From an uncultured Armatimonadetes bacterium (GTDB lineage Bacteria > Armatimonadota > UBA5829 > DTJY01), in assembly GCA_963717145.1 (NCBI GenBank), contig OY970325.1, positions 4,352,001 through 4,416,000 of the forward strand: 64,000 nt of DNA. Reading direction: 5' to 3'. The stretch's first letter is position 1. Every line of letters begins with the position of its first letter. Shown here in pieces: positions 1 to 64,000 of this stretch. The notes beneath the pieces are model-generated. The model was not told the DNA's origin and searched no databases. It worked only from the letters and a program-made list of their open reading frames with translations. The position numbers were made by a program, and so were the translations under genes.

Positions 1-750
1 AGCTGATTCGGCCTCAGGAATGACATAAATCACGACGAGTTCCGGCCGCTCGCTGCCCCATTCACTGCACCGGAAGTTGATGCCGCCGATGCTGTGGCCG
101 CCGATCGCCGTCCAGTCGAGCACGAGACCGTAGTTCTTGGTGGGGTTGTTCTGCCAGTATTGGCAGGCGGGGGTGACGTCCCACTCGTGCCAGCCGTTCA
201 CTTCCGTGCAGCGCTCAGTGTCTTCCAGCGTGTCGTGTCGGTCGGAGTTGGATCCCCGCGCGCCTGCTGTGGACCAGCCGACATACGGGTTGCAGGTCCG
301 ATAGACCCAGCACGCCCCGACTTCCAGTCCGCCCTCATCGCCGCCGGTGCCTTCCTGCCAGTTCGGCATGCATCGGTAGACCCCGACATCCAGCCAGTCT
401 CCAGTTGCGAAGTTGTAGGTTTCGAACTGGTAGAGCCTGAGGGTGGCCGACTTGATGCACGCGCCCGAAGGAAGCTGGCCCGTGAGATCGAACTTGATCA
501 GGGCGGTTCTGTCATGCGACGTTCGTTTCTGTACCCAGAACTCCTCGTCGGAGTTGCCGTAGTTGTAGTTGGGCGCATACTGGTCCAGGAACGTGTCGGT
601 GCAGCCTGAATAGCCGCCTGTCCCTTGTTTCAGGGTGATCGTCTGGGGCGTTGGTGAAGAAAGCGCGGTACCCAGACTCGCGCAAATCAGAGCGAGGGCG
701 AGGAGAGTGAGATGCGGCCCTCGAAACCGGCGCCAGCAGTAGCTTGGCAT
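1..750 (-). CDS. Secreted DNRLRE (CBM96-like) domain protein; 3' end lies outside the window
   Basis: Not in the ORF track. Translated by hand from ATG at 750 (RBS GGAGG): hydrophobic N-terminus, then TITLKQGTGGYSGCTDTFLDQ..NYG..RTALIKFDL..IKSATLRLY..WDVT..NYGLVL..RPELVVIY; open to base 1. Confidence 0.75.
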   Translation of the reverse strand, partial: MPSYCWRRFRGPHLTLLALALICASLGTALSSPTPQTITLKQGTGGYSGCTDTFLDQYAPNYNYGNSDEEFWVQKRTSHDRTALIKFDLTGQLPSGACIKSATLRLYQFETYNFATGDWLDVGVYRCMPNWQEGTGGDEGGLEVGACWVYRTCNPYVGWSTAGARGSNSDRHDTLEDTERCTEVNGWHEWDVTPACQYWQNNPTKNYGLVLDWTAIGGHSIGGINFRCSEWGSERPELVVIYVIPEAESA

Positions 751-825
751 GTTGGTCCCTCCCTGCAGAAGAGTTTGTGTTGCTCATTCTGGTTGCCCAT
801 GGGAAGGCAGGATCCCACTACTGCG

Positions 826-870
826 AGTCTACCAGGTGGGAGGGCAGGTGTCAACTGGTATAATTACCAG
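826..870 (-). promoter_or_regulatory. sigma70-type promoter TTGACA-17-TAGACT with the palindrome CTGGTATAATTACCAG (855-870) abutting the -35
   Basis: Plus-strand tgtcaa 849-854 and agtcta 826-831; palindrome read directly. Confidence 0.65.
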
Positions 871-878
871 TTCGGCGG

Positions 879-1886
879 CTACAGGACTTGGCTCAGCGCG
901 AGGTAGCAGAGCGCGCCGAGCAGCGCTGAGGTCGGCAGCGTCATCATCCATGCCAGCAGAATCTGTCCGACGATGCCCCATCGGACCGCGCTCAACCGCT
1001 TGGCAGAGCCGACCCCCATGATCGAGGACGATATCACGTGTGTTGTGCTGACGGGGGCATGCCAGAGAGTGGCGCTCAATACGACGAGCGCCGCAGCCGT
1101 CTCGGATGCGAATCCGTGTACCGGCTGCAGGCCCATGATCTTCTTGCCGACTGTCTTGATTATCCTCCAGCCGCCAACCGCAGTGCCGAGCGCCATCGCC
1201 GTTGCGCACGCAATCTTCACCCAGAGGGGAACGGTCACAGATCCCTGCATCCCCGCCACGACCAGTGCCATCGTAATGATGCCCATCGACTTCTGCGCGT
1301 CGTTCGATCCGTGAGTGAACGCCATCGAGAGCGCCGAGAAGACCTGGAGCACCTTGAAGTGCCTGTTCAACTTCGACGGCGCATGTTGAGCGAATATGTT
1401 CATGACGATGATCATCAGAACCGCGCCGCCGACAAACCCGGCGATCGGCGAAAAGATAAGCGAGGTGAATATCTTGTGCAGGCCCGCCATGTTCAACGCG
1501 CCGCCGCCCGCTGCCACGACTACCGCGCCGATGAGTCCGCCGATCAGCGCGTGTGACGAACTGCTCGGCAGTCCGAGCCACCATGTCGCGAGGTTCCAGA
1601 TGATCGCGCCGATGAGAGCCGACAACACGAGTAGTTGGCCGGTCGCGCCGGATACTGTCGTCGGATCGATTATTCCCGATCCAATGGTCTTGGCGACACC
1701 GGTCCAGATCATCGCGCCGATGAAGTTCATCAGCGCCGAAAGGACTATCGCGTTGCGTATGGACAGGGCTCTGGTCAGGACCGAGGTTGCAATGGCGTTG
1801 GCCGTGTCGTGAAAACCGTTGATGAAATCGAAACCGATGGCGAATACGACGACGGCGCCGAGAAGTATGATCTTGGTCTCAGGCAT
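879..1886 (-). CDS. pit: Inorganic phosphate transporter, PiT family
   Basis: GFHDTANAIAT, HGSNDAQK and PVSTTH motifs; multiple TM segments. Confidence 0.95.
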   Translation of the reverse strand: MPETKIILLGAVVVFAIGFDFINGFHDTANAIATSVLTRALSIRNAIVLSALMNFIGAMIWTGVAKTIGSGIIDPTTVSGATGQLLVLSALIGAIIWNLATWWLGLPSSSSHALIGGLIGAVVVAAGGGALNMAGLHKIFTSLIFSPIAGFVGGAVLMIIVMNIFAQHAPSKLNRHFKVLQVFSALSMAFTHGSNDAQKSMGIITMALVVAGMQGSVTVPLWVKIACATAMALGTAVGGWRIIKTVGKKIMGLQPVHGFASETAAALVVLSATLWHAPVSTTHVISSSIMGVGSAKRLSAVRWGIVGQILLAWMMTLPTSALLGALCYLALSQVL

Positions 1887-2508
1887 TCTTCACCACGATG
1901 CTTTCCAGAACATTCGCCACATCCTCGCACTTGTCGGTGGCTGTCTCCAGGCGGTCGAATATCTCCATCCACTTGGCGATCTCGAGTGGTTTTGTCTCTT
2001 CTTTGAACAACCTGCGGAGCGCCTTTCGCTGGATCTGATCGGCCTGGTTTTCCAGCTTGTTGATCTCGACGCACGGGTTCAGGATGGTGTCGATGTCCCT
2101 GAAGGTCGAAAGCCCGTGGATGCCGTCACGGATTTGCTTCGTCGACTCGATCAGGATCGCGGCCAACTCCGCGGCCTCCTCGCGAGGCGTCTCGACGCCG
2201 TAGAGCTTCATGCGATCCGCCGAGGCTTCGATATAATCGAGCACGTCGTCCAGGCCCGCAGCTAGTTCATGGATGTCTTCTCGGTCTATGGGGGTCACGA
2301 AGCTGGCGTCGAGTCTCCGGCATATGCCGTCGGTCGCGTCGTCGATCGACTTCTCCATCTCGCGAAGCACGCGGCACTTCTCGTCGACGTTCTGGTAGTC
2401 GGTGATCAAGTCGTGCAGGCAGACTGCGGCGTCGACGAGCACCTTCGCGATGTCGTCGAAGAGATCGAAGAAAGGTTCTTCGGTCGGCATGAAACGGAAT
2501 TTCTTCAC
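1879..2508 (-). CDS. DUF47 (PhoU-like) phosphate transport regulator, copy 2
   Basis: FVTPIDREDI, LENQAD and DKCEDVAN motifs; adjacent to pit. Confidence 0.92.
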   Translation of the reverse strand: MKKFRFMPTEEPFFDLFDDIAKVLVDAAVCLHDLITDYQNVDEKCRVLREMEKSIDDATDGICRRLDASFVTPIDREDIHELAAGLDDVLDYIEASADRMKLYGVETPREEAAELAAILIESTKQIRDGIHGLSTFRDIDTILNPCVEINKLENQADQIQRKALRRLFKEETKPLEIAKWMEIFDRLETATDKCEDVANVLESIVVKNA

Positions 2509-2523
2509 GGTTCGCCTCCTGCC

Positions 2524-3144
2524 CTAAGCGTTCTTGAGCATCACGGCTTCGATGATGTCGGCGACATCCTCGCACTTGTCGATGGCGGTCTCGATGTGAT
2601 CGTAGATCTCCCGCCACTTCAGGGCCTCGATCGGCTGGTCGTGCATCTGGAAGAGCTTCGAGAGCGCCTTGCGATTGGCCTGATCGCCTTCGTTCTCGAG
2701 CCGGTTGATCGAGACGCATGCCTCGCGTATCGCTTCCGAATTCTTCATATCGCGGAGTCCCGTGACCGCCTTGACGGTCAGGTCGGTGGCCTCCGCCAGA
2801 ATGGCGCACAGTTTCACCGCCGAATCCGTCGGCTCGGCAACCTCATACAGAGCCATTCGGTCCACAGCCGACTCGATGAAATCCATGATGTCGTCGAGCG
2901 CGCTGGTCAGGGCGTGGATGTCTTCGCGGTCGAGCGGCGTGACGAAGGTCATGTTCAGCTTCTTCAGGATCTCATGAGCGACCTCATCGGCGTCGTGCTC
3001 GACCGCCTTCATCTTGAACGCGGCGTCCTCTACGTCTTTGTAGTCAGTGACGAGCCCGACGAGGGTATGCGCCGCGTCGTTGACCATGTGCACCTGTTTG
3101 TCGAACAGATCGAAGAAGGCTCCCTGTTTCGGTAGGATTCTCAT
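2524..3144 (-). CDS. DUF47 (PhoU-like) phosphate transport regulator, copy 1
   Basis: FVTPLDREDI, LENEGD and DKCEDVAD motifs. Confidence 0.92.
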   Translation of the reverse strand: MRILPKQGAFFDLFDKQVHMVNDAAHTLVGLVTDYKDVEDAAFKMKAVEHDADEVAHEILKKLNMTFVTPLDREDIHALTSALDDIMDFIESAVDRMALYEVAEPTDSAVKLCAILAEATDLTVKAVTGLRDMKNSEAIREACVSINRLENEGDQANRKALSKLFQMHDQPIEALKWREIYDHIETAIDKCEDVADIIEAVMLKNA

Positions 3145-3378
3145 TGACTTTCACGCCTCCGCTCTTCACCGGCTCGTGGACTCACAACAAAGGGTCAGCA
3201 TTATCCCTGTGCTGACCCGTGTGCAGTTCCATGACTGAGTGTCGCATTGGATGTTCCATCGGTTTCATTTTGATGCCAAATCGCGCACATTATATCAACC
3301 GGCAGCCCGCAACGTCAACAGCACGTCAGGCAACAAATCCGTGGAACGATACGTATAGAATCCCAGGAGGTAACGCCA

Positions 3379-4353
3379 TTGAGAAGGATATCGCTACTAA
3401 TCGCCACGTTTCTTCTGTTCTCCGCCGCCGCATTGTTCGCTTCGGAGAGCGTCATCGTCAAAGCGCAGGAAGGAATCGCCTGCATCATCCCTGTATGGTC
3501 GCCGGACGGCCGCTCCATCGCCTATGTATCCAAACCGAGCGAGGGCGCGCCGAATATCATGCTCGCCGCTGTGTCAGGCGGCGCATGGAAGAGCCGCGTC
3601 CTCATCAAGGATGCACTCAACCCCGTGTGGTCGCCCACCTCGAAGCAGATCGCATGCCACAACAACGGCATGGTGATCGTCGACGTCGCAACCGGCAAGG
3701 TGCGACGTTTGACCACGAACGGACCAGAGAGTGTCTACTATGCCGAGGCGTGGTCGCCGAACGGGCGCTATCTACTGCACGAACTGGCGTGTTGCGGGTT
3801 TCCATATCTCGTGATGGACCTGAACACCGGCAAGAACGTGGGAAAGTCGGTCGGTGACGGGGGCGTATGGACAAACGCCGGGAAGCTGATCGCTTGGCAG
3901 TGCGGTGATGCTGCATCGGTCAAGCTGATCGACATTGCATCCGGAAGCTCGAGGGTGCTGCTCAAGGATTCATGTGCCGCCGGGGCATTCGTTCCCAAAG
4001 GCGATGCGTTCGCCTACCTTTGGCTGATGCCGAGTCCTGCGCGAGGCGAGGGGATCTATAAGGTGGCCCTGAAGACCGCCAAGCTTACGAAGTGCGTCGC
4101 CCTGCGGTCCGAGCAGGTCACCTGGAGCAAAGACGGCACGCAGTTCGCCTGCGTATCGAAGCTGATCCCAAAGAAGGGCGCAGAGCCCGAGATGAACCTC
4201 TACGTGGGCAACACCGCGAACTGGTACTTCAAGGTGGTCAGCAAGGGACTCGCGAGCCCGAGCCTGGTGGGAAGCGCGATCAGTTGGTCACCCGATGGCA
4301 AGTCGATCGTCTGCGCCACGGCCGACGGCGGCCTCAAGATCGTGAAGCTGTAG
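3379..4353 (+). CDS. Secreted TolB-like/PD40-repeat beta-propeller protein
   Basis: Signal peptide; repeated WSPDG/WSPNG/WSKDG motifs; RBS AGGAGG before TTG. Confidence 0.8.
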   Translation: MRRISLLIATFLLFSAAALFASESVIVKAQEGIACIIPVWSPDGRSIAYVSKPSEGAPNIMLAAVSGGAWKSRVLIKDALNPVWSPTSKQIACHNNGMVIVDVATGKVRRLTTNGPESVYYAEAWSPNGRYLLHELACCGFPYLVMDLNTGKNVGKSVGDGGVWTNAGKLIAWQCGDAASVKLIDIASGSSRVLLKDSCAAGAFVPKGDAFAYLWLMPSPARGEGIYKVALKTAKLTKCVALRSEQVTWSKDGTQFACVSKLIPKKGAEPEMNLYVGNTANWYFKVVSKGLASPSLVGSAISWSPDGKSIVCATADGGLKIVKL

Positions 4354-4365
4354 AAGCATCATCAT

Positions 4366-4444
4366 GTAGTGGCCGTGCCTCTGTGCCGGCCTGCTATGCC
4401 GGCCATACCGGCGCAGCAGGCCGGCACAGAGGCACGGCCACTAC
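4366..4444. repeat. GTAG-type REP-like inverted pair, family A (GTAGTGGCCGTGCCTCTGTGCCGGC); also at 7425-7488 and 13131-13195
   Basis: Three near-identical intergenic inverted pairs. Confidence 0.9.
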
Positions 4445-4459
4445 ATGACACTCAATGCC

Positions 4460-5608
4460 TTACCCCGCGTCCAGAGGCATCTCCTCCAGCTTGATGACCA
4501 CCATCTGCGAGTCGCCCATCCGCCAGATAGAGAGCTTCACTACATCGCCGACCTTGTGTTTGTTGATCTCAGTGATCAGCACGTCCGGGTTGGCGGTCTT
4601 CTTGTCGTCGATACTGGTGATGATATCGCCCTGCGTCAAGCCCTTTTTGGCGGCGGGACCGCCGGGGACGGTCTGCATCACCACGGCGCCGTCTCGGCTC
4701 TTGTAGCCATGCTGCTCATACCATGCCGCGAGGTCGCCGGAGATTCCGGCAAGCTGCACACCGAGCCACGGGCGGACGATCCGGCCCTTGTCGATGAGTT
4801 CTTTGGCGACCTTGCGCGCAGTGTTGCTCGGGATCGCGAACCCGATGCCGATGCTTCCCTGGCCTGGTTCTGTCGAGTAGATAGCGGTGTTGATGCCGAT
4901 AAGCTGCCCGTCGATATTCGCGAGTGCGCCGCCACTGTTGCCGCGATTGATCGCCGCATCCGTCTGGATCGCCTCTGCGAGAACCTTGCCCGGGCCGACG
5001 GGGAGGTCGGTCCTCTTGGTCGCGCTGACGACGCCCACAGTGACCGAGTTGCCGAATCCGAGCGGATTCCCCACCGCAATGGCCCAGTCGCCCGCGCGGA
5101 TGGCGCCGGAATCGCCGAACTGCGCCGCCGGGAGATTCCGGCCATCCACCTTGATGACCGCCAGGTCGGTTCGCGGGTCCCTGCCGATGATCCGGCCCTT
5201 GAAATGCCGCCCATCAGCGAGTCGGACGGTGATCTTCTTCGCGCCCTCGATGACGTGGTTGTTCGTCAGGATATACCCGTCGGTGCTGATGAGAACGCCG
5301 GATCCCTGGCCGATCACCTGCGTCTTCTGAGGGGCCATCGGGATGCCGAAAAGCTGCTCGAAGGGGCTTGTGACTTCCTGCTCGCCGATGGTGTCGATGT
5401 TCACCACCGCCGGGCCGAGCCGTGCGACCGCGTCGGCGATCACGTTGTCCTTCGCGCTCAGGATGCCGCGCGCCGGAGACCGGTTCAGAGTGGCGAGCAC
5501 GCCTCCTTTGCCGGGTGATATCGTGGTGTACCCGAGTTCCCTAAGGACCCAGCCGCACACCGCAAAGCCCAGAATGAAAACGAGTACGTATGGAATGAGT
5601 TTCTTCAT
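4460..5608 (-). CDS. HtrA/DegP-family serine protease with one PDZ domain
   Basis: TNNHV, DLAVIK and GNSGG catalytic motifs; N-terminal TM; C-terminal PDZ. Confidence 0.93.
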   Translation of the reverse strand: MKKLIPYVLVFILGFAVCGWVLRELGYTTISPGKGGVLATLNRSPARGILSAKDNVIADAVARLGPAVVNIDTIGEQEVTSPFEQLFGIPMAPQKTQVIGQGSGVLISTDGYILTNNHVIEGAKKITVRLADGRHFKGRIIGRDPRTDLAVIKVDGRNLPAAQFGDSGAIRAGDWAIAVGNPLGFGNSVTVGVVSATKRTDLPVGPGKVLAEAIQTDAAINRGNSGGALANIDGQLIGINTAIYSTEPGQGSIGIGFAIPSNTARKVAKELIDKGRIVRPWLGVQLAGISGDLAAWYEQHGYKSRDGAVVMQTVPGGPAAKKGLTQGDIITSIDDKKTANPDVLITEINKHKVGDVVKLSIWRMGDSQMVVIKLEEMPLDAG

Positions 5609-5611
5609 AGG

Positions 5612-6088
5612 TTAGCCTTCCGAATCGATGCTCCTGAGAACGTTCGCCATCTCGATGGCGGTCTCGGCTGCATCGAAGCCCTTGTTCCCGACCTTGGTGC
5701 CTGCGCGCTCGATCGCCTGCTCGATGGTGTCGGCGGTGATCACGCCGTATACTGCAGGTATACCCGATTGCAGGCCGATCTGAGCGATGCCCTTGGTGAC
5801 CTCGGCCGCCAGGTAGTCGAAGTGCGGGGTCGCGCCGCGGATCAGTGCGCCGAGGCAGATGACCGCATCGTACTTGCCGGAAGTCGCCATCTTCTGAGCC
5901 ACGATCGGGATCTCGAATGTGCCCGGCACCCACGCGACGTTTATGTTCTCATCAACGGCCCCGTGTCGGATCAGCGCATCGAGCGCTCCCGCCAGCAACT
6001 TGCCGGTGATGAACTCGTTGAACCTGCTCACGACGATACCGAATCTCAGTCCGTCTGCGAGCAGCTTGCCCTCGAATGTCTTTGCCAT
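5612..6088 (-). CDS. ribH: 6,7-dimethyl-8-ribityllumazine synthase
   Basis: [32 protein letters not shown]. Confidence 0.97.
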
Positions 6089-6107
6089 TTCAACCTCCCG
6101 TGGGGAA

Positions 6108-6173
6108 AATTCGAAACTCGAAATCCGAAATCCGAAAGCAGGTTTCGAGTTTCGAATTTCGTGCTTCGAGTTT
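6108..6173. repeat. Heptamer (TCGAAAT/TCGAAAC-like) tandem run with inverted counterpart; related run at 60361-60390
   Basis: aattcgaaactcgaaatccgaaatccgaaa...tttcgagtttcgaatttcg. Confidence 0.8.
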
Positions 6174-7374
6174 ATGAATCCAGCAAGTGTCCGAGCTTGT
6201 CCTGCTTGGTGTCCAGATACCGCTGGTTCGCGCAGTTGGGCGTGATCACGAGCGGCACGCGCTCGACGATCTCCAGGTCATAGCCCTCGAGGCCCGCCAG
6301 CTTAGCCGGATTATTGGTCATATACCGAATCTTCTTGACGCCCAGGTCGAGCAGCACCTGCGCTCCGATGCCGTAATCCCGAAGGTCCGCCGGGAAGCCG
6401 AGCCGCTCGTTCGCCTCGACGGTGTCGAATCCCTGGTCCTGAAGTTCGTATGCCTTGAGCTTCTCGACCAGCCCGATGCCGCGGCCCTCCTGGTAGATGT
6501 AGACCAGCACGCCGCGTCCTTCCTCGGCGATCCTCTTCATCGCGCCTTCGAGCTGCTCACCGCACTCGCATCTCAGCGAATGGAGCACATCTCCGGTCAT
6601 GCAGCTCGAATGGATGCGCACGAGTACGGGCTTTCCGTCCGATACATCGCCCATCACCAGTGCTACATACGGATTATCCTCGATCGGAGTTTCGTAGGCG
6701 TGAAGCTTGAACTCGCCATACCTGGTCGGCAGGTAGGTCGTCGCCATTCGGGTCACGAGCTTCTCGGTCCGGCGGCGGTACTTGATCAGGTCGGCGATCG
6801 TGGCGATCTTCAGCCCGAACTTCTCGCCGATCTCCTGGAGTTCCGGCAGCCGCGCCATCGTGCCGTCCTCGCTCATGATCTCGCACAGCACGCCGCTCGG
6901 ATAGAGGCCCGCGAGCCGCGCGAAGTCGACGACCGCCTCAGTGTGACCCGCACGCTTCAAGACGCCGCCCTCTCGTGCGACGAGCGGGAAGATGTGTCCG
7001 GGCCGAGCCAGGTCCGACGGCCTGGTCGCCGGGTCGATACTCACCTTGATGGTATGCGCCCGATCGTAGGCGGAGATGCCGGTCGTCGTGCCGTGGACTG
7101 CATCGACGGTGACCGTGAATGGCGTCCCGAGGAGCGCCGTGTTCTGGCCGACCATCATCGAGAGGTTCAACTCCTCGGCGCGTTTCCTGGTCGTCGGCAG
7201 GCAGATCATACCCCGGCCGTGCTTGGCCATGAAGTTGATCGCGTCCGGCGTGACCTTTTCGGCGGCCATGATGAAGTCGCCCTCGTTTTCGCGGTCCTCA
7301 TCATCGACGACGATGAGGATTCGCCCCTCGCGTATTTCCTGTATCGCTTCTTCGATCGAGCAGAACTTGCCCAT
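6172..7374 (-). CDS. ribBA: Bifunctional DHBP synthase / GTP cyclohydrolase II
   Basis: [38 protein letters not shown]. Confidence 0.97.
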
Positions 7375-7525
7375 GAATTCGTACTCGTACTCCTAATCGT
7401 AATCGTACTCGTCCGCCGGGCTGTGTAGTGGCCGTGCCTCCGTGCCGGCCAGGACGGTCACAGGCCGGCACGGAGGCACGGCCACTACACCGGATCCTTG
7501 GCGTCTTGGCGGTTCAGTAATCGGC

Positions 7526-8170
7526 TCACTCCAGGAACCCGCCCTTCTCGAGCAGGCCGAGCATCCGGTCATCGGAATCCGCCGATTTCCCCACAAACTT
7601 CAGTACGTATTTACCTATTATATCAGTTTCCACGTTCACTCTGCCACCCACGGCCCTTTCGCCGAGGGTCGTCGCCCCAAGCGTGTGCGGAATCACAGCC
7701 ACCGTGAACCAGTCGCGCCCGAAGTCGGCGATCGTCAGACTGATCCCGTCGACCGCAATCGAGCCCTTCTCGACGACGAACCGCATGACATCAGGAGTCG
7801 CCTCGAAGCGGAAGACGGTCTCCGCGCCGGACCTGCGGATCTCACGGATGACGCCGATCCCATCCACGTGGCCGAGCACCATATGCCCGCCCATGCGCGC
7901 GCCCGCCCGGAGCGCTCGTTCGAGGTTGACGGATTGTCCCGGCTTGAGTTCGCCCAGGGTGCTCCGGTCGACGGTCTCGTGCACGACATCGAACTCGATC
8001 TGCGCGCCCTTGATGGAGACAGCGGTGAGGCATACGCCGTTGACCGCGATGCTGTCACCGATCGCCGTGCCCTCCGAGACCACGCGAGCCTCGACGGTCA
8101 GCCTGAGCCCGCCTCCACTCGGCTGAGCGCGTATCACCTTGCCCTTTTCTTCGATCAGTCCTGTGAACAT
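7526..8170 (-). CDS. ribE: Riboflavin synthase
   Basis: MFTGLIEE start at 8170; GDSIAVNGVCLT, KGSIAVDGISLT. Confidence 0.96.
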   Translation of the reverse strand: MFTGLIEEKGKVIRAQPSGGGLRLTVEARVVSEGTAIGDSIAVNGVCLTAVSIKGAQIEFDVVHETVDRSTLGELKPGQSVNLERALRAGARMGGHMVLGHVDGIGVIREIRRSGAETVFRFEATPDVMRFVVEKGSIAVDGISLTIADFGRDWFTVAVIPHTLGATTLGERAVGGRVNVETDIIGKYVLKFVGKSADSDDRMLGLLEKGGFLE

Positions 8171-8191
8171 GCTGGCATTCCATTTCCGGAA

Positions 8192-8276
8192 GCAGAGATC
8201 GCTGTAGGGGCGTGCCTTGTGCCGCCCGGTCCCACGTTGCGGGCGGCACAAGGCACGCCCCTACAGCGATCTCTGC
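8192..8276. repeat. GTAG-type REP-like inverted pair, family B, overlapping the ribD stop
   Basis: gcagagatcgctgtaggggcgtgccttgtgccgcc...ggcggcacaaggcacgcccctacagcgatctctgc. Confidence 0.85.
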
Positions 8277-9364
8277 GGTCCAAACTCAAATTCCAGTGCC
8301 ACGTCATCCCCGAAGCGGCGGATGAGCGGCTTCGAAGTGGTGAGTGCATCGGCCATCGATTCGATGCCCTCGCCCTCGACCGGCGACTTCGCGTCCCGGC
8401 CGCCGACGATCTTCGGCGAGATGAAGATCAGCCCTCGGTCGACGACCCCCGCCGCGATCATCGAGGCGGCAAGCTCTCCGCCGCCCTCCAGCAAAACGCT
8501 GTGGATCCCCATGTTGCCGAGCTTTCGGAGGAGGCATCCCGGGTCGATCAAGCTGCCGTTGTCATTCACCTGCAGGACACGGATGCCGGCGCCCCTGAGC
8601 CTGTCGACATTCTCGTCCGGAGCGCCCTTAGTGGTGACAACGAGCGTCGGCGCTTCGTCACTCAGCACCCTGGCGCTCAATGGTATCCGCCCCTCGCTGT
8701 CCACTACTATCCTTATCGGCTGGTCCTTGGCGGTCTTGGCATCTTGGCGGTTGGTCAAAGCCGGATCATCCATCAGCACCGTCCCGATGCCGACCATGAT
8801 CGCGTCCGACTGACTTCGAAGCCGGTGGACGTGTGCCCTCGACTTCTCGCCGGTGACCCAGCGGGAGTCGCCGGTCCGAGTCGCGATCTTGCCATCGAGC
8901 GTCATCGCCGCCTTCCAGAGCACGAACGGCCGCCCGCAGGTCACCCACTTGATGAACCCGCGATTCAGTTCCCGCGCCTCGGCCTCGAGCAGCCCGACCT
9001 CGACCTCGATCCCCGCCGAGCGGAGTGTCTCGATCCCCTTGCCGGCGACCTCGGGGAACGGATCGACCATCGCGGCATAGACTTTTGTTATCCCCGCCGC
9101 GATGATGGCTTCCGTGCACGGCCCGGTCTTCCCATGGTGACAGCACGGCTCCAGGGTGACATAAAGCTCTGCGCCCTTCGCCACATCGCCCGCCGACTGG
9201 AGCGCGAAGACCTCCGCGTGAGGCTCTCCCGCCCGGGGGTGATATCCCTCGCCAACGATCCGCCCGTCTCGAACGACCACGGCCCCGACCATCGGGTTGG
9301 GGCTCGTTCGCCCGCGCCGCGCGATCGTCAACGCTCGTTTCATGTATTGGCTATCGTCCGCCAT
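8261..9364 (-). CDS. ribD: Riboflavin deaminase/reductase
   Basis: SPNPMVG, PHAE, TLEPCCH..PC, EGGG; start at MADDSQYM. Confidence 0.96.
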   Translation of the reverse strand: MADDSQYMKRALTIARRGRTSPNPMVGAVVVRDGRIVGEGYHPRAGEPHAEVFALQSAGDVAKGAELYVTLEPCCHHGKTGPCTEAIIAAGITKVYAAMVDPFPEVAGKGIETLRSAGIEVEVGLLEAEARELNRGFIKWVTCGRPFVLWKAAMTLDGKIATRTGDSRWVTGEKSRAHVHRLRSQSDAIMVGIGTVLMDDPALTNRQDAKTAKDQPIRIVVDSEGRIPLSARVLSDEAPTLVVTTKGAPDENVDRLRGAGIRVLQVNDNGSLIDPGCLLRKLGNMGIHSVLLEGGGELAASMIAAGVVDRGLIFISPKIVGGRDAKSPVEGEGIESMADALTTSKPLIRRFGDDVALEFEFGPQRSL

Positions 9365-9707
9365 GGTTGTCCTTGTACGCTGCGACGAGTTCGTCGATCT
9401 TCTGCCTCTCCTTGGGGTCAACGAGTGGGCCGACGAAGAGCTTGACCACACCCAGCACCGCCATGGCGATCATTACCAGCAGTCCGTACCGGATGAACTT
9501 CCCTACATCAACATAGTGCTGGTGAGCACCTGACCAGTAGAGCCCGAAGTACACCCCCAGGAGCGCCAACCAGACGACCTTGTCCAAAACATGGAGCAAC
9601 GTCTGGCCGACGGTCTCCGCTCCACGGCGGAATGACCTAACGTGGGCAACGATGTTGATTGCAGAGGCGAGTGCCAACACCGCGAAGACGACGTACATCC
9701 AGTCCAT
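9351..9707 (-). CDS. Small hypothetical membrane protein (cargo Z)
   Basis: AGGAGG RBS before ATG 9707; about 3 hydrophobic segments; overlaps the ribD start. Confidence 0.7.
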   Translation of the reverse strand: MDWMYVVFAVLALASAINIVAHVRSFRRGAETVGQTLLHVLDKVVWLALLGVYFGLYWSGAHQHYVDVGKFIRYGLLVMIAMAVLGVVKLFVGPLVDPKERQKIDELVAAYKDNHGGR

Positions 9708-9786
9708 GCTGAGTCCTCCTGTGAAGCACATGGTGCATCGAGATAACCAGGGTGGGGGGCTTGGAACAAGCTCTCTCCATCTACCA

Positions 9787-10358
<572 letters not shown>

Positions 10359-10362
<4 letters not shown>

Positions 10363-10748
10363 GCCGATCCACCATCTGTGGAATCTGCCTCATCGGCGCA
10401 GTCTGCGCTTCTCAACACTTCGAAGCTCTGCTTCCTCTCCTCGCCGAAGCGGAGCGCCACCTGCTTCATATCCGCCAGCGTCATCAGCACAACGGCCACA
10501 GAGAGTGAGAAGCAGAAGGTCCACCAGCCGATCGCCGCCAGCGGGTTGTACGCCCGAGCCGGCCCGTCGCCGATCAGGATCATCGCGAGGATGATGAGGA
10601 TGAAGGCAGCCGACGTGACGCGCAGGACCTTCTGCCTGTGATTGACTAGCCGCGCGCCGGTGACCCAGCCGTGGATATCGACGCTGAGAAGCACGATCAC
10701 CAGCACCATACCCAGGCCGAGCAGTACCTGAAGCACCGGCGATTCCAT
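10359..10748 (-). CDS. Hypothetical membrane protein (gene X)
   Basis: GAGGTGA RBS; 3 TM segments and a charged C-terminus. Confidence 0.75.
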
Positions 10749-10752
10749 GGCA

Positions 10753-11403
10753 TCACCTCATGCAGGCGGCCCGCAGGGAAGCGATCGCCGCCTCAGGGCC
10801 GCTGGGGTTATCGAAAACGAACGATCCCGCCACCAGCACATTCGCTCCAGCGGCGACGATCTGCGCGCAGGTATCGAGGTTCACGCCGCCGTCGACGTAG
10901 ATGTCGAGTTCGGGGGCCATCGCACGGGCCTCCGCGATCTTCGAGAACATCGCCGGGATGAACTCCTGGCCGCCGAATCCGGGGTTGACCGTCATGATGA
11001 GCAGCATGTCGATGTCGCCGATCACATTCTCGATTGTGCAGAGCGGCGTATGAGGGTTGAGTGAGACACCCGCCAGCGCGCCTGCCTCCTTGATCTGCTG
11101 GATCGTGCGGTGCAGGTGCGGGCACGTTTCGACGTGCACGGTGACCGAGTCGCATCCGGCATCGACGAACTCGCACAGAATCTGCTCCGGGTGCTCGATC
11201 ATCAGGTGGCCGTCGAGCCGGAGTGTCGTCTTGTCCCTCACGCTTCGGACCACCAGCGGCCCGAACGTGATGTTCGGCACGAAACGGCCGTCCATGATGT
11301 CGAGATGCAGGCAGTCGGCTCCTGCGGCCGTTACGATTCGGACGTCACGCTCCAGGTTGCTGAAATCGGCCGAGAGCAATGACGGAGCGATCTGAAATCT
11401 CAT
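10753..11403 (-). CDS. rpe: Ribulose-phosphate 3-epimerase
   Basis: IAPSLLSADF, HLDIMDG.FVPN, MTVNPGFGGQ, VDGG. Confidence 0.97.
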   Translation of the reverse strand: MRFQIAPSLLSADFSNLERDVRIVTAAGADCLHLDIMDGRFVPNITFGPLVVRSVRDKTTLRLDGHLMIEHPEQILCEFVDAGCDSVTVHVETCPHLHRTIQQIKEAGALAGVSLNPHTPLCTIENVIGDIDMLLIMTVNPGFGGQEFIPAMFSKIAEARAMAPELDIYVDGGVNLDTCAQIVAAGANVLVAGSFVFDNPSGPEAAIASLRAACMR

Positions 11404-13095
11404 TTCTTCAGCTCCTCGATCAGCTTGTCGTCTATGTAGATGCGGATGGTAACCTGCTTGCCCAGGCCCTGTACCGATTGCCTGATCACGTCGCCCGGGT
11501 GGCCGATGTCCGAGTAGACGACATTCTCGCCATAGTCATCGACCACGGTGATCTGCACCATCTGATTGTCGCGGCCTGAGGGCACCTCGAACTTCACGTT
11601 GAACGTTCGCGGCTGAGCGGTTGCATCCGTGTTGTCGGTCGGAGGCTCAGGCGGGGTGAAGACCTCCTCGGTCGGCTTCTGGCCGAGACTGATGATGAGT
11701 TCGACCGGATCGCCGCGCATCAGACGGGTGCCCGGGACGGGCGATTGCCTGATGATTCTGCCCGTCTCGATGGTGTCGCTGTACTCCTGCGTCAGTTCGC
11801 CGACCACCAATCCCTCGTCCATGAGCCGCTTGCGGGCGGTCTCCTCGGGAAGTGTGCTCAGCCTGGGGACCAGGGCGTACTTCGATCCCTTGCTTACCCA
11901 TATTTCCACAGTCTTCCCGGATTTGATCGTTCGCCCGGGACCCGGATTCGCGTAGTAGAACCACGCCCTGATCGTACTTCTCGTTGAACTCCTCGGTCTT
12001 GACAACCAGAGTGATATGGACCTTCCTGGCCATCGTCTGCGCAGTGATAAGGTCCTTGCCGATGATATCGGGCACGACAGCTTCGCCTGGGTTCATCCAG
12101 ACGTATGCGACCATCGCCGTTGCGATCACCGCTATGACGGCGACCGCAACGATGAGCGTCTTGCGCAGGACTGAAAGCACAGCCGGCGCATCTTCCTCGA
12201 AGTCATCGTCGACGGCGATCGGCTCGGGTGTCTTCTTCTCAGTCGTCGGCGTCCAAGTCTGCGGCCTGGACAGGTTGAGTCCGTCCCGCACAGATTTCAG
12301 GTCGTTGAGCATCGCCTTGGCCGAGCGGAACCTGCTGTCAGGCTCCTTCTGCAGTGCCTTGGTGATCAGCGTCTCGAACGCCTTGGGCACCCCCGGATTG
12401 GCCGCTCGAATCGAAGGAATCGGGTCCTTGGCGTGCTTCAGGGCAATCGAGATCGGCGTGTCGGAGTCGTAAGGGACGCTCCCCGTCAGCAACTCGTAGA
12501 GAATGATGCCGAGCGAGTAGATATCGGATGCCGGGCTCGCCGCGACTCCTTCGGCGACTTCGGGCGCCATGTAGTGGACCGACCGCATCATCGCGCTGGT
12601 CCGGATCGCCTGTGATGAACTGACCGCGTTGCCCACCCAGAAGTCGGTAAGCTTGATGTAGCCCTCGGGGGTGACGAGTATGTTGCCGGGCCTGAGGTCG
12701 CTGTTGGTGAACCCGCGCTTGTGCGCGAAATCGAGGGCGTCGCAGATGGCGATTCCGACATCGACCGCGGTCGCGAGGCTGAATGGCGCGTTCCGTCGAA
12801 TGCGCTCCTTCAGGTCGACGCCGCGAACGTATTCGACTACGACGAAATAGCTGCCGTCTTCCTCGCCGGCATCGTAGACATCGGCGATACCGGGGTGCGA
12901 GATCCCCGCCATCGCCTGGGCCTCCACGAGTATCCGCTCCGCGAACATGCGGTTCGAGGCATACTGTGGGAGCAGTACCTTGACGGCCACGACCCGGTTG
13001 TCGATCTTGTCCTCGGCCTTATAGACGGTGAAGAGACTGCCCTCACCGATCTTCTCCTGCACCTCATATCGGTGCTTGAACACCGTTCCGGTCAA
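11400..13095 (-). CDS. pknB: PASTA-domain Ser/Thr protein kinase (PknB/PrkC type), split by a 1-nt frameshift near 11960
   Basis: Hanks kinase motifs (VAVK, DLRPGN, YMAPE), TM, then PASTA repeats continuing in ORF 11400-12005. Confidence 0.85.
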
Positions 13096-13212
13096 GTAAT
13101 CCTACTCCTACTCAGTTACAGCGTGGTCATGTAGTGGCCGTGCCTCTGTGCCGGCCATCCGACCTCGCAGGCCGGCACAGAGGCACGGCCACTACATGAC
13201 CACGTCTGCCGT

Positions 13213-13407
13213 CTAGCCTTTCCGATCGCGAAACCACTTCACCGCCCTGACGCCCGATACCGCCGCCAGGAGCGCGAGCATCGCCCAGTATGTATACGTC
13301 AGATCGAGGCGCGATGTGCCGAAGTACCTGTCCACGAACTGAACAGCCACGATCATCAACCACACCGACGCCGCGATTTCGATTGCCAGATCACCGAGTT
13401 TGCGCAT
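13213..13407 (-). CDS. Small 2-TM hypothetical protein
   Basis: 64 aa, two hydrophobic helices; co-oriented within the operon. Confidence 0.55.
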   Translation of the reverse strand: MRKLGDLAIEIAASVWLMIVAVQFVDRYFGTSRLDLTYTYWAMLALLAAVSGVRAVKWFRDRKG

Positions 13408-13419
13408 CTATGTGTGTCC

Positions 13420-13476
13420 GTAGGGGAGGCCTTCAACGGCCTCCCGTTCGGGCGGGCGTAGAAGCACCGCCCCTAC
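13420..13476. repeat. GTAG-type REP-like element, family C (GTAGGGGAGG(G/C)CTTCAACG(G/C)CCTCCC); also at 19490-19566, 26585-26612 (intragenic) and 39003-39060
   Basis: Four related copies read directly. Confidence 0.85.
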
Positions 13477-14594
13477 GGTTTCAGCGTCTCTTGCTTCTTG
13501 AGCGCCTGGGCGATCAACTCCGGCGTCACATCTTCTGAGACGACCGCCGAGCCGATCTCGTTCACCAGTACGAACCGAAGCTTCCCGTGCGCTACCTTTT
13601 TGTCGAGCTTCATCGCCTGGATGACGGCCTCGGGACTGATTCCCTCGGGCGGCCGATGGGGCAGGCCGGCGCGCCGCAGCAGCTCCACGATCCGCCAGGT
13701 AATCGAGTCATCCAGCAAGCCCATCTCCTGAGAGATGAACGCCGATGTCACCATCCCGATCGCCACCCCCTCGCCGTGGAGCAGCCGCTTGTACCCGGTG
13801 AGCGACTCGACCGCGTGGCCGACTGTGTGCCCAAAGTTGAGGATCGCCCGCAGCCCGGATTCCCGCTCGTCCTGCGTCACGACGGACGCCTTGAGTTCGA
13901 CCGAGCGCTGGACCACATGCCTCAGCGGCTCGGCGTCCAGGCTCATTATGGCGGGCAGATTCTGCTCCAGATAAGCGTAATAGCCACTGTCGAGGATTAT
14001 ACCATGTTTGATGACCTCGGCCAACCCGGACCGATACTGGGACTTGGGGAGTGTGCGCAGAGTCCCAGTGTCGGCGAGCACGATCTTCGGCTGATAGAAT
14101 GCGCCGACGAGGTTCTTGCCCCGGGGGAGATCGACGCCGACCTTCCCGCCGACGCTCGCATCGACCTGAGCAAGGAGTGAGGTCGGCATCTGCACGAAGT
14201 CGATGCCGCGCAGATAGGTGGCCGCGACGAAGCCGGCCAGGTCGCCGACGACTCCTCCGCCGAGGCCGATCACCATGCCGGTCCGGTCGATCCGATGGTC
14301 GAGCATCTTCTCGTAGACGCCTCGGACGGTGCTGAGCGTCTTGTAACGCTCGCCCGCCGGGATCATGATGACGTGTCCGGTGATCCCGGCGGATTGGAGG
14401 CTCTCCACGACGCGTTCGGCATACAGCTTCCCGATGCGGGGGTTGGTCACGATGGCCGCAACCCGCGCCGTCGACGCGCCCGAAACCAGCTCGCCCGCCC
14501 GATCGAGGACTCCCTCCCCGACGTGTACGTCGTAGCTTCTCTCAGCAAGGCTGACGTGTACCAAACTCATACTCATACTCCTACTCATACTCAA
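13473..14594 (-). CDS. aroB: 3-dehydroquinate synthase
   Basis: GGGVVGD, PTSLLAQVDASVGGK, LNFGHT, LLHGE; exact start blurred by an ATGAGT repeat. Confidence 0.96.
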   Translation of the reverse strand: MSMSRSMSMSLVHVSLAERSYDVHVGEGVLDRAGELVSGASTARVAAIVTNPRIGKLYAERVVESLQSAGITGHVIMIPAGERYKTLSTVRGVYEKMLDHRIDRTGMVIGLGGGVVGDLAGFVAATYLRGIDFVQMPTSLLAQVDASVGGKVGVDLPRGKNLVGAFYQPKIVLADTGTLRTLPKSQYRSGLAEVIKHGIILDSGYYAYLEQNLPAIMSLDAEPLRHVVQRSVELKASVVTQDERESGLRAILNFGHTVGHAVESLTGYKRLLHGEGVAIGMVTSAFISQEMGLLDDSITWRIVELLRRAGLPHRPPEGISPEAVIQAMKLDKKVAHGKLRFVLVNEIGSAVVSEDVTPELIAQALKKQETLKP

Positions 14595-14600
14595 AACGGG

Positions 14601-15770
14601 TCAGCGACTGCCCGCACTTCCCTGCAGCAGCTTCACTATCCGTTTGTTGCCATATTTGTTAGCCAGATCCAGCGCCGTCCGGCCTTTATTATCCGTAATG
14701 GTAACATCCGCTCCACTGGAGAGCAACAGGCGGACCACGCCGGAGTGGTTGTGCCCCGTCGGTCCCCATCCGGTGGCCTCATGCAGCGGAGTCTGTCCCC
14801 GTCTGTTGCGGGCGTTCACATCGGCTCCGGCGGCAATCAGAAACCTCGCCACCCCGACCTGATTCTCTGACATCGCTCCGTGTAGCGGCGTGTCACCGCG
14901 CTTGTCTTTGGCGTTGACCTTCGCCCCTGACCGAATCAACAGAGCGACCACCGCTGTCAGGCCGGATACCGCAGGATAATACAGCGGCGGGTGTCCATAG
15001 CCGTTCCTCGCATTCGGATCAGCGCCATGCTTGATGAGGATTCTGATGATCGCCTTGTCAACGTGGACGACGGCTGTATGCAGCGCGGTGTCACCTTCAT
15101 CATTGTGGGCATTAGGATCCGCCTCCAGTCCAAGCACGAACTCTACTGCACCCTTTCGCTTCGATTCCACCATCGCCTGAAGCGGGGTGTACTGGTGCCC
15201 GTCCGCTGAGCTGATGTCTGCGCCTTGAGCCAGCAGGTTCTCAGCCATCACCCGGTCGCACAGCCCCGCTGCGACCCAGATGTCGGGCACTGCTCCCTTC
15301 GATAGGAGCAACTTCACAGTATCCTTGTATCCGTGAAACGCAGCATGATGGACCGGCATCCAGCCTTCCTCATCCGGAGCATTCACTTCGAGGCCGGAGT
15401 CGATCAGTATCTCCGCCACCTGTGTGCTGCCGAACCGAGCAGCTACGTGCAGCAGAGTTCCCTCCCAGCCGAACTCGCGCCGGGAGTCCGCGCCCTTCTC
15501 GATCAGAAGCCTGGCGACCTCTGGACAGTTGTGGAGCGCTGCCTCGTGCAGAGGCGTCTCCTCGTAGTCGTTCAGTGCCTCGATATCTGTTCCCTTGGCT
15601 ATCAGGAGGTCAGCCATGTCGCGTTCATCGTGTTCTGAGGCGATGTGCAAGAGCGTGAGCCCGGACTCATCCCGGGCATTCACGTCTCCGCCCTCGGACA
15701 GCCCGCGCCTGATAGTCTCAATGTCGCCGCGATATGCCGCGGTAACAAGATCAATCATCGGCCTTGTCAC
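14601..15770 (-). CDS. Ankyrin-repeat protein
   Basis: Many TPLH/TALH..GADVNA repeats. Confidence 0.92.
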   Translation of the reverse strand: MTRPMIDLVTAAYRGDIETIRRGLSEGGDVNARDESGLTLLHIASEHDERDMADLLIAKGTDIEALNDYEETPLHEAALHNCPEVARLLIEKGADSRREFGWEGTLLHVAARFGSTQVAEILIDSGLEVNAPDEEGWMPVHHAAFHGYKDTVKLLLSKGAVPDIWVAAGLCDRVMAENLLAQGADISSADGHQYTPLQAMVESKRKGAVEFVLGLEADPNAHNDEGDTALHTAVVHVDKAIIRILIKHGADPNARNGYGHPPLYYPAVSGLTAVVALLIRSGAKVNAKDKRGDTPLHGAMSENQVGVARFLIAAGADVNARNRRGQTPLHEATGWGPTGHNHSGVVRLLLSSGADVTITDNKGRTALDLANKYGNKRIVKLLQGSAGSR

Positions 15771-16371
15771 TCCTCGTGCTGCCCGTCAAGCCCATGACTT
15801 TCGTGTAATGATAGCCGAGGTCCTCGTCGATAGGGAGCGTGATCCTGCCAAAGAATGAATGCGCTCCGGTGTGGACGTTCTCCTTCGGCACGGTCTTGTT
15901 GAACGTGGTGTCCTCCTCGGGGGAGAGCACGCCCTCCAGGCGCACTGACGTGCCCCACTCCTTGTCGTCTTTGAACTCCCACTTGCCTGTGTTCGTGATC
16001 ATCTCGCCGTTCCTGCGCAAGTAGACCTGGAGATACGTGCCATCCGGCTTGAGCGCCAGGGTCTCGAATCCGCCGACCGCGCCGAACGTGTCATAGCGCG
16101 CCTCGTAGATGCCGACCACGTCGCTCCTGGGTATGTGCTGGTCGATCAGTGGTTTGAGGGCCAACAGCGCAGCATATCGAGCCGTCAGCAACGCCAGGCC
16201 GAACAAGACGCCGAAACCGACAAGCCACACGAGGGCGGCGACGATCGAGAACCGCCACGACTTCTTCAAGGCCCGCGCGAGGACCGTAACCGCAATCGCG
16301 ACGATCAGCGCGAAGATGCACGCGCCCAGAACGAAGACCGCAAAGGCAAAGAAGGGTAGTGCGAACTCCAC
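15751..16371 (-). CDS. Hypothetical membrane-anchored protein with a C-terminal beta-rich domain
   Basis: Two N-terminal TM segments; ETLALKPDGTY..NTGKW; coupled to its neighbours. Confidence 0.65.
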   Translation of the reverse strand: MEFALPFFAFAVFVLGACIFALIVAIAVTVLARALKKSWRFSIVAALVWLVGFGVLFGLALLTARYAALLALKPLIDQHIPRSDVVGIYEARYDTFGAVGGFETLALKPDGTYLQVYLRRNGEMITNTGKWEFKDDKEWGTSVRLEGVLSPEEDTTFNKTVPKENVHTGAHSFFGRITLPIDEDLGYHYTKVMGLTGSTRSDKADD

Positions 16372-16374
16372 GGG

Positions 16375-16758
16375 CTAACCTCCTTCGGGCGCTGTTTCCC
16401 CAGGCTGCGTCTGAGGTGTTCTCCAGATGTACAGATACCAGTACACCGGCAGCGCGAGCACGTTTCCCACGACTAACAGACCGATCCAGAGAGCCTTGCG
16501 GCTTCTTGTCGCCCAGCTCCAACTCGCGATCTCCCGGATGTACAGCACCATGAGCGCTATCACTATCCCTACCGTGGCCAGGTAGATCAACACCAGGATT
16601 GTCCCGAACGCCATCATTTCCGGTGACACGGATGAGCCCGGAAATGCCAGAATCATGCCAACATTGCCGAATACCCCGTAGAAAAGGAAGCACCATACGA
16701 GCGGCCAGATGGAAACCAGCCCCAAATCGATCTTGGTTGTTCTCGGCGTGCTGTTCAC
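16375..16758 (-). CDS. Hypothetical membrane protein with a PLDc_N-like C-terminal segment
   Basis: RKALWIGLLVVGNVLALPVYWYLYIWR. Confidence 0.6.
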   Translation of the reverse strand: MNSTPRTTKIDLGLVSIWPLVWCFLFYGVFGNVGMILAFPGSSVSPEMMAFGTILVLIYLATVGIVIALMVLYIREIASWSWATRSRKALWIGLLVVGNVLALPVYWYLYIWRTPQTQPGETAPEGG

Positions 16759-16853
16759 TCGGACGCCCCCCTACTGCAGTCTCATACAGCGATGGAGTGG
16801 CAGAACACCCCACCACTCCATCTCTCCAATACTCCATCACCCCGCCGGACCGA

Positions 16854-17270
16854 TCATTCCAGCCGGTCGAGTGGCTTCAGACCCGCATCACGCGCGGCGG
16901 CCTCGATCGCCTCGAGGTTATCGCCCTTGACGACGAACACCGCGCGCTTGCCCCGCTCGAGGATGCACCCGTAGGCGTCGGTCACGTTCAACTGCGCCTT
17001 CTCGATCGCCTTCGAGAGCGTCACGAGCGCGCCCGGCTTGTCGGGGATCTCGATGCACGCGACCGGATTGAGCGCGGCGGCGATCCCTGCGCCCGAGAGG
17101 ATATCCTTGGCGCGCGCGGGCTCGGCGGTCAGTATCTTCAGGACCCCGAACTGCCCCTCGTCGGCGAGTTCGAGCGCCAGGATGTCGATCCCCGCCTGCC
17201 CGAGCAGCTCGGCCACCCGCGACAGCTTGCCCGGCTTGTTCTCAACGAAAACCCGCACCTCGTTGTACAT
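16854..17270 (-). CDS. ACT-domain protein (paaK-associated type)
   Basis: VFVENKPGKL and IPDKPGAL tandem ACT repeats. Confidence 0.9.
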   Translation of the reverse strand: MYNEVRVFVENKPGKLSRVAELLGQAGIDILALELADEGQFGVLKILTAEPARAKDILSGAGIAAALNPVACIEIPDKPGALVTLSKAIEKAQLNVTDAYGCILERGKRAVFVVKGDNLEAIEAAARDAGLKPLDRLE

Positions 17271-17302
17271 GGCGATCCTCCTGTCTTGGAGCGCGGTGGC
17301 TT

Positions 17303-17359
17303 GTAGGAGCAGCTTCCTAGCTGCGATCCGCTCCTTCGCAGCTAGGAAGCTGCTCCTAC
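17303..17359. repeat. GTAG-type REP-like inverted pair, family D
   Basis: gtaggagcagcttcctagctgcga...tcgcagctaggaagctgctcctac. Confidence 0.85.
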
Positions 17360-17364
17360 AAAGA

Positions 17365-18684
17365 TCATGTCCGTTCGTCGATGACGCGCTTGGCCTTGCC
17401 CTCGCTCGCGGGCAGGCTGCCCGGCTCGGCGATCTCGATGTTGACGGTGAAGCCGACCTGCTCCCTGAGCTGCCTGCCGAGTTCCGCGCGCAGGTCGCGC
17501 AGGTGCTCGATCGAGCCGTCGAACTCCGACTTCGCGATCTCGACCTTCACCGTCATCTGGTCGAGCGATTCCTTCTTGCCGAGGCAGATGACGTAGTTCC
17601 CGCCGAGCCACTTGTGCCGCATCAGGACTTCCTCGATCTGGCTCGGGAAGACGTTCACGCCGCGGATGATCAGCATATCGTCCGAGCGGCCTACGAACCT
17701 CGCCAGTCGCGCATGTGCCCGCCCGCAGGGACACCCGTCACTCATGACGCGCGTCAGGTCGCGGGTCCGGTAGCGGATGATCGGCATCGCGGTCCGGCGG
17801 AGCGTGGTCATGACCAGCTCGCCGACCTCTCCGGGCTTGACCGGCTGCAGCGTCTCCGGGTTGATGATCTCGACGAGATACGAGTCCTCCCAGATGTGCA
17901 TACCGTCCTGCTGCTCGCACTCGAACGCCACGCCCGGGCCGTTCATCTCGCTCAGCCCGTAGCTGTTGAACACCTTGAAGCCGTAGAGGTCCTGGAGCTT
18001 GAGGCGCATCTCCTCGGTGTACGGCTCGGCCCCGAGCGCCGCGATCTTGAATCCCGAGGGATCGGGGGTCGTCGCCCTCCTGGACCATTCGCTCGGCGAC
18101 GTGCATGGCGTAGCTCGGTGTCGCGTGGATGACGGTGACGTGGAAGTCGCGGATGAGCGTGATCTGGCGCGCGGTGTTCCCCGCGCCGGCCGGGATGATC
18201 CACATCCCGAGCCGCTCGGCGCCGTAGTGCAGTCCGAGGCCGCCGGTGAAGAGGCCGTAGCCGCTCATGTTCTGGAAGACGTCGTGCGGGCGAGCGCCGG
18301 CCATCGTGGAGGCATCGGGCCATCAGCTCGGCCCAGTTGTCGACGTCCTCGCGCGTGTGGAAGATGGCGGTCGGCTTGCCGGTCGTGCCGCTCGAGGTGT
18401 GCATGCGGATGATCTCCTCGGGCGCGACGGAGAGCATCCCGGTGGGATAGCTGAGCCTGAGGTCGTCCTTGGATGGTCAACGGCAGTCGGGCGGCATCAT
18501 CGAGCGACTCTGATGTCCCCCGGCTCGACGCCGACTTCCTTGAGCTTCGATGCGTACCACGGCGACTTCTTCGCCTGCTCGACGATCGCTTGAGCGCCTC
18601 GACCTGCCAGTCGGTCAACTCATCGCGCGACATCCGCTCGAAGCGCCCACCGATTCTCTCGTCCAGCTGTTCCGTCGTGATCAT
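17365..18684 (-). CDS. paaK: Phenylacetate-CoA ligase-like enzyme, broken by several frameshifts
   Basis: HTSSGTTGKP, GYGLFTGGLG, YGLSEMNGPG, RYRTRD and GRSDDMLIIRGVNVFP spread over ORFs 17365-18009, 17738-18304, 17952-18437 and 18265-18735. Confidence 0.8.
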
Positions 18685-18688
18685 GCTG

Positions 18689-19093
18689 TTACCTGATGAA
18701 CTTGATCGGGCATATCCCTTGCTGCTGGACAGCATCGAACTCGTGGTGATCAGCGGTCACTACCTCTCCGCCAACTCGCAAGGCAAGGGACAAGCAGAAG
18801 CAATCGGCAAGTGAGATCCGTCGCAAAGTAACCTTGTATCCGCCAGCCAATTGCCAGAAGTCTGGATCCATATCGTCTCGAACCGCTAGTGGCATCTCGA
18901 TCAGTTCCGTTATGATCCGTTTTGCCGCCTGTTCATCGTTCGTTCTCATGTAGTCATAGTACACTTCGCAGAGATTGACGGCATGGACGAAACAGGTGTT
19001 AGAGGGATCGTCGATCATGCGAGTCACTGATCGACCTCCGGGCTCATTCTGGACTATTGCGATCAGAGCATTGGCATCCAGGACGAGGTTCAT
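18689..19093 (-). CDS. PIN-domain (VapC-like) toxin
   Basis: VLDANALIA, VNLCEVYY, ISLADCFCL, VVTADH.EF. Confidence 0.9.
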   Translation of the reverse strand: MNLVLDANALIAIVQNEPGGRSVTRMIDDPSNTCFVHAVNLCEVYYDYMRTNDEQAAKRIITELIEMPLAVRDDMDPDFWQLAGGYKVTLRRISLADCFCLSLALRVGGEVVTADHHEFDAVQQQGICPIKFIR

Positions 19094-19424
19094 GCAGCCT
19101 CATCCTCAGGCTTGCGGAGAGCTCGGATGATCCTCTTCCCACCTGCGCTCTTCCTCGTCGGTCTCTTCGTGTTTCTCACGCATAATGTCGTCAAGAGTCC
19201 GACCAGGTCTCGGGTACTTGCCCAGGAGCGAGAGGGCGCTCCGCGTAGCCGGCTTCACAGGCGATGATCCACCTGCAAAGCTGGTCGAGCGCCTGCTCAG
19301 GTATCCGATAGATGCGTCCGATCTTGCGCCCGGGAATGCGTCCCTGCTTGATCCATGTCCTGATGGTATTCGGCTTGACCTGCAACTTGTCCGCCGCCTG
19401 CTCCACGGTCATCATACTGGTCAT
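19090..19424 (-). CDS. Excisionase-type HTH antitoxin, apparently frameshifted near 19278
   Basis: MTVEQAADKL..TIRTWIKQGRIPG.KIG..YRI; an alternative frame continues SALSLLGKYPRPGRTLDDIMREKHEE, resembling an antitoxin tail. Confidence 0.75.
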
Positions 19425-19443
19425 GATCGCTCACCTCAAGCCC

Positions 19444-19490
19444 ATTATACCACCAAACACCACTAAACGCAACTAAACAACACTAAACCG
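19444..19490 (-). promoter_or_regulatory. TA promoter: -10 TATAAT plus four phased 10-bp direct repeats
   Basis: attata 19444-19449; caccaaacac/cactaaacgc/aactaaacaa/cactaaaccg. Confidence 0.7.
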
Positions 19491-19562
19491 TAGGGGAGGG
19501 CTTCAACGCCCTCCCGTTGGAGGTCTGCGATACCCACCCAGGGAGGGCGTTGAAGCCCTCCC

Positions 19563-20142
19563 CTACGGCTTGCCGTGCAACGCCTTCAGCACCCACGCCA
19601 TGTTCCGGCCGAGGGTCGCCATCGTTCGAAGGCCCTCCTCGTCGGACTCGACCGCGCCGGCCTCACGCCCGATGCCGATGTTCCAGTAGCTCGACCCGGG
19701 GACGATCATCTCCTGGATGAAGAAGAAGTGATTGAGCGTGTCGAAAGGTATGCATCGCGCCCGCACGCCGGACCGCCACGATCGCCGCGCCGACCTTCCG
19801 CCGGTACATGCCCTCGTTCGCCCGCCCGACGAATCCCGCGCGGTCGATCAGCGCCTTCATCTCGGAGGTCACATCGGAGAAATACGTCGGCGACGCGAGG
19901 ATGATTCCGTCGGCCTCGACCATCTTGTCGATCACCGGGTTGAGGTCGTCCTTGAAGGCGCACTGCTGGTCGATGTTCTCGAAGCACTTGTAGCAGGCGA
20001 TGCACCCGTGGATGCTCTTGCCTGCGAACTGGACCATCTCCGTCTCGATGCCCTCAGCCTCGAGTTCCTTGAACGCAGTCCGGATCAGGATGGCCGTATT
20101 CCCATCCTTCCGCGCGCTTCCGTTGACTGCTAAGACCTTCAT
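19563..20142 (-). CDS. Iron-sulfur flavoprotein / multimeric flavodoxin, frameshifted near 19750-19765
   Basis: [25 protein letters not shown]-terminus [12 protein letters not shown] in a second frame. Confidence 0.85.
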
Positions 20143-20153
20143 GGGTTGCCTCG

Positions 20154-20405
20154 TCATCGAATAGTGTTGATGATATGTTGGGCTGCGTAGTAATCCGATA
20201 TCAACCGGCCGAGGTAGGCTCCCAAGCCTCCTCCCAATCCACCGGCGATTGCACCCAGCCAACGCTTACGCCTCAACTGCTGCTCTTCGGGCAAGCGGCT
20301 ATACCACAGTGCCCGTAACGTGTAGTAGGCGAGAAGGGCAACAGTGAATCCGATACCAAAGCTTGCCAGTATACCGACCAGAGTCTCCATGCTCCACTCT
20401 CTCAT
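20154..20405 (-). CDS. Small 2-TM hypothetical protein
   Basis: 83 aa, two hydrophobic segments; co-oriented within the operon. Confidence 0.55.
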   Translation of the reverse strand: MREWSMETLVGILASFGIGFTVALLAYYTLRALWYSRLPEEQQLRRKRWLGAIAGGLGGGLGAYLGRLISDYYAAQHIINTIR

Positions 20406-20447
20406 TACCGTCTCGCACTGCGACGTTTCCGGGTCGCACTCTGCAGT

Positions 20448-21577
20448 CTACTTCCACTTATGCTCGAACTTCTGGAGGCTGTCGTAGCCGCGCCACATCA
20501 TCAGGTGGTCGACGAGCGTCATCGCCACCATCGACTCCGCGACCGGGATGATCCTCGACAGCAGGGTGGGGTCGCGGCGGGTGATCGCCCCCAGCGGCGT
20601 CTCCTTCATCTTCTCCATGTCGATCGATGGCTGCTCGACCGACACCGTCGGCGTCGGCTTGACGGCCATCCGCATCACGAGATCCTCACCGTTCGAGATG
20701 CCGCCCAGGAATCCGCCGGAGTTGTTCGTCTTGAAGCGCACCTTGCCGTTCTCATCGAGGTACGGGAAGTCGTTGCGACTCCGAGCCCTTCATCTCAGCG
20801 ACCTTGAAGCCCGCGCCGAACTCGAGGCCCTTGATCGCGCCGATGCTCATCAGCGCGTGCGCGAGGCACGCGTTCAGCTTGTCGAACACCGGCTCACCGA
20901 GGCCCGCGGGGACTCCGTGCGCGATGATCTCGACGATTCCCGCCGGCGGTCTCGCCCTCGTCCTTGATCTCCATCACGCGGGCGATCATCTTCTCCGCGG
21001 CCTCCTGGTCGGGGCAGATGATCATGTTCCTGTGGGCCTCCTCGTCGATCTTCTCGAACGGAGGGATGTTCGTCGCCTCGATGCCCATGCACGCCTTCGT
21101 GTAGCCGACGACCTGGATGCCTTCGGTCGCCAGGATCTTCTTCGCGAGTGCCCCCGCCGCCACGCGCATGCACGTCTCACGGCCGCTCGCACGTCCCGCG
21201 CCGCACCAGTCGGCATAGTCGCCGTACTTGATGAAGAAGGTGTACTCCGCGTGGCCGGGCCGGATCAGGTCCTTCACGTCGCGATACTGCTGGACGTGGA
21301 TGTCGTGCCGATCGACATTGTAGATGATCATGCCGACCGGAGCGCCGGTGGTCTTGCCCTCGAGCATGCCCGAGACGATGTGGACCTGGTCGGTCTCCAT
21401 TCTCGGCGAATCGAGCGGCGTCTGACCGGGCCGTCTGCGGTCGAGGTCATGCTGGATGTCGGCGTCGCATAATTCCATGCCGGCCGGCACGCCGTCTACT
21501 ATGCAGAGCAGCGCGTCACCATACGACTCGCCGCATGCGGTCACTCTGAATACTCTTCCGAATGTGTTTCCTAGCAA
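20448..21577 (-). CDS. aroC: Chorismate synthase, frameshifted near 20940 and 20790
   Basis: GNTFG..GES.G, RRRPGQ, RPGHA, RET, NNSGG.LGGISNG, AVKPTP. Confidence 0.88.
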
Positions 21578-21738
21578 CTAGTGTCCTCCTCACGAAGCGT
21601 ACGGTCGAGGCTCCGACGAATCAATTCCGAGGCAGATACCCCGTGTTTCGCAGCCATTTCTTTGATCCGACTCCACTGCTCATCCGGGAAGCGGACCGTT
21701 ACCCGAACGAACCGCCGTCTACTCTCCTTGTCACCCAT
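21571..21738 (-). CDS. Ribbon-helix-helix (CopG-like) protein, 55 aa
   Basis: Below the ORF-track cutoff; hand translation [55 protein letters not shown]; overlaps both neighbours. Confidence 0.7.
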   Translation of the reverse strand: MGDKESRRRFVRVTVRFPDEQWSRIKEMAAKHGVSASELIRRSLDRTLREEDTSC

Positions 21739-22057
21739 CTCTGCTGTATACTACCTTTCCGGTCCTTAGGACCTCGGAGAGGAAGCCACTTCTGTCACTC
21801 GATTCCTCGAGTAGAACCGGCTCGATCCTGAGATCGATATTCCGGGCAAGCTTGAACAGAAGAGCGGCCGAGTCCAGATAGTCACCCTTGACTCGCCTAA
21901 GAATCACCGCAACATCTATGTCACTGTCGGCTCTTGCAGTACCCGTTGCGTGGGAACCGTAGAGCACCACCTTGGTGACGGGGAACGATCGTCTGACAAC
22001 CTCGGCGTATTCTCTTACTTCGTCAAGAACTGTTCTCTTATCCGCTCGGTCATCCAT
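21731..22057 (-). CDS. Minimal nucleotidyltransferase (MNT) domain protein
   Basis: LYGSHATG..DSDIDVAV; start at MDDRADK overlapping the aroA stop. Confidence 0.88.
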   Translation of the reverse strand: MDDRADKRTVLDEVREYAEVVRRSFPVTKVVLYGSHATGTARADSDIDVAVILRRVKGDYLDSAALLFKLARNIDLRIEPVLLEESSDRSGFLSEVLRTGKVVYSRDG

Positions 22058-23336
22058 CTTCTTGAACTCCGCCAACTCGGATCTGTGCGCCCACTCCCTG
22101 CATCAGCTCCACAAAGCTCGGGAACGTGATCGAGACCGCCTCAGCGGTGTTGATCTCGGTCGTGCCATCGCACGCCAGTCCCGCGACCGCCAGCGCCATC
22201 ACGACTCGGTGATCCCCATGACCGTGAACCGTCGCCGAGTGCATCTCGCTGCCATGAATCACCAGGCCGTCCGGAAGCTCCTCGATCCGCGCGCCCATCT
22301 CCAGGAGTTCCCGGCACATCACCGTGATGCGGTCGGTTTCCTTCAAACGCGCCTGTGCCACGTTCACGAGTCGAGTCTCACCCTCGGCGAAGCAGGCCGT
22401 GACCGCCATCGCCGGGAGCGCATCCGGTGTGCCGGCGAGGTCGAATTCACCACCGACGAGCTTCCCACCGGTGATCCGGATGCCCTCTGGGAGCACTTCG
22501 ATCTCCGCGCCCATCGCCCGGAGCATCTCCACGATTGCCTTGTCGCCCTGCGAGTCGTCCATGTCGAGGCCGAGGAGTGTCAGCTCCGAGCCGGTGATCG
22601 CCGCCGCGCAGAGGAAGAACGCTGCCGATGAGAAGTCACCGGGGATCTGTCTGTCGAATGCGCGGTATGCCTGCCCGCCGGGAATCTTGAACCGGTCGAA
22701 GCCGTCGCGCTCGTACCTGACGCCCTGAGCGTCGAGCCAGCCCAAAGTCATCTCGATGAACGGCAGCTCGACCGGATTGTGAACGCGGATCGCCGTGTCG
22801 CCCTGTGCGAGTGGGCAATTCAGGAGCAGCGCGCTCAGGTACTGCGACGTCTTGCTGCCGTCGAGTTCAATGCTCCCACCCCTGATCGGCCCTCGGATGA
22901 CGAGTGGCGGCTTGCCGTTGCCCCGCGTGGAGAACGCCTCGACACCGAGCCTGGAGAGCGCCTCGAGGAGCGGACCCGCGGGCCTGCTGCGAATCTGTTC
23001 GTCGCCGGTGAAGACCGAGTAGCCGTCGACCAGAGCCGCTGTGCCCATCGTCAGGTAGAGCGTCGTCCCCGAGTTGCCCGTGTCGAGCACGTCGTCCGGC
23101 ACGATTGGATGGCCGCCGACCCCACGCACAGTCCAGTCGCCGTTCTGCTCGATATGAGCGCCGAGCTTGCCGCAAATGTGGACCGACGCGAGTGGATCGG
23201 CCGCTCTGAGAGGGTTCCGTATCGTGCTGATCCCATCCGCAAGTGACCCGATCACCACCGCGCGGATGGTGTGCGACTTCGAGGCCGGTATCAAGACGGC
23301 GCCCGCGAGTTTCGATTTCTGCGCAGATATCTTCAC
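22050..23336 (-). CDS. aroA: 3-phosphoshikimate 1-carboxyvinyltransferase
   Basis: PASKSHT.R, GNSGTT, SQYLSALL, RLKETDRI, DHRVVM. Confidence 0.95.
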   Translation of the reverse strand: MKISAQKSKLAGAVLIPASKSHTIRAVVIGSLADGISTIRNPLRAADPLASVHICGKLGAHIEQNGDWTVRGVGGHPIVPDDVLDTGNSGTTLYLTMGTAALVDGYSVFTGDEQIRSRPAGPLLEALSRLGVEAFSTRGNGKPPLVIRGPIRGGSIELDGSKTSQYLSALLLNCPLAQGDTAIRVHNPVELPFIEMTLGWLDAQGVRYERDGFDRFKIPGGQAYRAFDRQIPGDFSSAAFFLCAAAITGSELTLLGLDMDDSQGDKAIVEMLRAMGAEIEVLPEGIRITGGKLVGGEFDLAGTPDALPAMAVTACFAEGETRLVNVAQARLKETDRITVMCRELLEMGARIEELPDGLVIHGSEMHSATVHGHGDHRVVMALAVAGLACDGTTEINTAEAVSITFPSFVELMQGVGAQIRVGGVQEDG

Positions 23337-23380
23337 GACCAGTCAGCCTTTGCCAAGCAATCGAGGGAATTCTATGCACA

Positions 23381-23410
23381 AGTATAGCTTGGGGAGCCGG
23401 CAACTGTCAA
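23381..23410 (-). promoter_or_regulatory. sigma70-type promoter of the aroA operon, TTGACA-18-TATACT
   Basis: Plus-strand tgtcaa 23405-23410 and agtata 23381-23386. Confidence 0.65.
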
Positions 23411-23437
23411 CGTGAAGCCCGCTATGGAGGTACCCGT

Positions 23438-23629
23438 TCAGTCCATACCCGGCGGTTCGGGCTCGCCGTCGAGGTGCGGAGGACTCGTCGGCTCCTCCGG
23501 CGGGGGGTACGCATACTCGGGAACATCCTCTACCAACACCACTCCCTGCATATACTGCTCGTACTCGTCCTGGTTCCCGAAGCTGGGCTGCCCTGCGTCT
23601 TGCGTGATTCGTCCTTGATCCACTCTCAT
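23438..23629 (-). CDS. Small acidic, Pro-rich hypothetical protein
   Basis: Strong AAGGAGG RBS; 63 aa. Confidence 0.55.
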   Translation of the reverse strand: MRVDQGRITQDAGQPSFGNQDEYEQYMQGVVLVEDVPEYAYPPPEEPTSPPHLDGEPEPPGMD

Positions 23630-23752
23630 GTGAGTTCCTCCTTGTCACATTCGGCTGCGACTGCCGAGGTGCGAGTCGGTGAGAATAAGCTCAACGGGTC
23701 GGTAGTAGTGTACCCCGATTTGGGGTGGCTCATTCCAGCATCCGTACCCGGA

Positions 23753-23831
23753 AACCTCCCCCAACCCCTCCTTCGTAAGGAGGGGAGTCCTGTTGCGCCC
23801 CTCCTTACGAAGGAGGGGTTGGGGGAGGTTT
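23753..23831. repeat. Palindromic repeat pair (CCCCTCCTTCGTAAGGAGGGG type)
   Basis: aacctcccccaacccctccttcgtaaggagggg...ctccttacgaaggaggggttgggggaggtt. Confidence 0.8.
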
Positions 23832-23847
23832 CCGGGAGGGAGAGACG

Positions 23848-23879
23848 AAAAAACCGCCGGGTTCGAAAACCCGGCGGTT
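23848..23879 (-). terminator. Intrinsic terminator of the PEP-CTERM gene
   Basis: aaccgccgggtt/aacccggcggtt stem with a U-tract on the minus strand. Confidence 0.8.
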
Positions 23880-23938
23880 CACAGTACTTGTTGTTTTTGT
23901 TTCGTTAGTCCCTGGTAAACCGGGACGTGGTATCGAGC

Positions 23939-24859
23939 TTACTTCCTGCGGCGAATCAGGCCCATCAGGCCGAAGAGTCCTGTGCCGAGAGCCAGAAGGC
24001 TCGAAGGCTCAGGAACGACGCCTTCGCCTGAGAAGACGATGTCATCAACCCACGCGTTGGTCGCGAAGGTTGAGCCGCTGCCAACGTACAGCCCGACGAA
24101 CCTCTTCAGGTTGTTGTACCTGGCCGCACCAGAACCGCAGTCCAGCCTGGCGTTCGGCATCGGGTTCATGGGGTCCATGTTGATGTAGACGTTGGCGCTC
24201 ATCGTTCCTGCTACGGGGTCGCCGTACCAATAGATCGCCATCTCGTTCCATCCCGCATACGGTCTGCGAGGAGCGGGAGCAAGGCCGGCTGTGGTCAGCG
24301 TGTAACCAGTCACGGTGCTATTTGTACCCGAACCGTCCATCACAACCAAGCCGCTGCTGGCATAGGTCGTCCAGAACGCGCCACGGGTATCTGTGATACC
24401 TGCGGCCAGGGCATAGGTTACGGCTCCGGAATCACCCGCGATACCCCAACCACCAGTGTCGGACATCACGCCGACTCGGGTGTCTACCTTGCTGGTCTGT
24501 AATACGCCGCCTACCGTGGGATACGGATCATATATCCAAGCGGAGACCATGCCGGTGTAATACGCACTGCCTGTCAGGTTATAGGGTCTGAGGTCCTTCT
24601 TCATGACAGAGCGGAGGCCACCAGGCTGCAGTGCCGCCTTGGTTCCCGAGATGCCGTCCGATGACGGGGCCACGGAGATCCTCGGCGAGCCGTTCACAGT
24701 ACCGCCAGTCTGGACCCAGCCCTTGTTGCCGGCGATATTCATGCCAGCGTAACCATAGTCGAAGTTCTCCGACCAGTTGATGGCATACTGCGCGCACGCC
24801 GGAACTGCGAGTGCGATCACGATGGCCATTGCGGCCACCATCATCAGTACTTTCTTCAT
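23939..24859 (-). CDS. PEP-CTERM sorting-domain surface protein
   Basis: Signal peptide MKKVLMM..AVPACA; C-terminus VPEPSSLLALGTGLFGLMGLIRRRK. Confidence 0.93.
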   Translation of the reverse strand: MKKVLMMVAAMAIVIALAVPACAQYAINWSENFDYGYAGMNIAGNKGWVQTGGTVNGSPRISVAPSSDGISGTKAALQPGGLRSVMKKDLRPYNLTGSAYYTGMVSAWIYDPYPTVGGVLQTSKVDTRVGVMSDTGGWGIAGDSGAVTYALAAGITDTRGAFWTTYASSGLVVMDGSGTNSTVTGYTLTTAGLAPAPRRPYAGWNEMAIYWYGDPVAGTMSANVYINMDPMNPMPNARLDCGSGAARYNNLKRFVGLYVGSGSTFATNAWVDDIVFSGEGVVPEPSSLLALGTGLFGLMGLIRRRK

Positions 24860-25093
24860 CTTTCTCTCCTTTCCTCTGTGGATGGCGCTCCCAATAGAAC
24901 AGGAGTCGCCTCTCACAGGGTTCGAGGTTTGTGACCATTGCGGTCAAAACCCATTCCCTTTAGAGGCTGTGAATCAGACTTGTCCAGGTCATGTGCGGTT
25001 TGTTGTCAACCGTCTCTTGCTCGGCTTGCGCCGGCGAACTGGACGCTTTTTGTAATTGGTGCACATGCGTCAGATGGACCACTTACATTGCGA

Positions 25094-25154
25094 ATGATAC
25101 ACCCAGTTCAAGTTCTTGTCAAGCCCTACGGCGAAAAACCAGCAAAAATACCTG
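25094..25154 (-). promoter_or_regulatory. Box CAGGTATTTTTGCTGG -16- TTGACA -17- TATCAT
   Basis: Box 25139-25154, -35 at 25117-25122, -10 at 25094-25099. Confidence 0.75.
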
Positions 25155-25244
25155 GTTCCGACATAGAACTGAGTGGCAGCCGCCCGTACAAGCGCCAGTT
25201 TACGCCTGCGCCACAGATATGTCAAGGCTGTGTCATCCGGGCGT

Positions 25245-25851
25245 CAGGACGAACGCATCAAAACACAACGATGCTTCGGTAGCAGAGGCCCGGCGGCGCT
25301 GCCGAAGCATGTCACGACACCGTGGTGCTTCGGCAGCGCCGCCGGGCCTCTGCTACCGAAGCATCGTACTCCCGAGTCGAGACGATTGGTGCTTCGGCAG
25401 CGCCGCCGGGCCTCTGCTACCGAAGCATCGTACTCCCGAGTCGAGACGATTGGTGCTTCGGCAGCGCCGCCGGGCCTCTGCTACCGAAGCATCGTACTCC
25501 CGAGTCGAGACGATCGGTGCTTCGGCAGCGCCGCCGGGCCTCTGCTACCGAAGCATCGTACTCCCGAGTCGAGACGATCGGTGCTTCGGCAGCGCCGCCG
25601 GGCCTCTGCTACCGAAGCATCGTACTCCCGAGTCGAGACGATCGGTGCTTCGGCAGCGCCGCCGGGCCTCTGCTACCGAAGCATCGTACTCCCGAGTCGA
25701 GACGATTGGTGCTTCGGCAGCGCCGCCGGGCCTCTGCTACCGAAGCATCGTACTCCCGAGTCGAGACGATTGGTGCTTCGGCAGCGCCGCCGGGCCTCTG
25801 CTACCGAAGCATCGTACTCCCGAGTCGAGACGATTAGATGCGTTCGCCCTG
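25245..25851. repeat. Composite palindromic element: 15-bp terminal inverted repeats, one inverted 40-bp unit, then 8 tandem copies of a 64-bp unit (25323-25834)
   Basis: Period of 64 checked at 25323, 25387 ... 25771; ends caggacgaacgcatc / gatgcgttcgccctg. Confidence 0.95.
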
Positions 25852-25939
25852 CGTCAGTGCGAACGCATCTCGCGAATATCTAGGGAATCGTGCTATACTG
25901 CGAGGGCACCTGATACCCAACGGGGAGGGTTTGGCCATC

Positions 25940-28197
25940 ATGAGCACGAGGAATACTCCAGCGGAAAACCGGTCAGGCGGATACGTTCTGCCTCTCATCG
26001 TAACAGCTCTGATCCTGTCCACGCTGATATCATACCGGCACATAACCCGCAACGGCTTTGTCTTCGACGACACACTGTATCTTGTCGAGAATCCCCACGT
26101 TCAGCAGGGCATCGGACCTGCTGCGGTGAAGTGGGCATTCACCACCTTCTACGGCGCGAACTGGCAGCCCCTCACATGGCTCTCGGAGATGCTGGACTAT
26201 CGCCTGTACGGCTCCAATCCCCTCGGACACCACGCGACCAATCTCGTGTTCCACATCGCGAACATCGTCCTGCTGCTTATTGTCCTGCGGCGAATGACGG
26301 GGTCCGTATGGAAGAGCGCTTTCGTGGCGGCTATCTTTGCCCTCCATCCGCTGCACGTCGAGTCAGTGGCCTGGGCGGCCGAGCGCAAGGACGTCCTGAG
26401 CACCTTCTTCATGCTGGTCGCCATCTGGGGGTATTGGAGGTATACGGAGCGTCCGAGTCTGCGAAGGTACCTGCTCGTTGCGTTTGCGTTTGCGCTCGGG
26501 CTAATGGCCAAGCCGATGCTGGTCACTCTGCCGATCTTGCTCCTGTTGCTCGACTATTGGCCGCTTCGGCGACTTCAGTCGCCAGGGAGGCCGTTGAAGG
26601 CCTCCCCTACGGCGCTCATCATGGAGAAAGTCCCTCTAGTTGCCCTCAGTTTCGCGTCATGCGTGATAACCTATCTGGCTCAGCGAAGCGGAGGAGCCGT
26701 GATTCAACTGGAGAAGTTCCCCATCGGGCTTCGAGTTGCCAACGCTGTGGTGGCTTACTCCGCTTACGTCTGGAAGGCCATCTGGCCGACGGGGCTGGCC
26801 GCGTACTATCCGTACCCCAAGGCAGGCGTGCCGGTGCTCTCTCTGGTCATCGCGCTGGCCGTGATGGCGGGTGTGACCGTGCTTGTGATCAGGCAGGTGA
26901 GATCTCGACCATACCTGGCCGTCGGGTGGCTGTGGTACGTCATCACGCTCATCCCCGTCATCGGACTCGTCCAAGTCGGCGAGCAGTCCATGGCCGACAG
27001 ATACATGTACATCCCGCTCATCGGGCTGTCGATCATGATCGCCTGGGGCATTCCGGACCTTCTGATGCGCCGGGCCGCCTCTCGCTCACTCGTCCGACTG
27101 CCCTGGCATTGGCAGGTGCTTCCGGGCTGGTTGTAGTCGCGCTCATGGTGGCGACATCGGCTCAGGTGAGATATTGGGAGAGCAACTACACTCTGTTCGG
27201 GCGAGTCGTGAGGGTTACCGGGGGCAGTGCCCTCGCGTTCAGCAACTACGGCATTGCGCTGGCGGAGCGAGGCGAATATGATCAGGCGATCGAGCAGTAC
27301 AGGAAGGCAATAGAGGCCGATCCGTACTATGTGTATTCCTATCTGAACCTGGGTCACGCACTCAAGGAGATAGGAAGGCCCGAAGAGGCCCTGCTGCAGT
27401 ACCAGAAAGCGCTGGAGATCGACCCGGATTTCACAAACGCCTCACTTGCCGCCGCAAACATCATGGCGGAACAGGGGCACGGCGATCTGGCCGCCCTTGA
27501 ATACGCCAAGGCAGTGGAGTCCAGTCCTGATGACGCCTCAGCTCACGCCAACCTGGGGTTCTTTCTGTCCCGGCAAGGCAAGACGGATGAGGCCGTCGAC
27601 CACTTCAAACGAGCCATCGAGTTGAACCCCGGATTTTCCAAGGCGCATTACGGTCTGGCGATCATTGCTTTTCGGCGGGGTGACGCGGAGAGGGCTGGCG
27701 AGCATTTCAACGAAGCGCTGCGGATCGACCCGAACTACGTTGAGGCACATCACGGTCTGGGACTTGTGCTTCGCGCACAGGGTCGGACGGACGAGGCGGC
27801 ATCCCACTTCCAGATGGCGATCAGGCTGAAGCCGAACTTCGCGGAGGCGCACAATGATCTCGGCGTCCTCCTGGCACAGCAAGGCAGCGTAGATGAGGCG
27901 ATGGCGCATTTCGGCGATGCGGTCAGGTACAGCCCGGGGTTCGCCGAGGCGCGCTGCAATCTCGCTCTCGCGCTCATTTCAAAGAACGACATCGCTGGGG
28001 CGATTGCTGAGTACGAAAAGGCTATCGAGGCCGACCCCGATTATGTCCAGGCCCATGCCGGATTGGCAGGGGCGTTGTATGCGGCAGGTCGGTACGCAGA
28101 CGCCTGGCGCGAGGTGCGAATCGCGGAGCGCCACGGTATGAAGCCTCCTCCTGACTTCTTGAAGGCGCTTTCGTCCAAGATGCCGCCGGGACCGTGA
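25940..28197 (+). CDS. TMTC-like GT-C membrane glycosyltransferase with TPR repeats, copy 1, frameshifted near 27080
   Basis: FDD..Y, W.PLTWLS, HPLHVESVAW..ERKD, ADRYMY.P in 25838-27136; TPR half in the other frame up to 28197. Confidence 0.85.
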
Positions 28198-28220
28198 ACG
28201 ATTGTTTCGGGCAGGAAGCA

Positions 28221-28310
28221 CACCGTCAGTCCTGAGTGCGAAGCGTAACGAAGGACGGCTCGGTCCAATAAGGCCGTCCTTCGTTACGCTTCGCACTCAG
28301 GACTGACGGT
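28221..28310. repeat. Long intergenic inverted repeat (REP-like)
   Basis: caccgtcagtcctgagtgcgaagcgtaacgaaggacggc and its reverse complement. Confidence 0.85.
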
Positions 28311-28324
28311 GGGGATGGTAGATA

Positions 28325-30358
28325 GTGAACAAGAACCGGATCACAATTCTCATCTGTGTAGTATTGGCCGTGTTGACTCTCGCCTCGTTCTGGCGGGTGC
28401 TCGGTAGCGGGTTCGTCGACTTCGACGACAATTTCTACATCACCGGCAACCGCTGGGTGCTCGCCGGCCTGACTGCCGGGAGCGTCAAGTGGGCGCTGAC
28501 CGCCGCTTATCAGTCCACATGGCAGCCGATGGTCTGGCTCTCGTACATGGCCGACCAACAGATCTACGGCCAGAACCCCATGGGCTTTCATCTGACCAAC
28601 CTGCTCCTGCATCTGGCGAACGTCCTACTGCTCTTCCTGATCCTGATGAGGATGACCGGATCGGTCTGGAGGAGCGCATTCGTCGCCGCCCTGTTCGCAG
28701 TCCATCCGCTCCGAGTCGAGTCGGTCGCGTGGATCGCTGAGCGGAAGGACGTGCTCAGCGGCCTCTTCTGGATGCTCAGCATGGGGGCCTATGTATTATA
28801 CAAGGAAAAGCTGGGGTGGAAGAGGTACGTTCCCATATGCGTGTTCATGGCGCTCGGACTGATGGCCAAGCCGACGCTCGTGACGCTGCCGCTTGCCTTT
28901 CTCGCTCTCGACTACTGGCCGCTCGGACGGCTCAATAAGGGCAGGACGTTCGGCCGGCTGGCGATCGAGAAGATCCCCCTGTTCTGCTTGTCGGCGGCAT
29001 CCGTTGCGGCGGCCGGCTTTGCGCACGTCGTAACCAGCGGATTCGCGGCAATGGATAGTCTCCCGAGCGGCGTCCGTCTGGCGAATGCGGCTTTCTCATA
29101 CGTCGCCTATCTGGTCAAGATGGTCTGGCCGGCCAAACTCGCCGTGTTCTACCCGCATCCATATGGCACTCTTCCGATGTGGCAAGTCGTGGGATCGGTG
29201 GTCGTGTTGGTCTGTGTGACCGTCATCGTCTCGAGATCCGCGCGAACGCGTCCGTACCTGGCCGTTGGTTGGCTCTGGTATCTGGTCACGATGCTCCCGA
29301 TGATTGGCATCATCCAGACCGGCAGACACGGAATGGCCGACCGGTTCACGTACATCCCGCTGATCGGGATATTCATGGCCGTCACGTGGGGCGTCGCGGA
29401 GTACGGGAGTATGGGAGTATGGGGGAATGGGAGAAGATCATCGGACACCCCCACACTCCCACACTCCCATGCTCCCATTCTCTGGCTCCCCGCAGCCATC
29501 ATCATCCTCGCATGTGCGGTCGGCACGTGGCAACAGACCGGCTACTGGAAGGATAGTGTGACGCTCTTTTCGCGAGCGGTTGCAGTGACGAAGGACAACG
29601 CCATTGCGGAGCGCAATCTCGGTATGGCCTACATCAATCGGAAGCAGTACGAAAAGGGTATTACGCATATGTGGGCGGCAATACGGATCAAGCCGGAACC
29701 CAGGGCCTACAACAACATCGGTGTCGCTCTCGTCCGCATGGGCAAACCGGAGCAGGCGATTCCATACTATGAGAGAGCCCTCGAACTCAGCCCGGATTAC
29801 GCCAGGGCCCGGTACAACCTGGGGCGACTCCTGTTCACCAAGCACCTATACGGTGAGGCGGCCGAGTGCTTCCGAAAAGTGATCGATCGCGAGCCGGACA
29901 ACGCCGACGCGCATTACTACTTAGCATTCTCACTTGCGGAGATGAGACAGGTCGATGAGGCGATCACCGCGTATCGGCAGACCGTGCAGGTCGATCCGCG
30001 CTACTACCTGGCGCACTACAACCTCGGAGTGCTGCTGAACGCTCAGGGTGACGCGTCAGCCGCGGTCGAGGAGTTCGAAGCCGCCATCCGCATCAACCCG
30101 AGCTATGTCAACGCCCACCACAATCTGGGCGGTGCGTTCGATTCGCTCGATCGCATCGACGAGGCGATCGCCGAGTATGAGGAAGCGATTCGTCTCAACC
30201 CGAAGCTCGCTGAGGCGCACAACAACCTCGCCATCGATCTCTATACCACCGGCCGATATGCGGAGGCGTGGCGGGAGGTGGGCCTGGCCAGGAAGTACGG
30301 CATGGAGCCGCACCCGGGATTCCTGAAGGCTCTCTCGGCAAGAGCGAGTGATCGGTGA
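28325..30358 (+). CDS. TMTC-like GT-C membrane glycosyltransferase with TPR repeats, copy 2
   Basis: FDDNFY, HPLRVESVAWIAERKD, ADRFTY.P, multiple TPRs. Confidence 0.88.
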   Translation: MNKNRITILICVVLAVLTLASFWRVLGSGFVDFDDNFYITGNRWVLAGLTAGSVKWALTAAYQSTWQPMVWLSYMADQQIYGQNPMGFHLTNLLLHLANVLLLFLILMRMTGSVWRSAFVAALFAVHPLRVESVAWIAERKDVLSGLFWMLSMGAYVLYKEKLGWKRYVPICVFMALGLMAKPTLVTLPLAFLALDYWPLGRLNKGRTFGRLAIEKIPLFCLSAASVAAAGFAHVVTSGFAAMDSLPSGVRLANAAFSYVAYLVKMVWPAKLAVFYPHPYGTLPMWQVVGSVVVLVCVTVIVSRSARTRPYLAVGWLWYLVTMLPMIGIIQTGRHGMADRFTYIPLIGIFMAVTWGVAEYGSMGVWGNGRRSSDTPTLPHSHAPILWLPAAIIILACAVGTWQQTGYWKDSVTLFSRAVAVTKDNAIAERNLGMAYINRKQYEKGITHMWAAIRIKPEPRAYNNIGVALVRMGKPEQAIPYYERALELSPDYARARYNLGRLLFTKHLYGEAAECFRKVIDREPDNADAHYYLAFSLAEMRQVDEAITAYRQTVQVDPRYYLAHYNLGVLLNAQGDASAAVEEFEAAIRINPSYVNAHHNLGGAFDSLDRIDEAIAEYEEAIRLNPKLAEAHNNLAIDLYTTGRYAEAWREVGLARKYGMEPHPGFLKALSARASDR

Positions 30359-30425
30359 ACAGTAGACGGTGAACGGTCCGAAATCCCCACTGTTCACCGT
30401 TCACTGTTCACTGTTCACCGTCCCC

Positions 30426-30920
30426 TCACCCCACAGGCGGGCGGTTGAAGTTGTACAACAGCTCCAGCACCTGGTGGTAGGTGCCGAATTGCAGAAACTC
30501 GGTGCCGAGCACCGAATCGGCAATCACAATAGGCACATTGCTTCCACCTGCGCCGAGCGCGATTGTCTGAACCAGCGCGTGTGCTGCTACAGTAGCCATC
30601 GCCAGGCCGCACAGTGCGCCAAGTATCGGGTCGAACACATCGGTGGATACCAGTGTCGCCGAGTGTACGAGCTTCCCGAGGAAGACGAGCACCAGCCCCG
30701 TGATCACGAATCCTCCGATGTAGAGGATCGCCTGGTTCGCGTGCTCGTTCGCTACCAGTTGAACCGATCCCGACAGCGCGTCGTTCAGCCCCCACGCAAT
30801 CCTGAGGGCCAGCAGCAACGCCGCCAGGTCGAAAACCGCTTTGCCGAACCCTCGCTTCCACTCGAGGAGGAATGCTCCGACGAAGAACACTGCAATGGAA
30901 GCATCGATCCAGTTAGGCAT
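30426..30920 (-). CDS. CvpA (colicin V production) family membrane protein
   Basis: NWID..KRGF..D..LGALCG pattern. Confidence 0.75.
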   Translation of the reverse strand: MPNWIDASIAVFFVGAFLLEWKRGFGKAVFDLAALLLALRIAWGLNDALSGSVQLVANEHANQAILYIGGFVITGLVLVFLGKLVHSATLVSTDVFDPILGALCGLAMATVAAHALVQTIALGAGGSNVPIVIADSVLGTEFLQFGTYHQVLELLYNFNRPPVG

Positions 30921-30935
30921 AAAACCACCTGCCCG

Positions 30936-31820
30936 TCATTTATCCAATTCGATGGCTGCGTAGCCGACCACCTGAGAGTGATCGCCCGTGATGTCCCCTG
31001 ACGTGCTATACGCTAGCTGTCGGGCCGATTTCGCCCCCAGTGCCTTGCACGCCGCCAGGACCGCCGCGGTCGGCACGACTCCACACATCGATATGTCGAG
31101 GTCGCGAACCGTGTCCAGCAGACCCTTCTCGTTCATTGCCAGTATATGCCGGATGGCCTCGGAATCCTTCCGCTCGGCCGACTCCCGGCTCTCATAGTGG
31201 CTGAAATCCGTGCTGGCGATCACGACGGCGCTCCGGCCCTCCACCGCTTTTGCCACCGCTGTCCCCAGATCCTGTATCAGGGGGAGCGCGCTCAGGTCCC
31301 TGACCGACACACCGATGAGTATCGGCACTATCCGAATGTGTCCCTGCCCCAGATACTGCAGGAACGGGAGCTGGACCTCCAGTGAATGCTCGATCCGGTG
31401 GGCGAGTTCGTCTTCTGCCGCATAGCCGGAGAACGAGACCACCCGCCGGGCCGTCTCCACATCCACCTCTATGTCGCCCATAGGCGTGCGCCACGCAGTC
31501 TGCGTGTCGACCGCCACCGGGTCACCGTAGCCCCGATGGTTGACGCCGATGAGGACGGCGACTTCCGGCAGCCCGTCCTCTGCCAGTCGGTAGTAGGCAT
31601 GAGCCGCCGTCGGCCCCGAGTAGATCAGTCCCGCGTGCGGGCTCACCAATCCTATGATCCGTCGTGGACCCTGCGACTCCAACTGCGGGAGCCGTCCGGG
31701 CCCGAATGGAGACAGGAAGCAGCGCTCGATCTCGGCTCGCAATTCATCTGCTCCTGCGCCGTAGAACATGCCGGCCACCGCCGGTACGCGTACCGCCGGT
31801 CCGCTGTTGCCGCTCGACAT
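30936..31820 (-). CDS. amrB: MEMO1-family protein (AmmeMemoRadiSam protein B)
   Basis: PAVAGMFY, SPHAGLIYSG, EHSLEVQLPFLQ, STDFSHY, SMCG, VVGYA. Confidence 0.92.
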   Translation of the reverse strand: MSSGNSGPAVRVPAVAGMFYGAGADELRAEIERCFLSPFGPGRLPQLESQGPRRIIGLVSPHAGLIYSGPTAAHAYYRLAEDGLPEVAVLIGVNHRGYGDPVAVDTQTAWRTPMGDIEVDVETARRVVSFSGYAAEDELAHRIEHSLEVQLPFLQYLGQGHIRIVPILIGVSVRDLSALPLIQDLGTAVAKAVEGRSAVVIASTDFSHYESRESAERKDSEAIRHILAMNEKGLLDTVRDLDISMCGVVPTAAVLAACKALGAKSARQLAYSTSGDITGDHSQVVGYAAIELDK

Positions 31821-31964
31821 GCGTGTCTACCTCCTTCTAGATTGTTCCACAACTGCAGAGGGTTTCCGCAACCATCCGGGAGGAGTATACCCCCAAATCG
31901 GCAGACTAAGAAGCACGATGATAGTCCTAAGCAGCCGTTAGGTCCTCGTGCATCCGCTCGAAAC

Positions 31965-32165
31965 CCGGTAAAAATACCTGATTTCGTCCAAAACCATTGA
32001 CACATCAGCCATCCGGGTGTATACTCCAGAGTGTTACAGAATCGTCACATTTGTACCTTTCAAACTGAGCCCGAAACCGGGCAGAGCGAGTTCCCCGGCA
32101 GAAGCAGGTAAATTTACCTGATTTTGCGCCGAGGGCTTGACAAGACGGTGGCAAAAGTGTATACT
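31965..32165 (+). promoter_or_regulatory. Two tandem promoters, each box -16- TTGACA -17- TATACT
   Basis: CCGGTAAAAATACCTG 31965-31980, TTGACA 31997, TATACT 32020; CAGGTAAATTTACCTG 32105-32120, TTGACA 32137, TATACT 32160. Confidence 0.8.
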
Positions 32166-32459
32166 GCAAACGTACACTGAAGTACCAAGCCATCCATCCT
32201 TCGTTCGACAAACAGAAAGAAAAACCGTAACAGGTTTTCTCCATTTTCGAGTAAAAGTTTCTACAACGAGAGGCTCAGATCCGCAGAAAGGTCCGCGTCA
32301 GAGCTTTTCAAAGGAACCGAGGCAGTCGTTGCAGAAAATGGGTCCTGGTCCGTAGCCAGGAACAGGACCAGCGATGTGATCAGCCAGCGTGAGGCTTCGG
32401 CACTCACCGGCAAGGTTGCATCCTAGCCGTGCTCAGAAGCCACGAAGGGAGGTGACATT

Positions 32460-33176
32460 ATGAAGAAGGTTCTTGCAATCACCCTAATGCTGTTGCTTGT
32501 CGCAACAGCCGCTATGGCCGCTGAAAACAGTTGGCGCATTCTCCTGCTCGCCGATGACGGCTTTGGAAACAACGCCGGGTCCCGGCGCTACGTAGGCGTC
32601 GCACCGACGGGTCAGGAAGGCCTGGACAGCCAGGACGGCGCCACCGCCTCGTACGGCACTGACACTCCGGGTACGACCAACCTGTTGTCGGCTGTCGTCA
32701 CAGGTGCGACACCGCTCTACGGTAAGAGCATCAAGGCCGCGACGCTTCCCGTGCCTGAGAAGACATGGGATTTCTACGTGGCCGGCAATGCGAATGCCGT
32801 AGGTGAGGGGATCCGCATCAAAGCCATGACAGTGGCGAACCAGTTGCCGACCCCGACATTCGCCGGGGCTCCTGCTCCTCTCCAGTACGCCATCAGAATG
32901 GTCAACAACAGGGGCATGGTTGACGCACCGGCCAATGGTTCCTTGTGGTTGATTCCCACTCCGGCGGTCGGCACTGCGGGTAACGTGATGTTCTGGAGTT
33001 CGCCGATCAACCTGCCGAGGCTCAACCTCGCGGTGGGTACTTCGGCCCAGTTGGTAGCTAACGGCTACAAGCTCCAGTTCGTCCAGATGCCGCCGGTTCC
33101 CGAGCCGAGCGGTCTGCTTGCTCTTGGAGCAGGTCTCATGGGTCTGGTTGGATTCGTAACCAGACGCCGCAAGTAA
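32460..33176 (+). CDS. PEP-CTERM sorting-domain surface protein
   Basis: Signal peptide; VPEPSGLLALGAGLMGLVGFVTRRRK. Confidence 0.93.
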   Translation: MKKVLAITLMLLLVATAAMAAENSWRILLLADDGFGNNAGSRRYVGVAPTGQEGLDSQDGATASYGTDTPGTTNLLSAVVTGATPLYGKSIKAATLPVPEKTWDFYVAGNANAVGEGIRIKAMTVANQLPTPTFAGAPAPLQYAIRMVNNRGMVDAPANGSLWLIPTPAVGTAGNVMFWSSPINLPRLNLAVGTSAQLVANGYKLQFVQMPPVPEPSGLLALGAGLMGLVGFVTRRRK

Positions 33177-33230
33177 GTTGATATCCGAGAACGCGGCTGT
33201 AAGTTAGACCGAATTTCTTGGTGCACTATT

Positions 33231-33263
33231 GGCCGCCGGGTCATCGGATTCGGCGGCCTCTTT
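33231..33263 (+). terminator. Probable intrinsic terminator
   Basis: ggccgccgg...tcggcggcc then tcttt. Confidence 0.6.
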
Positions 33264-33503
33264 CAGATTATGGGGCAGCGTTTGCCCCAGCGGCGCCCGC
33301 CGTCTCTGAACTCGAAAAAGTGCCTTACAGCTTCTGACGTTGCTGAATCTTTGACAGTCTTCCAGGATGCATACATCTTCCACCAACCGGGGGGAGATGC
33401 ACAACCTGTATCAGCCCGACCTCGATTACTCCATTTGCAGGTATCTCCCGCGGAAGGAGCGATTGGAGCAAAGGGCATAATTCGGAAAGGGGGATTCACG
33501 TAA

Positions 33504-36500
33504 ATGCGCAAAACCACAGTTGGTCTTCTGATGGTAACGCTTCTGATCACCTTGGCAATCTGCGCGCATGCAGCGGTAGAGCTATACCAAGTCACAGCGA
33601 ATACCGTCGCGCCTGCGTTCGTAGACTACAAGCTGAACTGTCCTGCAGATGTGACCGTCAAAATCTTGCCGTGCGATGTGAACGGCATCATTTCCGGTCC
33701 CGCGATCAGGGAGGTCACCTTGCCCAAGCTAAGAGGTCCCAACAGATTCATCTGGATGGGGGACAAGGATGACCTCACTAATGCTCCGGTAGGCTATTAT
33801 GTCGCACAGGTCAGCGCGACGAGTAACCAGCAATACTGGGATCCGATCGTCGGTGTGTTCACCTATAATCAGATCCCTCCTACAACGGAGACGACTTTTC
33901 CCGCGCCGGGCATGGGGGATAGGAGCCTACCGGACCCACTTGATGGCCAGGGATTCTACGACATTGCCGTGAACACCCGCGAGGCAAGCCCGTACTACGG
34001 CAGAATCTATGTATCAGACAAGCAACAGACGGGTATCTTCATGTACGGCCCGGACGGCGAGTTCCTGGGTAAGTTGGACGACTCCCAAGTCGTCTGGCTG
34101 AGCGGCGACAGCTGCCCGTGGACTGTGTCGGTTGCGGATGACGACTTCGTCTATGTAACCAACCGATCGACCCGTAGGACCTTCTGCTTCAACGGCGCCG
34201 GTGCGCTGGTATCCAGCAGCCCCAACGTCACAGCTAGCCTGATGGACTATACCAAAGGCGCGTTCGCTCGCGTAGATGCAGCGACCGGCATCACCCATTT
34301 GTACTTCACCGGCGGTAAACCTTACGTTACCGGGACAACTCATTACACTGTCTCAGCCGACCATCTGACCTTCGCCTACGTCGGAGTCGCCTATAACAGC
34401 GGCACCAACGACGAGGCGTATGGCATGTGGGTTTCTCCCGACTTTAAGACCGCCTACCAGGCGAATCACGCGGGGGCCCTCGCCGGTGTCACCAAATGGG
34501 ATGACCCCGATCTCAATGGCGTCTTCGTGCGGGATGCGGCCTTCTTGAACGCTCCCAGCAGTCCTGCTAAGGATGTCACATTCGTCGACGGTCCCACTCC
34601 GTACCTGTGGGTCACCAGGCAGGTCCCCTACACAACCGACGACACCGCCACCACGGATGTGGTGGAGTATTCGAGATCCGTCGGTAAGTACGATCCGCTT
34701 ACCGGTGCTCTGATCGCTGACGCCCCGTATGACGTCGTCAGGCACGCTCACCTGAGCACCGTTGATGCCGTCGGAAACTTGGTTGTGACCTTCGCCAAGA
34801 ATAGTCCCACTTGGCCCCAGTACTACTGGGGTATGTTCGCTGAGGAAGGCACATACACTTGCTCGACTAAGACCACAGTCGTCTTCTATCTGTCGGCTCA
34901 GCCCGCGCCGGTAATAATCCCGAACAGCGCGGTATGGACTCCCGACAACGAGATCAAAGCGGACGACTCCGACTCCGCATCCGTCACCTTCAAGGTGCTG
35001 GACGTCAATGGTTATGCGGATATCACCAGCGTAAAGCTCGATCTGGCCCCGCTTGGCTATGCCAGCGACCAGGCATGCACGCTTGCGAAGGATCCTGGCG
35101 ATACCACAGACAAGATCAAGACTGCGACTGTGACCGGGATCAAGGCAAAGGTGGGCGCTCGCTGCACCACCAGTCCCGGCCAGGCGCCTCATTATCTCGT
35201 TGCAACGGCAACAGATTCGACGGCGCAGACTAACATTGACTCTAGTGAGATCAAGCTGAAAGTCACCGGTGTGCTGAGTGCCTCGTCCCAATTGCCGGCC
35301 CTTTCTGCCTACACCGTCCATTCGAGAAACACCGGTTGGAACATAGCGAGTGCCAACATCGTGGCAGTCGGTGGCGGCATCCCCGGCGCGACCGATCCTC
35401 GGGCAGCCGGTCCGTTCACCTACACCTCGCTTAATACCGTGGACGGCTTCCAGTGGCTCGAGACCAGTGCCGGTCAGTTTAATGTGGTCGGTAAGAAGGT
35501 CGGCTTCGGCGACTCAGAGGTGGTCCCCGTTGACACAGCGATGTACTCGGACCCGGAGCCTGCGAAGACTCTCTATCTGCAGCCACTGACGATCGCGGAG
35601 GCCAAGGACCTCGTCAAGACTCCGAACGGCACGATGGCCAACGTCGAGGCCGTCTGCTACGCACCGCCCATGGGCCTTAACCCGACTCTTGCGGACGGCC
35701 TGTACGTCAGGACGGATACCCAGGCCAAGCGCAACCAGTGGTACATGTGCGATCCGGACGATCCCGCGAACGGCATGGTGTTCATGGTCACACAGAGTGG
35801 CCCTGGGTTCTTTCCTCAGTGGGACAACGTTCTCGGCAAAGAGCCTCCCCCGAGAACGGCGTTCACGTCCTACATGGGCAAGAGGCCGGCTTTGGGCGAG
35901 ACCATCATGGTCACCGGTCTGATCGACATGCCGCCCGGCCACGAGCGTAGGGTGCTGCTTCAGAACACTGAGATCATCAACGCAATCAGGAATTCTCCGT
36001 CGACCATTACGCAGTGGTACTACAATGCTCAGCCGAACCCCGGCGTTGGACTGCCTACAACTCCGGTCACGTTGACGATCCCGCAGATCTACACGCCCAT
36101 CACGCAGAGCTTCAGCGAGCATTGGGGCAAGTTCGCCCAGGTCACCGACGCAACCGTCATCGCCTACAATGCGGCCGGCGAGGAGGTCGGCGTAGCGGTT
36201 CCGCCTACGACGGACCCTGTTCCCTACTTGACGATAGCGAACGTGGCCGGTAACACGACCATGGTTGCCATCGACATGCCGACAAGTCTGGGCAGTCCGA
36301 CGATCCCTGCAATCGGAGGGACGTACACATTCACAGGCGCCGTGGGCCGCAGGGCCAGGTATGGCGGTAGCGCTCTCCGAGTCAGAGGCGCTGGCGACAT
36401 GGTTCTGACGACACCTGCTCCTGCCGCTCCGAGTCCGTTGAGTGTGATTCGCACCTTGAACGACAACGATCCGGTCAATATCTCCGGTATCGTTGTCCAC

Positions 36501-37727
36501 AAGGCCGGAACCTCGATGTGGATCGAAGCTGCTGACAGAAGCGTCGGCATTCGCGTCAGGAAGAACTACTCATGGGTAACCTGCGACACAACTAACAAGG
36601 TTGGCGACATCATCCAGGTCGTTGGCACCATGGACCTGTGGGATGGTGAGATGACCATCGTCCCGACGCTGCCCGCGATAGTACTGAGCAGCGGTAACCC
36701 ATGGCCCGGCGTACTCGACATACGGTCGAGGGAGATCGGTGGAAACGCAAGCGGAACGACCCCGGGTGTGACCAACGGACGCGGCGCTCTGAACGTCGGT
36801 CTGAAGGTTCACTTCTCGGGCATGGTCACCGCAGTCGATCCCGCCGCTACCAAGACATGGTACTACCTGTGGGACGGCGCTAACAGAGCGGACCAGCCTG
36901 TCTCTGATGGCAGTGGCAACATCGGAATCCACGTCGAAGCCGCACCGCCTGCCGGCTGTGTGCCGTGGCAGACATGGGTCGACGTCACCGCTGTCGTAGG
37001 GACCGATGGGAACTTCGTTGCGGGGTCTGTCATACCGACCCTGCTTCCAACTGCCACGGCTACCAAGGTCACCGCGTTCGACACGATCACCGCTGCTTCG
37101 GGAACGGCACTGACGGCTCTTTGGAACCTGATGTCCGTGCCCGCAGTGCCTGCCGCAACTGGCACCGGCGGTGAGTGGGACGCCAAGTCCTTCGAACCGT
37201 ATGTGGTGTTCAGCCCGACCGCGGATCCGAACGACATCGACGGCCGCATGTACCGATGGGAGAACTGCACGGGCAGTCTCTACCTTTGGGATCAGTGGAG
37301 TGAAGTCGGCTCGCACGGCCCGTTCGGTGCAGTAGTGCTTGGCGATGGTTACTGGATGCAGCTCGACGCCGACAAGGCAGTCAGCTACAGTGGGAGAAAC
37401 AGTGCGCTCGATCAGTGGACCGGCATCTGCTCTCCCGGCTGGATGATCATCGGTCATCCCAAGGACCACAACGTCTACCTGGACGAGGTGAAGGTGCATG
37501 ACGGCGGCGCAGTCTACAGCATGTACGATGCGATAATGTCCAACCTGTGGATCGACTGCACAGGTTTCTGGTGGGATAACTCCACCCAGAGTCTGACGGA
37601 CGTCGGCATCCCTGACTGCTGGTGCAGCTCGGACACCCTGCTGCCGTGGCACGGTTACTGGATACAGACCTATCAGGGTGATCTTGCTCTGATCACTCCT
37701 GAGGCTACTGAGTGGCCCCGGCCATAG
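33504..37727 (+). CDS. Large secreted multidomain surface protein (FlgD-Ig-like N-terminus, propeller-like region, OB-fold-like repeats)
   Basis: Signal peptide; YKLN..ADVTVKI..NRFIW.G..AP.GYY; WIEAADRSVGIRV..GD.IQV.G; C-terminal GDGYW/PWHGYW motifs. Confidence 0.8.
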   Translation: MRKTTVGLLMVTLLITLAICAHAAVELYQVTANTVAPAFVDYKLNCPADVTVKILPCDVNGIISGPAIREVTLPKLRGPNRFIWMGDKDDLTNAPVGYYVAQVSATSNQQYWDPIVGVFTYNQIPPTTETTFPAPGMGDRSLPDPLDGQGFYDIAVNTREASPYYGRIYVSDKQQTGIFMYGPDGEFLGKLDDSQVVWLSGDSCPWTVSVADDDFVYVTNRSTRRTFCFNGAGALVSSSPNVTASLMDYTKGAFARVDAATGITHLYFTGGKPYVTGTTHYTVSADHLTFAYVGVAYNSGTNDEAYGMWVSPDFKTAYQANHAGALAGVTKWDDPDLNGVFVRDAAFLNAPSSPAKDVTFVDGPTPYLWVTRQVPYTTDDTATTDVVEYSRSVGKYDPLTGALIADAPYDVVRHAHLSTVDAVGNLVVTFAKNSPTWPQYYWGMFAEEGTYTCSTKTTVVFYLSAQPAPVIIPNSAVWTPDNEIKADDSDSASVTFKVLDVNGYADITSVKLDLAPLGYASDQACTLAKDPGDTTDKIKTATVTGIKAKVGARCTTSPGQAPHYLVATATDSTAQTNIDSSEIKLKVTGVLSASSQLPALSAYTVHSRNTGWNIASANIVAVGGGIPGATDPRAAGPFTYTSLNTVDGFQWLETSAGQFNVVGKKVGFGDSEVVPVDTAMYSDPEPAKTLYLQPLTIAEAKDLVKTPNGTMANVEAVCYAPPMGLNPTLADGLYVRTDTQAKRNQWYMCDPDDPANGMVFMVTQSGPGFFPQWDNVLGKEPPPRTAFTSYMGKRPALGETIMVTGLIDMPPGHERRVLLQNTEIINAIRNSPSTITQWYYNAQPNPGVGLPTTPVTLTIPQIYTPITQSFSEHWGKFAQVTDATVIAYNAAGEEVGVAVPPTTDPVPYLTIANVAGNTTMVAIDMPTSLGSPTIPAIGGTYTFTGAVGRRARYGGSALRVRGAGDMVLTTPAPAAPSPLSVIRTLNDNDPVNISGIVVHKAGTSMWIEAADRSVGIRVRKNYSWVTCDTTNKVGDIIQVVGTMDLWDGEMTIVPTLPAIVLSSGNPWPGVLDIRSREIGGNASGTTPGVTNGRGALNVGLKVHFSGMVTAVDPAATKTWYYLWDGANRADQPVSDGSGNIGIHVEAAPPAGCVPWQTWVDVTAVVGTDGNFVAGSVIPTLLPTATATKVTAFDTITAASGTALTALWNLMSVPAVPAATGTGGEWDAKSFEPYVVFSPTADPNDIDGRMYRWENCTGSLYLWDQWSEVGSHGPFGAVVLGDGYWMQLDADKAVSYSGRNSALDQWTGICSPGWMIIGHPKDHNVYLDEVKVHDGGAVYSMYDAIMSNLWIDCTGFWWDNSTQSLTDVGIPDCWCSSDTLLPWHGYWIQTYQGDLALITPEATEWPRP

Positions 37728-37763
37728 GTACGGATCCGTCCGTAACTATACGGTAGATAGCAA

Positions 37764-37806
37764 ACGGCCCGTCCTCCCCAAGTGGGAGGACGGGCCGTAT
37801 CTCTTT
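37764..37806 (+). terminator. Intrinsic terminator
   Basis: acggcccgtcctccc / gggaggacgggccgt hairpin. Confidence 0.75.
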
Positions 37807-37926
37807 GGCTGCAGATCGAAGACTTTCCCCACATTTCTGCGCTTGACACCGAAAAACCACCGAAATCCTCCTTTTACGCTATTGCCTATTCGAACGGCCT
37901 GATGTATAATGTGCGAGGTGAGGCCC

Positions 37927-38289
37927 ATGGAGTCGGAACTCGAGAAGATCGACATCATACGCAGCAGGTTCAGGGTCGGATACGACGAGGCCGTCCAGGC
38001 GCTTTGCGCCACCGATGGCGATGTCGTCAAGGCTCTGGTCTGCTTCGAGAGGAAGAATGGGACTCGGCCCGATCTGCTGGCACTCGGGATGGAGATGATC
38101 GACGAGGCACAGCGGGTTGCTGCCGGCTCACCGGTCAAGCGGTTGAAAATCAGATATGGCGACAGGACTGTAACGGATACCCCCGTAACCTTGACGGCGG
38201 CCGCTGCTCTCGCTATCGGCGTGGCGGCGGTGCTGATCAGCAAGCTGGTTATCGAACTGGTCAAAGACGAGGAAGAGGCTAACGGATGA
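37927..38289 (+). CDS. DUF4342-like protein with an N-terminal UBA-like helical domain
   Basis: LEKIDIIR.R..VGY.EA..AL....GDVV.AL; promoter TTGCCT-17-TATAAT at 37882-37910. Confidence 0.7.
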   Translation: MESELEKIDIIRSRFRVGYDEAVQALCATDGDVVKALVCFERKNGTRPDLLALGMEMIDEAQRVAAGSPVKRLKIRYGDRTVTDTPVTLTAAAALAIGVAAVLISKLVIELVKDEEEANG

Positions 38290-38978
38290 GTGACCTTGTG
38301 GATGATCTCCCGCTGCAGAAAGCCCGGACCTCGAGCATACTGTCCTCCCTTGCTCGACATGCGAAATACGACCACCTGCTCGACGCCGAAGTTGTAAGGC
38401 GGGCACAGACAGGCGCGGAGGACGCCGCCGAGCACCTGTTGTACAAATATCGAAACCTCGTTCGCAACAAAGTCAGATCATACTTCCTGATCGGCGCGGA
38501 AAAGGAAGACCTCCTCCAGGTCGGCATGATAGGACTCTGGCAGGCGATGGTCGATTACCGCGCGGACAAGGCCATCTCTTTCCCCGCCTTTGCCCGAATT
38601 TGCATCCAGCGGCACATTATCACGGCAATAAAGACGGCTACCCGGCAGAAACAGATTCCGCTCAACACGTCTCTTTCGCTCGAGTCGCCCTCCGATGAGT
38701 CCAACTCCGAATGGACCCTTTCCGACATACTGACATCGGAGGACACCGTCGATCCTGAAGAACTGGTTCTCAGGAGAGAGGACTCGCAGCAACTCCACGA
38801 CATGCTTCAGCAGGTGCTGAGTGACTTCGAGTGGCGAGTGCTCTCCGGGTACAAAGTCGGCAAATCATATCGAGAGATCGCCACCGAACTGCAGTGCAAG
38901 ACCAAGTCGGTGGACAATGCACTCGCGCGGATCAAGCGCAAAGTATCCGGCACACCCTTCGACATGATCGAGCACTGA
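38286..38978 (+). CDS. sigH: RNA polymerase sigma factor, SigH type
   Basis: YFLIGAEKEDLLQ.GMIGL, TAIKTATRQKQIPLN, KSVDNAL.RIKRK. Confidence 0.92.
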   Translation: MSDLVDDLPLQKARTSSILSSLARHAKYDHLLDAEVVRRAQTGAEDAAEHLLYKYRNLVRNKVRSYFLIGAEKEDLLQVGMIGLWQAMVDYRADKAISFPAFARICIQRHIITAIKTATRQKQIPLNTSLSLESPSDESNSEWTLSDILTSEDTVDPEELVLRREDSQQLHDMLQQVLSDFEWRVLSGYKVGKSYREIATELQCKTKSVDNALARIKRKVSGTPFDMIEH

Positions 38979-39096
38979 CCGGTATCGTCCCCCTATGACA
39001 GCCGCGGGGAGGCCTTCAACGGCTCCCCGGTTGGGGCGGGCGTAGATGCCCCGCCACTATCTGATCGTCCCGACACTTTGCCAGGAGTCCGTCATC

Positions 39097-39627
39097 GTGA
39101 GCAAGAAACGCAGGCGCATCTTCAGAGAATTCGCCGAGACCACGCTGATGACCGTCGTGGTTTTCGTCTTTCTGATAACATTCGTGGTCCAGGGCTTCAG
39201 GGTCTACGGCAGTTGCATGGAGCCGAACCTGTTTACCGGCGAGCGGCTGCTTGGCAACAAGTTCGTTTACCGGTTTGAAGATCCGAGCCGTGGGGATGTC
39301 ATCGTATTTCGGTTCCCCCCGGATCCGCACAAGATCTTCATCAAGAGGATCGTCGGACTCCCAGGTGAGACCGTCGAGATACGAGAGGGCAAGGTCTACG
39401 TCAACGGCGATGTTCTCCACGAGCCGTACATGCGAAACGTCGCCCACGGCGATTTCCCGCCGCAGAGGATCCCGAAGGGGAACGTCTTCGTTCTCGGCGA
39501 CAATCGGGATTCCAGCAATGACAGCCGGTTCTGGGGAGACCTGCCCATCGAGAACATCCAGGCAAAGGCCTGGCTTCGTTACTGGCCGGTCGCGCGTACG
39601 ACCGTCTTCAGTGCGCCCTGGCGTTGA
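39097..39627 (+). CDS. lepB: Signal peptidase I
   Basis: GSCMEP, FIKRIVGLPGE, LGDNR.SSNDSRFWG. Confidence 0.9.
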   Translation: MSKKRRRIFREFAETTLMTVVVFVFLITFVVQGFRVYGSCMEPNLFTGERLLGNKFVYRFEDPSRGDVIVFRFPPDPHKIFIKRIVGLPGETVEIREGKVYVNGDVLHEPYMRNVAHGDFPPQRIPKGNVFVLGDNRDSSNDSRFWGDLPIENIQAKAWLRYWPVARTTVFSAPWR

Positions 39628-39656
39628 TTGTCCCGGTCAGGAGGGCGAAACCTGAG

Positions 39657-40748
39657 ATGTCTACCATCAGCACCGCGGCCATCCGACTGCAGCAGGAAGA
39701 CCTGGAGCGGCTGAACCTCTCCCCCTGCGCGGCTCTGAGCGCCGAGTCGCGGGGCAGGATGCGCCCGGAAGACAAGTGTCCGATCCGCACCGACTTCCAA
39801 TGTGACAGGGATCGCATCGTGCACTCCAAGGCGTTCAGGCGGCTCAAGCACAAGACGCAGGTCTTCATCGACCCCGAGGAGGACCACTATCGCACCCGCC
39901 TGACGCATACCCTCGAAGTCGCCCAGATCGCGCGCACGGTCGCCCGCGCTCTGAGACTCAATGAGGACCTCACTGAGGCGATCGCCCTCGGACATGACCT
40001 CGGACACACCCCGTTTGGGCACTCAGGCGAGCGGGCACTCGATGAAGTCTACGCCGAGTACGTCCCCGGCGCATCCTTTCGGCACAACGAGCAGAGCCTA
40101 CGGGTCGTCGATTTCCTCGAGCGAGACGGTCGGGGACTGAACCTCACGTGGGAAGTGCGAGACGGTATACTCCACCACTCCAAGGGCAGCGACGACATCG
40201 ATTTCGCCACCCGTGATCGGGAGGTTGGGGAGGGTGAGATCAGCCATACCCTGGAGGGCCGGATAGTTCGCATCTCCGACCGTATCGCCTACATCAATCA
40301 CGACATCGACGATTCCATCCGCGCCGGAGTCCTGCGCGAAGAGGATCTGCCTCAGGACTGCGTGGAGGTTCTCGGGCGCAGGCACTCCGAGCGGATAGCC
40401 ACAATGGTCGCGGACCTGGTCGAGAACAGCCAGGGGAGGCCTGAGCTGAGTATGAGCCGAGAGACGATCGAAGCGATGGACGCGCTGAAGGACTTCCTCT
40501 TCCGGCACGTATACAGCCTCGACAGCCGCCGGTTGGCGGAACTCGATAAGGCGGAGCGCCTCGTCAAGGAGCTTTTTCGCTACTACATGGCCGAGCCAGG
40601 GCACTTGCCGGCCTGGCGGACCGCTGAACTGAACGATACCCCGGGCAGGGCACGCGCTGTATGCGATTTCATTGCCGGCATGACCGATCGCTATGCCGAG
40701 CAGCGCTACGCGGAGTACTTTATGCCGGAGAACTGGCCTTCGTTCTAG
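39657..40748 (+). CDS. dgt: Deoxyguanosinetriphosphate triphosphohydrolase-like HD protein
   Basis: RDRIVHSKAFRRLKHKTQVF, RTRLTHTLEV, HDLGHTPFGH. Confidence 0.95.
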   Translation: MSTISTAAIRLQQEDLERLNLSPCAALSAESRGRMRPEDKCPIRTDFQCDRDRIVHSKAFRRLKHKTQVFIDPEEDHYRTRLTHTLEVAQIARTVARALRLNEDLTEAIALGHDLGHTPFGHSGERALDEVYAEYVPGASFRHNEQSLRVVDFLERDGRGLNLTWEVRDGILHHSKGSDDIDFATRDREVGEGEISHTLEGRIVRISDRIAYINHDIDDSIRAGVLREEDLPQDCVEVLGRRHSERIATMVADLVENSQGRPELSMSRETIEAMDALKDFLFRHVYSLDSRRLAELDKAERLVKELFRYYMAEPGHLPAWRTAELNDTPGRARAVCDFIAGMTDRYAEQRYAEYFMPENWPSF

Positions 40749-40908
40749 GCAGCGAGGAGGTGGATCTACCTGTGAGCCGCCATTTGCAGAACTTCGCCGC
40801 TGTGGTATAATGGGCACGGATCCACGACAGTGATCTCTCCCGTCCACTCGGACCATGGAGTGTACTGCCGATTGCTGTTCCCCAAACTGATCTATGGAGG
40901 TGGATGTC

Positions 40909-41280
40909 ATGAATGTCAAGCCGATGATCAAGTGCAACTGCGGCCAGCGAGTCGTCGCCAAGGATGTCATGCAGACCGGCTACTACCTGCGACTCTTCGG
41001 GCCCAGTTTCGTATATGTTAAGTTTAGATGTTCCCGCTGCAAGAAGCTCGGCGAGCAATTCGTCAAGCAGGATGAATGGGAGGACGGCATACTCAAGGAC
41101 CGCCCTTCCGAAGTGAACACCGACGAGCAGCACCGATTCCGGGCCATGGGCGGCATCGACGTCCACGAAGCTATCGACTTCCACTTCGCACTCGACGAGG
41201 GCAAGGCGCTCTCGAAGCTTGCGGAGTTCATGGAGTTCGACAGATCAAACGCAGCCGAGGCTGATACGGAAGCAAAGTAG
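40909..41280 (+). CDS. Hypothetical Zn-ribbon-like protein
   Basis: C-x-C..C-x2-C; own -10 TATAAT at 40806; followed by a terminator. Confidence 0.7.
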   Translation: MNVKPMIKCNCGQRVVAKDVMQTGYYLRLFGPSFVYVKFRCSRCKKLGEQFVKQDEWEDGILKDRPSEVNTDEQHRFRAMGGIDVHEAIDFHFALDEGKALSKLAEFMEFDRSNAAEADTEAK

Positions 41281-41300
41281 CAGGCGGCTCAGCAGATTTC

Positions 41301-41346
41301 CGCACGAGAGGCCCGGGGAACGCATCCCCGGGCCTCTCGTGCGTTT
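41301..41346 (+). terminator. Intrinsic terminator
   Basis: cgcacgagaggcccgggga / tccccgggcctctcgtgcg then ttt. Confidence 0.75.
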
Positions 41347-41402
41347 ACACCGATGATGCCTTGTGATAGAATGCTCGTGGAGAGAGCATTCGGAGTGGAG
41401 CT

Positions 41403-42095
41403 TTGATCCCTTTACGTGATGAGAATCCTACCCGCACCGTTCCATATGTAGTCTTTGCGCTGATCATCGTCAACGCCATCGTCTTCGTCTACAATGGAAC
41501 GCTCGCCCCCGGGGCGCATAACCCGCTGGCGGGATTCGAACTTGTGCCGTCTGAACTGACGACGGGCCGGAATGTCGGGGTATCGACTTCGGTGCCGTTC
41601 TGGATGACGATCTTCACCTCGATGTTCCTGCATGCGAACTTGCTGCATATCGGTGGCAACATGCTCTATCTGTGGATCTTTGGCAACAACATCGAGGACC
41701 GGTTGGGGCATTTCAAATTCACGCTGTTCTATCTGGCCTGCGGGTTGGCGGCCGCTCTGGGCCAAGTGATGATGGACCCGGATTCCACCGTGCCGATGGT
41801 CGGTGCGAGCGGCGCGATCGCAGGGGTACTGGGTGCGTATCTCATGCTCTTTCCGGGGGCGAGGATCATCAATCTGGTGTTCCTTTTCTTCTTTATTCAG
41901 GTCGTCGCGCTGCCCGCCTACATTGTGCTCGGCTTCTGGTTCGCGCTGCAATTGCTCAACGGGCTCGTTTTCGGCAGCGGGATGACGCCGGGCGGCGGGA
42001 TCGCATATGCGGCGCACGTCGGCGGGTTCCTCGCCGGTGTGGTCGCGATATATCTGTTCGGCGGGAAGTCGCACCGGCGAATGGGCAATGGTTGA
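41403..42095 (+). CDS. Rhomboid intramembrane serine protease
   Basis: MFLH..HIGGNM, GASGAI, AHVGG. Confidence 0.93.
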   Translation: MIPLRDENPTRTVPYVVFALIIVNAIVFVYNGTLAPGAHNPLAGFELVPSELTTGRNVGVSTSVPFWMTIFTSMFLHANLLHIGGNMLYLWIFGNNIEDRLGHFKFTLFYLACGLAAALGQVMMDPDSTVPMVGASGAIAGVLGAYLMLFPGARIINLVFLFFFIQVVALPAYIVLGFWFALQLLNGLVFGSGMTPGGGIAYAAHVGGFLAGVVAIYLFGGKSHRRMGNG

Positions 42096-42159
42096 TGGTT
42101 AATGGTGGATACGATTCCTTTCCCCATAAACCATCAACCATTCCCCATCAACCATTCCC
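42088..42159. repeat. Heptamer ATGGTTG tandem run with inverted counterpart; also at 49768-49864 and 55967-56000
   Basis: atggttgatggttaatgg...ccataaaccatcaaccatt. Confidence 0.8.
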
Positions 42160-42173
42160 ACTGGGGGTACACA

Positions 42174-44114
42174 TTGACTAAGAGAAACTGGCTGCTATGG
42201 CTCCTACTGCTGCCGGGGCTCATTTCGGCGTTCCTCCTGGCAGGCAACAGGTACAGGCTCGAATCGCGCAACAAGGCCGTCGAACTCGCGCTCGACTACG
42301 GCGAACTGCAGAGCCTGTCCGCATCGTCCGGAACCCCGGTGCCGGCGCTGCTCCAGCAGTTCCAGGCCGTTGGAGTGACGAGCGTCGCCGTCACCGAGAC
42401 TCTACTCGGCGATCTGGTTTCGACCGGCCAGGTTTCGTATCAGGGAGTATCATCTCTGAGCGGTCCGGTCACGATCGTGTATGTCCCGGATGCCCCGCTG
42501 TCGGAGCGGGTGTTTCGTTCTCTCGTCGAGCGTCTCGGGACCGATAAGTTCACCCTCGGCAATAGACCGAGCGATAGGTCTGTTCCCAGCGTGCAGGTGT
42601 CCGTCGCGCCCGCGACGCTCAATCTTATGGGGATCGGGCTCCCGCCTGACGAGGTCGCGGTCGTGAAGCATTCCGGCCTGCAGGTCGTCGCGCGCCTGCA
42701 GAACAATCCGGCGATGACGAACAGGGCGATCGGCGCCGCCATTTCGGAGATGCAGCGTGTCGGCATCCGCGAACTGATCTGTTCGGGCGATTCGGTGCTC
42801 GGATTCCGGGGGCTCGTCGAATCGGCGGCGGATCAGATCAAGTCCGCCGGGCTGGTATACGGCTCGGTAGAGTTCGCGAAACAGAAGGGCGATTCGGGAA
42901 TGTGTCGCTACCTTGGCGGGCGGTTTGTCCGGGTCCACAGCATACCGAACGCCGAGATGGCCACGATGGATCCGGTCGACGCCGTCGAGCGCTTCGCTCG
43001 CGGGGTGAAAGAGCGCAATATCCGGCTGTGTTACATCAGGCTCTTCGAGTCCGCCGGTGAAGACCCGATCAGTGTCAACAGGTCATTCGTGTACAACATT
43101 CGTCGCTCGGTGACGAGCGCAGGCTATACACTCGGCCCGGCGCACCCATTCGACGACACGAAGCAGTCGCCCGTGCTGCTGGGCCTGATCGCGCTCTCGG
43201 CGGCGGCGGGGCTTGCGCTTCTCCTTGGTTCGCTCGTTACTGTTTCGGCAGCCGTGCAGTTCGGGCTGCTCTTGCTTGCGTTCCTGGCGTTCACGGGCCT
43301 CACCTTCACGGCTGACTTTGGGAAGCAACTGACGGCGCTGGCAATCGCGATCACATTCCCGTCGCTGGGGATCATCCGAGTGTACGGCCCTTATTTCGGG
43401 CATGAGATCAAGGGCTCATACATACATCCCGCGCTCAGATCGACATCGAGGTTCCTGCGCGCCTCGGCATACTCGCTCACCGGGGCGATTATGATCGCCG
43501 GAATGCTCGGCACGCGGGCCTACATGATCAAGAACGAGCAGTTCGTCGGCATCAAGGCAGCTCACCTTCTTCCGCTCTTGACGGTGGTCTTCGTTATGGC
43601 CGCCGGACTCCCGCTCATGAACGAGTTGCTGCCAACCGTCTGGAAAAGGATCCGAACGAACCTGAGGGAGATCGTCGCGGGCCCGCTCTTCATCTGGCAG
43701 GCGATCGCGGTGGTGTTCGTGATCGGGATCATCGGGTTTGCGCTGATGAGGACCGGCAACGACCCCGGTGTGGGAGTCAGCGTCTTCGAGCTGAAGTTCC
43801 GCGCGATCCTCGACAGGATCATGGTCGTAAGGCCCAGGACAAAGGAGTTCCTGATCGGTCACCCGGCTCTGATCCTCGGCGCGGCATTCCTTTTCGCGCG
43901 GCGCAGATCGATCGGCTTGCCCCTGGTCGCTCTCGGAGTGCTCGGCCAGGTCTCTATGCTGAACACTTTCTGCCATATCCATACGCCATTGCTACTGACC
44001 GCATTCCGTGCGTTCAACGGACTGATTCTCGGCATGGTTATCGGTCTGGCCGCCTGGTGGTTTATTGGCAGACCGATCGTGCGCGCTACCGCAGAAAGAG
44101 CGGACGAGAAGTAA
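42174..44114 (+). CDS. DUF5693-family membrane protein (csaB-associated)
   Basis: NKAVELALD, ERNIR..Y, F.GIK, R.GN, RPRTKEFLIGHP, NTFCHIHTP. Confidence 0.8.
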   Translation: MTKRNWLLWLLLLPGLISAFLLAGNRYRLESRNKAVELALDYGELQSLSASSGTPVPALLQQFQAVGVTSVAVTETLLGDLVSTGQVSYQGVSSLSGPVTIVYVPDAPLSERVFRSLVERLGTDKFTLGNRPSDRSVPSVQVSVAPATLNLMGIGLPPDEVAVVKHSGLQVVARLQNNPAMTNRAIGAAISEMQRVGIRELICSGDSVLGFRGLVESAADQIKSAGLVYGSVEFAKQKGDSGMCRYLGGRFVRVHSIPNAEMATMDPVDAVERFARGVKERNIRLCYIRLFESAGEDPISVNRSFVYNIRRSVTSAGYTLGPAHPFDDTKQSPVLLGLIALSAAAGLALLLGSLVTVSAAVQFGLLLLAFLAFTGLTFTADFGKQLTALAIAITFPSLGIIRVYGPYFGHEIKGSYIHPALRSTSRFLRASAYSLTGAIMIAGMLGTRAYMIKNEQFVGIKAAHLLPLLTVVFVMAAGLPLMNELLPTVWKRIRTNLREIVAGPLFIWQAIAVVFVIGIIGFALMRTGNDPGVGVSVFELKFRAILDRIMVVRPRTKEFLIGHPALILGAAFLFARRRSIGLPLVALGVLGQVSMLNTFCHIHTPLLLTAFRAFNGLILGMVIGLAAWWFIGRPIVRATAERADEK

Positions 44115-44117
44115 CTT

Positions 44118-45224
44118 TTGACGGCCCCCAAACGTATATTAATTGCAGGGTACTACGGATTTTCGAACACCGGTGACGAGGCTGTTCTGGCCTCGATTGT
44201 CTCCGGGCTTCGACGGCAGGCGGGCGACGACCTCGATATCGCGGTCCTCTCCGCGCGGCCCGAGGAGACTGCTCGTACCCATGGCGTCAGGTCCGTCGGG
44301 CGGATGGATCTTCGCCGCGTGAGAGAGAGCATCCGTGGGTGCGATCTGTTCATCAGCGGAGGTGGAAGCCTCCTTCAGGACGCGACCAGCTTCAAGTCGC
44401 TCGTGTACTATCTTGCTCTGATCGAGATGGCCGAGCGAGCAGGCCGGGAAGTGATGGTCCTGGGGCAGGGGATCGGCCCGCTTCGACGGGGTATCTCTCG
44501 CATACTGACCCGCCGAGCGCTGGACAGAGTGTCGCTCATCACCGTGAGAGACGACGAGTCGGCGGACCTCCTGGCGCAGATCGGGGTCAGGCGTCCGAGG
44601 ATAGAGGTCACGGCGGATCCGACATTCACCCTGCGTCCGTGTCCTGTTGAGGAGGCGCACCGGCTGCTGGCCGAGGCAGGCGTCGTTCCGGATGAGGATA
44701 TCGTTGCGGTGTCGCTCAGGGAGTGGCCGGAATCGCCGGAGATCGAGTCCGCCGCCATCGACGCGCTCGCCGATCTTGCGAACCGGCTCCCGGCGAGGCT
44801 GCTGCTCATTCCGATGCAGATGCCGGGCGATGTCGAGATGGCTCGCAGGATCCGGCGTGCGATCGGCGAACGGATCGCGGTCCTGCCCGATGGATGCTCT
44901 CCCGAGCAAGTGATGGGAGCGGTGTCCGTATGCGGAATGGTTGTGGCGATGCGCCTGCACGCGCTGATCTTCGCGGCGTCAGCGGGCATACCGGCGCTGG
45001 GGATCAGTTACGATCCCAAGGTAACGAGTTTCATCGCGGCGGTGGGCCAGGACGGCATCTCTCTGAGAGAGGTGACATCCGGCCTGCTGGTAGACCGTGT
45101 GATCGAATCATGGAACCGGCGGTCTGATCTCGCCGTCCGACTAACTGAGCGAGTCCCGAAGCTGCGGGAGCTTGCCGAGCGGAATTTCCGCTTGGCCGCC
45201 GAGTTGCTGGCCGGAAGACTCTAG
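44118..45224 (+). CDS. csaB: Polysaccharide pyruvyl transferase
   Basis: GYYGF.NTGDEA, SGGGSLLQD.TS, QGIGP, MRLHALI, SYDPKV. Confidence 0.92.
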   Translation: MTAPKRILIAGYYGFSNTGDEAVLASIVSGLRRQAGDDLDIAVLSARPEETARTHGVRSVGRMDLRRVRESIRGCDLFISGGGSLLQDATSFKSLVYYLALIEMAERAGREVMVLGQGIGPLRRGISRILTRRALDRVSLITVRDDESADLLAQIGVRRPRIEVTADPTFTLRPCPVEEAHRLLAEAGVVPDEDIVAVSLREWPESPEIESAAIDALADLANRLPARLLLIPMQMPGDVEMARRIRRAIGERIAVLPDGCSPEQVMGAVSVCGMVVAMRLHALIFAASAGIPALGISYDPKVTSFIAAVGQDGISLREVTSGLLVDRVIESWNRRSDLAVRLTERVPKLRELAERNFRLAAELLAGRL

Positions 45225-45295
45225 ACTCTCGACTTTGACCCCCCGGATACCGCCTCGCCCGGCGGATACTCTCGCAGAAAGGGTGTAGCCATACT

Positions 45296-46750
45296 ATGAA
45301 AAGAACATACCGCATTCCGATCCTCCTGGCAGCAATCGTCATTATCGCTGCTCTCATCCAGGGCTGTGGCGGAGGAAGCAGCAAGAGCAGCGCCGTTCAC
45401 GGCACTGTCGCCGACCTCGATCGCAATGTCGTAATCGACGCAGACGTCTGGATCGGCTCTCATCATGCCCGGAGCCTCGTCACAGGCGCCTTCGGCATTG
45501 AAAACGTCCCGAGTGGGTGGCAGACGATCCACGCCAGAGCGACCGTCGATGGCAGGCAGTGGGAAGGCAGCACGGCAGTCGAGGTGCTCAAGAACGAGCC
45601 GACGATGAATGCCAACATCGTGCTCGCGCCCGCCGCCGACCTGACTACGATAACGGGCACTGTCACCGCCGGTGGCAGGAGGATCTCGGGCGCGAGAGTC
45701 CTGGTCACCACTCGCATCCTGCTGCCGTCCGGATCATCCAGTCAGGATGGCGCTTACGGCTCGATCGTGGCAGTGACGGACGGCCGTGGGGACTACCGCC
45801 TGGAGGACGTCCCGATGGGCCGGAGCGCGGTTATCAGCGCCTCCAACGCAGGCTTCGACAATGACGAAGTGCAGGTGGATGAGATCACCGATGGCATGTC
45901 CATCGATTTCAACTTGATCGCCTCAACCCAGCAGATTCCGGATGCGCCGGAACTCACCGGTGTAGAGTCATGGACGATGCCGAACCCGCTCGTCAGATCG
46001 TTCTCGACGCAGGCGACCCAGGGCAATCCTTATGACGCCGTCAAGGCATTCACCTCGAAGAAGTTCCGGGCGTCGCTCCAGAATCGCAAGACATCAGCCG
46101 CCGCCGCTCCGATGGCGGTCCGGGCCGTTTCGTCCGGCTCGCTGATCGAGATCGATCTCTACTGGAACGCTCTCGACGTGAACCTCTCCAGGGACATCGC
46201 GGGCTACGGCATCTACCGCAGCGTCGGTTCCGCCGATTTCTTCGCGATAGACTGGGTACGCGATCCATACGCCAACTTCTACGGCGATATGGGCGGGGAG
46301 ATCGAGCCAGGCGTCAACTACGACTACAGCGTGTCGGCGGTGAACCTCGATTTCCTGGATAAGCCGGTCAATCAGACGGAGAGCAACTGGAGCAATGTGC
46401 TGGGCGTGACTCCGCTGGGGAGCCTTCAGGCCCAGAACCCGTCGAATGATGCTTCCGTCGGCGGAAACCCGATCTTCACCTGGCAGCCCGTTTCGAGAGC
46501 GGATTCGTACTCCGTGTACGTGTACGCGGAATTCCCGACCATCCCGCTCGATCCGGGCGGCGACTACGGCGGCAGTCCGCCCTCATACGGCGTATTCCCG
46601 ATCTGGACCTCGGACTGGGAGGACGTCGACTCGGTTCAGTACGCCGGCCCCGCACTCAGTGCGGGTCACAGGTACTACTGGATCGTGACCGGGCAGGATA
46701 CGTCGCAGAGCGCGTATTCGTACAGCGAACTCCGATCGTTCACGAGATAG
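45296..46750 (+). CDS. Lipoprotein with carboxypeptidase-regulatory-like and FnIII-like domains
   Basis: Lipobox LIQGC; VTDGRGDYRL; YDYSVSAVN. Confidence 0.75.
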   Translation: MKRTYRIPILLAAIVIIAALIQGCGGGSSKSSAVHGTVADLDRNVVIDADVWIGSHHARSLVTGAFGIENVPSGWQTIHARATVDGRQWEGSTAVEVLKNEPTMNANIVLAPAADLTTITGTVTAGGRRISGARVLVTTRILLPSGSSSQDGAYGSIVAVTDGRGDYRLEDVPMGRSAVISASNAGFDNDEVQVDEITDGMSIDFNLIASTQQIPDAPELTGVESWTMPNPLVRSFSTQATQGNPYDAVKAFTSKKFRASLQNRKTSAAAAPMAVRAVSSGSLIEIDLYWNALDVNLSRDIAGYGIYRSVGSADFFAIDWVRDPYANFYGDMGGEIEPGVNYDYSVSAVNLDFLDKPVNQTESNWSNVLGVTPLGSLQAQNPSNDASVGGNPIFTWQPVSRADSYSVYVYAEFPTIPLDPGGDYGGSPPSYGVFPIWTSDWEDVDSVQYAGPALSAGHRYYWIVTGQDTSQSAYSYSELRSFTR

Positions 46751-47314
46751 ATGTTGAAGCGTTTGGTTCCACTGCTAACGGTTGTCGTTCTGGTTGCAGG
46801 GCTTCTCTGGTCGTTCATGTACCTGAGAGCCCTGCATCCGTTCGGCTCGGCCGTCACCGATCTGGGCGACGAGCGCCTGCAGAACGTCGGACTGGTGTTC
46901 GACAGGGCGACTCTCGTCGGCTGGTCGAACCACAGTAAGGCTTGGCAGATTCACGCAAAGGCGGTCGAGGTGAGCCGTGACCGCCGGCTTGCGACATTTC
47001 GAGGGGTCACCGACAGTTACCTCATGAGCAAGGGCGAGCGGCTTGCATCCATCACGGCGAGTGAGGCTGTCTATAATACCATCACACGTAACGTCTCGCT
47101 GCCCGGAGCAGTGAAGTTGAGCGTCAAGGATGGGCCGGTGCTCAAGACGAAGAACATGTTCTGGGACGCCGCCCGATCGAGGCTCGCATGCTCCGGCGGG
47201 GTCATGGCGACGATGGATGGCAGCTCATTCCAGGGCGACAGTATGGTGGCGAACCTGGACAACAGGGAGCTGACCGTCACCAGGGTTCGAGGCGTCATCC
47301 GCATCCCGGAGTGA
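46751..47314 (+). CDS. LptC-like protein
   Basis: Single N-terminal TM, beta-jellyroll-like WQIHAK..; precedes the LptA-like gene. Confidence 0.6.
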   Translation: MLKRLVPLLTVVVLVAGLLWSFMYLRALHPFGSAVTDLGDERLQNVGLVFDRATLVGWSNHSKAWQIHAKAVEVSRDRRLATFRGVTDSYLMSKGERLASITASEAVYNTITRNVSLPGAVKLSVKDGPVLKTKNMFWDAARSRLACSGGVMATMDGSSFQGDSMVANLDNRELTVTRVRGVIRIPE

Positions 47315-47327
47315 CCGGAGGACAGCA

Positions 47328-48116
47328 GTGCACGGAATGGTTGAGAAGTTGAGACCCATGAGGCTTGCGGTTGTGCCGGCATTGGCGGCGCTTCTGCTCG
47401 CGGCGGTCGTGGTTGTCGCCCAGCAGGCTGAGAAGCCGCCCGCCGAGGTGAAGTACACCGAGATCAAGTACTCCGCCGATACCTCCTCATACCGCTGGGA
47501 CGGCGAGGACCGTATCATCGCGCTCAAGGGGAATGTGAAATTCGTCCAGGGCGACACGACCGTCACCGCGGACAAGGCCGATTACCGCGAAAGCACCAAG
47601 ACCGCTCAGGTGTCCGGTAACCTCAAGATCACCGACCCGCAGACCGATGCGACCGGCGAGCTGTGCACTGTGAACTTCCAGGACAAGAAGGCCATGCTGA
47701 CCGGGAAGGTACACATGACCGCGCGGCCGAAGCTCAAGCCCAAGCCGGAGAATCCCGCCGCCAACAACAAGCCGAAGCCGGTCAGCGCCGAGTGGAAGGA
47801 CGAAGTCGTGGTGACCTGCGACAAGATCGAGTACTTCTACAAGGAGAAGCGCGCGGAGGCGACAGGGACTCTGAAGATCGTCCAGAAGAACAGGATCATC
47901 ACCGCCGATGCGGGCACGTATCTCGGCAAGGAAGAGATCGTGAAGCTCACCGGCAACATCCAGGCAAAGGATGAGAAGGAGAAGCACACCTTCTCAGCGC
48001 CGAAAGTCACCGTCTCTCTCAAGCAGGACGACGAATGGGTCGAGGCCGAGAAGGCGACCGGCACGTTTTACATCAAGGACGAAGAGTCCCCGGCTGAGGG
48101 AACGAGCAAGCAGTAA
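47328..48116 (+). CDS. LptA/OstA-like periplasmic protein
   Basis: Repeated GNV.F.QG..TADKA.Y and GNL.I/GNI.A OstA-type strands. Confidence 0.75.
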   Translation: MHGMVEKLRPMRLAVVPALAALLLAAVVVVAQQAEKPPAEVKYTEIKYSADTSSYRWDGEDRIIALKGNVKFVQGDTTVTADKADYRESTKTAQVSGNLKITDPQTDATGELCTVNFQDKKAMLTGKVHMTARPKLKPKPENPAANNKPKPVSAEWKDEVVVTCDKIEYFYKEKRAEATGTLKIVQKNRIITADAGTYLGKEEIVKLTGNIQAKDEKEKHTFSAPKVTVSLKQDDEWVEAEKATGTFYIKDEESPAEGTSKQ

Positions 48117-48140
48117 ACGGTCAAGCCCCCTCCACCTACT

Positions 48141-48284
48141 GAACACGACGATGATGCTTCGGTAGCAGAGCGAAGTGGCGCTGCCGAAGCGGATGTACCA
48201 GCGTGTGGCTTCGGCAGCGCCACTTCGCTCTGCTACCGAAGCATCGCGCTCTCCAGTCGAGACCACTAGATGCGTTCGCCCTGA
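48141..48284. repeat. Unexpanded relative of the 25245-25851 element
   Basis: gatgcttcggtagcagag..gcgctgccgaagc, its inverted copy, then tagatgcgttcgccctga. Confidence 0.9.
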
Positions 48285-48285
48285 C

Positions 48286-49746
48286 TCACTGCATCTCCGC
48301 CAGCGCCGTCACGATCTTGTCCTGTACCGCATTCACCTCTGTCGAGCTGCACAGATGATGGTTCATCATGATCGAGAACGCCAGCGGCTCGCCCGCCTTC
48401 GTCGTCACGTAGCCGGAAAGCGTCCTCACCCGGCTGATGTAGCCGGTCTTCGCCTTGCAGTTCCCAGCGGCGGCAGTGCCCTTCATCCGGCTGCGGAGCG
48501 TGCCGTCCACTCCCGCGATCGGGAGCGAATCCATGTAGAGCTTGCCGTCCTTGTGGCGGTACATATAAGCCAGCAGGGTCGCCAGGTTGCTCGGTGAGAC
48601 GTAGTTCATACGCGCGAGCCCGGAGCCGTCGATGATGCTCAGTGCGGTCATGTCGAGCCCCGCCTTCTTCAGGAACTCCATCTCGACCTCCGCGCCTTTC
48701 GCGGAGCTGCCTCTTCCATTGAACTCCGCCCCTAGCGCCTTGAGGAGCGTTTCGGCGATCAGGTTGTCGCTCGGCTTGTTCAGAAGAAGCAGCATCTCGG
48801 ACATCGGAACGGACTGGTGGAACGCCACCATCTCCGCGCCCTCCGGCTTGGCGCCCCGAACCGCCTTGCCCTTGACCACGATGTCCGCCCGTTGAAGCAT
48901 CTCTTTCAGCACGGTCGCGGCAAAGAGCGTCGGCTCCTCCATGGTGATCGCCTCTTCCGGGCTCTCCGGCTTGCCCTCAGCCAGGTTCGGGGCGAGGGGC
49001 ACACTGCCCGTCACGTGGATGACGTTTCGACCCCGGATCCTGTCGACCGAGATCGTCTTCTTTGAGTCCGCCTTGCCCGTCGTGGAGTCGTTCTGGACGG
49101 TCATATACGCTGTCGCCGGTGTTATCCACACCGTCGTCTTTGCGCCCTCTTTCACTCCGGGACGAACGTACACGTCCACGACGTTCTTGTTGAGGCAGAG
49201 CGCGCTGAGTTGGGCGGAGTAGTAGTACGGCTCGTCATCCCAGTTCCAACCCCAGCCCAAACGCACGTCGTCGAACCAGGTGTCATCGCCGATGATGTTG
49301 CCCTCGATGACCTTGATTCCCTTGATCTGATCGGCCATCTGCTGCAGTTCACCCGGCTTGAGCACGGCGTTGCCGCGTCCGACGAGGATCACGTCGCCCT
49401 TCAGGACACCATCGGAGGTGCGCTCGCCACTCGTGTACAGCTCAGTCTTGAAGCGGTAGTTCGGCCCGAACTTGTCGAGTGACGTGGCCGAGACCAAGAG
49501 CTTGAAGTTCGATGCCGGAATGAACACCAGGTCCCTGTTCTTCTCATAGATCGTTCGCCCGTCCTTGAGCGATCGAACGACGACGCCTGCCAGTCCGTGA
49601 GCCAGCGCCGGATCCGTCAGCGCCTGGTCGATGGCTTGCGCGACCTCGGGTTCTGTGGAGGCCTGAGCCATCGGAACGGCAAACGAGACTGCCAGGATCA
49701 GCAGCACCAGGTACTGCAGGTTTCTTCTGCGTAAGATCATGTTCAT
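48286..49746 (-). CDS. dacB: D-alanyl-D-alanine carboxypeptidase/endopeptidase (PBP4, S13)
   Basis: PASNFK (SxxK), SDN, DGSGL, AKTG. Confidence 0.93.
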   Translation of the reverse strand: MNMILRRRNLQYLVLLILAVSFAVPMAQASTEPEVAQAIDQALTDPALAHGLAGVVVRSLKDGRTIYEKNRDLVFIPASNFKLLVSATSLDKFGPNYRFKTELYTSGERTSDGVLKGDVILVGRGNAVLKPGELQQMADQIKGIKVIEGNIIGDDTWFDDVRLGWGWNWDDEPYYYSAQLSALCLNKNVVDVYVRPGVKEGAKTTVWITPATAYMTVQNDSTTGKADSKKTISVDRIRGRNVIHVTGSVPLAPNLAEGKPESPEEAITMEEPTLFAATVLKEMLQRADIVVKGKAVRGAKPEGAEMVAFHQSVPMSEMLLLLNKPSDNLIAETLLKALGAEFNGRGSSAKGAEVEMEFLKKAGLDMTALSIIDGSGLARMNYVSPSNLATLLAYMYRHKDGKLYMDSLPIAGVDGTLRSRMKGTAAAGNCKAKTGYISRVRTLSGYVTTKAGEPLAFSIMMNHHLCSSTEVNAVQDKIVTALAEMQ

Positions 49747-49967
49747 GAGCACTAACCTTTCGAATGTGGGAATGGCTGATGGAGAATGGTTGATGGCTGA
49801 TGGTCGATGGTTGATGCCGGAGTCTGCATTCCCCATCAACCATGAACCATCAACCATTCCCCATGTCCTGCCACCAGTATGTTCCGCCAAGGAGGGGTTC
49901 TTGTCCTTCTCTTGAACCTTGGCCGGGCGAGTGTTATAATCGCATAGCTCAACCGCGAGGTGCAAGG

Positions 49968-51011
49968 ATGCAGATCAGCGCGATAACCGCATCGGTTTCC
50001 GATCTTCCGCTCAAGGAACCGTTCGAGACGGCGAAGGGGCGGAAGACTTCATCTCCCGCCGTAGTCATGGAGATGCGTCTCGCCAACGGCGTCGTTGGAA
50101 TGGGGGCCGCCACGCCGGTGAAGTACGTCACCGGCGAGGATATCCAGTCGGTGATCACGGCGGTCGGCATGTGCAAAGACGATCTGATCGGTATGGACCC
50201 TCGATCCTACCGAGCCATCTTCGACGTGCTCTGTGAGGCCCTCCCGGACGATCCATCCGCTCGCGCCGGGCTCAAGATCGCAGCCGTGGACGCGTTCTGC
50301 AAGCTGTACAACCTGCCGATGCACCGGTTTTTTGGCGGCGCGCTCAACGAGGTCGAGACCGACGTCACCATCCCGATCACCTCGCCCGAGAACGCTCGTG
50401 AGTTGGCTCGTCAGGCCGCCGCGAACGGGTTCCACAGCCTCAAAGTGAAGGTCGGGTCTGACGACGTCGAGGAAGACATCGCCCGTGTCCGCGCGATGAG
50501 CGAGGGTGCGCCCAAGTGTCTCATCCGCGCCGATGCGAATCAGGGATTCGTGCCGACCGTCGCAGTCGGCTTCGTTCACAAGCTCCTGAACGCCGGCATC
50601 AAGCTCGACATGCTCGAACAGCCGGTCGACTACAAGGACCTGGACGGACTGCGCTACGTCACGCAGCACACATCGATACCCGTGTTCGCCGATGAAAGCG
50701 TGCAGAAGCCCGCAGATGCCATCAAGCTCGTGGAACTCGACGCTGTAGACGGCATGAACATCAAGCTGATGAAATCCGGCATCTCGGGCGCGCTCGATAT
50801 CATTGCCATCTGTCGCGCCGCGCAGAAGCAGTTGATGCTGGGGTGCATGATCGAGTCCGCGTATGGGTTCTCGGCGGCGATTCATCTTGCGGCCGGCACC
50901 GGCGTCTTTGGCCGGCTCGACCTCGACGCGCACCTTCTTCTCGCCGAGCAGCCGGGAACGTCCGGGCTGTTCACGGCTGACGGCCCGATGCTCAGGCCCG
51001 ACGACGGCTGA
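49968..51011 (+). CDS. Dipeptide (L-Ala-D/L-Glu) epimerase, enolase superfamily
   Basis: KVKVG, DANQG, EQP, ADES, NIKLMKSG, GCMIE, DLD; promoter TTGAAC-17-TATAAT at 49912-49940. Confidence 0.9.
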   Translation: MQISAITASVSDLPLKEPFETAKGRKTSSPAVVMEMRLANGVVGMGAATPVKYVTGEDIQSVITAVGMCKDDLIGMDPRSYRAIFDVLCEALPDDPSARAGLKIAAVDAFCKLYNLPMHRFFGGALNEVETDVTIPITSPENARELARQAAANGFHSLKVKVGSDDVEEDIARVRAMSEGAPKCLIRADANQGFVPTVAVGFVHKLLNAGIKLDMLEQPVDYKDLDGLRYVTQHTSIPVFADESVQKPADAIKLVELDAVDGMNIKLMKSGISGALDIIAICRAAQKQLMLGCMIESAYGFSAAIHLAAGTGVFGRLDLDAHLLLAEQPGTSGLFTADGPMLRPDDG

Positions 51012-51209
51012 TGTGCCTGCGGTGCATTCGAGTTGAAGTGGGTGGCGACCGTCTCTCGTTATGGTTTCCAGAGAAACCTACTCGAGACTAGACGGGGTTG
51101 GGGTCTGGGAAGCCTGGCAGACCTCCGACCGTTCTCCACGAGTAGCCACTCTGGTGGCATAACGAGAGGCCGACTCACTCTGCGGAAATGCACCCGATGT
51201 GCCTGCGGT
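51010..51209. mobile_element. MITE-like 175-bp rod hairpin flanked by 11-14-bp direct repeats
   Basis: gatgtgcctgcggt at 51010 and 51196; ends GGTGCATT/AATGCACC; nested complementary blocks throughout. Confidence 0.6.
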
Positions 51210-51212
51210 TGC

Positions 51213-51241
51213 TTGACAGGACACGAGTCATTCTGTATACT
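51213..51241 (+). promoter_or_regulatory. murA promoter TTGACA-17-TATACT
   Basis: Read directly. Confidence 0.75.
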
Positions 51242-51317
51242 TTTCCAGGCAAAGAGGGCCGCACGGCACGGATTGAGCCGTTCGCTCCCAAGCCAGCCAT
51301 TCGGGAGGACCCGTTAT

Positions 51318-52598
51318 TTGGATACGATCTATGTAGCCGGCGGACAGAGACTAGAGGGCGAATTTCGGGTCAATGGGAGCAAGAACGGCACCTTGGCGAT
51401 CATGGCCGGAGCATTGCTTGCGGAGGATGTGACGGTTCTGGAGAATGTCCCCCGGATCGGGGACATCCACACGATGGTCGAGATGCTTCAGCAACTCGGC
51501 GTCAGGACCAGGATCGAAGGGAATACCGTCGAGATAGACGCCTCCCGGATCGATACGAACGAAGCCCCCTATGAGCTTGTCAAGAAGATGCGCGCGTCGT
51601 TCTGCGTCGCCGCGCCTCTTGTCGCGAGACTCGGATCAGCTAAGATCCCAATGCCGGGCGGGTGCGACATCGGCGCGCGGCCTGTCGACTTCCACGTCAA
51701 AGGCTTGCAGGCCCTCGGCGCCAAGGTGAGCATCGAACACGGTTACGTCACCGCCGAAGCAGATAAGTTCCGGGGCTCGGAGGTTTACCTCGATTTCCCC
51801 AGCGCAGGAGCTACTCAGCACCTGATGACCGCAGCGGCCCTCGCGGAAGGCATCACCCGGATAGAGAACGTCGCTCAGGAGCCCGAAGTCGTCGACCTGG
51901 CCAACTTCCTGATCGCGATGGGTGCGAAGATCCGAGGCCATGGCACGGGCACAATCGAAATCGAGGGAGTCAAGAGGCTTCACGGTGTGACCTACCCGAT
52001 GATCCCGGACCGCATGGAAGCCGGCACATTCGCGATCGCCGTCGCTATCACCCGGGGTGATGTTGTTATGCGGGGCGCATTCGCCGAGCATTGCACGGCG
52101 GTGCTGCAGAAGCTGCACGAAGCCGGCATCAAGTGCACCTCGGGCGATGACTGGATCCGTGTGTGCACCGACCGACGACCCCGTGCCGTGGATATCAAGA
52201 CTATGCCGCACCCAGGCTTCCCGACCGACATGCAGCAGCCGTTCGGCGCTCTGCTCTCCGTCGCGGAGGGGACTTCCGTCATCAGCGAGAACGTCTACGA
52301 GCGCAGGTTCAGGTACGTCTCCGAGCTGCAAAGGATGGGATCGGACATCGTTCAGGAGGGTCGCACTGCCATCATCAAGGGCGTGCCCAAACTGACAGGC
52401 GCGGAGGTGACCGCCACCGACCTGCGCGCGGGCGCCGCATTGATCATCGCGGGACTCGCTGCCGAGGGACGCACCGAGATAACCGGCGTCGAGCATCTCG
52501 ATCGCGGCTATGAGGACATTGTGGGCAAGCTGGCAAGCCTCGGCGCGGAGATAGTCCGTGTGGATACCGAGGCCAAGCCTGCGGTGAAGGAAGCGTAG
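51318..52598 (+). CDS. murA: UDP-N-acetylglucosamine 1-carboxyvinyltransferase
   Basis: GSKN, KMRAS, PGGCDIGARP, PGFPTDMQ, DLRAGA, HLDRGY. Confidence 0.97.
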   Translation: MDTIYVAGGQRLEGEFRVNGSKNGTLAIMAGALLAEDVTVLENVPRIGDIHTMVEMLQQLGVRTRIEGNTVEIDASRIDTNEAPYELVKKMRASFCVAAPLVARLGSAKIPMPGGCDIGARPVDFHVKGLQALGAKVSIEHGYVTAEADKFRGSEVYLDFPSAGATQHLMTAAALAEGITRIENVAQEPEVVDLANFLIAMGAKIRGHGTGTIEIEGVKRLHGVTYPMIPDRMEAGTFAIAVAITRGDVVMRGAFAEHCTAVLQKLHEAGIKCTSGDDWIRVCTDRRPRAVDIKTMPHPGFPTDMQQPFGALLSVAEGTSVISENVYERRFRYVSELQRMGSDIVQEGRTAIIKGVPKLTGAEVTATDLRAGAALIIAGLAAEGRTEITGVEHLDRGYEDIVGKLASLGAEIVRVDTEAKPAVKEA

Positions 52599-52626
52599 CT
52601 CCCGGTTCGATGTATGTACATTCAGA

Positions 52627-52654
52627 CGCCCCGTCTCAGATGAGGCGGGGCGTT
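52627..52654 (+). terminator. Probable terminator after murA
   Basis: acgccccgtctca / tgaggcggggcgt hairpin. Confidence 0.6.
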
Positions 52655-52704
52655 CCTGTACCTCCGGCGACCCGTCGGAATCCTGTGTAGCGCAAAATTT
52701 CCTC

Positions 52705-52735
52705 TTGACTCTCCCGTTACTGGAAGGTGTATTCT
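52705..52735 (+). promoter_or_regulatory. MerR-type promoter TTGACT-19-TATTCT with an imperfect dyad in the spacer
   Basis: 19-bp spacer is characteristic of MerR-activated promoters; directly upstream of the merR-family gene. Confidence 0.8.
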
Positions 52736-52765
52736 GTATCTGCAAGCCCGGAACGAGGAGATGCG

Positions 52766-53602
52766 ATGTTCAAGATAGGCGATTTCTCCAAAATGGCCCG
52801 CGTGTCGGTCAAGACGCTTCGTTACTACGACGAAGTCGGCTTGATCGCCCCGGCGCGCGTGGACGAGTTCACCGGCTATCGTTACTACTCGGCCGATCAG
52901 CTGCCGAGGCTCAACCGAATCCTTGCGCTGAAGGACCTCGGGTTTTCGCTGGAGCAGATCGCCCGCCTGCTGGATGACGGCCTGCCCGCAGTGCACATTC
53001 GCGAGTTGCTCGCGCTCAGGCAGACGGAGATCCGCGAGCAGATCGAGGCCGACAAGCTCAGGCTCGAACTCGTAGAGATGCGTCTCACGCAGATCGAGCG
53101 GGAGGGTGCCATGCCGGTCCATGATGTGACCGTCAGGAGCATCGAGCCCTTCACGATAGCTTCGGTTCGCGATGTCATCCCGACGTATGACTACACCGGG
53201 CAGTTGTTCGGCGAGTTGATGGGATACCTGATGAGTCACAGGGTGAAGTTCGACGGACCGCCGATGGGGCTCTGCCACGATACGGAGTACAAGGAAGAGG
53301 ATGTCGATATGGAGGTCGCCACGCCGGTCGATCCTACCGCCGTCGGATCGGATCGGATCAAGGTCTATGAGCTTCCGAGGATCGAGACCGCCGCCTGCCT
53401 CGTCCACAAGGGAGACTATCATCTCCTTCCCGAGTCATATGAGGCTCTGATGAACTGGATCGGGGCTAACGGCTACCAGATCGCAGGCACTGATCGGCAG
53501 ATCTATCTGCGCACGTTCGCCGATGTCGCCGATCCATCGGATTGCCTCACCGAGATTCAGTTCCCAGTCGTCAAAGCTATGGAGGTGGAGAATGAGCGAT
53601 AG
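52766..53602 (+). CDS. MerR-family regulator with a GyrI-like effector domain (BmrR/BltR type)
   Basis: FKIGDFSK..TLRYYD.GL..TGYRYY; HKGDY..TEIQFP. Confidence 0.93.
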   Translation: MFKIGDFSKMARVSVKTLRYYDEVGLIAPARVDEFTGYRYYSADQLPRLNRILALKDLGFSLEQIARLLDDGLPAVHIRELLALRQTEIREQIEADKLRLELVEMRLTQIEREGAMPVHDVTVRSIEPFTIASVRDVIPTYDYTGQLFGELMGYLMSHRVKFDGPPMGLCHDTEYKEEDVDMEVATPVDPTAVGSDRIKVYELPRIETAACLVHKGDYHLLPESYEALMNWIGANGYQIAGTDRQIYLRTFADVADPSDCLTEIQFPVVKAMEVENER

Positions 53603-54437
53603 GAGAAGCTTGCAGGACAGGCTGGAGGTTGCCACCAGGCGGTGGTGGTTCTGGCTGATCGTCGTCCTCATCCAATGCTCATGGCCGATCACGACGTTTG
53701 AGTACGACCGTGCTCAGACTCCGCAGGTCATCGGCGAGATCCTGCGCAAGGCATACTCGTGCAAGCCCGTGTTGCAGACTCTGTTCCCGATAGCCAACCT
53801 GACGGCGATAGCGATGGTAGCCGGAGCATTCATCTTCAGAAGCCGATGGGAACGACCCTTCGCGATCTATGCCGGCGTGTCCTATCTGCTGTTCAACTTC
53901 GTGCAAAACGTAGCCTGGTCGCCAAGAGGCGTGGGGATTGTGACCAACAACGTTATCATGTATCTGCTGGTGGCGCTGGCATGGTTCCTGGATGTGGGCG
54001 CGCGCAGGACCGACTTCCGGTCGATGAGGTTCACACCCGGGCGCGTCTGGGTGATACCACTCGCGATGCTGGCCTTCTGGTATCCGATCAGCTTTCCCTC
54101 TATGAAGCCGGACTTCAGTCCGCTGCATGCGATCCTCGGACCGACCGGGCTGGCGTTCTGCCTCATGACGCCGGTGTTTCTCGCCGTCCTGATCCTGTGC
54201 TATCCACGCGCCAACCTGGTGACGCTGAGAGTGACCGGCATCTTCGGTGTGATCATCGCACTATATAATCTCATGTTCATAATGATGCATCCGGCCACCC
54301 TCTGGTGGAACGGAGTCCTGCACGCACCGCTGTTCCTGATATCGCTCTACGCCACGATACTCGGATACAAGAGGCAGCCGGCAAAGGAGGAAGCTCATGC
54401 CAGCCAGATCGAAAGATCAGTCGCCCAGAATCTATGA
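53592..54437 (+). CDS. Hypothetical polytopic membrane protein
   Basis: Multiple TM segments; coupled to the merR-family gene. Confidence 0.7.
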   Translation: MSDRRSLQDRLEVATRRWWFWLIVVLIQCSWPITTFEYDRAQTPQVIGEILRKAYSCKPVLQTLFPIANLTAIAMVAGAFIFRSRWERPFAIYAGVSYLLFNFVQNVAWSPRGVGIVTNNVIMYLLVALAWFLDVGARRTDFRSMRFTPGRVWVIPLAMLAFWYPISFPSMKPDFSPLHAILGPTGLAFCLMTPVFLAVLILCYPRANLVTLRVTGIFGVIIALYNLMFIMMHPATLWWNGVLHAPLFLISLYATILGYKRQPAKEEAHASQIERSVAQNL

Positions 54438-54915
54438 GAAGCTATACCAGACGATGGCCGTGGTCACCTCAAAGGGCGATCCGAACGTCGTCGGGGAGAG
54501 CATCTTCCCGGCGCTCTTCGGTTCGGTGTTCACGCTGAAGTTCCAACTCAAGAGGTCCGGGCAGCCTGACTTCAAGGTAACCGGACTGCGCGCGCGGTGG
54601 CCGGATGCCCACCTAGTCCCGAAGGACCAGTGGACCGGCCACTGGGGTCTTCCGATCCCCGACAGCACGACCGAGTTGCCTGCGAAAGTGCCGGAGCCGA
54701 AGGTCACGATCGAGCGGTGGGAGTACGGCACGGTCGCCGAGATCCTCCACCTCGGGCTGTACACCGAGGAAGGCCCGACCATCGAGCGGCTGCACAAGTT
54801 CATCGAGGAGAGCGGCTACGAGATCGCAGGCGTCCACGAGGAGGAGTACCTGACTCGTCCGGATGCCAAAGTGCCGAAGACGCTGATCCGGTATCCGGTG
54901 CGGCGGAAGGAGTAG
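54397..54915 (+). CDS. Stand-alone GyrI-like small-molecule-binding protein
   Basis: ILH.G.Y.EE..TIERLH.FI...GY...G.H.EEYL. Confidence 0.85.
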   Translation: MPARSKDQSPRIYEKLYQTMAVVTSKGDPNVVGESIFPALFGSVFTLKFQLKRSGQPDFKVTGLRARWPDAHLVPKDQWTGHWGLPIPDSTTELPAKVPEPKVTIERWEYGTVAEILHLGLYTEEGPTIERLHKFIEESGYEIAGVHEEEYLTRPDAKVPKTLIRYPVRRKE

Positions 54916-55021
54916 CGGAGTATGGGAGTATGGGAGTATGGGGGTATGGGAGTATGGGAGTGTGGGAGTGTGGGAGTATGGGCGACTTGGACTCCCACAC
55001 CCCCATACTCCCATACTCCGC
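54916..55021. repeat. Octamer GGGAGTAT/GGGAGTGT tandem run with inverted counterpart; related at 29397-29479 (intragenic) and 16789-16841
   Basis: Read directly. Confidence 0.85.
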
Positions 55022-55036
55022 CAGAGAGGAATCATT

Positions 55037-55957
55037 GTGTCTGAGAAGGTTGTCATACAGGTAGAGCATCTGCGCAAGACATATGGCTCGGTCACGGCCG
55101 TCGACGACATCTCGTTCGAGGTCTACCAGGGCGAGATCTTCGGCATCGTCGGGCCGAACGGGGCGGGCAAGACGACCACCATCGAGTGCATCGAGGGATT
55201 GCGTAGTCCCGACGGCGGCCGTATCAGGGTGCTCGGCCTCGATCCGCAGCGCGATGGAAAGGCGCTCTGGCCGCGAATCGGTGTCCAGCTCCAGCAATCG
55301 GCTCTCCAAGAGCGCATGAAGGTGTGGGAGGCGATCGATCTCTTCGCATCACTCTACCCGTGCTCGGTGGACTGGCGGGAGTTGCTCGAGCGGCTGGGCC
55401 TTACAGAGAAGCGCGACTCCATGTTCTGCCAACTCTCCGGCGGCCAGAAGCAGCGACTCTTCATTGCGCTGGCACTTGTGAATGACCCCGAGGTGGTGTT
55501 CCCAGATGAGTTGACCACCGGCCTGGACCCTCAGGCACGGCACGCGATGTGGGACCTCATACGCTCCATTCGCGATCGAGGCAAGACGGTGGTCCTGACG
55601 ACGCATTTCATGGAGGAGGCCGAGCGCCTCTGCGACCGTGTGGCGATCGTCGATCATGGGCGCATTGTGGCGCTCGACACACCCTCGAATCTGATCAGTG
55701 GCCTCGGGGTGGGGACGCGCGTGGTCTTTACGATGGAAGCGCCACTCGACGTCGATGCGCTGCGTCGATCAGTCGAGATTGACCGGATCGAGCAGGAGGG
55801 CGATAGGATCGCCGTGAACTGCCAGTCGAACCAGCAACTCGCACAGCTCATCAACACGCTTGTGTCGAATGGCTCGCGTTTCCGCGACCTGCGGACCGAG
55901 CAGCCGACGCTGGAGGACGTTTTCCTGGCCACGACCGGCCGGGCCATGAGGGACTAG
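55037..55957 (+). CDS. ABC-2 exporter ATP-binding protein
   Basis: GPNGAGKTT, LSGGQ, DE.TTGLDP, TTH.MEEA. Confidence 0.95.
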   Translation: MSEKVVIQVEHLRKTYGSVTAVDDISFEVYQGEIFGIVGPNGAGKTTTIECIEGLRSPDGGRIRVLGLDPQRDGKALWPRIGVQLQQSALQERMKVWEAIDLFASLYPCSVDWRELLERLGLTEKRDSMFCQLSGGQKQRLFIALALVNDPEVVFPDELTTGLDPQARHAMWDLIRSIRDRGKTVVLTTHFMEEAERLCDRVAIVDHGRIVALDTPSNLISGLGVGTRVVFTMEAPLDVDALRRSVEIDRIEQEGDRIAVNCQSNQQLAQLINTLVSNGSRFRDLRTEQPTLEDVFLATTGRAMRD

Positions 55958-56019
55958 AGGGATATGGGAGATGGTTGATGGTTGATGGTTGATGGTTCAT
56001 GGGAACCGGTTTCGCAACC

Positions 56020-56121
56020 CACCGTTCGGGAGGGAGTTGGACTCCCTCCCGCAGGACTCAATGGGGAGTTGAACTCCCAGCCCGGTATTGCGGGAGGGAG
56101 TCCAACTCCCTCCCGAACGGT
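56020..56121. repeat. Three-unit palindromic repeat (GGGAG(T/G)..ACTCCC)
   Basis: accgttcgggagggagttggactccctcccgc...gcgggagggagtccaactccctcccgaacggt. Confidence 0.8.
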
Positions 56122-56146
56122 GGTTTGAAGATAGGAGACACGTGCA

Positions 56147-56890
56147 GTGCGTTCATTCTGGAAGCTAGCCTGGACCGAGATGAAGGTCGTCATGCGCGAG
56201 CCGATGTCCGTGTTCTTCACAATCGCGTTCGCCCCGTTGCTGATGAGCCTGTTCGGCATGATCTTCGGGAACAAGCCGATGTCCGATCACAGTCGGTTCG
56301 GCTACATCGATGCCTCGGTTGCCGCATACATCGGGATGACCATCGCCACCGCGGGACTCATGCACCTGCCCGTCACAGTGGCGACGTACCGGGAGAAGTC
56401 GATCCTGCGCCGGCTGAAGATCACTCCGCTCTCCCCTCAGGCGATCCTCGGCGCCCAGCTGGTCGTGATGCTTCTGATGACGATGTTCGGGACCGGACTG
56501 CTGGTCATCCTGGGGAAGGCGGTTTTCCACCTTCGATTCGCGGGGAACGTGCTGAGCGTGACTGCCGGTCTCATCCTATCCTGCCTGAGCTTTTTCACAC
56601 TGGGGTTCGTGCTTGCCGGACTAGCCAGGTCCGCGAGGATCGCGCAGACCGCCTCGATGATCATCTACTTCCCGATGCTGTTCCTGTCCGGCGCGACGAT
56701 CCCCAGAGACGCCATGCCGAAGACGATCCAGCACTTCTCGGAGTACCTGCCCCTCACGCATGTGGTCACCCTCCTGCGAGGGCTCTGGTTCGGTGAGGCA
56801 TGGGGCAAGCACCTCACAGAGGTAGGAGTCCTCGTCGGCATGCTCATCATCGGCGTCCTGATCTCCGCCAAGACCTTCCGCTGGGAGTAG
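56147..56890 (+). CDS. ABC-2 exporter permease
   Basis: YREKSILRRL..TP, FLSGAT.P, FRWE end. Confidence 0.93.
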   Translation: MRSFWKLAWTEMKVVMREPMSVFFTIAFAPLLMSLFGMIFGNKPMSDHSRFGYIDASVAAYIGMTIATAGLMHLPVTVATYREKSILRRLKITPLSPQAILGAQLVVMLLMTMFGTGLLVILGKAVFHLRFAGNVLSVTAGLILSCLSFFTLGFVLAGLARSARIAQTASMIIYFPMLFLSGATIPRDAMPKTIQHFSEYLPLTHVVTLLRGLWFGEAWGKHLTEVGVLVGMLIIGVLISAKTFRWE

Positions 56891-56939
56891 AGAGACAAGT
56901 CCTCGTATAGCATCTCCGGGTTTAGGCCTGTGCCCTCCG

Positions 56940-57018
56940 AGCCGATAATAGTGTATAGGTGTTGACAATGTCTGTCGTCTGCACTACTGTTGACAAAAGC
57001 CGATAACAGCGCTATACT
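56940..57018 (+). promoter_or_regulatory. XRE-ImmA promoter TTGACA-17-TATACT with duplicated AGCCGATAA-type repeats
   Basis: TTGACA at 56962 and 56990, TATACT at 57013; agccgataatagtg 56940 vs agccgataacagcg 56998. Confidence 0.7.
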
Positions 57019-57039
57019 GGAGCTGAGAGGAGGAGGAGC

Positions 57040-58161
57040 ATGGACACCAATACCATCGGCAGCAACATCCGCAGAATGCGTTTGGCGCGCGGGCTCACCC
57101 AGGAAGATGTGGCGGCAGGAGCGGCGGTAAGCGTCGCCGGATTCCGCAACTACGAATCCGGGCGAGCGATACCCAAGGTCAACACCCTGATGGCCATCGG
57201 CAGGCAGTTGGGCGCAGGCCTTAACGACCTGGTTGCTGAGCCCCGCCACCTATCCGCCGTGAGGTTTCGAGCGCACAGGAAGCTGAACACCCGCGAGCAG
57301 ATCCTGTTCGATGTCGCCAACTGGCTGGATGATTTCGTGAGTCTGGAGGAGATCACCCAGGACAAGACGCAGTGGAGACTCCGCGGTCTGAGGGCCGGGA
57401 CTCCGGAACAAATGGCGGCTCAGGTCCGCGCTGCGCTTGAATTGGCCGGCCAGCCTGTCAGGGATATCTGTGGCCTCATGGAGAGCTGCGGAGTCAAGGT
57501 CCTTCCCCGACCTGTAGCCTCCGAGTTCTTCTTCGGGTTGTCCATCGGGCCTGCTGATGGGGGGCCGGCGATCATCGTGAACACATGGGAGCGCATACCG
57601 GTTGAGAGATGGATATTCAGCGCGGCACACGAACTGGGCCACATCCTCATGCACGCAGAGTCCTTCGACGTTAACAAGCAGGAGGAGGTCGATCAGCAGG
57701 AAGACGAAGCCAATTGTTTTGCCTCTCGCTTCCTGATGCCGGATCAGCTTTTCGACCGGGAGTGGGCAGAGGCTTCCGGCTTGCCGTTTCTCGATCGCGT
57801 CCTCAAGATCAAGAGGATGCTTCGAGTGAGCTATGCAACCGTTCTGTACCGCCTCCACGAGCAAGGGTATCCCCGTGTCTGGGAATCGTTCTACGGCCAG
57901 TATCAGCGCCGGTATGGGCACTCTCTCTCCCGAAAAGACGAACCCAGGCCGCTAGGTCCTGAGGCATTCAGAAAGGTTGTTGAAGACAAGGCCTCGCTTG
58001 AGCCCAAGCGATTGGAGGACATTGACTTCACCGAGGACCGCCTCAGCAAGCTGGTGCGCCAGGCTTTGGAGAGAGAACTGATCACCCGGGATCGAGCTGC
58101 CGAAGTGCTGCGTCTCACGCCCGAGGAGATGGTTCAGCGCATTCAGGACTGGGTTGCCTAG
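57040..58161 (+). CDS. XRE-family HTH fused to an ImmA/IrrE zinc metallopeptidase
   Basis: N-terminal HTH_3; FSAAHELGH; E.EAN.FA..FLMP. Confidence 0.93.
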   Translation: MDTNTIGSNIRRMRLARGLTQEDVAAGAAVSVAGFRNYESGRAIPKVNTLMAIGRQLGAGLNDLVAEPRHLSAVRFRAHRKLNTREQILFDVANWLDDFVSLEEITQDKTQWRLRGLRAGTPEQMAAQVRAALELAGQPVRDICGLMESCGVKVLPRPVASEFFFGLSIGPADGGPAIIVNTWERIPVERWIFSAAHELGHILMHAESFDVNKQEEVDQQEDEANCFASRFLMPDQLFDREWAEASGLPFLDRVLKIKRMLRVSYATVLYRLHEQGYPRVWESFYGQYQRRYGHSLSRKDEPRPLGPEAFRKVVEDKASLEPKRLEDIDFTEDRLSKLVRQALERELITRDRAAEVLRLTPEEMVQRIQDWVA

Positions 58162-58163
58162 CC

Positions 58164-58647
58164 ATGGACCAGCCGTGTGTTCTGGACGCGTGCGTCCTCA
58201 TCGACTTCTGCCAGGAGGATAGCACTCTACTCATGCTGGCGGGCCGATGCCTCGGGCCCATTGTCGTGCTCTCGCCGATACTGGAGGAAGTGCATGAACT
58301 CGACGCTTCGGAGTGTGCCCGCCTCAACCTGGAGGTGGTCGAGCCAGAAGTCGAGTTGCTCCTCGAGGCCATCATACCGAGAGGCGGGCTTTCCTTGCGT
58401 GACAGGCTGTGTCTCGGCTTTGCGAGAAGGCACTCCTGCCGACTCTACACAAACGACAAGCCGCTACTGAATGCCGCGCTGGCCGATGGGATCGATGCGC
58501 GATGGGGATTGGAGATACTTGTCGAACTGGTCGCGCTTGGCGAATTGAGTTCGAGCTGACGCGATAGACACCGCTCAGGGGATTTGCGGGAGATCCAGGT
58601 TCCCGTCAGACCAACTAGTTGCGGAGTTCAGGCGCAGGCTCAAGTGA
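58164..58647 (+). CDS. PIN-like domain protein, probably frameshifted near 58550
   Basis: VLDACVLIDF, LS.RD..CL, LYTNDK.L; +1 frame continues RADAIDTAQ..AEFRRRLK to the stop at 58647. Confidence 0.75.
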
Positions 58648-58650
58648 CAG

Positions 58651-58680
58651 AAGGGGCAGCCGGATAGCCGACTGCCCCTT
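58651..58680. terminator. Hairpin between the convergent PIN and groEL genes
   Basis: aaggggcagccgg / ccgactgcccctt. Confidence 0.65.
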
Positions 58681-58704
58681 GACGATGTACCGATTCTCGA
58701 ATGC

Positions 58705-60401
<1,697 letters not shown>

Positions 60402-60686
60402 TTAGCTGCGGATAGCGTAGATGGAGTCTTCGTCGAGGATGATGTACTCCTCGCCCTCCACAGTGACTTCCGTGCCACCGTACTTCGAGTAGACGACGGT
60501 GTCGCCTTCCTTGACGGTCATCGGCTTGCGCTCGCCGTTCTCGAGTACCTTGCCGGGACCTACCGCGATGACGGTGCCTTCCTGAGGCTTCTCCTTCGCG
60601 GTATCGGGAAGAATGATGCCACCTGAGGTCTTCTCCTCCTCAGCCTTTGCCTTGACGATGACCTTATCACCGATCGGTTTCAGCAT
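60402..60686 (-). CDS. groS: Co-chaperonin GroES
   Basis: [32 protein letters not shown]. Confidence 0.97.
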
Positions 60687-60730
60687 TGAACGTATCACCT
60701 CCTTGATCTATCGGATTGAAGTTACGAGTG

Positions 60731-60757
60731 CTGGCACTCACACCCGGAGAGTGCTAA
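60731..60757 (-). promoter_or_regulatory. CIRCE element (HrcA operator)
   Basis: Minus strand TTAGCACTC-N9-GAGTGCCAG; promoter TTGACA-17-TATAGT at 60770-60798. Confidence 0.92.
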
Positions 60758-60980
60758 TGCCAAAGACATACTATACGCACGTTTGGTCGCCGTGTCAATG
60801 GGTCTGCTGAGGAATTTGCGCAGAAGGTTGGCAGCGCTGCAGCGGTTCATGCCCCGGCAGTCATTGCTGTGTCGGATTCTCCTTGTGCGCCAGAGAGTGT
60901 TCTTCCCAGAAAAAGCTCAGAAAACCAAGCAAGTCCAGAAAAAGCTATGAAAACTCACAGGAATGCGGTATAATCATTCT

Positions 60981-61074
60981 GCTAGGGACAAAAATCGGCT
61001 CCATGCCGTGTGGTCCTGACTAGCTCAGGAGACCCTATATCCCTAGCACTGCCGCGCTAAGCGGCTTTTCTTTT
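60981..61074 (+). ncRNA. Candidate small structured RNA
   Basis: TATAAT 60969-60974; GCTAGGGA/TCCCTAGC closing stem with two internal hairpins; GCCGC-GCGGC-TTTT terminator. Confidence 0.45.
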
Positions 61075-61326
61075 GTGTAATACACTCCTTCTTTGTCACC
61101 ACTGCTATCACAGTCCCACACGTTCTCGCGTATTGGCCGGATCAGCTCGATGAATCTGTCTTCGCGCTTTTCGTAGCAGCGCTGCATACCACATAGTTTC
61201 GAGACCGCATATCAGTCCCTGCTGAGGGGGTCGACGTAGCTCCCGATTTTGCTGGATGGAACCTCCTGCATCTGCTATAATGTACCTGGCTGTGACTGCC
61301 TCAAATCCACACAGCAGGGAACGACA

Positions 61327-63249
61327 ATGAACAACCGACTCCGATTTCTGACCGCGGCGCTCATCTGCACCGCGTACATATCCGGCGCCGCTTTCGCGGC
61401 CCAGGATGCCGACGTGAAAGCGCTACTGCAGAGCGCCCCATCCTCCTCTGACTACCCGAATGCCGGCTATATCAACCTCATTGACGAGGCCTGGTACACG
61501 ATTCGTGACGACGGAAGCTGGACCTCGAGGACGAGGACCACTCAGAAGATACTCAACGATCGAGGACGCTCGGCAGCCGACGTTCAGATCGGCTACAACT
61601 CGGCATTCGAGAAGATCAAGATCCTCCGCGCCAGGACGATCAAGAAGGACGGCACGGTGATCGATATCAAGCCGGCCGATATCCAGGAGGTGACCCCGTA
61701 CTCCGGCTATGCGATGTACTCGTCCGTCAAGGCCAAGGTGCTCATCATGCCGGCGATCGAGGACGACTGCATCATCGACTACGAATGGGAAGTCACCGGC
61801 AAGAAGACCATCATGGCCCCGCACTTCTGGAACGGTTGGTATTACCAGTCGAGCGAGCCGAGCGTTCTCTCCCGGTTCACGCTGCAGACGCCCGCGGACA
61901 AGGGCTTCGGAAGCCAGCCTTACAACACGGAGATCAAGCCGGTCGTGACGACATCGAAGGACGGCAAGACCAAGACCTACGTGTGGGAGGGACGCAACTT
62001 CCCAGAGGTCGAGTACGAGCCGTATATGCCTCCGCGAGGTGAATTCCTGCCGTGGTTCGAGATATCGTCGGTCACGTCATGGGACGATGTCGCCGCCTGG
62101 TACTGGAAGCTCATCGAGCCGCAGATGAAGTCGTCCCCGGAGATCGATCAGCAGGTCGCCGATCTGATCAAGGGCAAGCAGACGGATGAGGAGAGGGCCA
62201 AGGCGATCTACTACTGGGTCGAGGACAACATCCGATATGTCGGCCTCGAGTTCGGCGCATCCGCATATGAGCCGCACAGCGCCAGGGATGTCTTCGCCAA
62301 CAAGTACGGCGACTGTAAGGATCAGGCGAGTCTTCTGGTGACGATGCTGGAGAAGGCGGGCATCAAGGCGTATCCGGTCCTGCTGTCGGTCGGGTATCGG
62401 GGCGATCTGAACCGGCGGCTTCCCTCTCCTGGGCAGTTCGACCATTGTATCGCGCTGGCCGAGATCGGTAGCGCGCAGTACTGGCTCGACTCCACGGCTG
62501 AGGTGTGCAGGTTCGGCGATCTCCCGGAACAGGATCGGGGACGCGATGTCCTGGTCATCAAAGATGGGAAGGGCGAGTTCGTCGCGACAACCGGCTATGA
62601 CGCGAAATCCAACAATGTTGTCCAGACGGTCAAGATCGATCTCGATGCACAGGGCGGGATCTCATCGTCGGTTCAGTGGACTACCATCGGAGGCGCTGAT
62701 CTCTCAACACGGGCGATGTACAAGTACCTGAAGCCGAGCAAGGTCAAGGAGAGCTTCGAGGGGGTCGTGTCGAGCATCGCTCCGGACGCCAAGCTGGGCC
62801 CGTTTTCGGTATCGGATCATTCGGACAGGGAGAAGAACATGACGGTCGCCTATGAGTTCACGGCGGGAAAATGGGCGAACCGCACCGGCAAGTTCCTGAT
62901 GTTCAATCCGCAGCTCAATCAGAACCCCGCCGCCAAGACTCCGTTCTCGAAGTCCGACCGCAAGCTCGACATGTGGTTCTCCGGCGCATCGAGCAACAAC
63001 TCGGAGACGGTCGTGAACCTCCCATACGGCTTCACGGTCGAGGAACTGCCGCCCGATGTGTCGCTCAAATCCGACTTCGCCGTCTACGAGCGGAAGTGCG
63101 CGCTGGACGGTCGCACGCTGAAGATCAATGAGAACGTGATCCGCCAGGATGCCGTTGTGCCGATCAGCCGGTACGCCGAGGTCCGGAAGTTCTTCGAGGA
63201 CATCATTCAGGCTCAGAATCAGCAGGTCATCCTCCGCGCGACCGAGTGA
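61327..63249 (+). CDS. Secreted DUF3857 + transglutaminase-like domain protein
   Basis: Signal peptide; IRYVG.EFG, YGDCKD, FDHCI, WLDST triad motifs. Confidence 0.9.
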   Translation: MNNRLRFLTAALICTAYISGAAFAAQDADVKALLQSAPSSSDYPNAGYINLIDEAWYTIRDDGSWTSRTRTTQKILNDRGRSAADVQIGYNSAFEKIKILRARTIKKDGTVIDIKPADIQEVTPYSGYAMYSSVKAKVLIMPAIEDDCIIDYEWEVTGKKTIMAPHFWNGWYYQSSEPSVLSRFTLQTPADKGFGSQPYNTEIKPVVTTSKDGKTKTYVWEGRNFPEVEYEPYMPPRGEFLPWFEISSVTSWDDVAAWYWKLIEPQMKSSPEIDQQVADLIKGKQTDEERAKAIYYWVEDNIRYVGLEFGASAYEPHSARDVFANKYGDCKDQASLLVTMLEKAGIKAYPVLLSVGYRGDLNRRLPSPGQFDHCIALAEIGSAQYWLDSTAEVCRFGDLPEQDRGRDVLVIKDGKGEFVATTGYDAKSNNVVQTVKIDLDAQGGISSSVQWTTIGGADLSTRAMYKYLKPSKVKESFEGVVSSIAPDAKLGPFSVSDHSDREKNMTVAYEFTAGKWANRTGKFLMFNPQLNQNPAAKTPFSKSDRKLDMWFSGASSNNSETVVNLPYGFTVEELPPDVSLKSDFAVYERKCALDGRTLKINENVIRQDAVVPISRYAEVRKFFEDIIQAQNQQVILRATE

Positions 63250-63261
63250 GTTCACCGGAAC

Positions 63262-63322
63262 CTGGTATTTGTACCGGTCTTTCGCCATAGGGATTGACAA
63301 GAAGTCGAACCGGGTGTAACAT
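63262..63322 (+). promoter_or_regulatory. Box CTGGTATTTGTACCGG -16- TTGACA -17- TAACAT
   Basis: Box 63262-63277, -35 at 63294-63299, -10 at 63317-63322. Confidence 0.75.
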
Positions 63323-63389
63323 CAGAATGTAAGTGATCCATTTGATGCAAGTCTGATTCGATGACTCCAAATGGATGGGGGGTAGGAAG

Positions 63390-64000
63390 ATGAAGCGCCT
63401 GTTGGTTATGGCGGCCGCAGTGGCCTTCGTCGCCGCACTCGCAGTTCCGGCGTGCGCGCAGTTTGACATCAACTCGCACGAGGATTTCAGTTGGGGTGTC
63501 GCTGGCAGCAATGTCGCCGGCAATAGAGGCTGGGTCCAGTGCGGCGGTACTGTTAGCGCCTCGCCAAGAGTCTCCATGGCCCCGACATCGGACGGCACCT
63601 CATGGAGTAAGGCGGCACTGCAGCTAGGCGGCTATCGGTCAGCGATGAAGAGGGATCTCACGCAGTTACCGTGGTTCTCGAACTTGTTTGATTATACGTA
63701 TTACACTGGCATGGTGTCCGCTTGGGTATATGATCCGTATCCTACAGACAGCAACGATGCGGTGCTCGCTAATAGGGTTGATACCCGAGTCGGCATGATC
63801 TCCAACACCGGCACTACCCAAGGTGATTCCGGAGCCATGACCTATGTAATGGCGGCAGGTATCACGGATACGCGTGGCCCGTACTGGACGGCCTACGCCA
63901 GTAGCGGCTCCGTTGTGATGAACGGTTCGGGTGCCGGCGCTGGAATATCCAGCGCTACCGGTTACACGCTGACCACAGCCGGCATGGCCCCCGCTGTTCG
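63390..64000 (+). CDS. Paralog of the 23939-24859 PEP-CTERM protein, truncated by the window end
   Basis: Not in the ORF track; MKRLLVM..AVPACAQ..GWVQ.GGTV..SPR..YYTGMVSAW.YDPYPT..VDTRVG..AAGITDTRG..GYTLTTAG matches that protein; the PEP-CTERM tail itself is not visible. Confidence 0.88.
   Translation, partial: MKRLLVMAAAVAFVAALAVPACAQFDINSHEDFSWGVAGSNVAGNRGWVQCGGTVSASPRVSMAPTSDGTSWSKAALQLGGYRSAMKRDLTQLPWFSNLFDYTYYTGMVSAWVYDPYPTDSNDAVLANRVDTRVGMISNTGTTQGDSGAMTYVMAAGITDTRGPYWTAYASSGSVVMNGSGAGAGISSATGYTLTTAGMAPAV

Follow-up and report, generated by a model that had tools for sequence, protein, structure and literature searches.

A 16-bp palindrome that recurs at promoters throughout the genome of an uncultured Armatimonadota bacterium is probably (we put the likelihood at about 0.7) an operator bound by stand-alone LuxR-type helix-turn-helix (HTH) proteins of a single family, which are predicted to activate mostly genes for secreted proteins. 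The window analyzed, a 64-kb stretch of DNA, is part of a single 5.37-Mb contig (genome G000), and coordinates given without a genome prefix are those of the window.

The preliminary description of the window had claimed that four promoters share one geometry, in which a box lies 16 bp upstream of a TTGACA −35 element that is followed, after 17 bp, by the −10 element. When the sequence was reread, all four boxes were found at the positions given for them and with this spacing. Two stand in tandem before a plus-strand gene (32460..33176) that encodes a 238-aa signal-peptide protein with a PEP-CTERM tail. Box 1 (31965-31980, 22.7 bits) has a T-rich tract on its promoter side (31981-31985) and lies 16 bp from the TTGACA at 31997, which a 17-bp spacer separates from the TATACT at 32020; this upstream sigma70-type promoter (31997-32025, plus strand) is predicted from sequence only. 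Box 2 (32105-32120, 22.4 bits) is a perfect palindrome with ATTTT next to it (32121-32125), and the predicted downstream promoter of the same gene (32137-32165, plus strand) begins 16 bp past it, with TTGACA at 32137, a spacer of 17 bp, and TATACT at 32160. The third box (25139..25154; 16.8 bits, two mismatches) would act on the minus strand, where it has TTTTT on its promoter side and is followed after 16 bp by a sigma70-type promoter (25094..25122; TTGACA at 25122, 17 bp, TATCAT) and a gene for a 306-aa PEP-CTERM protein (23939..24859). The fourth (63262..63277, 21.3 bits) lies 16 bp before a plus-strand promoter (63294..63322; TTGACA at 63294, 17 bp, TAACAT) and a plus-strand gene cut by the window end (63390..64000), the 319-aa product of which is a PEP-CTERM paralog of the 24859 protein (62% identity), with its tail located beyond the window. 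An identical box and promoter also precede the next paralog downstream. The count of four was nevertheless incomplete, since a perfect fifth box (855..870, 25.0 bits) had been overlooked. It abuts the −35 element (gap of 0, center at about −43.5) of a minus-strand sigma70-type promoter (826..854; TTGACA-17-TAGACT), and the window-cut gene that follows (1..750, minus strand) encodes a 970-aa signal-peptide protein with matches to CBM96 and fibronectin III domains and no PEP-CTERM tail.

The 32460 and 24859 proteins both scored above the cutoffs for TIGR02595 and PF07589, which identifies them as PEP-CTERM proteins (C-terminal PEP motif, transmembrane segment, and basic tail). Their alignment was limited to this C-terminal end, in keeping with the earlier statement that the 32460 protein is unlike the other two outside the shared ends; as had been argued, the sharing of the box therefore goes beyond gene duplication. 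The window holds 12 promoter-like sequences (TTGAC-N16-18-TAnnnT), four with a box at a gap of 16 bp, one with a box at a gap of 0, and seven with none, and the promoters of aroA, murA, the XRE gene, and groES, said to lack the box, are all among these seven.

Several other features of the window were recorded. The region before the 32460 gene (32240-32460) is strongly conserved in G006, a genome of another genus; it has a possible closing stem and no Rfam match, and it could be a structured regulatory leader. Across the whole window, Rfam gave zero matches. A dyad, TGTnAC-N6-GTnACA, lies just past the 31997 promoter (32032-32049) and is conserved in G006, and conserved text related to it follows the 25122 and 63294 promoters; we rejected it as the motif of a second regulon because it is present only once in the genome. 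Between the 24859 promoter and the next genes lies a GC-rich repeated array (25240-25830), which shows as repeated translated blocks in two overlapping open reading frames (ORFs). The 1407-aa window protein (33504-37727) had no match in Pfam or NCBIfam. A SigH-type sigma factor gene lies at 38286-38978 (NF006148 above cutoff), and SigH-type homologs were seen near the main ortholog of the LuxR-type family in 6 of 80 loci. Genes that appear to be frameshifted or split (at 17365-18009, 20894-21577, 25940-28197, and 58800-60332, plus rpoC of G000), namely, paaK, aroC, that of a TPR membrane protein, the groEL end, and rpoC, suggest assembly indel errors, which limit gene-level counts.

Over the whole genome, the motif has the consensus CHGGTA-W4-TACCDG, that is, C(T/C/A)GGTA-W4-TACC(A/G/T)G, with the CTG...CAG form the commonest. 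The exact pattern CNGGTA-N4-TACCNG occurs 64 times in the 5.37 Mb, compared with 1 to 12 times when the spacer is given any of 12 other lengths. Of these sites, 58 lie between genes, though intergenic DNA makes up 13% of the genome according to the calls of our own simple ORF caller. An iterated symmetric matrix found 124 sites at 13 bits or more (the score of a strong site unless stated otherwise), with 112 of them intergenic. At a score of at least 14, there were 118 sites, including 108 intergenic ones, whereas 20 column-shuffled matrices found means of 17.6 and 1.35, respectively.

The claim that the spacing is fixed at 16 bp did not survive the genome-wide count. Sorted by the gap between the box and the −35 element, 66 oriented box-promoter pairs fell at gaps of 15 to 17 bp (31 pairs), 0 to 1 (11 pairs), 26 to 27 (7 pairs), 38 to 39 (5 pairs), and 49 (4 pairs), with 8 pairs at other gaps, and there are boxes at sigma54 promoters as well. 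With start sites predicted by placing the −10 hexamer at −12 to −7, the box centers would lie at about −59.5 for gaps of 15 to 17, −43.5/−44.5 for 0 to 1, −70 for 26 to 27, −82 for 38 to 39, and −92.5 for 49. The class I-like geometry near −60 that had been suggested thus holds, on these predicted positions, for 31 of the 66 pairs, and most oriented boxes serve promoters of the TTGACA/TAnnnT type, again as described. Helical phasing past a gap of 20 was modest (mean cosine of 0.35 over 21 pairs). No target could be assigned to 40 of the 112 intergenic sites. An IS66 element at G000:C1 1299157 starts right after TTG at a gap of 16 from a strong box and apparently severs this box promoter from its signal-peptide gene.

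The bases flanking the box are themselves informative. Of 47 class I pairs, 45 had a T tract, defined as at least three T residues in the first five flanking bases, next to the box on the promoter side, and 6 had one on the far side; in pairs with a gap of 0 to 2, by contrast, it was on the far side in 8 of 12 (P = 4e-4). At −16 to −12 from the −35 element, all 29 box promoters carried the tract, compared with 40 of 393 boxless promoters. This tract presumably corresponds to the distal subsite of an UP element. Flanking T residues that shift together with the box, on a side set by the promoter, are what would be expected of a binding site for the RNA polymerase alpha C-terminal domain (alpha-CTD) beside an activator. 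Mean core mismatches were 0.45/1.52 in box promoters and 0.38/1.32 in boxless promoters, with a promoter definition that itself favored good cores; as the cores of box promoters are near consensus, they may not need activation.

To establish what the boxes serve, a genome-wide matrix scan for enrichment at PEP-CTERM or secreted-protein genes had been set in advance as a check, and it found enrichment. A box of at least 14 bits lay within 500 bp of 23 of 51 PEP-CTERM candidates and of 101 of 2721 other genes (odds ratio of 21; 2772 genes with at least 80 bp upstream, strand ignored, and a tail pattern that includes two doubtful calls). These 23 are a minority of the 124 genes that have such a box at this distance. 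The proposal of a regulon of exosortase-sorted proteins therefore held with respect to enrichment and failed with respect to exclusivity, most of the other clear targets being large secreted proteins without the tail. A signal-peptide heuristic marked 44 of 63 oriented targets (16 PEP-CTERM) as apparently secreted, compared with 548 of 2772 genes, and among promoter-bearing genes, this was true of 39 of 49 with a box and 67 of 406 without one. We scanned 40 non-PEP targets (37 of the 56 listed plus 3 from the list of oriented pairs, a selection biased to long or signal-peptide proteins) against Pfam and found six beta-helix, five GHL10-like, four amidase, two FGE-sulfatase-like, and two collar-domain proteins; single matches to RCC1, LVIVD, subtilase, GDSL, polysaccharide deacetylase, cytochrome c, S1, GT2, IS66 transposase, CBM96/fn3, and carboxypeptidase-regulatory-like domains; and 10 proteins with no match. 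Because the targets are spread over so many families and biased toward secretion, the regulon, as predicted here, is that of the secretome broadly, beyond exosortase substrates alone. An exosortase-like gene was detected in the genome by motif search only. Two shared C-terminal domain types were seen to end many large secreted proteins (about 64 genes genome-wide), one type in about 30 to 45 proteins and a tryptophan-rich type in 14, and 19 of the 64 genes have an upstream box.

The preliminary description had proposed an uncharacterized dimeric factor whose gene cannot be identified in the window. Both points are supported, and the rest of the genome and its relatives allow a stand-alone LuxR-type HTH family to be named with fair odds. 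G000 has three such genes, all outside the window (G000:C1 1246404-1246667, 1250426-1250674, and 995991-996248), encoding proteins of 87, 82, and 85 aa, respectively, with an identical recognition helix and PF00196 scores of 73.5 to 75.5 bits against a cutoff of 23.5. The segment after the recognition helix was invariant in 20 aligned family members. LuxR-type HTH proteins dimerize, and dimer binding is what we predict for this family at the palindromic 6-4-6 box. The 82- to 87-aa proteins gave HTH matches only and no autoinducer-binding domain, no receiver domain was found in the paralogs, and the family alignment contained no conserved cysteine. Among 80 loci of the main ortholog, we saw no luxI partner among the conserved neighbors, no kinase among the commonest neighbors, and no constant partner gene, the best neighbors being present in 21, 15, 14, and 13 loci. 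A NarL-type response regulator (G000 74422) was set aside as the binder; it has no strong box nearby and sits in a separate kai cluster.

Boxes also occur upstream of the regulator genes themselves. The gene for the 82-aa paralog has a near-perfect box 78 bp upstream, that for the 85-aa paralog has a weak box at gap 38, and paralog-gene boxes in G001, G005, G006, and G010 have full class I geometry. A box lay within 500 bp of 11 of 42 paralog genes (a subset of those listed, with kin that are not independent), compared with 161 of 2772 G000 genes (5.8%). Such boxes suggest feedback. For the main ortholog, a strong upstream box (score of at least 11) was present in only 11 of 112 cases, and the box could not be linked with one paralog clade, given the poor resolution of the tree built from 76 LuxR rows (87 columns). 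When DNA upstream of 40 family genes, the majority of them from other classes, was searched for palindromes without a seed, the result was CccGTAanntTACggG, with a log-likelihood of 95.5, compared with 50.9 downstream and 30 to 42 in three shuffles, and this motif correlated with the G000 matrix (r = 0.86) better than did any of 2000 permutations.

Within the class, the box and the LuxR-type family have largely the same distribution. Across 53 class genomes, the pattern of box, T tract, gap of 15 to 17, and TTGAC was found in 32 of 45 with the family and in none of the 8 without it, while a reversed control pattern gave one hit across all of them. The strict palindrome was present in 36 of 38 LuxR-positive genomes and in 1 of 8 LuxR-less genomes; in a set of 41 relatives, 34 had it (controls, 0 to 1). 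An RpoC tree of 27 rows, from which G000, G025, and G035 were left out because of split matches, placed six of the eight LuxR-less genomes on three separate branches, one of them nested among box-rich sisters, so that the association amounts to three losses among kin that are not independent. All two to four paralogs are missing in each of these three boxless lineages. Five LuxR-less genomes that were tested keep 56 to 124 ordinary sigma70 promoters, and of five examined for PEP-CTERM matches, two, G008 and G039, keep 22 and 33, respectively; the box thus tracks the regulator and not the targets. The correspondence has exceptions: the class I pattern is missing from 13 of the 45 class genomes that are LuxR positive, G033 and G011 are LuxR positive and have no strict palindrome, and LuxR-less G008 retains two intergenic boxes, both at duplicated loci. 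G006 retains both the box at 25154 and the tandem pair before 32460, although the flanks have diverged there, and box-promoter pairs in tandem were seen in G005, G010, and G032 as well. Taken as sequence evidence, these results indicate that the palindrome is a real, genome-wide, class-conserved intergenic motif at fixed promoter distances.

Of 193 genomes from outside the class, 82 encode the LuxR-type protein; the strict motif there was at background (98 hits versus 88 for the control), as was the class I pattern (one hit each in 18 of 193 genomes and 16 control hits). In G057, a genome without the family, we saw nine intergenic-looking matches with an AT-rich center. At four of these loci (L162, L166, L170, and L174), three of the matches form the center of a more extended inverted repeat, and no promoter was seen at any gap from the four; we therefore rejected them as operators; they probably represent a separate hairpin family.

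Boxes at sigma54 promoters form a second group. Besides rpoN, G000 encodes three sigma54 activators, and 31 sigma54 promoter sequences lie between its genes; such a sequence is present at 12 PEP-CTERM genes. In four cases out of the 31, the first base of the box is the C of the −12 element, and the box covers −12 to +4; at 9 others, a box of at least 9 bits starts 19 to 72 bp upstream. The overlapping arrangement recurs in 15 of 53 class genomes, including 7 of the 10 that belong to the taxonomic family; the 8 LuxR-less genomes all lack it, and controls were at 0. Many of the overlapped promoters lead to small-RNA-like units of 65 to 110 nt with an anti-Shine-Dalgarno core and a terminator. 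Such units are present in 20 of 53 class genomes, often in tandem; those of G000 lie at G000:C1 4126070(−), 4125874(−), 3764492(+), 3764905(+), 4341232(+), 1523043(+), and 3591340(−), and seven loci searched had no Rfam match. Among 35 copies, 14 have a box of at least 11 bits and 21 score below 5, with none between, a split that marks the box as more than a by-product of the sigma54 consensus. The seeds of all seven G000 RNAs pair better with the start regions of PEP-CTERM genes than with those of other genes (P = 5e-6 to 8e-11, values to be read with ribosome-binding-site strength uncontrolled), and the ribosome-binding region of the 24859 gene ranks 7th of 4236 genes for predicted pairing with one RNA copy. 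Box-bearing and boxless PEP genes differ in pairing for one seed only (P = 0.016).

In the mechanism that we propose, a dimer of the 82- to 87-aa protein would bind the 6-4-6 box. At gaps of 15 to 17, 26 to 27, 38 to 39, and 49, it would hold the alpha-CTD on the downstream T tract (class I), and at gaps of 0 to 1, it would work in the manner of NarL at yeaR and ogt or of Mor at Mu Pm, the alpha-CTD making its contacts either upstream of the dimer or on the opposite face. At sigma54 promoters with a box over −12 to +4, the dimer would block melting and so repress. Its activity is probably set by the amount of protein, the paralog mix, or a partner, a guess that follows from finding no receiver or ligand domain, no conserved cysteine, and no constant neighbor.

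Several known systems resemble this arrangement in part. The CviR site CTGNCCNNNNGGNCAG is a 16-bp 6-4-6 palindrome with a CTG-N10-CAG frame like that of the box (PMC12114271), and the right half of the cepI box bound by CepR, TTACCAGTT, is identical to that of the box (PMC1766932). CviR and CepR sites adjoin or cover the −35 element, as some boxes do (PMC12114271, PMC1766932). Unlike those sites, the box has the inner triplets GTA/TAC, and the proteins predicted to bind it lack the autoinducer-binding domain; in having the 16-bp CTG-N10-CAG-type frame of quorum-sensing LuxR boxes, it is alike in shape and not identical. NarL of Escherichia coli, which controls a global regulon of about 100 genes, activates from a 16-bp site at −43.5/−44.5 (yeaR and ogt) and, through the alpha-CTD, at −67.5/−77.5 (PMC10853779, PMC7419079). 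It shares with the system proposed here a LuxR-type HTH and a 16-bp inverted repeat, and its −43.5/−44.5 positions match those predicted for the 11 boxes at gaps of 0 to 1. It differs in having a receiver domain and a kinase, a 7-2-7 site of other sequence, and upstream centers at −67.5 and −77.5, where those of the boxes would be at about −59.5, −70, −82, and −92.5. ComA of Bacillus subtilis is likewise a GerE/NarL/LuxR-family activator that binds two hexamers 4 nt apart, but it is a response regulator, its hexamer is TTGCGG, and it also uses a direct repeat (PMC4797271). At Mu Pm, the alpha subunit binds adenines just upstream of a 16-bp Mor dyad centered at −43.5, much as boxes at gaps of 0 to 1 have an A tract upstream; Pm has no −35 hexamer, whereas the box promoters keep theirs (PMC4390567).

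Closest in protein architecture are regulators made of an HTH alone. Mor is not known to share the LuxR-type fold. GerE (PDB 1fse; E = 2.5e-10) is, as a whole protein, one LuxR-type HTH and is as sensorless as the paralogs; it works with a sporulation sigma factor. PedR of Synechocystis is also a single LuxR-type HTH with no sensor domain, and it activates some genes and represses others plus its own operon; unlike the family here, it forms a dimer through a redox cysteine, and it binds a nonpalindromic 12-mer (PMC13421787). The family described here has two to four paralogs and a predicted secretome-wide regulon. In the literature covered, which takes in few subscription journals and excludes supplements, we found neither this motif or regulon, in work on Armatimonadota and on stand-alone LuxR regulons, nor any regulon described for Armatimonadota. 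The single paper found on an Armatimonadota LuxR protein concerns another protein and another site: FG214 of Fimbriimonas, an HTH-PAS protein whose site is GC rich, bears no relation to the box (bioRxiv 10.64898/2026.03.15.711900).

The same LuxR-type factor might bind the box and mainly repress, acting from the UP-element region, by abutting the −35 element, or in the sigma54 melting region. The near-consensus promoter cores, the repressor position of the box at overlapped sigma54 promoters, and the example of PedR, a stand-alone protein that does both (PMC13421787), would all fit. We nonetheless consider this unlikely, as the sites are concentrated at a small number of upstream gaps that differ by roughly a helical turn, the box rarely overlaps or follows the sigma70 core (7 of 459 promoters, at gaps of −26 to −35), and the T tract follows the promoter direction and moves with the box, which fits cooperation with the alpha-CTD and not occlusion. 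It is improbable, too, that another conserved regulator binds the box, with the stand-alone LuxR genes as targets that were lost together with it. The boxes upstream of the LuxR genes fit targets as well as they fit autoregulation, and genomes from outside the class, in which the regulon was not seen, often encode the LuxR protein too; yet all two to four paralogs are gone from each of the three boxless lineages, and the shape of the box matches LuxR-family sites. CRP, Fur, and GerE-domain proteins were the transcription factors profiled. Fur is missing in four of five LuxR-less genomes tested, and a fur gene lies 110 bp from one box, but over the 10 genomes compared, the Fur profile did not fit: G008 has Fur and no class I box and G018 has boxes and no Fur match. 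CRP/FNR was rejected because the only PF13545 match was weak and to an Lrp/AsnC protein, with no CRP-family gene in the genome. LexA/SOS was rejected because none of three lexA-like genes or uvrB has a box, motif searches for recA, uvrA, and ruvB having given no hits; dnaK and rpoA have none either.

Activation by the LuxR-type family was also weighed against two explanations that dispense with it. It seems highly improbable that a PrsR-like sigma54 activator uses the box as its enhancer, as in the proteobacterial PEP-CTERM system. G000 does have rpoN, sigma54 activators, and sigma54-type PEP-CTERM genes, and at 5 of these 12 genes, a box starts 30 to 72 bp upstream, but most oriented boxes are at sigma70-type promoters, and those over −12 to +4 cannot be enhancers. 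Motif 1 of Haft et al., which has TTTACA at its end and precedes the sigma54 motif by about 63 nt, differs from the box (PMC1569441). What the PrsK/PrsR/PrsT system shares with ours is a common upstream motif that marks many single-gene PEP-CTERM units and a regulator proposed by matching its phyletic profile to that of the motif; what sets it apart is an NtrC-type regulator and another motif, whereas here the promoters are mainly sigma70, the regulator is of the LuxR type, and many targets lack PEP-CTERM (PMC1569441). Least credible of all is that the boxes are footprints or ends of mobile elements that target promoters. A second genomic match exists for 31 of 224 flanks, 11 of which have more than four matches, but 193 of the 224 flanks are single copy, and an abutting duplication of 5 to 9 bp was found at none of 112 sites, on which grounds we rejected an IS or MITE origin. 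The boxes are, moreover, kept at orthologous promoters across genera while their flanks diverge, and such an origin leaves the other gaps, the sigma54 overlap, and the profile match unexplained.

Preferring activation by the stand-alone LuxR-type family, we infer both the identity of the regulator and the direction of control, and the system would then be a variant of LuxR/NarL-type activation in which a sensorless family presides over a secretome-wide regulon. A more ambitious and only tentative reading makes this family a master switch of the cell surface in one Armatimonadota class, acting on two sigma factors. It would activate sigma70 promoters by the dozen, those of genes for secreted and PEP-CTERM proteins, while shutting sigma54 promoters; among the transcripts thereby silenced would be small RNAs with a predicted ability to keep these PEP-CTERM mRNAs from being translated. 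If true, this would be a coherent feed-forward loop that toggles two surface programs, and the first global regulon described for Armatimonadota, as far as our literature coverage reaches; the loop is hypothetical, given that pairing differs for one seed only and with ribosome-binding-site strength uncontrolled.

Armatimonadota are widespread and barely studied, and a candidate regulator and its probable site can now be named for one of their lineages. Class I and NarL-type geometry, complete with a putative alpha-CTD tract, can be read from the sequence of the promoters themselves, and activation at sigma70 promoters may be linked to repression at sigma54 promoters. The regulon, with about 70 to 110 probable targets, lists a co-regulated secretome of GHL10-like hydrolases, amidases, beta-helix proteins, and adhesin-like proteins and may aid in assigning roles to proteins that lack annotation. 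Haft et al. anticipated in 2006 that more PEP-CTERM motifs and regulators were to be found outside Proteobacteria (PMC1569441), and the box and the LuxR-type family would answer, for one lineage, how PEP-CTERM genes are controlled there.
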